This document shows positions 1 to 64,000 of a DNA stretch of 64,000 bases, one piece after another. The number at the start of each line of letters is the position of its first letter. Position 1 is the stretch's first letter. Source of the stretch: Hydractinia symbiolongicarpus. Lineage: Eukaryota. Where the stretch lies: contig NC_079880.1 in assembly GCF_029227915.1 (NCBI RefSeq), positions 19,643,855 through 19,707,854 on the forward strand, read 5' to 3'. The translations under genes and the position numbers were made by a program. Below the pieces are notes generated by a model that saw only the letters and a program-made list of their open reading frames with translations, ran no database searches and had not been told where the DNA came from.

Positions 1-457
1 AGAAAGAGCACACTTAAGATCAGAGTGTAAAAACAAATTATACACTGTGAAAACCTTGAAGAGGAAAATATCATGCACGTTGTATTTTTCATACACAAAA
101 TTACCTGTAAATAGGGTTACATAAATCCTCCTTCACCTAACCAGTTTTTCAATCCAGGACACATTACAAAAAGGTTTATGTGTTAAGTAATATTTCTAAA
201 TTAATTATTCGCTTATAAATTGAAATCTTAGCATTTGCTGTACATTTCCGCGCGCCATATCCAGTACATGTGGCGCTCCTTCGGCGAGCTAAACTCACAA
301 AAATTATGAAAGTCGCCGGCCAAAGCAGAGTTCATCGAGCACAAGTAGTTTTTTTTGCAGGCCCCGGTGCAAGTATCACGAACAAACTGTTTGGTAAACG
401 CCCTGAAATAACAGAATATCAGTCAGCACATCTTTAACCGCTTTTGTTTTAAAAAAA

Positions 458-530
458 CAATAAATAAACAAACAAACAAACAAACAAACAAACAAACAAA
501 CAAACAAACAAACAAATAAATAAATAAATA
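458..530. repeat. (CAAA)n then (AAAT)n microsatellite
   Basis: Direct reading of the sequence. Confidence 0.95.
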
Positions 531-1686
531 CGTTTGGCAAAAATGAAATTTGAAAAATGTCGGGATTGAATCAATTTTCACAATTAATATACTAACGTCA
601 TCACAGTTAACAGTTTTAAGTTGTTTGTCAGAATATAATATGGTTTATACAGTCAAAGTTTGAAAAGTATGCCGTGTCTCGCTGAACCAAACACATATAC
701 AGAAAAAAGCCATGGTCAAGCAAACCTGTAAAGTATTTGAAAGAGTTCATCGTCTTTCAACATCTTGTAAATGAGACCACTCCAATCAGCTGGTGTTAGT
801 GATTTTAAACCATAAGCTGCCTAAAGACAACACACAAAAATTTTTTTACAGTACACATGCGCCATTATTTGAACATCTACTGTATCAAACAAATCCCATT
901 GTCCCTTGCTTTGTGGGAATTTTGTGTTTAATTCAAACATTTGGTTTTTCGACCTATTTTTCGATCTTTACATATACTTTACGGAATACGAATAATACTC
1001 TGCGTTTAATTTCTACTTTTTGCGCGCGTTAATTTTAAATTGATGTATCGATCTACTGCGGTAGCTTTGTTACTAAAAAAAGTGCTAACTAACTTACTTT
1101 CCATTTTAAATCCAGACGTGTTTTGAAAGAAGTTTTAAATGTTCCTATCTTTTTCAATTTAGAGTCTCAAAACGTTCTCAAATTGTGCTCAATTCTCCAC
1201 TTATTTTTTCATTATTGAAATTTAAAGAAACATTTTAATATTTTTTAGTATAAAGTTTTGGACCTCTGAAGTTCTTAAATAATTTTTTCTGTACGTGTAT
1301 TTTGAGGATTCCCTGTGTAACTATGCGACTAGACATGTATTTTCACATAAAACCTGGTTTACATTTGTGTCACTAGTGTGAACCAGCCTTAACGCCCGTT
1401 GATTAATTGATTTGCTAGTGCGCATGTCAAAGCTTGCTTCTTTAAAAAGTGATACACGAAAGCAAATTTTTCTTTTCACACCGTCTTGACTGTAAAAAAA
1501 GGATTTAAGCCACGGTAATTATATTGATTTATTTTGTCTTCTAGACAAAAAGTAAAAAAAAAAAGAGAAACTCAGACGAAATACCTTAACCTCGTGTCCA
1601 CACCACAAGTAAACTAGGGAACGTTTTATATAGTCCACACCACCACTTTGCTTAGATCAAGTAGTAGGTTAGCGAGGTCTCTCATT

Positions 1687-1990
1687 TCAAAAATGTTTCT
1701 TAATGCGTTCCTTAACAAATCGTTTTGATGATAAAAACGATGGAAACATGGATATAAATTCAATGATCGATCCATGCCTCATTCTGACATGTTTTACAAA
1801 AACTAAAATATTAGCAGTCCATAAATATGAAAGTATTGTTTTCATGGGTTTTATTTTTTTGAAACAACTTTTTTCTGGTTTTGGAAACTCCTAAGTCTTG
1901 GGTGGTTCAGTTAGACCCCAATTGTTTCTTGTAGAAGAACACCTGCGTGTTAGGGTGTTCCACCACCAGCTAGACGGAGGAAACAAAAAT
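1687..1990 (-). CDS. SMPD1: Interval expected to hold the unresolved C-terminal exon(s) of the SMPD1-like gene. The candidates are LVVEHPNTQ... at about 1900-1960 and FVKHVRMRHGSIIEFISMF...* ending at a TGA at 1687.
   Basis: There is weak similarity to ASM GLPNTLP and LVYRMRGDMQLFQTFWF. The splice phases did not reconcile by hand. Confidence 0.3.
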
Positions 1991-2110
1991 TTATCAACAT
2001 TTCAGTCATGTGATTTTCTAGAGATTTTTAAAAAGCGTGCCACAGATAGGCCGACAACAATACAATGAATGTCTTGATGGCGGTGACATCATAAAAAAAC
2101 AGACACACAC

Positions 2111-2194
2111 CTTAGCACTATACTCAAGCTCCCACACAGGTACATCACGAATCTTCTTTAAGTCGAGTATATACGTGTGATGGTCTATGACAGT
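2111..2194 (-). CDS. SMPD1: SMPD1-like exon 9 (TVIDHHTYILDLKKIRDVPVWELEYSAK)
   Basis: The peptide matches ASM [30 protein letters not shown]. The acceptor is catag and the donor is AAG|gtgtgt. Confidence 0.6.
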
Positions 2195-2401
2195 CTATGA
2201 TAAAACAAATGGATACAAAAGTCTGCAACTAACATCATGCAATTTGAGAATTACCTCTACTGAGACTTTTTAAACAACAGGACTTAGATTTTTATTCGAT
2301 ATTTTAACTGGTGTAAATATCCAATCTCTTAACATTTCCATTAGCTTACACAACCACAGGGAACAACAAAACTAAAAAGAAAGAAATCATACTAGCCTTA
2401 C

Positions 2402-2671
2402 CCAAGTACTATTGGCAGTCCCCCCATCAACATCGTAGAGGCGGTACCCAGGGTTGAGATAGTGATATGTGGTCACACTTGGACCAATATATGCAATGCT
2501 GGTCGGTGTTTTATATGTTTTGGCGTCGTAAAACACACGAAATTCATCATGGTGAGTATGACCAAAGAACTGCGCAGTAATTGTATCGAAGAAGCGGTTA
2601 ACGATCTTGAAGTAGTTGAAACTAAACCACTTCAATGTAGCATCAGGTGGAATGTGACCAATGATGTGAAC
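2402..2671 (-). CDS. SMPD1: SMPD1-like exon 8 (VHIIGHIPPD...FGHTHHDEF...NPGYRLYDVDG...STW), carrying the GHxH metal-ligand motifs.
   Basis: ORF 2387-2635(-) extended upstream to the acceptor ctag|GTT. The peptide matches ASM VHIIGHIPPGHCLKSW...FGHTHVDEFEVFYD...NPGYRVYQIDG. The donor is TGG|gtaagg. Confidence 0.75.
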
Positions 2672-3014
2672 CTAGTTAAAAATGGAAACAAACATGTTAG
2701 AAAGTTGTGCAAAATATAAATTTAATATCAATCAAGAAATTATTGCATGTCCCACAAAAATATGAGAAAATAATTTTTTTTAAGTTACATTAACCATCAA
2801 TGGTTGCGTATTTTCAATTAGGCCCAGAGTTAGAAAAAGCTGTTTTGTGGAATTACTTTTATATTCCAGGTTTCCCACAGTTGTCTGCCGACCTCTTTAT
2901 CAAAACAAAGCAAGATGAGATGAAATTAGTTAAAAAGTAATTTGCTTTTTTCGAAATTTTCTAAACATTTATTTTGACATTACCAGGAATATTTCTTAAT
3001 TAAACAAAAATTAC

Positions 3015-3183
3015 CTTTTCGCCTGCCGCTTCTGCTTTCAACAACACAGATACAAGCCATTTCAACTGTCCAGCTGGATCTGTACTGTTGATCCACAACC
3101 ACCAGTTACCAGTGTTTCCATAGTTCATGTTTAGCGACACAATTCGAAATCCTTTCTTTACCAATACAGTGTAATAACCGCCC
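3015..3183 (-). CDS. SMPD1: SMPD1-like exon 7 ([56 protein letters not shown])
   Basis: The peptide matches ASM [56 protein letters not shown]. The donor is AAG|gtaatt. Confidence 0.7.
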
Positions 3184-3525
3184 CTAGAAAGAGTATTTTG
3201 TTCACAACGTGTCAATCGATTAATTCTTTACTACAAACTTTTTGCAGTTGCCTAACTTGCGAAGGGACATTTAAATTCTTTGGTGAATTAAATAACATTG
3301 CTTTGATGGTTTTCAAGAAAAGAAATAAATAAAATTTTAAAATTCTCCTCACATTCATAGAGCTAAACACTATAATACAGACTTTGCAAATAAACTAAAG
3401 TCATTTCCTATGCTTTTCTGATGTCGGATAAAAGTTAAGGTAGGGAATCTACACCTAGAAAAGCTGAGTAAAATAAAAACTTTATATCAGGTATGTGTCA
3501 ACTAATTCCAACTTAAAGTGTTTAC

Positions 3526-3636
3526 TTCTCAATAGTTTCTTTTGTGTCTGCTGGTAGCCATGTCAGCCAATCTTCGGCTAATACGTCAAGTAGCCATTGC
3601 CCAGAATCATGTCCAGTAATAAAGGGTGGTGGAAAG
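3526..3636 (-). CDS. SMPD1: SMPD1-like exon 6 (SFPPPFITGHDSGQWLLDVLAEDWLTWLPADTKETIEK)
   Basis: The peptide matches ASM [36 protein letters not shown]. The apparent TAA stop is the donor AA|gtaaac. Confidence 0.65.
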
Positions 3637-4001
3637 CTAAGCAACAAGAGATTTATCAAATCAGAGAAAACTTCACAAACCATATGAAAGTTTGTAAACA
3701 ATAAGCAGCAGCTATTTTCTTGTACTTTATGTATGAAATATACACCCCTGTTAAAACTAAGGTTGTAAGTCACTTGGTCAATGGTTGGGAACCATAACAA
3801 ACTTTCCCTTGTAACTTGTAAACTATTACCGTATTAGTAGTGATAATACGTACATTAAGAAATAAGTTGAACCACAGCGTCAACCTCATACTCAGTCCCA
3901 TATTACTAACATTACCAAAATATTTTCAATTTTTAAATTGCAGCAATGTCAACGAAAGCTTCCATGAAAATTATGATTTTAAAAGTTATAGGAAAACCTA
4001 C

Positions 4002-4102
4002 CTGTTAACAGGCACTCCTTCGTGGTTGCCCAGAGCAGGATAAACAACTTTGTCTGGGAAGTATTTTTTAAATAACTTTGTGGCTTGTTTAATGGCTGCA
4101 GC
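4002..4102 (-). CDS. SMPD1: SMPD1-like exon 5 (AAAIKQATKLFKKYFPDKVVYPALGNHEGVPVN), carrying the GNHE motif.
   Basis: The peptide matches ASM VPVYPAVGNHESTPVNS. The donor is AG|gtaggt. Confidence 0.7.
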
Positions 4103-4392
4103 CTAAAATCAACATTTTTGCATCAGTAATTTTCTTAACTTAACAGCCATTTTCAGACTAGCTTGCATACAAATATAGCGATTGAGACTTTGCTCGAAAT
4201 TTGGCCACCTTGAAAGAACGCCCTTCTACTAAGACCTCAAAATTAAACAAACACCCTAGCTTACATTACAACCATTTACAACAGGCTAGAAAAAATAACA
4301 ATGAACAATTAAGTGAGACATTTATTTCAAGAGATCTGCAAAAGGTATTTTTGATACAATATAAATCAACAGAGTATCTGCAGTATACTTAC

Positions 4393-4461
4393 CTGTTCTT
4401 CCCGTGTTTGATTCCAAACATTGTGAGCAGGAACATCGCCAGTCCAAATAATGTAATCAAC
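4393..4461 (-). CDS. SMPD1: SMPD1-like exon 4 (VDYIIWTGDVPAHNVWNQTREEQ), carrying the GDxxxH motif.
   Basis: The peptide matches ASM [22 protein letters not shown]. The acceptor is tag and the donor is CAG|gtaagt. Confidence 0.7.
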
Positions 4462-4800
4462 CTACACCATGCAATGAAACAATTTAAAGACATTGTCTTG
4501 AATTATCATTATCTAGAGTTTAGTTTTCTATTACAGATATATAACGTCAATACAAAACTGGAGCACACATTACCACAACGTGTTTGAGGTGCAACATTGA
4601 ACATGTTAATTAAATTTCTACTACATTTAAAGAAGCCTTTTTTAAACTTATTACGCTAAAAATTTTTAGACTAGCTTAACTTTTTGTTTAACAATCACTA
4701 CTAGATTGATAAAAATACAATCAATTTTTTTATAATGGCAAAACAATTTTAAAGGTGTTGCACTTAAAAAAATCTTTCTTACATCACTATGATTTTTTAC

Positions 4801-4889
4801 AAGCAGCTCAAACAAATTGTTCACCATGTTGATGTTGGAATCACAGTAACCAGGGTATCCCCATTTGGGGGCTGATGTTTCATTTTTAC
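4801..4889 (-). CDS. SMPD1: SMPD1-like exon 3 (KNETSAPKWGYPGYCDSNINMVNNLFELL)
   Basis: The acceptor is attttag and the donor is gtaaaa. The phase is consistent with exon 2. The peptide is homologous to ASM YWGEYSKCDLPLRTLESLL. Confidence 0.65.
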
Positions 4890-5092
4890 CTAAAATTCAA
4901 CTAAGGTACTTAAAAAAGTGATTGTGACGACATCAGGACTTATAACTTGGTACAGGGTAACTGAATGTGAAAACAAGAAATTTTAAAATGCTGATGGATC
5001 TGTTCATATACGTTTACGAGAATAGTGCTTACTTTTTCCTATCACTAAATTTTAATCAGTCAGTGTTATTTTTGGGATGCGTAAATTCTTAC

Positions 5093-5213
5093 CAGCTTCT
5101 CCGTCTTCTTTACGACAACAGAGTGGCTCCTTACAAACAGCTTTGCTGCCTTCCATGTAATCATTATCCAAATGGATATCTGATAGTTGCAAAAACTTCA
5201 TTGGAGCTGTGTT
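5093..5213 (-). CDS. SMPD1: SMPD1-like exon 2 (FLQLSDIHLDNDYMEGSKAVCKEPLCCRKEDGEAG), carrying the first metallophosphatase metal-binding motif.
   Basis: Hand translation of the minus strand. The peptide matches human ASM ILFLTDLHWDHDY..EGSDPDCADPLCCR. The acceptor is tttttag and the donor is CTG|gtaag. Confidence 0.7.
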
Positions 5214-5287
5214 CTAAAAACAGTGTGTTATAAATCCATAAATATAAGAAAAAGAACGTCAACTATTAACAAAGTCGAAATAGATAC

Positions 5288-5752
5288 CTCAATCATTCCT
5301 GTCCAAGGATTATGAATAGGAACTGATGATCGCTCGGGTATTGTGATATTCCACGATGAAAAAAAATCATGATAATGCATGCAACTGTCACCTAAAATCC
5401 ACCCACATATTTTATCTGGCTCTACAAAAGCATCGATGAATATACTCCATACTTCATGTGCAAATTCTTTCACCCCAGACACACAAACTCTATCTGATGC
5501 TATTTTAGCTTTTTTGCATATATAAGTGGCAAGTTTTATGAGTTCTTTCTCTCCAATTCCAACAGAGCCCACTCCGTGAAAGAATTTTACTAAATCTTTA
5601 CAAACTGTACATTTTGTTGAAGATTTAATGTCAAGTGAGTGAATAATATTTTGCAGACTTCGCCGTTTTACTTCGTGTCTGCTACCAGATGGTAATGCTT
5701 GTATATAACATGACAAACAAACAATGAGAAAGCCACAAAGAATTATTTTCAT
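5288..5752 (-). CDS. SMPD1: Acid sphingomyelinase (SMPD1-like) exon 1. It holds the start codon, a signal peptide (MKIILCGFLIVCLSCYIQA) and a saposin-B domain, and ends at the WNITIP proline-linker start.
   Basis: ORF 5228-5800(-). The Met at 5752 precedes a hydrophobic signal. The Cys pattern CTVCKDLV...CKKAKIA...VCVSGV...ICGWILGDSC matches the ASM saposin domain. The donor is GAG|gtatct at 5288. Confidence 0.7.
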
Positions 5753-7110
5753 TGTTCTGAAATATAAAACACACAGGGGTTTAAAGAAAACTTGTTTCAC
5801 ACAGACATATGATTAGGAGAGTTAAAAAGATAATAGATACAACTATTTAAATGTAAATCTAAAATTTTTTCCTGTGTCCAATTTTTGTTGAAACTTTCTA
5901 TGGTTTCAAGGGAAGGGAGGGGAGTCTTAAAAATCAGCCCTCCAGGTCACTACTATTTATGGCTAACAAGTCAGAAATTATTTCCCCAGGGGATTTTTGG
6001 TGCGAGGAAAAAAACATCTTAGATACATTTCTTATGACTGCCAAAATTAAACAAAAAGAAAAGATAATAATAATCTCTGTTTAAACTAAGAGATTTTCGA
6101 TTATCCAGAGAGTCATAAGGAATTCGATTAAATTTGATTAAAATAAAAATCTTTTAATTAATTAAATATATATAATAGTATAATGATAAGAATGATGACA
6201 AAAACAAAGAGATTAGAAGTATTAAGGACATCAGCTGAACAAAAATTCAATGACCTCCTAGGATGGTATTTTTCAAATACCAGGACTTTCCTGGAGCTTT
6301 CTCACATAGCAGTGGTCTTATAAAATCCAGTTAATATATTTTAATTTCAAATGTTTAATTTACCTTTTTTAATAGTTCTTTCACCTCTCACCTTACCTTG
6401 TATGTTGCTACAAAACTTTCAGTAATTTCTTGCAACTTCAACAAGGACAGAGTGGGACTGACACATGATTTTCAAAGGCCTTAAAAAACTTAATATTATT
6501 GACTATTAATACAAGTGATTGTTTATATAAAAAAAGAAAGCTTTTAAATAAAAGAAATTCGATAACCTTAAAATTTCCTCTAGTGGATTTAACATGAAAG
6601 TCACATGTTATATAATAGTTATGTACATAAAGTTTCATTGTTTAATACAAAAACATAAGTTGATTTCACAAGGGACCTCACGCAAAGTTCAACAATGATA
6701 TTAATACTGAAAGCAACATATTTTATATACAATAAGTAAGTGAGTAAAAAGTTAAGGTGGTTCTAAATCATATTGAAATAAAACAATGATTTTTACAAAA
6801 CAATTAGTTAAAAGAAATGTCTGTCATAAGAAGAGTCTGAACCACTTCTGGGTATTGTTAACTAAGTTGTTTATCTAATCACTGTGCTTATGGATCAGAG
6901 TATATGAGAACTCAGTACGTTATTACGAATATCTTTCCCTTATACCATTTAGTGCTTTGGTCATTATATATCCAAAAATTTCCAATGCTAATGCCAATGC
7001 AAACCTGTTATCCTTTATTTTAACATTATTATAAAAATTAATGTTTTTTCAAGCATCAAAACAGTTTAAAAGATGAGTATTTATAGCAACAACATTTTAA
7101 AACTAGTCTT

Positions 7111-7205
7111 CGCCTGTCCTTTAAATACCACATTTCTTGTATCTCGCTACTTTCATCTTGCACAGAGACAGAGAAAGACAGACAAGGGCTATTACTAAAG
7201 AGACC
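7111..7205. repeat. Dispersed repeat, copy A. It is about 80% identical to 18275-18366 and its family is unknown.
   Basis: The two copies share tcctttaWaYMcMatttc..tctcgctact..cagagaaagacagacRagggctRttaMtaMaaagaS. Confidence 0.6.
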
Positions 7206-8644
7206 AAAAGACCTAATAATGATGACTTATTGTAAATTTTTTATCTAAATGTCAATTTAAAAGATATAATAACTGCTAAACTAACAACACGAGTAAACAT
7301 TGCTCTTGCATTGTTCTCACTAAATTTAAACACAATTTGTATGGTGTTCTCACGTACCTCTTTACAGAGCCTTAATCAATATTTTTTTGAATTACAACAT
7401 GCATTAAAATCACTGTCAAGGGCGCAAAACTCACAGTTTTAGTCTGTATATTTGACCTTTGTTTTGTATTTCAGAGTACAACTTTAAAGCCAATCAGTAT
7501 CTGTTTAATAACACCCACACATTGAGTCAACAAATGTGTAGCTTGTGTATTTCACTTTTAGTTTGTGATTATTTTGATGACATGTTTATTGTGTGGAACT
7601 ATGTAAAATGTAATTATCTGTTTGTGGTGAAATGAAAGAATATTGAAAGTGAACCTTTGTGGGTAAAAAGGAAAGAAAAATAATTAAGATTTGTCATTAT
7701 ATGAAAAATTAAAACATGAAGGTCAAAGTGAACCTTGAATATAGTGGAAATAGAGGTCATGCAAGTTTTCAAATAACAGATTATATAAAAACTTATTATT
7801 AAACTATTAATAAAACTATTATTTTCAAATAACAGATTATTTGAAAACTTAGTGCTACATTCTTAATTCCACCATAGAAGAAATTTTATAGACACTGCAA
7901 AGCAGACATCCAAATGATATCAATCTATAAGAAATTAAAAAAATCGGCACCAATATTCTGTTATTTTTGCCTTGTCGAATCGAACGTGACTTTTTCTGCT
8001 AGATTTAACTGAATTTATGTGAACTTAAAACATTCTCGTTCCCAGAGCTCTTTGAGATGTTTTATCTTAAAGGCTCGGATTTCTTGAGCATCGCCTCTCT
8101 AGGGTGAAGTAGGTGGTCTGCAAAAAAACCTTATTATAACAAAACCATAATATTGGAATTGAATTTATTGTCCCAATCATTTTAATTAACGCAAGTGTGA
8201 TTTGCCCTTTGCCCTTTGAATTATAAAAACCATTATGTGCAAAAAAAATTTAGCTTTGGTCCCAGGACACCAGGCGATTCTAAACTGTGTTAAAATATCG
8301 ATAGACAGAATGCTTATTGGACATTGTCCTCATTATAAAACATTCTGCTCCACAATGTAATTGTCTGAAAAAGCAGAAATTGAGTTAGAAGAAATATAGT
8401 ACTTACTTATGTTACTTATGTTAACTTTTGAAGTTGTAGCTTCACCCCTATCGTGGACGACCGACGTCAGCCACTTCTTCGAACCCTACTTTTTGGACCT
8501 AACCAAACAACTAAGTCCCAAGACCTAAGTCTGCTGTCTATTTTCACAATTTTAGAGTATGAGTATGTTATGTACATAGACATTATTCACCCAATTGCTT
8601 GATTTCCTGGGATTGCATATAGTTTTATTGCCATCAATTATTCA

Positions 8645-8692
8645 GTTATCAATTGACGGGATGTGCTTATGTACATCCCGTTGATTGATAAC
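8645..8692. repeat. Near-perfect hairpin with 20-bp arms (18 of 20 paired) and an 8-nt loop: gttatcaattgacgggatgt ... acatcccgttgattgataac.
   Basis: Reverse-complement comparison of the two arms. Confidence 0.85.
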
Positions 8693-9799
8693 TACATTCT
8701 AAGCTGTTCTTTTTTTCATGCTACTAATCAATTTAAAAAGCAGTGAAGAAAATTGAGTTAAAAAATGTTTTCTTTAAAAAATAAGGAAAACACTAGTTCC
8801 TTTAAATATTTTTAATAATAGAAACACGTTTGAAGAGTACCGAGAATGATTGGTTGTTTTAATAGCTTTTCACTCATTCTGTTGAGTAAGTCTGGGGGTT
8901 GGTTTCTTGTTGTTATGTCACGGAAATATATTGCATTTGCCAGTGAGTTTAAAACAAGCTGTAATGGTGGTAGTTGATGCTCACTTTTAAGTATATTATG
9001 TTATTTTTATATTTGAATATCTACAAAAATATTAAGAAGTATTAGACAAAATAAAATTTATTTATTTCATCTTTTTATATATGAACTTATTCACATTTAT
9101 TTGTTTTTGCATGGAAGAATCCCTTTAAATTCAAAAGAAACCTTATACTATTATGAAACTTGACAGCCTGGAGAACAAAGCCTTTGTGTGATGAAATGGA
9201 CTGCTTCACCTGGCGCCCTTATCTTTTTCAGAGCCGAAAGAGCTTATCGCTAAAATTGTAAAGAAAGGAATACATCTATAGGTGTAAAGAAAATTGTGAA
9301 AAGCATATGGTAGGGAGTTGTGTTGTTGACTATAGGCTTATAAGCGGTTTTCCAGCAAAATGCAATTGTTTAGACTGTTTGTGAAATAGGTAAGTGTTAA
9401 AATGAGATTTATTTATTTATTTTCCACCAGGTAGTATAAATTCAAAAAAAAGAAAAAAAATATTCATGCAAGCTTTTTCAAAATTACCTAATGGAGGGAT
9501 AACCACCACAAAGCAAAAGCTTAAAAAGTGTGATGGCTACCTGGAAAAACATCACATGGGACAAAACCACAAAACAACACAGGGTCAAGACAAACAGTTA
9601 GGGGATATGGATAAATTTTATTTAGAGGGACTGTCAAACACTGTTAGCATCAAACCACAAAGCAACAATGGAGAGAAAAGAAAGGTGCAATTTGAAAATG
9701 TAATTAGCTTTCATACGAGTATATGAAATGTTTATGAAGGATTGTTTTCATTTCAATGGTATTTTTATTAGAAAGGGTAAAGAATTTTGAAGATTGCTT

Positions 9800-10750
9800 C
9801 AAGAATTAATTGCAAGAAATTCAATGGATTTTTTACCAAAGGCAGTGGAGTGGACATGAGGTAGATTTAAAAAGCCCTTTTCACCAGCATAAGTGTGGTG
9901 AGAATGAAAAAAAAAAATGTTTAAGGTATTGAGAATGCTGTCAGGAAGAGTTTTATAAAAAATATTTAGAAGAAAAATGATATTATATAATGAGATCATA
10001 TCAGAGAATTTAAGTAGGCTAAGTTTCTAGTAAAGAGGATTGAGAGTCATTGAAGGTACTAAAAGAAATAATATGGACTGCATGATTTTGAAGAACTTTT
10101 ATCCGATGGGTGAGAAAACTTTTTTGACCCCACACTAAAAAGCAATATTGAATTTGAGAATTGAAAAGAACATAATAAATTTGAAGAGGGAGACATTTGG
10201 GAACAAAATGGCAAATTTTTGCAAGAGCTCCATTAGCTTTTTTGAGGCTAGAGCTGGTGTTATTTATTTGGCTTTTCCAGGTGAGATTAGAGTCTAGAGT
10301 TATCCCAAGGTATTTAACGGAGTCACTAGGAATGATCTTTGCTCCATTAATTAGAAATTTAAAGTTATATAATATTTGCTTTAAGGGAGCTTTAAAAACA
10401 ACAAGATCTAGATTTATTTAGGGATATTATTTTATTAACATTGAGCCATTTATTAAGTTGTTTTGGTGACTTGCTGATATTTAGCAAGTTGGTGTCATCA
10501 CCAAAAAGGTGTACCAAGGAAAACTTGATGGATGGTGTAAAGATCATTATTGTGAAGTAGAAACAAAGGTGGACCTAGGACATATCCTGGAATACACCAT
10601 GGTGGATAGTCTTATGAGAGAACAGAGAGTTGTTGATTATACAAATTGTTCCCTATTTGTTAAAAATGAACAAAGTAATGATAAAGGAATACCACACCAT
10701 AGTGATATAGTTTGATGGGAATTAAAAAAGTGCATAGTAAAGGTTTAGCA
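9800..10750 (-). mobile_element. Degraded non-LTR retrotransposon (LINE) reverse transcriptase fragment.
   Basis: Minus-strand translation gives IPGYVLGPPLFLLHNNDL (the RT motif around LSPLLF) at about 10540-10600. It gives KYLGITLDSNLTWKSQI...ANGALAKI (the RT thumb, KYLGV.LD..L.W) at about 10200-10330. Frameshifts are present. Confidence 0.55.
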
Positions 10751-12644
10751 AGGTTTTATATGGTAATGTCTCACTTTAGCAGCTAAGATCTTAGATTCTC
10801 TGTTCAATTTGTTCAAGACTATTTTGAAATAAAATTATGTGTTGCAAGATAGATCCACCACATACATGACACCTATGTCAAGCTAGGTGCCACAGAGCAT
10901 CTGGGTTAAACAGATTTCATACACAAAAAATAGTAAATCTTACATATACCCTGCTGTTTCTTTTACAGGTCTTTGAATCCACTACACTGTAGTGGTGTGG
11001 ATAGCTAACGTTGTTCACACAGGTTCCTAGCTAGCTTATCATGCTTTAGTTATACTCCCTTTTTTTAGCTCATGTCATGCCTCAGTTTACCTAGCTAGCT
11101 ATCTCAAAGACTGAGATAATAACTGAGTAGGTCTTACAATTTTTTTCTGTCAGTGGGGATAGACACTTTTTAACAACCCACCCAAATCGTACGATTTGCC
11201 TCTGGTATCATACCATCCAACAAACATTTCGCCACTTTTTTCAGTGTGGGTCACTTTCAAAACACATGACTCACTTCGGGGGATGTCGGATCGTTTCCTA
11301 GGCCGTCCGGCTTCTCACCATGGCTACGAACAAACGTATTTGCTGTGTTGTGCGATGGAAAATACAGAGCCCTGGAGCCGAGATAGCAAATTTATTTACT
11401 AGGTGTGGGTTGGAGAAATTTTATGCTGTCTCTTCTTTAACAATTTTACATACGAGTTGTTTGTAATTACAGTGAATAAGATGCCATCTCCACGTTTTCT
11501 TTTTTCCTTTCTAACGTGCGCATGGAGGCTAGGAAAAACTTCTTTTGCGCTATTCGATCACATCAAAAAGCGAAATAAAAGTCCTGGTGAAGAGATTGGT
11601 GTAAATAAAACGCGAGAAAGAGATATCTGAACAAATTCTGTATACGAGGAATCGTGCCATGTAAACGATCCTTTAAATCCGCGCTTTTCGTAACAAAACC
11701 AACGATTGTTGTTTTTTCTGCACCAAGAATGATTAGTGATTGACTTTCTTTTTTAACTCTAGTAGTATAACCTATGATAAACTAATCTATCAGTTACACG
11801 CAAAAAGCCATAGCACCAGAAATGCGAATTCGTTGCTACGGCTTCTTGCAATTCGCACGAACGATAGTAATGCTAGTTTTAAAGAAAAATTGTCTAGGCA
11901 GTAATTTATTAATCAGTAATTTACTTAAAGTAATTTATTTTTTCCAAACTTTTTTGCGGTCTGTGTTTTTGTTTTCTCCTTCTTTTTTTGCGACATGTTC
12001 TACTCACTGTTAATCCTGTCTAGGCTTTCCTTTATTTTCAGTGGCTCTTTTTGACTTTTAATATACATACACATATATTAGTTTTTTTGTTTTTACAATT
12101 TATAACTGTTTTCATCAGACAAGGATGTCGTTTGCTTTCACCTTTTCAACGGAGTCTATTGCGGTTTTAGTTTTTTTCACGTAACGACTTCTATGACGTG
12201 CATACTTTCTCTGTTCCATACATTCAGTTAGTTTTTAGCGTGACATTTTTTAAAGTGTTGATATTTATACAAAATGATATATATTTTGTAGTTTTTAGTT
12301 TTTCCAAACAGGATCCTATTTAATAGCAATAAAGAATACCTTTTTATATGTCATTCTGTAAAAGCATTATTTTAAATAAAAAAAAATTATAAATAAAACT
12401 ATATACGATACCTTCAAAAAAGTAAAGGTAATTTAACATGCAAGACCTTCTTTGAGTCCTCCAAAAAAAGATTGCGAGATTATATACGGTCCATTGTAAT
12501 ATTAGCCTGTAGAAAGATATTGTGTGGATGCGCTGGAAATCACCGTTACAACCTCCAACTCAGAAGGATAGCAACCACGTCTCCGGGACTCTTTATTAGT
12601 TTTTTATATTTGGATGACAATATAAAAAAGTAAAAAAAAAAAAG

Positions 12645-12740
12645 ATTCCCGTGGACGAGGTTGAGGAGAAGAATCATTTTCGTCCCCAGATCTCTCTGAG
12701 ATAAAGCCTACGTTCATCTCAAAGAGCTCTGGGGTTAAGA
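12645..12740. repeat. Degenerate or solo copies of the same TIR family. These are gtggacgaggttgagg, cgtccccagatctctctgagat and the inverted catctcaaagagctctgggg. Related solo motifs lie at 8038-8060 and 16058-16072.
   Basis: Recurrence of the motif in both orientations. Confidence 0.45.
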
Positions 12741-12864
12741 ATGGAGGAGGATTATCCTGACAAACAATTTTAAAGCTTCTTTGTGTAGAATAAGAGAAGG
12801 GGACTTCACCTGACATAAAAGTTTGACTACATTTGCTTGACTTTAGTCAATATTGATGCAAAAC

Positions 12865-12978
12865 CAACCTCGTTCCCAGGGCCTTTTGCCTTGTTGATGA
12901 AGTTGATAGCGGCGAAAAGGTTGTTGGCCACTCCGTAATAACGGCTCAGGGGCTACAAAACTCTGTGGACGAGGTTGG
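12865..12978. mobile_element. MITE-like element of 114 bp. Its TIRs are ccaacctcgttcccaggg and ctctgtggacgaggttgg. Its 8-bp TSD is tgcaaaac at 12857-12864 and agcaaaac at 12979-12986.
   Basis: The two termini are reverse complements of each other and the flanking 8-mers match at 7 of 8 positions. Confidence 0.6.
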
Positions 12979-13303
12979 AGCAAAACAATTTGGGAAAGAG
13001 GGTTAGGGAAAATATTGTGAACATTAAAAAGAAAAATGTGCAGGTTAGCTGGGTAATCTGAAGAACGGGTTAAACACTTCAAATGCTCAGAGATTGATTG
13101 CTTTTGAAATCTCAAAATATCACATACTTTTGTACATGTGAAAAGAAATACGGTGTAAACATATTTTTGAAAACCCCACTTCGTACCCAATATGATTTTC
13201 GTGTAAAAACTGAAAAAAATCTTAGACTTCACGGAAACAAAATTTGAGAGCTATTTTGAAACGGAATATTCCACTAATAAAATTTAACTCTTTAAATGTT
13301 AAA

Positions 13304-13375
13304 CCAACTTTATCCCCAGAATTGTTAGGATTTTTGTGTTGGATGGAATTTAAACAATCCCTGGGGACGAGATTG
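13304..13375. mobile_element. Short 72-bp MITE-like element of the same TIR family. Its TIRs are ccaactttatccccag and ctggggacgagattg. Its 8-bp TSD is atgtYaaa at 13296-13303 and 13376-13383.
   Basis: Direct reading of the sequence. Confidence 0.5.
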
Positions 13376-13731
13376 ATGTCAAATCAATGAGTTCTTTTTC
13401 ACGCTTGATTAACTAATTCGAAAACCACTGAGATAATTTATCATGCTGAATGATCTGCACGTTCGGGAACGAGCTGGCTAGCTTGCTGCAAAAATATCAG
13501 CCTGGTATTTGAACAGACGGAGACTTTAGAAGAAAGATAAAAGAAAAACAGAAACAACGAACTCCAAAGATCTTCAAAGGTCTACGCCGTGTACGTTTGA
13601 TAAGACGAATCAGCAGCAGATCCTCTTATTTTTAAAGGAGAATGTTCAAGACGTTGTAGCTTTAATAAGATAGACAAATCTGCAGCTGGAAATCCGAAAT
13701 ATTTAGTTTATCAATACTTGAAAAATCGGAT

Positions 13732-15771
13732 ATGCTCTTTTGCAGAATGTGCTCAGTATTCCTACGAATTATTTTACTCGCACAATGTTATTACTCATAC
13801 CAAGTCGAAAGGAGGACATCTGATGAGATATTTCATGTAGAAACACCGACTAATTGCAATCACGTGTTTTTTAACCAATCATTTGGCATTCTAACTAGTC
13901 CGTTTTTCCCATTAGGTTATCCGGATGGCACGTCGTGCAAGTGGAAAATAAAAATGGAGGAAGGGTCGCGAATTGTTTTGTCTATAAAAGCGTTTACGTT
14001 AGGTCTTGGTGACAGATTGGAAATAACAGAAAATAGTGAGACATCTATTTATAGTCTCGAACGCCCTCCAAATGACGTCATATTTTCATCAGGGAACGTC
14101 CTTTCTATACAACTAACAAGCAACAAGACCAAATCACAAGTTGTTGATCATACTATAAAAGAATTGAATGAGAATCACACCTTCTACGCAGTGTTCGAGA
14201 AGGAAGGCTGTGGTGGTTTGTTAACAGAGTCTAGTGGATACATAACTGTTCCATCATATATTCATTTATCACAAAAATCGCACCAATGCGCATGGACTAT
14301 ACTCGGCCCAGCAAATAAAGTCATCGATTTGCAGTTCTTACAATTTGATTTACCACCCGGTTCATGTCCATACACGAATATTTATCTACGGGAAGGAGAG
14401 CGCACTGCAGGTTATGTATTAGGAGATTTCTGTGAAGAAAACCCGCCTGTGAATGAATTGCGTTCTTCCAGTAATGTTATATACATTGCGTATAGAACAC
14501 GTCCAAATTTTCTCTCTGGTAGGGTCGAAATGCTTCCAACTGTAAAAATGTTTTATAAATTTTCAGAAGTATGCGGCGGAGAGCTTACGGGCTATTCTGG
14601 TTCTTTCGCTACTCCCAGAAGATGGCTGGACGACGTGTATTCATGTAACTGGACCATTAATGTTCCACAACAAAAATACGTGTCCCTGAACTTCAAGGAG
14701 TGGTCAGTGGCTCCTTTTATAGAGGACGAAGTACGAATTGTTGTTCCGAGTAAAAACGAAATTTACTGGTCGTCAAATACATCTCACCCGTCTAAAACTC
14801 TTGTTATACCAAGCAATAAAGTAGTTATATCACTCACTTCTCATAGGAAGAAGAGTTCACTCACCACTTTAAACTTTTATGGTGTATTCCAGGCTGTAGC
14901 TTCCATAGATAAACAATGTATTGACGTTGGATATAAACAGTTATTCATGTGTGACGAGTGGAAATATATTGATTGTTCATTGAAGTGTGACGGAGTGAAC
15001 GACTGCGATAACGCCATGGATGAAAACAACTGTCCGTTACAAAGTTTGGAAACAGCCATTGTTCTGACGCACCATCACGCCAAACCCCACAATGTCTCTC
15101 GTTATTCTGTCGCTCTATTTACCATTGTTGGAGTCCTCATGTTTATTCTTGTTGTTTGGATCATGATTGACAGGTTTTATAAAAAGGGTGAGCGTGCGAG
15201 CAGACCGCGCATGCGCATGACAAATAAATACCCACGCTCAGAGCAACCATATGTGCGACCTCCACCTTACGTAGAATATGACGAAAGTCAACCTGCAAAA
15301 ATAGATGCACCACCTCCGCCCTATAGTCTCTGCGAAGAAGCATCTTATTGCGATAATGAAAGCCTTCGAAGAGATATTACTGCAAGCGCCGCACGCAATA
15401 GGTATAATAACACTAATAACACATCAGTTGAAGACCAACCCATGGACGAATCTACTGAATTATTTCATGACACAGACATCTTAGGAAGCAGTGGCGACGT
15501 TGCAACACTTGATCCCGTTAATATACCGGATATCACCGACAATTTAGCAGATAATGACGATAATTCCGTCAGTATACACGATATAATCGACAGATCAGCA
15601 GAGAAGGATAGTGATTTGCAAAAAAATTTATATCCAGACGTAAACAATGAAACTAATAGGGACATAAGTGAAAGTACCGACACGTCATATGATAGCGATA
15701 ACGAGTTTTCGTCGGACGACAGTATGTCATTGCCTGATCAGGAAGCATATGCAAAACGATACGAAGACTAA
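13732..15771 (+). CDS. Intronless 679-aa type-I membrane protein. It has a signal peptide, three CUB domains, one LDL-receptor class A module, a TM helix, and a cytoplasmic tail with two PPxY motifs and an acidic Ser/Asp-rich C-terminus.
   Basis: The ORF is uninterrupted. It contains CUB Cys/Trp patterns (CxWxI... with YP..YP), the LDLa motif CDGVNDCDNAMDENNC, the hydrophobic stretch VALFTIVGVLMFILVVWIMI, and the motifs RPPPYVEY and PPPPYSL. Confidence 0.8.
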   Translation: MLFCRMCSVFLRIILLAQCYYSYQVERRTSDEIFHVETPTNCNHVFFNQSFGILTSPFFPLGYPDGTSCKWKIKMEEGSRIVLSIKAFTLGLGDRLEITENSETSIYSLERPPNDVIFSSGNVLSIQLTSNKTKSQVVDHTIKELNENHTFYAVFEKEGCGGLLTESSGYITVPSYIHLSQKSHQCAWTILGPANKVIDLQFLQFDLPPGSCPYTNIYLREGERTAGYVLGDFCEENPPVNELRSSSNVIYIAYRTRPNFLSGRVEMLPTVKMFYKFSEVCGGELTGYSGSFATPRRWLDDVYSCNWTINVPQQKYVSLNFKEWSVAPFIEDEVRIVVPSKNEIYWSSNTSHPSKTLVIPSNKVVISLTSHRKKSSLTTLNFYGVFQAVASIDKQCIDVGYKQLFMCDEWKYIDCSLKCDGVNDCDNAMDENNCPLQSLETAIVLTHHHAKPHNVSRYSVALFTIVGVLMFILVVWIMIDRFYKKGERASRPRMRMTNKYPRSEQPYVRPPPYVEYDESQPAKIDAPPPPYSLCEEASYCDNESLRRDITASAARNRYNNTNNTSVEDQPMDESTELFHDTDILGSSGDVATLDPVNIPDITDNLADNDDNSVSIHDIIDRSAEKDSDLQKNLYPDVNNETNRDISESTDTSYDSDNEFSSDDSMSLPDQEAYAKRYED

Positions 15772-16769
15772 AGCGGCAAATCTTAAAACAATTTTCAACG
15801 AAATATAAAATCGATAAAGTGCAAGGAAACAATCACCTATTTCAGTAAAAAGACTGATACAAAGTTTGACTTTACGCACACAGATGCAGCTTGGTATACT
15901 GTCCCTATACTGTCATCAGGATTGTATGAAACTTTCTGTCTGTTTACGTGTGTTAAAATCTTTAATTTGAACGTATTTTTAAGCAAAGTTGTTCTATCTT
16001 GTATCTTTTTGACATCGGGGCAGCGATACGAACGTCATGATGTCAGAATATAAGATGTCCTGGGGACGAGGTGGCATAAAATTTTACTGGCTGATTACAT
16101 TTTTTTTGTCCTAAAGCTTTTCCGCTTCAGGGACACATATACATGGTGTCCATCTCGTCACACCGACACTTTTCGTTGATGAGAAATTATATACAATACA
16201 TGAGAACGAGGCTAAATAAGCAGGACAGCACTGGGTATATCATCACCTAAAACTTTTATATTTTTGGAATAGCTCATTAATTTAGGAAAGTGATGAAAAC
16301 AATACGCGACAGAAAATTATCTGCGAAATTTACGAATATGTGCAAAGAAAAATTTACAAATAATAACTAAAAAAACATAAAATGCAAGTGTAAAATAATA
16401 ACAAATTTCCTTTTTAAAACACCGCAACCAAAGTTAATTTTGAGATATTTTTTAAAGGGCATTGAACCTTTCTCCAGAGGGCGTTGTTTGTATTTTTTTT
16501 TTATAAAATACTGCGTAAAATTATTTTTAAAAACGACAAAATCAAAATACAAGTTTAGTTAAACCACATTCTGCTAAAAATAAATTAAAATAAAAACGAA
16601 CGAAATCCCAAAGTTTTTATAGTATAATTGTCGAGCTTCTGTGGAAGTTAGATATTCGAGACAATCGAAATTTTATTGAAAATCTTACCGATCAAAGCCT
16701 GCTATTCTAAACGAACTTAAAACCGAACAATTTTATACGTATTTCCTAACTTCTTAATTTCAAATTTTA

Positions 16770-46058
<29,289 letters not shown>

Positions 46059-47474
46059 TTATTATGTATACATTCTAAAAATAAAGTAAGTTTTTGTCAA
46101 CAAAATTTATGTATACATGATTTATGTAAGATATTATAAACAATAAACATAAATTATATGCATATTGTTGGACCCAAATGTTCAAAACAAACAAAAAGAG
46201 TTTAGATTGTCAGGCTGTAATATAGTGTACTCAGTAGCCGTTAAGCGGCTATTTCCTAATCGAAATTTATCCCAAATTTCTTAATTTATTAGAAGTGCTA
46301 AATATATTCACTACAAAATATGGGACTTATAGCCCATTATATGCAAGTTGTAAAAGAGTAACATTTCAATAATACCCACAACCACTTTGATAGAATTCCC
46401 ATTTGGGATTTAGCGGCCCTTATTTTACATTTTTGGATTACAGTGTGACTGTGTTTGGCCTATTTTTGTATTATTCTAGTAGTAGTAGTAAAAGATACAA
46501 CAGGAGAGAATCTTCATAGTTGGTAAGATATAGATAAGATGTATCAATAGTTGAAACAATCAAGAGTAGAGCCTTTGTTTTTGTAGACAGGAATAACCTT
46601 AGCTAATTTTAAAATAAAAGGAAAAACAATAAAAGATTAGGACTAGAAGATTTATTGAGATTTAAAGAATTGATAGTAGTTACACTTTAGTAGAGTCTTT
46701 TAACAGAATCTGTTAGTGAAAGAGAAAGAGATGAAGAGATGAACTGTTTAGACTAAAAAGGAAAGTACTACTTAAATCTGTGCAGGTGGCAACCTACTAA
46801 GAACTGCCTTGACTATTGAGCATACAAGGCTAATTTATAGCATCAGAAATTGTAAAGTTAGTAAGATTGCTTAGAAAATGGAGGAAGGCCAGACCAAGAA
46901 AAACTTACCAAAAATTAATGACAAATTTGAGACAGAAGAATTTGAGTTGTAACAAAATCTAGATCAGATTGAAAGGTTGTTAATCCAAAAACTACTAGTA
47001 TGAGCTCCACAATTATTTACACGCAAAACTAGTTTAGGTAAAATATTAATGTGTAGCTAGCTATGGTAGTTACAATTTCTTTAATTTATACAAAAACATT
47101 AGTATTTACCTTGCCCTTTCCGTTTTGCACTGCTCTGTTGGGGCTTTTTTTAGAAATTAATGTTATAAGATGTGCATATTTTACATGCCTAGCCTCACAA
47201 ATATCGAGGGATATACCCTGTCTATTATTTCCAGCAGGGGCCATTGCTTAGATGGAGAGTCCCAGCAACATTGTTTACATTAATACCTCCAAATGTGCAT
47301 GCCAATAGGGCATTACCACTTATGCATGCTCAAGTTAATATTGAGACTATGATTCCATGTATTTAGCCAGTGTAGGTTTTTAACCTTTTAAAAAATTCAG
47401 TGTTGCTGTCCGCATCTTTTAAACCTTGTATTTTATTAAAGATGGATCTATAAAGGAGGCATACAGTACTGCTT

Positions 47475-47640
47475 GAATGCTATCTAAAAAAGCTTTTCTA
47501 ACACCGTTTTTTGTTCTTAAATCTTTAAAATGCAATCTCTAAAAGCCTTTCCAACGCCACTTTTCGTTCTTAAACTTTTAAAATACGATTTAAAAAAGCT
47601 TTTCTATCACCATTCTTTGTTCTTAAATTTTTAAAACTAA
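47475..47640. repeat. Three tandem copies of a unit of about 53 bp (aaaagcttttctaacaccgttttttgttcttaaatctttaaaatgcaatctct).
   Basis: Direct reading of the sequence. Confidence 0.8.
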
Positions 47641-48005
47641 ATAGAACAATAGGACACACAATTTGCAAGCTAGCTACGGGAGGTTTGTTTGAAGGTGATA
47701 ACTATCACTTACATGTAAAGTTACATTCGAGCAGTACTCTACATCCATAAAAGTTCACAGTGCCGTGAACAATTTTTTTTTTATCATGACGAAATTGTAC
47801 CATGGAGAAATTGTACCTAATGTCAAAAAATAGCACTTCTGTAGCTAGGCTAAAGGTCCAGTATGTTAAATTAAATTTGTGCCAAATCTAACACATAGAA
47901 GAAACTTAATTAATGCACACAGAAACTACTATGCATAATAAAGTTAAAAAGATTTCAAAAATTGACTGACTGACCACTAAAACTGTATTAACTGTAAAAA
48001 CGTTT

Positions 48006-48048
48006 AGATTTTTAAAGATGTGTAACTATAACACATCTTTAAAAATCT
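48006..48048. repeat. Perfect hairpin with an 18-bp stem and a 7-nt loop (agatttttaaagatgtgt / acacatctttaaaaatct).
   Basis: Reverse-complement check. Confidence 0.9.
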
Positions 48049-48726
48049 CGAATTCAAAGCAATTTACTAAAAAAGATTGAAACATTGCAATTCACAAAGC
48101 AGTATAATCTTGAAAAATGCAAAGCCAATATGTAAATGAATGGGTTTAGCCCATTTTTTTGCTTTTAAACTACATGCCCTCTGACGTTGTGTGGTGCAAT
48201 ACTTGTTGACCCAGAGGCCACAGCGGTTTCATTTTCTTCCAAAACAACAAAAATGCCATCGCTCTTCATCGTTGCTGATATCAACATAACAAGACTATAC
48301 TCAGGACCCCAGAACAGGGGCTTTACCTTGGAGGATTTTTTTTACAAGAAATAAAGAAGTGAGGAGTACCATACTTGTCCCCAGGGTTATCCCTTTCTTT
48401 TTTTGCAGGCGTTTTGTAGCAAAATAAAATGTGCTTTGTAAGTAAAGAATTTTAATGTCTTGTTTTCAAAATCAACATCGTTGAATTAGTGCAACAATCC
48501 AACAAGAAGTCAACAGTAAAAAAACAAAAATCTTGTTATAAAAGGTTGTTTATACAGTATAAATCCGAAAAATTAACATAAAGTGACGATTTTAAATAGC
48601 TGTAAAAAATGTTAGCAAGAGAATTGCAGCACACCAAAGAAAACTCAGTCTCGTTTCGAGAGCTTTCCTAACGCTGTCTGATATTTTTGAACTACAAAAT
48701 TTCTCTTTCTCAACATTGATCAATAT

Positions 48727-48838
48727 AGCACCCTCGTCCCTAGGTTTTTTTTGTCTTTTTGATATGACAAGACGACGAAAATTATTTTCGAGGTCATCTC
48801 CTATATCAAGAAGGCAAGAAACCCTGGGGACAAAGGTG
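48727..48838. mobile_element. MITE-like element of 112 bp, same TIR family as 12865-12978. Its TIRs are agcaccctcgtccctagg and ccctggggacaaaggtg. Its perfect 8-bp TSD is ATCAATAT at 48719-48726 and 48839-48846.
   Basis: The TIRs are reverse complements of each other and the flanking 8-mers are identical. Confidence 0.65.
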
Positions 48839-49347
48839 ATCAATATAGTTTAAGGACGACGGAAAGTTACAAAGAATGAAGGTCGACTCCAGCACCGTTT
48901 ACCTTGGGGCGGCGACGAGTTGCTAAAACTAGAATTCGTATAAATTCAAAATTAATATTCGAACGTTTAAGTGCTACATCGTCAATTACTTGCTTACTGT
49001 GCGCACAATTACTCAGAAATGTTTGGATACATCATTTATTTATTAAGTTTTAGTTCTTTAAATTAAGTTTTTTGCAACGCAGCTTTTTAAAATTTTGCAC
49101 AAACTTTGAGGTGGATCGTAAATAGCTCTGGGGTCGAGAATGCATTCATGGATTGTCTTAGCGACATCACTTTCGTTCTTCCTTCGTTTAAAGTCGTAGT
49201 GGTTTATATCATCCTCATCTCCAGAGTTTGTTACCTGATGTCGCAGCCGCCAGCGCTCACTTGAACACCTGGGGACAATATTGGCTTGGATTTATTTTTA
49301 CGGTGTCGCTATTGTTTCTACTGAAATGTCTGCAAAGCGATAACGTA

Positions 49348-49420
49348 ACCTTATGTTAGGATCGAACCCACAACCTTCGGACAAGAGTCAAATGCTCTAC
49401 CGACTGACCTACCGATAAGC
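49348..49420 (-). pseudogene. tRNA-Lys(CTT)-derived sequence, either a tRNA pseudogene or a SINE head. It keeps the D-arm AGTCGGTAGAGC, the anticodon loop CTCTTGT and the T-loop GGTTCGATCC, but the acceptor and T stems are disrupted.
   Basis: The minus strand reads GCTTATCGGTAGGTCAGTCGGTAGAGCATTTGACTCTTGTCCGAAGGTTGTGGGTTCGATCCTAACATAAGG. This resembles the eukaryotic tRNA-Lys-CTT sequence as recalled from memory. Confidence 0.5.
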
Positions 49421-49551
49421 TTCATGCTTTGTAGAAACGTAAGGTCCTGATTAAAACGCCAGCGACTATGTTCTATTCATTCTTTATATCTAGTGAAAGA
49501 TCTATCCACCAGAATTGTTGAAGAAGGAATGATTGAAGTATATTTAACTTC

Positions 49552-49652
49552 ATTGGCACTGTCTTCGTCCAATTGACACTGTCTTCGTCCTATTGACACT
49601 GTCTTCGTCCAATTGGCACTGTCTTCGTCAAATTGACACTGTCTTCGTCCAA
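49552..49652. repeat. Five tandem copies of a 20-bp unit (AATTGACACTGTCTTCGTCC) next to the tRNA-like sequence.
   Basis: Direct reading of the sequence. Confidence 0.9.
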
Positions 49653-51109
49653 GTAACTGTTATTGACAACTGACATCTTCATACAACGCATTTTTTACAT
49701 TTGGATTTTTTTGTCGTTTTCATAATATGCATAGTTAAAAATATTGTGTTCATAATATGCATATAGTTAAAAAAAGGTAAGAAATTAGGGTTTAAAATCG
49801 CAAAAATATGTTCCGCAAAAATTGCTCGTCATAAAAACATCACAGGAACGCAAAATAACAAACAATTGCGAGTTCAGAAACAGTTCTGTTTTACCGCAAA
49901 CTATGGCATCGATCAGATATAAAAGAACTACAAGAAGATCTGGGGATTAAATTTACTGCCACTCCACCATTCTAGTTCGGTCGTGATCCCTATCGTTATT
50001 CTAAGAAGTTAAAAGGCAACCTCTTTTCCAAAGTTTCTTAGTTCTTTCTTGTTTAGATTCCGGCCCTATATATATAAAAATTCAAGCTCTGAAACGATGT
50101 ATTGTTGAAATTGGTGTTTAATCCAAAATGTTTTCGTTTCAAAATAATCTCTACTTTACATTCCACCAGGATAATAATGGCGTCGACCATTCCCATTCGG
50201 ATGCGGACTAAGGCCTGGGGTGCAGGACGAGGTCTCACGGTCTGCGTACTTTTGTTTTGCGGTCTTGATGAAAATAGGATTGTTGCATGCAAAAAATATA
50301 TAGTGGAAGGTTGCTCTTCTTTTGCATTTTGACACAAAATGTGTTAAGTACATTTCGATAATGATGGCTGGACGTACACGTATTAGTGGAATCTCCTTTT
50401 GTGGACTTAAAAATTGCAGACCTGCTTTTTCTACAAAAAATGCGAGGCAATTGAACTATTTGGCTTTTGATACATGCACAAAAAAAGCGAGTCCTGGTCA
50501 CCATGACCATGCGAAGGTAACAATAAGGTAAGTCTTGAAATTAAAAATTCTACGTATTAGCGAATTATAGCCAATTTTAAAATATTTTTCAAAAGTTATT
50601 TCTGTTGAGAAAGTGCTCAATACCAACAAAGATGAAATAGAGCAATGTTAAAATTCAATGTATTTGAAAATAAGTTAAAAGTATATAGCTAACTGTCGGT
50701 TTCACGCTGAATGATTATACAGTGATAAACTACTTCAAAAAATTTTTAAAAAAACTGTGTAAATCTGGTGGCAATATTTACAAGTTACAGATATAGAAGA
50801 GTATTACAATTAAAAAAAAAACAGTTAAAAGAAAGACGTATAAAATTATTTGCCTGCTCTGAAATCATGTGGTTACATAGAAGAGATAAAGTTTGAAAAA
50901 AGAAACAAAAAGGAAAACAAATCAAGATCGAGAAAAATAATATAGTTCAATCCACCGTTAATACAAACGTTGCAAAGCGATTTTTATCAGTTGTCAGCAA
51001 AAACTTTCCTAAAACACATAAATTCCACAAAATTCTGAATAGAAACACTTTAAAGGTTAGCTTTAGCTGTTTACAAAACATTTCGTCAATCGTATCAGTA
51101 CACAATAAA

Positions 51110-51300
51110 AAAGTTTTAAGAGGAGAACCGCAAAACCAAGAAGTCAAATGTAATTGCAGAATTAAAACTAACTGCCCACTCGAAGGAAAATGTCTCAATA
51201 AGAGTGTTATTTACAAATGCCATGTCAAATCGAGGCCACAAGATGGCAGTGTTCATTATATTGGCCTTACAGAAGGAACTTTTAAAAAGGAGATTCTGTT
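51110..51300 (+). mobile_element. GIY-YIG endonuclease-like fragment with an upstream Cys-rich motif, as in the C-terminal EN domain of Penelope-like retroelements (..KCNCRIKTNCPLEGKCLNKSVIYKCHVKSRPQDGSVHYIGLTEGTFKKEILFK..).
   Basis: Plus-strand translation. It carries a VIY (GIY) motif and a YIG motif preceded by CxC..C. No intact ORF is present. Confidence 0.35.
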
Positions 51301-54300
51301 TAAGACAGGTTATAAATCTGATTTAATGATTTTTTTTTAGGTTTAGCATAAAAAAATGCGGAAAATCAGATTTGCAGGCAATTTTCGTTTTTTCATGATC
51401 AAATTATCCATTATATTTTGTCACAGATTGTATAGGTTCTCTTCTTGATTATTGACTTCCATTTGTTTTTTTAAGTATAGGGTTATTTTAAAGTTTCGGG
51501 GAGGATACAAGAATTTAAACAAGTTAGTCCATTTTTTTACAAAGTCAATAAGAAATCGGAACTATGAACTAAGAATTATGCATGGCATTACAGATTTTTT
51601 TATTAAGCACATAAAATCATTCATTTTTAAAAGTCTATATATTAGCCACTTTTTTACTGAGCGGATTTTTTAAAGTACACACCCTGTGTTGAGGTCAAAA
51701 TTTCTGTATGCTTTAAATGTCTTACTTTACACTGAAGAGGATATTTCAAGAGTACTGTTTTATGAAAGCTTATGTGAGAAAGAAAGCACAATTTAATTTT
51801 TTTACGTTTTTATGACACAAAGCTTTTTCAACTTTGTTGAAATTGAAACTATAAACAGTTTAATGTTCACACTTGCTAGCACAGCAATAGAAAGCAATTG
51901 TGTGTCTTACTCTAAGATCAATGGAATTAAAAGTAAACATTACCTAAAAGCATAGCTAGTAGTCATTAAATTGATGCTATGATTTTTGTTAAGTCAAAGC
52001 CTGCTTTTCTGCCAAACTTCTCTTCTGCAATCACAGGTGACACAGAGAATAAATGTTTTCCAGTATTGTTTCTTCTTAGCAGCATTGCTCAACTTCATTC
52101 TGCAATCATATATTGAAAACTTCCGTTTACTTGCTGCAAGTCATTACAAAACGATTCCTCAGCCTTCTTTCAGTTCAGTGCTCACCGAAGTTGGCCGAAC
52201 CCTTAAAACAGGCAGGCTATCGAGAGGCAATAACAATAGGAAGAGTAAATTATTCCTATGCACCCATCCCCTAATATCAATCTTTTTTCACCGTAAATTT
52301 AGACGATTTCCTGTTAAAGAGAGTCCAAAAGTCCACACCTCGGCAAGATTTTTCTCCACGTCATGATTCTTTTGTTTTTCTTTTGTTTAAGAGAGTCCAA
52401 AAGTCCACACTTTGGCGGCCGCCGAAGTTGACTGTTTTTACGGCAGAAAACAGAGCAATGGAGAGAAACAAAATCAGCGAAATGCAGCAAAATGTAGTTC
52501 GACCTGGCAAAGCACATCAGAGGAGAGTCAAGCCTCGGCAAACACTCCCAAGTGGAGATAAAAATATTACCTTGAATCCTGGGCGCAAATTATTAAATTA
52601 TTAAACGCTTATAATAAAAATTATGCGTTGCTTTAAATCAATTTCTACATTCAGATACACATGATTTTCTCATTGGCAAAATTTCTCCTTATAGGCGAGT
52701 GTTGAAGTGGCCAAAGTCTAAATCCGCCCCTGTGCACAATTTATCTACATTTAACTAGCTAAAACACATCAAAACATTACAAAATATGCTTCTACCTATA
52801 AAACCATCCATTGATAAACAAAGTTCAGTAGAAAAAATTATTTTTAAAAGTCTTTTGAAGTAAACCTAAGCTAAAATCATTGATTTAAAAAAGACCAACT
52901 TCCACTTTACATCTGCTTTAATTCACAAATTTGCAGTGCCAGGCACAACAACTTCCTTTATTCAACTTAACTAAAGAGCAAAGCTTTAATAAAAAAATAT
53001 TATGCATATTCCCTGGCTGACAAAAAACTTTCTTTGAACACCATGCATACCATGACTACAAATCTCGTGTTCAGTTCAGCATGGAAATCTCTTTACAAGT
53101 CAGTCACAATAATTTTTCAGGGGTCGTTGCACAATTTTTGTCAAGTTCCTATTTCTTTGCTGTTTTATGAATTTATAATAAATCTTCAAAACTAAATATG
53201 TTGTTTATATTTTGTTTTTATTACGAAAAACTATTGTACAGTGAAGTAAAGCATTATTTGTTTTGTTATTTTGATAAAAATACATAGGCCACTCTTAATA
53301 AAATATTCTGGACGTACTTTGACGTACTTATGTCAAAATTAAGGTTGTTGTCTTCTGCTTTTGCCAATCACATGTTACCTTTACTTATATTCATTACCCC
53401 CTAGTGTGCCAGAAAGTAAAAGTTATTCTAAGTATGTGGAGATTAAATTAGGGAGTCTATGCTACTATTTTTTACAGTGAATTAAAGCAAATAACTGAAT
53501 TTTTTCTCCCCTAATGAAACAATATGTGAAGTAAGTTGCAGGATAATTAGGGAGTTTTTTAGGTATTATGCCATATCATTGATAAATATATGCGCTCAAC
53601 TATATAATATATGCATGTGTGTATTATGTGTGGAAATTTTATAGGAACTCAACCTTGTGCATTTAAAGAAAGCTGCCCTGGGAAGATTTTTGTTATAAGC
53701 AGCATTTTTTTGAAATTTTTGACAAAAAAATTAAGTATGTTCACCTGACTACATTGACACAATGTACCACTAAATTTTATAATCATATAAATTTTTTCTC
53801 AGACCATTCTCCAAAGTCAGATGTCATCACTTTCTGTCAAAGAAGACTGCAAGAGTTGTCAGATATTACAGTACTGGTAGGTCTCATGTTAATTTTTATC
53901 TGTTTAGGGATTGTCTCCATGATCGTTTCAAAAATAATCGTTTCAATTTGTATATTTTTTTTTGAGACGATCTCTATACGAATAATCCCCTAAATTGTCT
54001 GTCAACCTTTTCAGAAAACGAGAAACTCAATTTGTTTAGTATCAAACATTTAATATTTTAAAGTGAACCTACAAGGTCTAGAACCGTTACCACCACATTT
54101 TTTTCCTATCCATCATTAGAACCATGAAAACCACTATTGGAAAGGTTGCCAAGATCATTATAATACAAAATTTAAACCGTTGAAGTTAAGCTTTACTGAC
54201 TTATTTGTTGGCAAACAATATCTCCTTTACACATGCTGATTTAACTGACTATGGTTGGCAACCTAATTGAGTAAAGACTCAATTATATTGCCATATTCTG

Positions 54301-54472
54301 CCATGTATTCAATATTCAATAAGTTAAAAAAAATATATGAAGTATAAGCATTATTGAAAGATTTTAATTAAGCTAAGTCGAATTTGGACAAAGGACAAAC
54401 TTTTTAAATTTTCAGGGATTTTTTAATCTTATTGCCTTGATAGAAATTACATAGGAGTCTTGTCTAAATTAA

Positions 54473-56145
54473 AGGGGTACTCCAGTGAAAAAAATTTTTT
54501 GAAAAAAATGTTATTTTGATAACAATGCATAAATATGTCAGAATAAACCTTTTACGATCGTTAAAAATCTTTATTTATACCTTAATCGGGTCTGTAAACA
54601 TCTTCAATTTTAATTAAATTTGCAAGGTTGCGTACAGTCAAGGGGACTAGGTTCGAATAAATAAGCATAAGTTTTGTTTACTTACTGTTTACATTGTTCG
54701 TTGATAAGATGTCTTGTAATAATGATGAAGATTATAACTTAGAAAACATAGAATTGGATAATTCTCTTCATGAAAAAGACTTTACAAAGCTACAGCCACA
54801 CGACTTCGAACCTCTTGAGTCTCACAAGTGAGAAATTAATAATGATGCAAAGTGACGAGCTGTCTTTTACTGACTCAAAGCAACGTTCTTAAATATTTTC
54901 TTTTTAAAGAAATATAAATATTTATTTAATCGCTTTTTTTAACATTCGTTTCGTCAAAAAAACTTTATCATTCGCTTTAGTAAAAAATCTTTCCTACTTT
55001 ACAACCCAAATTAATTTTTATTTCAAAGTTCAGCAATAATTTTCCTCTGCACACGCTTTTTGGGCACAAATGCAAACAAATTTTATGTAACTTTGGAATT
55101 TTCTCAGTGATGGAGGACCATTGAAATGCGTGATCAAAAAATCGAATAATGTTTGGGTCGTAATAAGTTGGTAAAACGGGGGTATTAATATTGTATAAAT
55201 AAAAATCATTCTTATGATTATGATAGGTCATAAATGCGTTGCAGAAGCTACTGACTTATAAGTAGTTGTTTTGAGAAACTGCATTATCAGCATTACATGG
55301 ACCCCTAAACAGTAACAAAGATTGAAGAAAATGAGTACATTTACCCCCTGAAAATATTCAGCATGTCCTGCCATCAAAAAGCTTCTTTTTGAAAAACAAA
55401 GAATAGAAACTTGAGCGCTAAGAAAGATACATGTGTAACTAGAAAACTTTTTTGTCTGTAATTGTATTGGAAATTGGTATAATGTTCTTTTATTTAATAT
55501 AAAAATGTACAAAACGTTATTTGGTTGTGTTCTGTGGATATAAGTACAAATAATAAAATGAGAAAAAATGAAAAACTTTGATCGCGTTCACCAGCTAAAT
55601 TTTTTACAAAGTGGCAATATTTTAATATGGAAGTTTATTTCCTGGAGAGATCTTTTAAAAGAACTATCTGTGAAGTGCGCCAACCAAATATAAAAACTTT
55701 GATCGCTTGGTAGATCACCTGCACAACGTATTTTGTTTAGCCATTTTTGTTTGAGTTCTTTCTTTTTCACAAATGGGATTCTATGAAAACTTACTTCTTT
55801 ACACTTCTCTGGTCGATTGGTACATCGAAGCGCAAAGCAACTAACAATTTAAACAGAAATTACATACAAAAAGTGATTTAATGTAAGCTATAGGTCTTAA
55901 CTTGAACGTTCTCTGCGCTCGCCTAAACTTTCTGCACAATGTGATGTCATTATTTATAATCGGGTCCAGTCCTAAATGAAATCGCGCCTGTCTGTTTTTT
56001 ATGAGAAAAAAATTGAATATGCGAAGGCTAGTACAACAATTTTGAATAAGGAAAACAATTGCAGTAAGTTTTTTTTGATTTCTTATGCATTTCTGAGTAC
56101 GTATAAAACAAAAAAGAAAAAAGTAATTTTTACTGGAGTTCCCCT
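54473..56145. mobile_element. Non-autonomous TIR element of about 1.67 kb. Its imperfect 25-30-bp TIRs are AGGGGTACTCCAGTGAAAAAAATTTTTT and, in reverse complement, AGGGGAACTCCAGTAAAAATTACTTTTTT. It is flanked by TTAA at 54469-54472 and 56146-56149.
   Basis: Reverse-complement comparison of the two ends. There is no transposase ORF inside. Confidence 0.4.
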
Positions 56146-57299
56146 TTAATAAAAAAGTCAATGTTTTGTGCAACATTAAGCTCCAGATACTTAAAAGATA
56201 CATATAACTCATGCTTTCTGGTAAACTTTTGTTTGACTGAACCAATGATATTCGTTAAGAGTTAACTTTCCACCACAGAAAAAACACAAGTACCAATAAT
56301 TCCTTTAAGCTGTTTGTTACAGTGTCACTTAAAAAATGCTAGGTCGTTCCCACATGTTTCCATTCCAAATTCTTACAAGCTTTCAGAAACAAGAGATACC
56401 ATTGCAGAGAAGCACACATCCATAACTCACTCTCAACTTCGACACCAAATTGGTATTATTATTGGCTTAAAATTGTTGGTTTCACATATCTTTCATGGTT
56501 CATAGTTTTACTTTTTAGAAAAGCATTGAGATGTCTAAGGAGTAAATTTTTCCACATCTTGACATCACATGAATATTAGTCTCAATTTTGTTTTTCTACT
56601 TCTTGGTGAATTTTATTCTCTTTCCACTTACTTAGCAAGTTTAGCCTGTAACAGTTCTGTTGGTTTAAATTGTTTATATTTAGAAAAGAGTACTTCTTTT
56701 TTTTGGGCAGTTTTCCGTTTTCACTCTCAGTATCCTCAGTATCAATACATTTCAAACTGTGATAATCTATACATTTTGTACATTATACAAATTGGAATAC
56801 TTTCCGCTAGCTTCGCAGGGGTGCTTAAAGTCTTTACATGTTGCTAGTCTTCATCTACATTTATTTTAATATTGTCATGTTTCATTTTTTGTTGGGAATT
56901 AAATTACTTTTGGTAGAAGATGGTTAATTTACAGAGAGTATTACACATGGGTACTCATCTATTTTACTATGTGATTCATTATGGATTACTACATTATCGC
57001 TGTAGTAGTTTTAGGTATTACATGACTAGACTATCTGGTGAAGTGATCAATTATGTGGAGAAACCAAATTTTAGGTTTATGACTCCATTTCTTAAAATCC
57101 AACTGTATCATTATGTTGTACTCATTGGCAGTCTGACTATTGGTTTCGGTGTCTTCTTCTTCTTCTTTAAACATACATCACATGTGTCATCAAGACTTTC
57201 CAGATGTTTATTAAATAGCTTTTTTTCAAACTTTTAGAACCAAATTTTTAATTTAAAACTGGGAACATGTGCAAACTATCTATGAAGCTTGACTGCCAC

Positions 57300-57488
57300 C
57301 TACTTCTTATTAAAATTGCTCTTTACAGTGTGGCAGACTAAAGCAGTTTTGTTTTCCTTGTCATCGGTTATAGTCAGTTTTATTGCAACACGATAATGTC
57401 CTGCAGTGTTGGTTTCTAATGGAACACCATGGCCAAACAGTGTAACTTTATCATGCTTGAACGGAACATGTATCTCTAATTTCTTCAT
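57300..57488 (-). CDS. Terminal exon of an ML-domain (NPC2/MD-2-related lipid-recognition) protein (..IHVPFKHDKVTLFGHGVPLETNTAGHYRVAIKLTITDDKENKTALVCHTVKSNF..*).
   Basis: ORF 57300-57488(-). It resembles the NPC2 C-terminus [26 protein letters not shown] and Der p 2 VVVTVKVMGDDGVLACAIAT. The upstream exons are unresolved. Confidence 0.35.
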   Translation of the reverse strand: MKKLEIHVPFKHDKVTLFGHGVPLETNTAGHYRVAIKLTITDDKENKTALVCHTVKSNFNKK

Positions 57489-59153
57489 GGACTCCTACTC
57501 AGTAGGAGAATCAATGGTGAGCAATACATATGAGTAAACGAACTCAGTGTGTTAGCTAGAAATCCTCAATTGAGGCCATTTGACCTCAATTGGGAATTTC
57601 AATAAGGGTCTCCCGTAGGACGTCACTATGGGCTGTTTGTAGTAAAAAATTTGAAATTTCATGTTCTTAGATTCCTGAAACAACCTTTCCCGACGCATTT
57701 TCTTCTAAAACATCGGATGAAGATTTCGCTTTTTTTACTTGCATGCTACCATTTTTATCTTTACATGAAATGCTAATCTATAGTTAATAACAAAAGAATA
57801 AATAAAAATGTGTTATGCAACAATTCTTTTCGCCATTGACATGTTTAATAAAAAAACAAAAATGTCTTTACGTAATAGGAGTAAAAATAAAACTATGAAG
57901 CTTCGTGAAACTAAAATTTTTAAAAATATTGATAGAAATCTTGTAAAGTATCTAGCCCAAAAGAGTAAATAGTGTATAGTTTTGGTGTTTCCTGGCATTT
58001 ATCAACATCATAATTTTCAAATTATACATGCTCTTCAAGAACCTTAAAGCTTTTTCAAAATCTTCCATTGGGAAAAAGTAAGCTACTTTCGATTAAGAAG
58101 AGGCCGTTTACTAGCCTCTATTTGCGCTAGCTAACACCCTGGAACTCTTAAGTGATTTAACAACATTGTCACCAAATTAAAATAAAGAACAATTACTATA
58201 ATACACAATTTCAGAGTTCTGTACGTTATTTTAAGGAGTCTGTTAACACTTAAAACCAATGACGCTCGCAAACAACTCTAATGCAGGCAGAATCAAGTAT
58301 ATCTTTGTTGATGTTATGCAAAAAAATTAATAAAAAAATAACTACCCTTTAAATTCTAAAGCAGTTCTAGTATGGGAATTACTAGGACCTAAAAATTAAT
58401 TATTTACACCATCTGTAGGCATTCTGCTCCCCAAATTGTTAAAAACATGTTCATTATCTCCTCGTACATGCTCATTGGTATATGTTTCCTTACATGCCTA
58501 GCAGTGTAGTAATTGATCTGATATTTTAGCTTTTTCTTCATAGCAATGTGGCTCATTTCACTAAAAATAGTTGCTTTCACTATTTGCTTATCATTCTCCA
58601 AAAGCTAGGCACTATTCAATAGCTTGTACACCATCATGGATTTCCATCTTGTAATCTTTGCTTTGCGATAACTGAAACTTGTTAATATAGTCCGCGATTA
58701 ACATATCAGCCGACCACAAAAGTATTTTAAATAACTTGAATGCTTTATATGCCAGTATAGCTCCATCTTTAAAAAAGATCCAATACTACCAATAAATTTT
58801 TGACACCATTATCTTTTGTTAATTTATCAAGATCCAGTTCGTTAGCTGCTTTATGGACTTGTCCTTTGAGTGGTAAAAATATTGCAGTATATATTGTTTC
58901 TTTTTATTAACATTGGTAAAAGCATTCCATATTTCCAATTCCCTGGTCATAACCAGGTTTTATAAGTAACAATATCACTTAGTGTTCCACTTCTGAATCA
59001 TTGAGTAATTGAGTAAGTAACGGGAAGTTTTAACGTCCTTGGGGATTCCTTTCCATACAAGATGATTAGGAGTGATTTAGTTTTTATAGTCTATAGTCTT
59101 TCCAGTTTGTAGTTTCATTATGCAGCTGGTAAAATACTTTTTTTCCTTTTTAG

Positions 59154-59377
59154 CATTACCTTCTCATGAGAAAGTGAAGTTACCTAACCTTTCTCCAACT
59201 ATGGAGGTTGGTACCATTGTCTCTTGGGAAAAACAAGAAGGAGAACGCATAGAAGAAGGGGATGTTTTGGCATTGATTGAAACTGATAAGTCTACCATGG
59301 AAATGGAGACTCCAGAGGAAGGTTATCTAGCAAAGATTTTACTTCCGGCTGGCTCTAAAGATGTTCCAGTTAATCAA
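59154..59377 (+). CDS. DLAT: DLAT (pyruvate dehydrogenase E2) lipoyl-domain exon (LPSHEKVKLPNLSPTMEVGTIVSWEKQEGERIEEGDVLALIETDKSTMEMETPEEGYLAKILLPAGSKDVPVNQ).
   Basis: It carries the ETDK lipoyl-lysine motif. It resembles human DLAT PLPSLSPTM..G...W.KK.G....GD...E.ETDKAT. The acceptor is tttttag and the donor is CAA|gtgagc. Confidence 0.8.
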
Positions 59378-60839
59378 GTGAGCTAAATTATGTTTAAACA
59401 TAGGTTCGGATTATGATTCTTAAATGACTTTTCTTGCATTCATTCGCAATATTACTGTATGTCAAGAGATTTCCCGTTGTACAAGTATACATAAAGTTTT
59501 TATTTTTGAAGTCCTTTTTACTCTTTTTGCCATGATCATCAATGATTTTTTAGGTTTTTAATTTTTTAAAATATCTGTGATTAGTTTATAACAGGAGTAC
59601 AAGCTTATTGTTCCTGTTTATGCAAAAAATGCTGTGATTCAAAACCAGATACCACCACATTTTGTTGTTGATATTTCCCTATTCCATTATAATCTTATTA
59701 AAATGTGATTGGCCAAAATATCCCTGGGTTGTGAAGACAAAATATTGCTGTATTTTGTTATTAACCCTCCAACTGCCATTATTAAACCAACCAATTTTTT
59801 GCAGTAAAGAAAAAATACACACCTGCTACATCAAGTTTTACAAGGAGTTAAATACTATAACACATTAAATAATAAATTTGAGAGATGGTGATATTGTTAT
59901 ATGTTTTACTACTGTAAGGTTTTTATTATGGACACAGCATTTATTCATTTTATTTATTTATTTATGCTTTAGACAATGCAATTAATATGTGGTTTAAAAA
60001 ACAATGCACATGGCTATTTGAAATCTTTATTCAAGTATAAAAAATAATCATAAAAACTGTACATTAATATGATATTTTTGAATCCAAAACTATATATCAG
60101 AGTGTTGGAAAAAAACAAATAATATTGTGGGTCTTGGTATGTTCTACGCCATAGCTTCAGAAGATTTTGCTACTATAATCAGTTTTATGTACACTAATCC
60201 ACCAAGTTGTTTTCCTCAACAAGGTTGTTCTGTTTTTTTATGGTATATGCCAAGTGACATAAGGGAAAATATCAAACTTTATTGAGGTTAAGTTTTATTC
60301 AAGTCATTTTTCTCCTAAAAAATATTCTTAAACATATTGATCGGTAGAGTTGAATTTTTTCTTTTTTAAATGTTGCAAGTGTTTGGTGCACTGTCTGTAC
60401 AGAAATGCGAAATCAGCGATTGAAAAACAGGCACATTGGTTGTTACTTCAGTCATGCTTGATCCTTAATTATGCTTTATATTTTATGTAATTCCAATACC
60501 ATTGACTATGACATTCCCTCAAGATACAATCAATCATAGGGCCCTCTAAATTTACTATTTCAGACCTGGAAAATTCTGCCCTCCTATGCTATTGTTTAGA
60601 GTGACATTAATATACAAGACATTTGAAAGACATTATTAAATGTACTGTGTGCACTTGTAAAAGTTCTGATTTTTTCATTAAAAAAACATTTCTAATTAAG
60701 TAAAGTTAAGCAGATAAAATTTAATGAGCAAGATGCTAGGCTGTGTTTGTATGAAAGCAGGCTATAAAAATCTTTGCTTAATGTAATTTTACATTTCGTG
60801 CCAGTGTCTAACTTACTTTTTTTACACACTTGTTTTTAG

Positions 60840-60929
60840 CTAATCGCAATTATTGTAAGTGAGGAAGAAGACGTAGCAGTGTTTAAAAATTACACTGGTG
60901 CAGATGATGCATCTGTCACTGCAGATCAG
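60840..60929 (+). CDS. DLAT: DLAT exon (LIAIIVSEEEDVAVFKNYTGADDASVTADQ).
   Basis: It matches human LCIIVEKEADISAFADY. The acceptor is tttttag and the donor is CAG|gttgga. Confidence 0.75.
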
Positions 60930-61163
60930 GTTGGATATTAATTTTTTCACAAGACAGACAATTTTTATTAATTTATTTTCTTTAGAACCTTAAACAGAAT
61001 TTTAAAGCAATGTGACTTACTGCTGCTGCATCCTTCTGTAATATGGCACAAATTTTAAACATGAATTATATGCATGCAAGTCTCTTTAATAAAGTCTTTT
61101 TATTACAATCTACCTGCACATGAAAGACTTAACGAGAAAAATTACGCCTCTTTTGTTTTTTAG

Positions 61164-61331
61164 CAGTCAGTCCCAGCACCAGCAGAAACTGCTTCACCTC
61201 CACAATCTGCACCCTCCCCTCCACCTTCACCTCCTGCTGCTACTCCAACACCAACCGCTTCTCCTACAGCTCGTGTGTTTGGTAGTCCATTGGCAAAGAG
61301 AATTGCACTGGAACGAGGCATTGATATTAAT
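61164..61331 (+). CDS. DLAT: DLAT exon with the Pro/Ala linker and the E3-binding (peripheral subunit-binding) domain (..ARVFGSPLAKRIALERGIDIN).
   Basis: It matches human [20 protein letters not shown]. The donor is AAT|gtgagt. Confidence 0.8.
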
Positions 61332-61344
61332 GTGAGTGCTTGTA

Positions 61345-62700
61345 TACATTTTGATGTTCCAGGGCGTGCCACTACAGATGCAATATTTTTACTCAGACAG
61401 CTTCAGGAAAAGTATTTAGGAAAGAAAAAGAATCTCTATTTTGCCCTTGTAGATTTAGAGAAAGCTTTTGATAGAGTGCCACATAAAGTTTTTTGGTAGG
61501 CTATGAGAAAATTAAGTGTGGATGAGTGGCTAGTTACAATGGTACAGTCTATGTACAGAAATGCTAGTTGTGTCAGGATTAATGATTCTATTAGTGATGA
61601 ATTTAGTGTAAATTTTGGTGTACATCAGGGTTCTGTACTTAGTCCTTTGTTGTTTCTTCTAGTCTTAAAAGCGCTGTCGATGGAGTTCAGAACAGGTTGT
61701 CCATGGAAGTTACTGTATGTAGATGATTTGGTTCTTATAGCAGAGTCAATGGAAAAATTAGTTGAAAAGTTTGAGAAGTGGAAGAAAGGACTAGAAGAGA
61801 AAGGGCTAAGGGTGAACACAGCAAAGTCTAAAGTCATGATTAGTAGCATTGCAGCCAAGTGTGACCTTGTAGTTGGAAAGTGGCCTTGTGGCGTTTGCAG
61901 GGAAGGGGTTGGTAGTAACTCCATTTTTTGTCAGACTTGCAAGCATTGGGTACATAAGAAGTGCAGTAGTATTGGTGGAAGGTTAGAGCTGACATTCAGT
62001 TTGTATGCAAGTGTTGCAAAGGTGAGATTATAGAGAATGAAGTATTTCCAGCTTCAGTGATGTACAACAGTGGCTCGTTAGAGATAGTTGAGAACTTCTG
62101 TTATTTAGGTGATATGTTGGGCAGTGAAGGGGGTGTTGAAAGAAGTGTTACTAGCAGAATAGGTTCTGCTTGGAAAAAGTTCAGAGAGTTGACTAGCTTC
62201 CTTTGTTGACTGGCAGAGTCTTGTCAATTGAGTTAAAAGGTAGGTTGTATGAGGTCTGTTTAAGAAGTGTTGTGTTTACGGCAGTGAGACATGGGCAGTA
62301 AAGCAGGAAGATAGTGACCGTTTAGAAAGGAATGATATAAGAATGGTTAGGGAGGATGTGTAACGCCAGTTTGAGAGACAGAAAGAGTTCAGATGAGCTA
62401 AGAAACAGGCTAAGTATCCATAGAATTAAAGATGTTATCCAGATAAGAAGACTGAATTGGCTCGGGCACTTGGAAAGAATGGAGGGGGATAATTGGGTAA
62501 GAAAGTGTAGAGACTTGATAGTTTCTGAAGCAAAGCCCAGAGGCAAACCGAGAAAGACTTGGCAGGAGGTTATAAGGACAGACTTGATACAGAGGAAGTT
62601 GAGTTTAGATCTAACACAGTCTAGATCAGATTGGAAGAGGGTCATTAATATACCCCGTCCAAACCATGCTAGCATGGAAAACGGACGTTAAGCCGAGAAT
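61345..62700 (+). mobile_element. 5'-truncated non-LTR retrotransposon (LINE). It holds RT motifs (FDRVPH, GVHQGSVLSPLLF, YVDDLVLIA), a Cys-rich segment and a degraded C-terminal region (RLNWLGHLERM...GKPRKTWQEV). One in-frame TAG lies at 61497.
   Basis: ORFs 61275-61499, 61503-62033 and 62356-62691(+) are in the same frame. The RT frame is continuous with DLAT exon 61164-61331 through the donor. Confidence 0.8.
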
Positions 62701-63132
62701 TATGAAATGATGATGATGACAGAGTTCTAAAAAGTCTGAATTTGAAAGGGAAATAACAGAATTATATAATATTACACTGGTAAAAGTTGTGACATTATAT
62801 ATTTTTTAGTTTTTGTGCAAAAATGCAATAAACTATTAAAAACTTGTAGAAAAATAGTTGTAACACACCCCCTTTTATTACACATTTAATATTTGCTAAG
62901 AAGAAGAAACAGGGTTTTCTGTAATTACAAGGAGTTTGCTCGGGTACTGCCCTGTTGGACAGGTAAAGCTTCTTTCGCAGAAACAGAAGAAACAGTACCT
63001 GCTCCAGATGAGTTGCTCAATGAAAGTAAACACAGGGACAATTTCTACAAATTTATACTTTTGCAGTGAATTATAAAAAAACTCAAGTTTGGGTATATCT
63101 GTTACACTTTTTTTGCATGTTTTTCATTACAG

Positions 63133-63395
63133 AAGGTAACTGGAACAGGTCCACGAGGAAGAATAACTGTAGAAGATGTAGAGTCGTATCAAGGGCCATC
63201 TACCACTGGTGCTTCTCCTGCACCTACACCTTCTGTGCCAACATCCCCACCGCCACCACCACCAGCTGGTGCCACATACACTGATATCGATTTGTCAAAT
63301 ATGAGAAAAACAATTGCAAAAAGACTTACCGAATCCAAACAGACAGTTCCACATTATTACTTGTCGGTTGACATCAACATGGATGAAGTTGTTGA
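63133..63395 (+). CDS. DLAT: DLAT exon with the end of the E3-binding region, a linker and the start of the catalytic acyltransferase domain (KVTGTGPRGRITVEDVESY...YTDIDLSNMRKTIAKRLTESKQTVPHYYLSVDINMDEVV).
   Basis: It matches human VKGTGPDGRITKKDIDSF...[39 protein letters not shown]. The acceptor is ttacag and the donor is GA|gtatgt. The gene continues beyond the window. Confidence 0.8.
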
Positions 63396-64000
63396 GTATG
63401 TGTAAACTTAAATCCTATGCTTGTTCATTTGTAATTCTGCTATAGCACAAAGCTGTTAAGTGTATTGGTCAGTATATGATTTGCTTACAAAAACACCACA
63501 AACTCTGAGGACAATAGTTGCATTAAGACTTTTTTAACCACCTCATTCGCCCTTTTAACGCAGTGTTACCACTTCCTAATAAAATGCAAAAATAAATCTT
63601 AAAACCTTCCTCAGAACATGTATAGCATTCATAGGCATTATTTTAAATATAGGTAAACAAATTTACCCCACTTTTAGGTCCTTTTTAATCCACACCTATT
63701 CCGCCAGCCTCCGAGAATTAATGCCAATTACGGCTGGCGTTAAAAGGGGAGGTAAGGTAGCATCAACTAAACGTGAGAATATCTGGCATATCTAGAGTTA
63801 TTTTGTATAAATTATGTATTCTATGTAAACCAGTTGTGACATTCTAGGTGCAGACAAGTTTCAATGTTTACGTTTTGTTAGATTCTAGGTTGACTTTTGG
63901 TGTGGAAAGTCAAATCATGGTTAACCACTTTTCTTTTGTGGCTAGACACATCTTATCACTGATATATGTTCTAATCTGCTTGCAAACAATATTTTAATTT

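Follow-up and report, generated by a model that had tools for sequence, protein, structure and literature searches.

The window, that is, the whole 64-kb stretch of Hydractinia symbiolongicarpus DNA analysed here, contains an intronless receptor gene with a CUB-LDLa ORF (13732-15771) and a set of short repeats sharing the terminal motif CCTGGGGACGAGG. Twenty matches to this motif with three or fewer mismatches were found in the window, compared to 1.65 expected, and none of 100 shuffled windows reached 20 matches. The motif terminates at least seven short inverted-repeat elements and occurs in addition as three solo ends. One cluster of these spans 12.57-13.38 kb and the other 48.3-49.3 kb. 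The elements are 69-113 bp long, non-coding and hairpin-forming, with end pairs in the proper orientation. They are listed below together with the solo ends; E3, E4 and E5 correspond to copies 1, 2 and 3, respectively, of a preliminary description of this DNA.

8031..8114 (left boundary approximate), minus strand: E7, degenerate E2-like copy, right end CATCTCAAAGAGCTCTGGGAACGAGAATG, left end CACCTACTTCACCCTAGAG
12572..12663, plus strand: E1, 92 bp, A/T-rich core, ends CAACCACGTCTCCGGGA and TCCCGTGGACGAGGTTG, lower confidence
12675..12743, plus strand: E2, 69 bp, nearly all hairpin, ends CATTTTCGTCCCCAGA and CTCTGGGGTTAAGAATG
12865..12977, plus strand: E3, 113 bp, left end CAACCTCGTTCCCAGGGCCTTTTGCC
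13305..13375, plus strand: E4, 71 bp, right end CCCTGGGGACGAGATTG
16059..16074, plus strand: solo right end, perfect 13-mer CCTGGGGACGAGGTG(G), zero mismatches
48370..48385, minus strand: solo left end CATACTTGTCCCCAGG(GTTATCCC), two mismatches
48729..48838, plus strand: E5, 110 bp, long hairpin, ends CACCCTCGTCCCTAGG and CCCTGGGGACAAAGGTG
49127..49142, plus strand: solo degenerate right end TCTGGGGTCGAGAATG, three mismatches, low confidence when taken alone
49210..49283, plus strand: E6, candidate of 74 bp with decayed ends CATCCTCATCTCCAGA and CCTGGGGACAATATTG, low confidence

The true termini are symmetric and read 5'-CA(A/C/T)CCTCGTCCCCAGG...CCTGGGGACGAGG(N)TG-3'. The three copies named in the preliminary description do exist and carry inverted ends, but the ends drawn for them were asymmetric with respect to the inverted repeat, with a surplus G to the right of copy 1, a surplus C to the left of copy 2 and a surplus AG to the left of copy 3. 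The direct repeats reported next to them, tgcaaaac/agcaaaac (7/8), atgttaaa/atgtcaaa (7/8) and ATCAATAT (8/8), are real as strings, whereas their reading as 8-bp target site duplications had to be abandoned: the symmetric ends give duplications of 9, 9 and 10 bp, and the in-register 8-mers match at 3/8 positions in each copy. E3 is thus flanked by atgcaaaac/gagcaaaac (7/9), E4 by atgttaaac/atgtcaaat (7/9) and E5 by the perfect 10-bp repeat ATCAATATAG (10/10, against 3/8 at n = 8). A 9-bp duplication, gagaagaat/gaggaggat, also surrounds E2 (7/9, against 0/8 at n = 8), giving three window elements with 7/9 and one with 10/10, where the chance of a flank match of at least 7/9 is ~0.0025 per element. 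Three candidates lack clear duplications: E1, in which the best flanks are unconvincing (2/9, 6/10), E7, in which the duplication is weak (5/9 by hand count), and E6, in which the motif is matched at 49213 on one strand and at 49268 on the other and the arms agree at 9/16.

Four of the six elements tested by folding gave hairpins with z-scores of -4.0 to -5.8. These are E1 (-20.2 kcal/mol, z = -5.8; arms agreeing at 20/25 positions), E5 (-22.2 kcal/mol, z = -5.3), E2 (z = -4.3; arms of 31 nt, 77% complementary) and E3 (z = -4.0; arms of 16 nt, 88% complementary), while E4 gave z = -2.1 and E6 did not rise above the shuffles. The window copies are old and decayed, and their arms match one another at 9-13 of 16 positions. 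Alignment of E7 to the E2 region revealed the common sequence CATCTCAAAGAGCTCTGGG...GAGAATG, with the motif match of E7 at 8034-8046 on the minus strand. Part of what had been taken for solo motifs was thereby accounted for: the sequence at 12686-12738 belongs to the complete 69-bp element E2, that at 12649 is the right end of the 92-bp element E1, and that at 8038-8060 belongs to the degenerate E7, leaving 16059-16074, 48370-48385 and 49127-49142 as the true solo ends. A partner for the end at 16059..16074 was looked for and none was found. BLAST search of the three named copies against the window gave matches confined to the ends, with non-homologous interiors, and alignments of the trimmed interiors compared with shuffles likewise found them unrelated, except for a weak signal between E3 and E5 (z = 3.1). 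The interiors being unrelated between copies, the group is defined by its terminal inverted repeats (TIRs) only, and its end pattern can be written as a genome query, CANCCTCGTCCCCAGG ... CCTGGGGACGAGGNTG. An Rfam scan of the window returned no family.

The same terminus turned up in scleractinian coral DNA when metagenomes were scanned. About 60 of 120 metagenome loci are low in G+C and carry the motif at repeat ends, and the permease encoded in one of them, L106, is 89% identical to that of Oculina patagonica, indicating that the metagenome relatives are coral host DNA. The 81 ends compared have the subterminal sequence GGAGAAGGC|CCTGGGGACGAGGTTG conserved and give the TIR consensus 5'-CAACCTCGTCCCCAGGGCCTTCTCC...-3'; each position within the end carries 0.1-0.9 bit of information, falling to 0.06 bit or less just outside, right after the ...TG. 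The coral relatives are 46-482 bp long and include a subfamily of 320-350 bp, the copies of which are 82-89% identical and whose alignments terminate exactly at CA...TG, and a GCCGCCATTTTG box recurs in coral copies. Among the 21 two-ended relatives, the duplication is 9 bp in 15, 10 bp in three and 8 bp in none, whereas mismatched flank pairs, used as the null, never reached 7/9. The Oculina genome (L124) yielded one variant element, flanked by a perfect 9-bp duplication, and Acropora (L126) one end. The core of the preliminary description, a family of short MITE-like elements, is borne out by several non-coding copies with sharp boundaries, inverted termini and duplications, and by relatives with the same ends and clean duplications.

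A profile (HMM) of the coral ends picked out window ends at E = 7e-6, 2e-3 and 2e-3, namely the left end of E3 at 12865-12889 (E = 6.9e-6, the best match to the coral consensus in the window), the right end of E4 (E = 0.0017) and the solo end at 16059..16074 (E = 0.0022). Both ends of E5 (E = 0.064 and 0.14) and the solo left end at 48370..48385 (E = 0.088) were also matched. An end sequence of ~16-25 nt is therefore common to the hydrozoan window and to corals, which is mildly notable. No copies were seen in samples of 13-23 kb from Hydra (L122, L123), two other hydrozoan-like assemblies (Tara loci L128-131) and Nematostella (L125), apparent matches in L128-131 being conserved coding sequence; either the distribution is patchy or samples of this size are too small. 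A scan of viral contigs gave five matches, which were dismissed as chance given a G+C content of 50-63% and a missing subterminal context. Comparison of L106 with Oculina L124 for an empty site gave an alignment in the coding region only, and neither an empty site nor an insertion polymorphism turned up.

The search for an autonomous partner covered both the window and the coral loci. When the ORFs of the window with 120 aa or more were scanned against Pfam, no transposase was detected, the only matches being WD40, STAND NTPase and a reverse-transcriptase fragment, and none was found in ~310 kb of coral-like loci. The ORFs adjoining the coral ends are host genes, encoding a permease, a GPCR, a sulfotransferase and an acetyltransferase, and neither the window elements nor the coral relatives contain a transposase ORF. 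Neither the window nor the coral loci yielded a MULE transposase with the family's CA...TG ends, and no hAT transposase bounded by such ends was found in the window or the fetched loci. An apparent end pair 4.2 kb apart in L109 showed no duplication and was assigned to two separate elements.

Taken together, the results identify the repeats in front of the CUB-LDLa gene as genuine miniature DNA transposons, an ordinary and decayed MITE family. It is very probable that they are TIR-defined MITEs mobilised in trans by what was likely a Mutator-like enzyme making a staggered cut of 9, or sometimes 10, bp. Since no autonomous partner was found, the superfamily was assigned from duplication length alone, by which the most likely source is a Mutator-like (MULE/Foldback-type) enzyme, not a hAT enzyme. 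On this model, an autonomous element outside the window would supply a transposase that binds the ~16-25 nt ends, excises the element at its CA...TG termini and reinserts it where the target is cut with a stagger of 9 nt or, less often, 10 nt; repair of this cut would leave the flanking duplication. As only the ends would be needed, unrelated short sequences of 46-482 bp could be mobilised, which would account for copies without common interiors. Repeated insertion at preferred sites would explain the two clusters in the window, one of which occupies the 1.2 kb preceding the CUB-LDLa gene. The structure of the elements points to past mobility, and the same ends in scleractinian corals suggest that the pairing of transposase and ends dates far back in Cnidaria or else was passed between lineages.

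Duplication length is also what decides against the source proposed in the preliminary description, hAT-derived MITEs with 8-bp duplications moved by a hAT transposase. hAT elements have the terminal pattern 5'-YARNG and duplications of 8 bp, and Merlin elements duplications of 8-9 bp. The ends described here start with CAA or CAG, fitting the first three positions of YARNG, and the flanking 8-mers match at 7/8, 7/8 and 8/8 as long as the ends are drawn asymmetrically; however, the fifth base of the end is C instead of G (CAACC, CAGCC), the symmetric ends give the poor 8-mer matches noted above, no relative has an 8-bp duplication and no hAT transposase turned up in the loci searched, so that a hAT origin now appears very improbable. 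A more serious but still unlikely competitor is another superfamily with 8-10 bp duplications, either Merlin/IS1016-like or unclassified with CA...TG ends. Duplications of 9 bp would suit Merlin as well, CA...TG ends are not usual for MULEs, and both the missing partner and the absence of the exact end sequence from the relevant papers of the searchable literature are compatible with such an origin. On the other hand, 10-bp cases are present and 8-bp cases absent, to which the 9-10/9-11 bp range of MULEs is better suited, and short ends of 14-40 bp have been documented in several MULE groups (PMC6446971). Less likely again, and rather doubtful, is an undescribed transposon lineage with CAACCTCGTCCCCAGG ends and a 9-bp duplication, representing an unrecognised transposase clade, as the atypical ends may suggest, or horizontal movement between corals and hydrozoans. 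Such movement, if true, would explain both a near-identical 16-25 nt end across classes that split more than half a billion years ago and the lack of copies in the small Hydra, Millepora-like and Nematostella samples.

The clustering upstream of the CUB-LDLa ORF, already claimed in the preliminary description, is real (P ~0.004). The ATG is preceded by four elements at distances of 357-1160 bp. Transcript contigs of close relatives, L001 and L127, are 93-95% identical to the CUB-LDLa gene of the window and start downstream of the elements, aligning from 13490 and 13471, respectively, which places E4 ~100 bp upstream of their 5' end; the solo end at 16059..16074 lies ~70 bp beyond the end of the L127 alignment (15992). 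An exact look-up of the CUB-LDLa protein of the window returned no record. It could be argued that the repeats are host regulatory or structural palindromes under selection, or elements exapted as parts of the CUB-LDLa promoter, in view of their position, of a ~16-nt core that, unlike the interiors, is conserved between the hydrozoan window and corals, and of the recurrent GCCGCCATTTTG box in the coral copies. The strong form of this proposal is refuted by the 9-bp duplications and the unrelated sequence at each site, which demonstrate insertion rather than conservation in place. Moreover, no gene could be recognised near the second cluster (48.3-49.3 kb), and the window ends are themselves decaying, which argues against selection on the window copies, and a regulatory origin is thus considered a marginal prospect. 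With four copies in the 1.2 kb before an intronless receptor gene, promoter exaptation is nonetheless a testable, so far unsupported, case. Chance inverted motifs in A/T-rich DNA may well explain single matches with three mismatches, given the ~1.65 expected per window, but as an account of the core set chance is refuted and can be set aside almost entirely: no shuffle reached the observed number of matches, the ends are paired in the correct orientation with duplications, and an independent profile from another animal class selects the same sites.

Compared with known systems, the family most closely recalls MULEs and their Foldback-type relatives, with some differences at the ends. Classic MULE ends start with G (GAG or GGG) and classic Mu ends are long, while those of the present family are simple, CA-initial and 16-25 nt long. 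The conserved end, together with arms reaching 31-45 nt in E2 and E5, falls on the short side of the MULE range, in which inverted ends span 14-500 bp and are often long (PMC6446971). Duplications in MULEs are 8-11 bp, with 9 bp in most groups, and insertion near genes has been reported (PMC6446971). Similarly, Tm1, a Mutator/Foldback family of root-knot nematodes, has mostly 9-bp duplications (range 8-10) and MITE-like members (PMC3169594), its ends differing in being composites of tandem sub-repeats. MULEs and Tm1 share with the window family mostly 9-bp duplications, no target consensus, short non-coding MITE-like forms and inverted ends that can turn the whole element into a hairpin. hAT MITEs are comparable in being short and non-autonomous with ends starting CA(A/G), and differ in their 8-bp duplications, those here being 9-10 bp with none of the 21 relatives at 8.

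The TIR-defined plant MITEs Stowaway and Tourist are heterogeneous short elements with ends and duplication type in common; related transposases cross-mobilise them, and they are enriched in the neighbourhood of genes. The present elements resemble them in being alike only in ends and duplication type, but Stowaway and Tourist belong to Tc1/mariner (TA) and PIF/Harbinger (TAA), with other ends and other hosts. CMITE of Acropora is another MITE of ~100 bp in a cnidarian genome, derived from piggyBac, with TTAA duplications, CC(C/T)T ends, a conserved 75-nt interior and variable ends (PMC2872659); the present group has conserved CA ends, unrelated interiors and 9-bp non-TTAA duplications, and identity with this unrelated piggyBac group was rejected. 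GingerRoot was rejected because of its 6-bp duplications, and mJing was dropped as a Mutator MITE comparator, being PIF/Harbinger according to its own paper.

These findings leave the current view of transposon biology unchanged. For annotation, the appropriate label when masking the elements is DNA-transposon relic with a 9-bp duplication, not hAT, and the consensus end CAACCTCGTCCCCAGGGCCTTCTCC provides a usable probe for a census of the family and for its autonomous partner in cnidarian genomes. One end sequence on very heterogeneous short elements in corals and a hydrozoan could date an old partnership of transposase and end or reveal horizontal transfer.

Isolated matches with three mismatches, such as those at 11371, 11583, 50214, 50493 and 54639 of the window, are probably due to chance. 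The ORFs of L055 gave no match in Pfam or in the other fetched loci and appear phage-like by eye, and an ORF in L106 resembles the tail of a retroelement protein.

The end motif CCTGGGGACGAGG was found 20 times in the window at no more than three mismatches, compared with 1.65 ± 1.29 times in shuffled sequences, none of which reached 20. When the matches were turned to one orientation, the conserved block ran on as CCTGGGGACGAGG-N-TG and similarity stopped there, which sets the termini as 5'-CA(N)CCTCGTCCCCAGG and CCTGGGGACGAGG(N)TG-3'. Defining an element as a minus-strand match followed by a plus-strand match gave the following inverted-repeat elements (E1–E7) and solo ends:

12572-12663, E1, 92 bp
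12675-12743, E2, 69 bp
12865-12977, E3, 113 bp, first copy of the preliminary description
13305-13375, E4, 71 bp, second copy of that description
48729-48838, E5, 110 bp, third copy of that description
49210-49283, E6, 74 bp, weak candidate
~8031-8114, minus strand, E7, ~84 bp, degenerate E2-like copy
16059-16074, solo end, perfect 13-mer
48370-48385, solo end
49127-49142, solo end

Hairpin folding was far better than in shuffles for four of the six elements tested (z -4.0 to -5.8), while E4 reached only z = -2.1 and E6 was no better than shuffles. No Rfam family was found in the window. Several decayed ends of the same group lie within 48.3-49.3 kb, and CCTTGGGGcggcgACGAGTTG (48902-48922) resembles by eye a further right end with a 5-nt insertion. 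The motif excess, the paired ends and the 9-bp duplications of relatives uphold the proposal of a short MITE-like family. Two motifs previously listed as solo belong to elements, 12649 being the right end of E1 and 12686-12738 being E2, while the one near 16058 is a genuine solo end.

Target site duplications were scored in register with the symmetric CA...TG ends:

E2, gagaagaat / gaggaggat, 7/9 (0/8 when scored at 8 bp)
E3, atgcaaaac / gagcaaaac, 7/9 (3/8 at 8 bp)
E4, atgttaaac / atgtcaaat, 7/9 (3/8 at 8 bp)
E5, ATCAATATAG / ATCAATATAG, 10/10 (3/8 at 8 bp)

At the base composition of the window, 7/9 or better is expected by chance at about 0.25% of sites; because the copies are old, the window alone is insufficient to decide between 8 and 9 bp. 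The 8-bp repeats reported for E3, E4 and E5 are real strings (7/8, 7/8 and 8/8), but they need boundaries placed asymmetrically about the inverted repeat and fall to 3/8 when these are symmetric.

Relatives came from one metagenome scan with CCTGGGGACGAGGNTG as query, which matched at least 120 loci. About half of the matches listed are chance prokaryotic matches, high in G+C (49-73%) and random in their context; the other ~60 loci among those listed (36-48% G+C) come from few sample series (Ga01263xx, Ga00998xx, OFE*). In these low-G+C loci the motif ends repeats with a conserved subterminal ...GGAGAAGGC|CCTGGGGACGAGGTTG and divergence directly after TTG, the information content being 0.1-0.9 bit per position within the end versus at most 0.06 bit outside. 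These contigs are animal host DNA; they carry genes for a rhodopsin-type GPCR, a sulfotransferase and an amino-acid permease, the last with 89% identity to the scleractinian Oculina patagonica versus 55-59% to sea anemones. Copies of one coral subfamily, a MITE of 320-350 bp, are 82-89% identical, and their alignments end exactly at CA...TG. A variant in the O. patagonica genome (L124, 20793-20911, 119 bp, ends CTGACTCGTCCCCAGT) carries a perfect 9-bp duplication, TGTAAATAT; given this variant and a CAGCC-ended coral subfamily, the core CTCGTCCCCAG is all that stays constant from one subgroup to another. A profile built from coral ends only picked the window ends at 12865 (E = 7e-6), 13371 (E = 2e-3) and 16072 (E = 2e-3), and the left end of E3 tracks the coral consensus for ~25 nt (CAACCTCGTTCCCAGGGCCTTTTGCC versus CAACCTCGTCCCCAGGGCCTTCTCC).

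Duplication length was measured in 21 two-ended relatives, the Oculina variant included. Fifteen are flanked by 9 bp with at most two mismatches (10 of the 21 with at most one) and three by 10 bp; duplications of 8, 7, 6 or 11 bp occurred in none, and flanks paired across different elements never reached 7/9.

The window repeats are thus non-autonomous cut-and-paste DNA transposons, a decayed and ordinary MITE group. The window copies share no interior sequence with each other or with the coral copies, and coral members range from 46 bp (L045, scarcely more than two ends, with a perfect 9-bp duplication) to 480 bp, which leaves the end itself as the common denominator; presumably a transposase acting in trans would bind and cleave it. 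A constant 9-nt stagger, at times 10, is the signature of Mutator-like elements (MULEs). Duplications of MULEs are 8-11 bp, and 9 bp in most groups (PMC6446971), while Tm1, an animal Mutator/Foldback family with MITE-like members, makes mostly 9-bp duplications (range 8-10) without target consensus (PMC3169594); the prevailing length is the same as in the window and coral group. A Mutator-like origin is therefore what we infer, and only infer, since the search for an autonomous partner with the same ends found no transposase in the window or the coral loci, CA-initial ends are not known to be typical of classic MULEs, and the group might instead derive from Merlin-type elements, which make 8-9 bp duplications, or from an unclassified superfamily. 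hAT elements, to which the preliminary description assigned the repeats, generate 8-bp duplications, and the 9-nt stagger leaves that origin unsupported. The earlier account of the repeats was largely right; its boundaries and duplication length were wrong, and hence its hAT assignment.

CMITE, an Acropora coral MITE group, is different: it duplicates TTAA, has the CCCTT ends of piggyBac and keeps its interior conserved (PMC2872659), whereas the interiors of the window copies are unrelated. GingerRoot was ruled out, as it makes 6-bp duplications. Our literature search found the exact end sequence in no relevant paper, and a Repbase or Dfam entry may well exist. What stands above the ordinary is an end of 16-25 nt common to the hydrozoan-like window genome and scleractinians. 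Samples of 13-23 kb from Hydra, Nematostella and two further hydrozoan-like assemblies showed no copies; their size is insufficient to tell horizontal transfer apart from vertical inheritance that is patchy.

A GCCGCCAT(T/A)TTG box lies ~20-30 nt inside each end in many of the coral copies (for example L033 2399-2505, L061 4967-5049, L091 1860-1933 and L109 986-1045), and we take this box to resemble the YY1-type GCCAT core; if it is such a site, the coral MITEs would spread a transcription-factor site. In L035, L043, L093 (12367-12572) and L120 (3791-4060) the end motif is embedded in a larger repeat of 200-270 bp that remains homologous for ~30 bp beyond ...TTG; either another repeat has captured a MITE, or a distinct repeat contains an end-like sequence.

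The ten insertion sites fall into two clusters (median nearest-neighbour distance 352 bp versus ~2800 bp for random placement, P ~0.004). As previously proposed, one lies upstream of the CUB-LDLa gene, a putative intronless receptor gene, with E1–E4 357-1160 bp from its ATG; the second, at 48.3-49.3 kb, adjoins no recognisable gene. The long ORF (13732-15771) encodes a 679-aa CUB-domain protein with an LDLa-like motif spotted by eye; its closest named relative is from Hydra vulgaris (45% identity), anthozoan matches are absent, and relatives at 45-50% include Tara metagenome assembly contigs. On these grounds the source is taken to be a hydrozoan-like cnidarian. Two Logan transcript-like contigs, L001 (aligned to 13490-15796) and L127 (13471-15992), are 93-95% identical to the window, and their 5' limits place the transcript start near 13.47-13.49 kb. 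E4 is located ~100 bp ahead of the 5' end of the transcript, and the solo end at 16059 ~70 bp past its 3' end. Insertion near genes has been reported for MULEs (PMC6446971). The decaying ends give no sign of selection on the window elements.

Nucleotides 1-23 of L127 (tccttcctcttcttctggtcctg) do not align to window ~13448-13470, upstream of GAGCTGGCTAGC; possible causes are sequence divergence, a leader, an alternative 5' exon and a chimeric assembly. A GTG-initiated 129-aa ORF (12843-13232, minus strand) overlapping E3 and intergenic spacer was treated as non-coding. The window is A/T-rich (27-41% G+C in 2-kb steps). A 176-aa ORF at 61503-62033 (plus strand), in which a reverse transcriptase match (RVT_1, E = 1e-14) precedes a PHD-type zinc finger, is a retroelement fragment with no relation to the MITEs. 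On the minus strand, the ORFs at 21166-21834, 23375-23881 and 32094-32699 contain WD40 repeats and a P-loop of the STAND/AAA NTPase type, and look like exons of a single large NACHT/WD40-type gene.

What the first reader, a model, noticed from the sequence alone, without database searches (positions are those of the whole stretch)
13732..15771. Intronless CUB-CUB-CUB-LDLa transmembrane protein with two cytoplasmic PPxY motifs in an otherwise intron-rich locus
Every neighbouring gene has many short introns. This 2040-bp ORF has none. It encodes a signal peptide, three CUB modules, an LDLa module (CDGVNDCDNAMDENNC), a TM helix and a tail with RPPPYVEY and PPPPYSL. It ends in a very acidic Ser/Asp-rich stretch (SYDSDNEFSSDDSMS). 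PPxY motifs recruit NEDD4-family WW-domain E3 ligases. The layout resembles NETO and LRP3/LRP12-type CUB-LDLa receptors, but three CUB domains is unusual. The absence of introns suggests retroposition or recent origin.
Basis: partly seen in the sequence, partly recalled or inferred. Interest (0 to 1): 0.6.

Follow-up and report, generated by a model that had tools for sequence, protein, structure and literature searches.

The report
Cnidarian single-exon CUB-LDLa membrane receptor
This is a real, selectively maintained gene for a cell-surface receptor (three CUB modules, one LDLa module, a membrane anchor and a tail with conserved PPxY docking motifs) that belongs to an old, uncharacterised cnidarian family, and its lack of introns is the ancestral state of that family and not a sign of recent retroposition.

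Summary
The 2040-bp ORF (13732-15771, +) is real: 679 aa, chance about 1e-18, and dN/dS 0.17 against a 95%-identical relative. Domain calls hold. There are three CUBs (Pfam E 2e-33, confident AF2 β-sandwiches), a divergent LDLa, a TM helix at aa 459-479, and a disordered acidic tail with two PPPY motifs. The LDLa is below Pfam threshold here, but 13/18 relatives hit it, all six Cys are invariant, and it models at pLDDT about 80.

A [P/L]PxY sits 24-48 residues after the TM in all 18 relatives examined. The relatives span Hydrozoa, Scyphozoa (Sanderia) and Anthozoa (Exaiptasia). No collinear bilaterian match appeared among the best 150 hits.

The retroposition or recent-origin reading fails. 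Five other genomic loci, including Exaiptasia, carry the gene as one uninterrupted ORF. Only two Hydra species have introns: two short GT-AG introns inside CUB2. There is no poly(A) remnant, target-site duplication or local paralogue.

Most likely function (inferred): a type I receptor whose tail recruits NEDD4-family WW-domain ligases for ubiquitin-dependent sorting, as in LRAD3, LRP10 and CYYR1. NETO2 is the only solved protein collinear across CUB-CUB-LDLa-TM, but its CUBs are not the closest, so orthology is unproven.

Verdict: an ordinary new member of a known kind, of modest interest.

The parts
13732..15771 (+). Complete single-exon coding sequence, 679 aa plus stop. A second in-frame ATG lies at 13747.
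   Evidence: Chance about 1e-18. dN/dS 0.17 against P0001/L002.
13490..13731 (+). Upstream stretch collinear with the sister-species contig L002. Probably 5' UTR, not proven. The pyrimidine tract + AG (ctcttttgcag) that ends 2 nt before the second ATG lies just inside the ORF (13735-13745).
13732..13797 (+). Hydrophobic N-terminus (aa 1-22), presumed signal peptide.
   Evidence: Hydropathy peak in this protein and in most relatives. AF2 helix 2-28. No signal-peptide predictor was available, so this is an inference.
13855..14202 (+). CUB1 (aa 42-157), with one disulfide pair, C42-C69.
   Evidence: Pfam CUB. AF2 β-sandwich, pLDDT 82-92. PDB hits to C1s, MASP and enteropeptidase CUBs.
14209..14568 (+). 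CUB2 (aa 160-279), a canonical four-Cys CUB with the invariant GDFCEENPP motif. The two Hydra-specific introns map to window nt 14323 and 14425.
   Evidence: Pfam best stretch 160-256. Invariant C160, C186, C212, C234. Hydra exon mapping.
14572..14901 (+). CUB3 (aa 281-390), divergent, with one disulfide pair, C281-C305.
   Evidence: Pfam CUB_2 300-376. AF2 β-sandwich.
14917..15033 (+). LDLa-like module (aa 396-434), C-x10-C-x7-C-x3-C-x5-C-x8-C, with the D424/D430/E431 acidic cluster.
   Evidence: Pfam 17.8 bits, below the 24.1 cutoff. 13/18 relatives hit PF00057. Six Cys invariant. PDB hits are all LDLa modules. pLDDT about 80.
15106..15168 (+). Transmembrane helix (aa 459-479).
   Evidence: Hydropathy 2.8. 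AF2 helix 457-485. Conserved position in all relatives.
15259..15270 (+). PPxY motif 1 (PPPY, aa 510-513), 31 residues after the TM.
   Evidence: Y513 is invariant across 18 sequences. The motif is present in 18/18 relatives.
15313..15324 (+). PPxY motif 2 (PPPY, aa 528-531).
   Evidence: A second [P/L]PxY follows the first within about 25 residues in 11 of 18 relatives.
15460..15483 (+). Conserved tail motif LFHDTDIL (aa 577-584). Function unknown.
   Evidence: Present as [LM]FH[DN]TD[IV][LI] in 7 hydrozoan members.
15688..15729 (+). Acidic Ser/Asp cluster YDSDNEFSSDDSMS (aa 653-666). Candidate phospho-acidic sorting signal.
   Evidence: Hydra has the similar YESDFEE. Tail net charge is -26 and pLDDT is below 35.

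Best explanation
The ORF is a functional single-exon gene in a hydrozoan genome. It encodes a type I membrane receptor of an old, cnidarian-wide and so far uncharacterised family. An ectodomain of three tandem CUB β-sandwiches and one membrane-proximal LDLa module binds an extracellular ligand or a cis partner. A single TM helix anchors it. A disordered, strongly acidic cytoplasmic tail presents one or two conserved PPxY motifs about 25-50 residues from the membrane.

The most likely mechanism is inferred from precedent and has not been tested here. The PPxY motifs dock WW domains of NEDD4-family HECT ubiquitin ligases. The receptor and whatever it holds would then be ubiquitinated and sorted through the endosomal pathway, or the ligase would be activated, as described for LRAD3, LRP10 and CYYR1. 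The acidic Ser/Asp cluster and the LFHDTDIL motif are probably further sorting or phospho-regulated signals.

The absence of introns is the ancestral structure of this family. Hydra secondarily gained two introns.
For: Shown here:
- Real ORF under purifying selection: dN/dS 0.17 overall, about 0.10 in the ectodomain and about 0.40 in the tail.
- Three CUBs: Pfam E 2e-33, and AF2 pLDDT 70-92. Foldseek and PDB hits are to cubilin, PCPE-1, neuropilin, MASP and NETO2.
- LDLa at family level.
- TM helix and disordered tail.
- [P/L]PxY 24-48 residues after the TM in 18/18 relatives across three cnidarian classes. Shuffled tails give such a motif only 1.5-15% of the time, and Y513 is invariant.
- Family breadth: Hydra LOC100203247, Sanderia malayensis, and Exaiptasia XP_020906175.1.
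- Single-ORF structure at L004, L005, L006, L007 and L008, and introns only in the two Hydra loci.

From the literature:
- LRAD3's two PPxY motifs bind and activate Itch/Nedd4 (PMC5331069; PMC11315911, citing Noyes 2016).
- LRP10 (CUB + LDLa + TM) has a proline-rich tail with a PPxY (PMC11315911).
- CYYR1, a single-pass protein, binds WWP1 WW domains through its PPxY motifs (PMC11399591).
Against: - No binding, ubiquitination or localisation data exist for any member of this family.
- PPxY also binds non-ligase WW proteins such as YAP.
- The ligand of the ectodomain is unknown.
- Transcription in this species is not shown directly. The only hint is a 2.3-kb collinear contig from a sister species (L002) whose ends hug the CDS, and I could not establish whether it derives from RNA.
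- The signal peptide was not tested with a dedicated predictor.
- The weak Pfam hit of the TM-PPxY stretch to CYYR1 (E 0.09, 13.6 bits against a cutoff of 31) is not significant.
Confidence: 0.6

Rival explanations
1. It is a NETO/SOL-2/LEV-10-class auxiliary or clustering subunit of ligand-gated ion channels. The CUB-CUB-LDLa-TM cassette contacts a receptor ectodomain, as NETO2 does on GluK2, and the extra N-terminal CUB and PPxY tail add lineage-specific regulation. This is compatible with PPxY-driven turnover.
For: - The family profile matches NETO2 (7f56_E) in one collinear stretch covering CUB-CUB-LDLa-TM, E 1e-31, 113-114 bits.
- Foldseek alignments to NETO2 are the longest of all hits, 349-376 of 396 columns.
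- CUB(+LDLa) type I proteins with 2-5 CUBs are established receptor auxiliaries (PMC9083331).
Against: - NETO2's CUBs score lower than those of cubilin, PCPE-1 or neuropilin. The match therefore reflects shared architecture, not specific sequence affinity.
- No NETO-like protein is among the best 150 representatives.
- The literature places the origin of NETOs in bilaterians (PMC9282427).
- The C-terminus (-KRYED) is not a PDZ ligand like those of NETO1/2 (PMC9083331).
- No expression or interaction data exist.
Confidence: 0.17
2. It is a recent retrogene or young gene: a processed mRNA copy of a multi-exon parent inserted in this lineage.
For: - The CDS has no introns while the neighbouring gene has many.
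- Reverse-transcriptase remnants lie in the window.
- There is no conserved synteny with the other loci within ±8-10 kb.
Against: - Orthologues in Anthozoa, a scyphozoan-like lineage and two other medusozoan lineages are also single uninterrupted ORFs.
- The family is 24-50% identical across classes, so it is ancient.
- There is no poly(A) tract (longest A run is 7, about 600 bp downstream), no flanking duplication, and no paralogous exons in the window.
- dN/dS is 0.17.
Confidence: 0.03
3. The PPxY motifs signal through non-ligase WW-domain proteins, for example YAP/Yorkie or other WW adaptors. That would make this an adhesion or signalling receptor and not a ubiquitin-sorting one.
For: The PPxY motifs are conserved. 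That PPxY is a general WW class I ligand is established knowledge and was not tested here.
Against: The closest architectural precedents with PPxY tails (LRAD3, LRP10, CYYR1) all involve NEDD4-family ligases (PMC5331069, PMC11315911, PMC11399591). The acidic/Ser cluster fits trafficking signals better. Nothing in my data discriminates directly between the two readings.
Confidence: 0.12

Closest known systems
NETO1/NETO2, Drosophila Neto, C. elegans SOL-2 (iGluR auxiliary subunits)
   Same: Type I membrane proteins with tandem CUBs, one membrane-proximal LDLa and a TM. NETO2 is the only solved chain collinear with CUB2-CUB3-LDLa-TM of this family.
   Different: - This family has an extra N-terminal CUB.
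- Its CUB sequences are closer to the cubilin, PCPE-1 and neuropilin types.
- The tail has PPxY motifs and an acidic cluster in place of the PDZ ligands of NETO1/2 (PMC9083331).
- NETOs are reported as a bilaterian innovation (PMC9282427).
LRP3 / LRP10 / LRP12 (CUB- and LDLa-containing 'distant' LDLR relatives)
   Same: Single-pass receptors that combine CUB and LDLa modules, with tails carrying sorting motifs. The LRP10 tail is proline-rich and has a PPxY (PMC11315911, PMC5331069).
   Different: Those proteins have two CUBs interspersed with three to five LDLa repeats (PMC5331069). This one has three tandem CUBs followed by a single, atypical LDLa. No direct sequence comparison was possible, because none of them is in the PDB set searched.
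LRAD3 and CYYR1 (PPxY-bearing single-pass adaptors of NEDD4-family ligases)
   Same: Both have two PPxY motifs in a short tail close to the membrane. LRAD3's LDLa is among the best PDB hits to the LDLa module. PPxY-dependent binding to Itch/Nedd4 (LRAD3) and to WWP1 (CYYR1) is documented (PMC5331069, PMC11399591).
   Different: LRAD3 has three LDLa repeats and no CUB. CYYR1 has neither domain. The Pfam CYYR1 hit is sub-threshold.
C. elegans LEV-10 (five CUB + LDLa) and SOL-1 (four CUB)
   Same: They are multi-CUB type I proteins, which shows that the CUB number varies from 2 to 5 in this architectural class (PMC9083331).
   Different: They differ in CUB number, and I know of no PPxY tail in them. 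No sequence comparison was done here.
Database orthologues: Hydra vulgaris LOC100203247 and Exaiptasia diaphana XP_020906175.1 ('CUB domain-containing protein 2')
   Same: They share the same family and architecture, at about 45% and about 27% identity.
   Different: Hydra has two introns in CUB2 and a single PPxY. Exaiptasia has a more canonical LDLa. Neither has been studied; I found no paper that mentions the Hydra locus.

Membership tests
CUB domain (Pfam PF00431) | Score above the Pfam gathering threshold; β-sandwich fold with conserved Cys pairs | tested here: met
   115.3 bits against a 21.4 cutoff, in three stretches. Three AF2 β-sandwiches, pLDDT 70-92. Invariant Cys pairs.
LDL-receptor class A (Pfam PF00057) | Score above the Pfam gathering threshold for this protein | tested here: not met
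   17.8 bits against a 24.1 cutoff, matching profile positions 8-37 of 37 only.
LDL-receptor class A (Pfam PF00057) | Six conserved Cys plus the C-terminal acidic D-x-x-x-D-E cage; homologues recognisable as LDLa | tested here: met
   - C396, C407, C415, C419, C425, C434, D430 and E431 are invariant in 18 sequences.
- 13/18 relatives hit PF00057, best E 1.6e-07.
- All PDB hits to the stretch are LDLa modules.
- pLDDT is about 80 with a β-hairpin and short helical turns.
- Caveat: the third Cys is shifted by 3 residues and the first loop is longer than in canonical LDLa.
NETO family | CUB-CUB-LDLa-TM order in a type I protein | tested here: met
   Collinear single-stretch match to NETO2 residues 44-370. 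An additional N-terminal CUB is present.
NETO family | Specific sequence affinity: NETO closer than other CUB proteins | tested here: not met
   - NETO2 scores 113 bits for two CUBs + LDLa + TM. PCPE-1 scores 139 and neuropilin-2 scores 132 for two CUBs alone.
- The single-sequence E-value to NETO2 is only 0.0024.
- No NETO-like protein appears in the best 150 representatives.
NETO family | C-terminal PDZ-binding motif (NETO1 class I, NETO2 class II; PMC9083331) | tested here: not met
   The C-terminus is ...AKRYED.
NETO family | Physical and functional association with ionotropic glutamate receptors | not testable with these tools
   This needs co-expression electrophysiology or co-immunoprecipitation.
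LRP3/LRP10/LRP12 subfamily | Two CUBs interspersed with three to five LDLa repeats (PMC5331069) | tested here: not met
   Three tandem CUBs and one LDLa.
LRP3/LRP10/LRP12 subfamily | Cytoplasmic sorting motifs, including PPxY (LRP10; PMC11315911) | tested here: met
   Two PPPY motifs, conserved family-wide.
Retrogene (processed copy) | Intronless CDS | tested here: met
Retrogene (processed copy) | Poly(A) remnant and target-site duplications at the ends of the insert | tested here: not met
   The longest A run downstream is 7 nt, at 16369. There are no flanking direct repeats other than a dispersed 15-nt motif that also occurs elsewhere.
Retrogene (processed copy) | Lineage-restricted copy, with intron-bearing orthologues in outgroups | tested here: not met
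   The outgroups are intronless: Exaiptasia L005, anthozoan L007, scyphozoan-like L006, and medusozoan L004 and L008. Only Hydra has introns.
Retrogene (processed copy) | Multi-exon parental paralogue in the same genome | not testable with these tools
   Only the 64-kb window is available, and it holds no paralogous exon.
WW class I ligand (PPxY) / NEDD4-family adaptor | Cytoplasmic, accessible PPxY motif conserved in orthologues | tested here: met
   The motif lies in a disordered tail with pLDDT below 35. It is present in 18/18 relatives at a conserved distance from the TM.
WW class I ligand (PPxY) / NEDD4-family adaptor | Demonstrated binding to a NEDD4-family WW domain | not testable with these tools
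   This needs pull-down, ITC or ubiquitination assays.

The most novel reading that the evidence does not exclude
This cnidarian-wide CUB3-LDLa-TM family is a pre-bilaterian relative of the NETO/SOL/LEV-10 class of CUB-LDLa auxiliary subunits. It would assist or cluster cnidarian ligand-gated ion channels, with a PPxY tail coupling receptor complexes to NEDD4-type turnover. That would move the origin of this class of synaptic auxiliary proteins back to the cnidarian-bilaterian ancestor, contrary to the published view that NETOs arose in bilaterians (PMC9282427). It would also make this an anciently intronless member, possibly a stem-cnidarian retrogene, of an otherwise exon-shuffled domain class.
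Probability: 0.15. Interest if true: 0.55.

Novelty: new member of a known kind. Interest (0 to 1): 0.25.

Why it matters
The practical value is mainly corrective. Missing introns in an intron-rich genome did not signal a young retrogene here, and comparison with five other genomic loci shows that the single-exon structure is ancient.

Three modest points are worth keeping:
- A conserved, unstudied cnidarian receptor family links a CUB/LDLa ectodomain to PPxY motifs. It offers a tractable case for studying how NEDD4-type ligase adaptors worked in early animals.
- Its collinearity with NETO2 makes it the obvious candidate if anyone looks for NETO-like auxiliary proteins outside Bilateria.
- Hydra provides a clean example of two lineage-specific intron gains inside a domain of an ancestrally intronless gene.

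Tried and rejected
- **Recent retroposition.** Rejected by the intronless orthologues and by the absence of poly(A) or target-site duplications.
- **Flanking 22-nt direct repeat (13361 / 16060) as a target-site duplication.** Rejected. It is one of six copies of a short dispersed motif whose flanks are not conserved.
- **Synteny.** tblastx of the window against L001 and L003-L008 found nothing beyond the gene. The one upstream match to Hydra (window 10.1-10.6 kb) is a reverse-transcriptase remnant, not a conserved neighbour. Positional orthology could therefore not be shown.
- **Identifying the source species.** The exact protein is not on record. The 95% relative comes from run SRR9332381, which no paper in the library mentions. 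Cluster look-ups gave no names for the hydrozoan relatives.
- **Literature on the Hydra orthologue.** None found.
- **First AF2 model (8 hydrozoan sequences).** It left the LDLa at pLDDT 40-50. A deeper 12-sequence alignment fixed this.
- **Viewing the NETO2 alignment residue by residue.** This failed because only the five best hits are printed. I ran no further search on NETO, because multi-CUB and multi-LDLa proteins would have flooded the list.
- **Pfam CYYR1 and Syndecan hits on the TM-tail stretch.** Sub-threshold, and I did not use them as evidence.
- **Paralogous CUB exons in the window.** None.
Full report
**1. The observation**

Nothing comparable exists elsewhere in the 64 kb. The next longest ORF is a 284-aa low-complexity artefact. 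With the window's composition (GC about 33%) a stop is expected every 13 codons or so. The probability of 679 stop-free codons is about 1e-23, or about 1e-18 after correcting for all positions and both strands.

**2. A functional gene**

A 2320-nt contig from a public sequencing run (L002, SRR9332381) is collinear with window 13490-15796 at 94.7% nucleotide identity. It encodes a 95%-identical protein of the same length. Between the two, dS = 0.128 and dN = 0.021, so dN/dS = 0.17. The ratio is about 0.10 in the ectodomain and about 0.40 in the TM and tail. That is purifying selection, strongest on the extracellular part.

The contig's ends lie 242 nt upstream of the ATG and 25 nt past the stop. 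This would be an odd coincidence for a random genomic contig and suggests a transcript. I could not establish the library type, so expression remains an inference.

**3. Domains**

- **CUB.** Pfam calls CUB in three stretches (E 2.3e-33) plus CUB_2.
- **LDLa by sequence.** For this sequence alone the score is 17.8 bits, under the 24.1-bit gathering cutoff, and only the C-terminal 30 of 37 profile positions match.
- **First model.** An AF2 model from 8 hydrozoan sequences gives three confident β-sandwiches (aa 42-157, 160-279, 281-390; pLDDT mostly 70-92). It also gives a helix at 457-485 and a tail with pLDDT below 35. The LDLa stretch is poorly modelled in it.
- **Second model.** An alignment that adds scyphozoan-like and anthozoan sequences raises the LDLa module to pLDDT about 80, with a β-hairpin and short helical turns.
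- **LDLa at family level.** 13 of 18 relatives hit PF00057, best E 1.6e-07. All six cysteines plus D430 and E431 are invariant. Every PDB hit to the stretch is an LDLa module: VLDLR, LRAD3, LRP2, relaxin receptors and NETO2.
- **Atypical features.** The module is a real but atypical LDLa. In the alignment to VLDLR the third Cys sits three residues later than the canonical one, and the first loop is longer.
- **Secretory features.** Six N-x-S/T sites lie in the ectodomain, and the tail has net charge -26. The hydrophobic N-terminus is shared by most relatives. No signal-peptide predictor was available.

**4. The family**

The word-indexed search found only nine relatives, the one named being Hydra vulgaris 'uncharacterized protein LOC100203247'. 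The exhaustive search of 1.84 billion representatives returned 1439 hits, mostly giant cubilin-like proteins. Among the best 150 it also returned about a dozen further proteins of 280-740 aa that match in one or two collinear stretches from the CUBs through the LDLa, most of them on into the TM and tail.

Two of them carry names: Sanderia malayensis (Scyphozoa) and Exaiptasia diaphana XP_020906175.1 'CUB domain-containing protein 2' (Anthozoa). Pairwise identities sort the sequences into three groups: a hydrozoan group (35-50% identity to the query), a scyphozoan-like group (about 30%) and an anthozoan group (about 26%). No protein known to be bilaterian matches collinearly among the best 150. 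The named short hits are cubilin-type CUB proteins of Ciona, Armadillidium, Priapulus and others. The family is therefore old and, as far as this search sees, restricted to Cnidaria.

**5. The intron question**

I mapped each protein back to its own genomic locus by tblastn. In every case below the alignment is gap-free over the full length.

| Locus | Protein | Length | Context |
|---|---|---|---|
| L005 | P0099 (Exaiptasia) | 612 aa / 1839 bp | Multi-exon RPE65 next door |
| L007 | P0171 (second anthozoan) | 636 aa / 1911 bp | Also next to RPE65 |
| L006 | P0169 (scyphozoan-like) | 557 aa / 1674 bp | 6.4-Mb contig |
| L004 | P0030 | 588 aa / 1767 bp | 1.1-Mb contig |
| L008 | P0206 (closest hydrozoan lineage) | 899 aa / 2700 bp | 2.6-Mb contig |

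One caveat applies to L007. Its called start is followed by a TGA at codon 10, so the true start is probably a downstream ATG. The rest of the ORF is uninterrupted.

Only Hydra differs. In H. vulgaris (L001) the gene has three exons (aa 1-191, 191-225, 223-763), separated by introns of about 178 and 70 bp with GT...AG ends, and read-through runs into stops. A second Hydra species (L003) is split at the same two places. The introns fall at the equivalents of window nt 14323 and 14425. Both lie inside CUB2, not at domain boundaries.

One gain event in the Hydra lineage is far more parsimonious than four or more independent complete losses. The intronless state is therefore ancestral for the family. 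If a retroposition ever created it, that happened before Anthozoa and Medusozoa split.

Locally there is nothing retrogene-like. The longest A run downstream of the stop is 7 nt, about 600 bp away. The first AATAAA is about 800 bp away. The gene has no flanking duplication, and the window holds no paralogous CUB exon.

**6. The tail**

Every one of the 18 relatives has a [P/L]PxY 24-48 residues after the TM, and 11 have a second one within about 25 residues of the first. Shuffling each tail gives such a motif only 1.5-15% of the time. The Tyr of the first motif (Y513) is one of only 27 invariant columns in the whole 18-sequence alignment.

Two further motifs are conserved within hydrozoans. 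One is [LM]FH[DN]TD[IV][LI] (window aa 577-584).

**7. Mechanism**

*Shown here:* a secretory-type ectodomain of three CUBs and one LDLa, a TM helix, and a disordered acidic tail with conserved PPxY.

*Inferred:* the PPxY motifs recruit NEDD4-family HECT ligases through their WW domains, giving ubiquitin-dependent endocytosis and sorting of the receptor and its bound partner, or ligase activation. The precedents are close in kind:
- LRAD3 (LDLa repeats, TM, two PPxY) binds and regulates Itch and Nedd4.
- LRP10 (CUB + LDLa + TM) has a proline-rich PPxY tail and down-regulates IL7R through its TM and ICD.
- CYYR1 (single-pass, PPxY) binds WWP1 and sends it to lysosomes.

These come from PMC5331069, PMC11315911 and PMC11399591. 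I put this at about 0.6. The main alternatives are that the PPxY motifs serve other WW proteins, and that the ectodomain's job is that of a NETO/LEV-10-like channel auxiliary. The two readings are not mutually exclusive.

**8. Comparison with NETO**

A profile of the family matches NETO2 (PDB 7f56_E) in a single stretch. It aligns the family's CUB2-CUB3-LDLa-TM with NETO2's CUB1-CUB2-LDLa-TM (E 1e-31, 113-114 bits). Foldseek alignments of the second model to NETO2 are the longest of all hits, 349-376 of 396 columns.

However, PCPE-1 and neuropilin score higher with two CUBs alone, and the query by itself reaches NETO2 only at E 0.0024. No NETO-like representative is in the top 150. The C-terminus is not a PDZ ligand, and the published view is that NETOs arose in bilaterians (PMC9083331, PMC9282427). 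I therefore file NETO as the closest architecture, not as the family. The idea of a pre-bilaterian NETO-class relative is the most novel reading still open (about 0.15).

**9. Verdict**

The structural interpretation is right. The evolutionary interpretation (retroposition or recent origin) is wrong, and 'three CUBs is unusual' is weak, since CUB number in this class ranges from 2 to 5 (PMC9083331).

The gene is a new member of a known kind: a CUB-LDLa type I receptor with a PPxY tail, in an uncharacterised cnidarian family already present in databases under generic names. Interest is modest, at 0.25.

Noticed in passing
window 12649-12663 (+), 12865-12879 (-), 12963-12977 (+), 13361-13375 (+), 16060-16074 (+), 48729-48743 (-): A 15-nt motif, CTGGGGACGAGGTTG (up to 2 mismatches), occurs 6 times against 0.02 expected. 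Five copies lie within about 1.1 kb upstream or 0.3 kb downstream of the gene. Only a core of about 17 nt is shared and the flanks are unrelated. The motif is absent from the orthologous loci, and L002 does not reach the motif sites. It could be a cis-regulatory site or the relic of a short repeat; it remains unexplained.
   Followed up: partly
L001 10571-10751 and 10855-10933; L003 about 9650-9790 and 9900-9968: Two Hydra species carry two short GT-AG introns inside CUB2 of an otherwise ancestrally intronless gene. This looks like a clean case of lineage-specific intron gain away from domain boundaries.
   Followed up: yes
window about 18944-34198, minus strand: A large multi-exon gene. It has a DUF4062 N-terminus (33899-34198), a STAND/NACHT-type P-loop (32094-32699) and WD40 / TEP1-like β-propeller exons (18944-23881). 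This is an NWD/TEP1-like STAND NTPase architecture.
   Followed up: partly
window 61503-62033 (+); 10059-10590 (-); 50900-51127: Retroelement debris. There is an RVT_1 + PHD ORF at 61.5 kb and a LINE RT-like remnant at 10.1-10.6 kb that matches Hydra L001 6.6-7.1 kb. A 76-aa stretch at 50.9 kb matches Hydra L001 1401-1628 (E 7e-16). These are shared transposon families, not synteny.
   Followed up: partly
window 26290-27144 (-): A 284-aa 'ORF' made of (LIYLF/IHSF)n repeats. It lies in a stretch with low GC (0.27) and high AT skew (0.18), so it is repeat DNA and not a gene.
   Followed up: no
window 5228-5800 (-): A 190-aa ORF with a hydrophobic N-terminus and a Cys-rich stretch (CTVCKDLVKFF...). 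It has no Pfam hit at E 0.01. It may be the first exon of a secreted, saposin-like protein.
   Followed up: no
window 13735-13747: A pyrimidine tract plus AG (ctcttttgcag) ends 2 nt before the second in-frame ATG and is conserved in the sister-species contig L002. It could be a 5'-UTR or spliced-leader trans-splice acceptor, which would make ATG 13747 the real start.
   Followed up: no
L007 8001-8030: The gene called for P0171 has an in-frame TGA at codon 10. The true start is probably a downstream ATG, as in the 559-aa cluster representative P0117. The rest of the ORF is uninterrupted.
   Followed up: partly
window 15460-15483 and 15688-15729: Two tail motifs are conserved among hydrozoan relatives: LFHDTD[IV][LI], and an acidic Y[DE]SDxE[EF] cluster. 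Neither has an assigned function. The first loosely resembles an acidic-cluster/dileucine-type sorting signal.
   Followed up: partly
L005 2746-7622 (-) and L007 4857-7633 (-): In both anthozoan loci the gene sits head-to-head with an RPE65-family gene. This synteny is conserved within Anthozoa but is not seen in the window or in the other medusozoan loci.
   Followed up: partly
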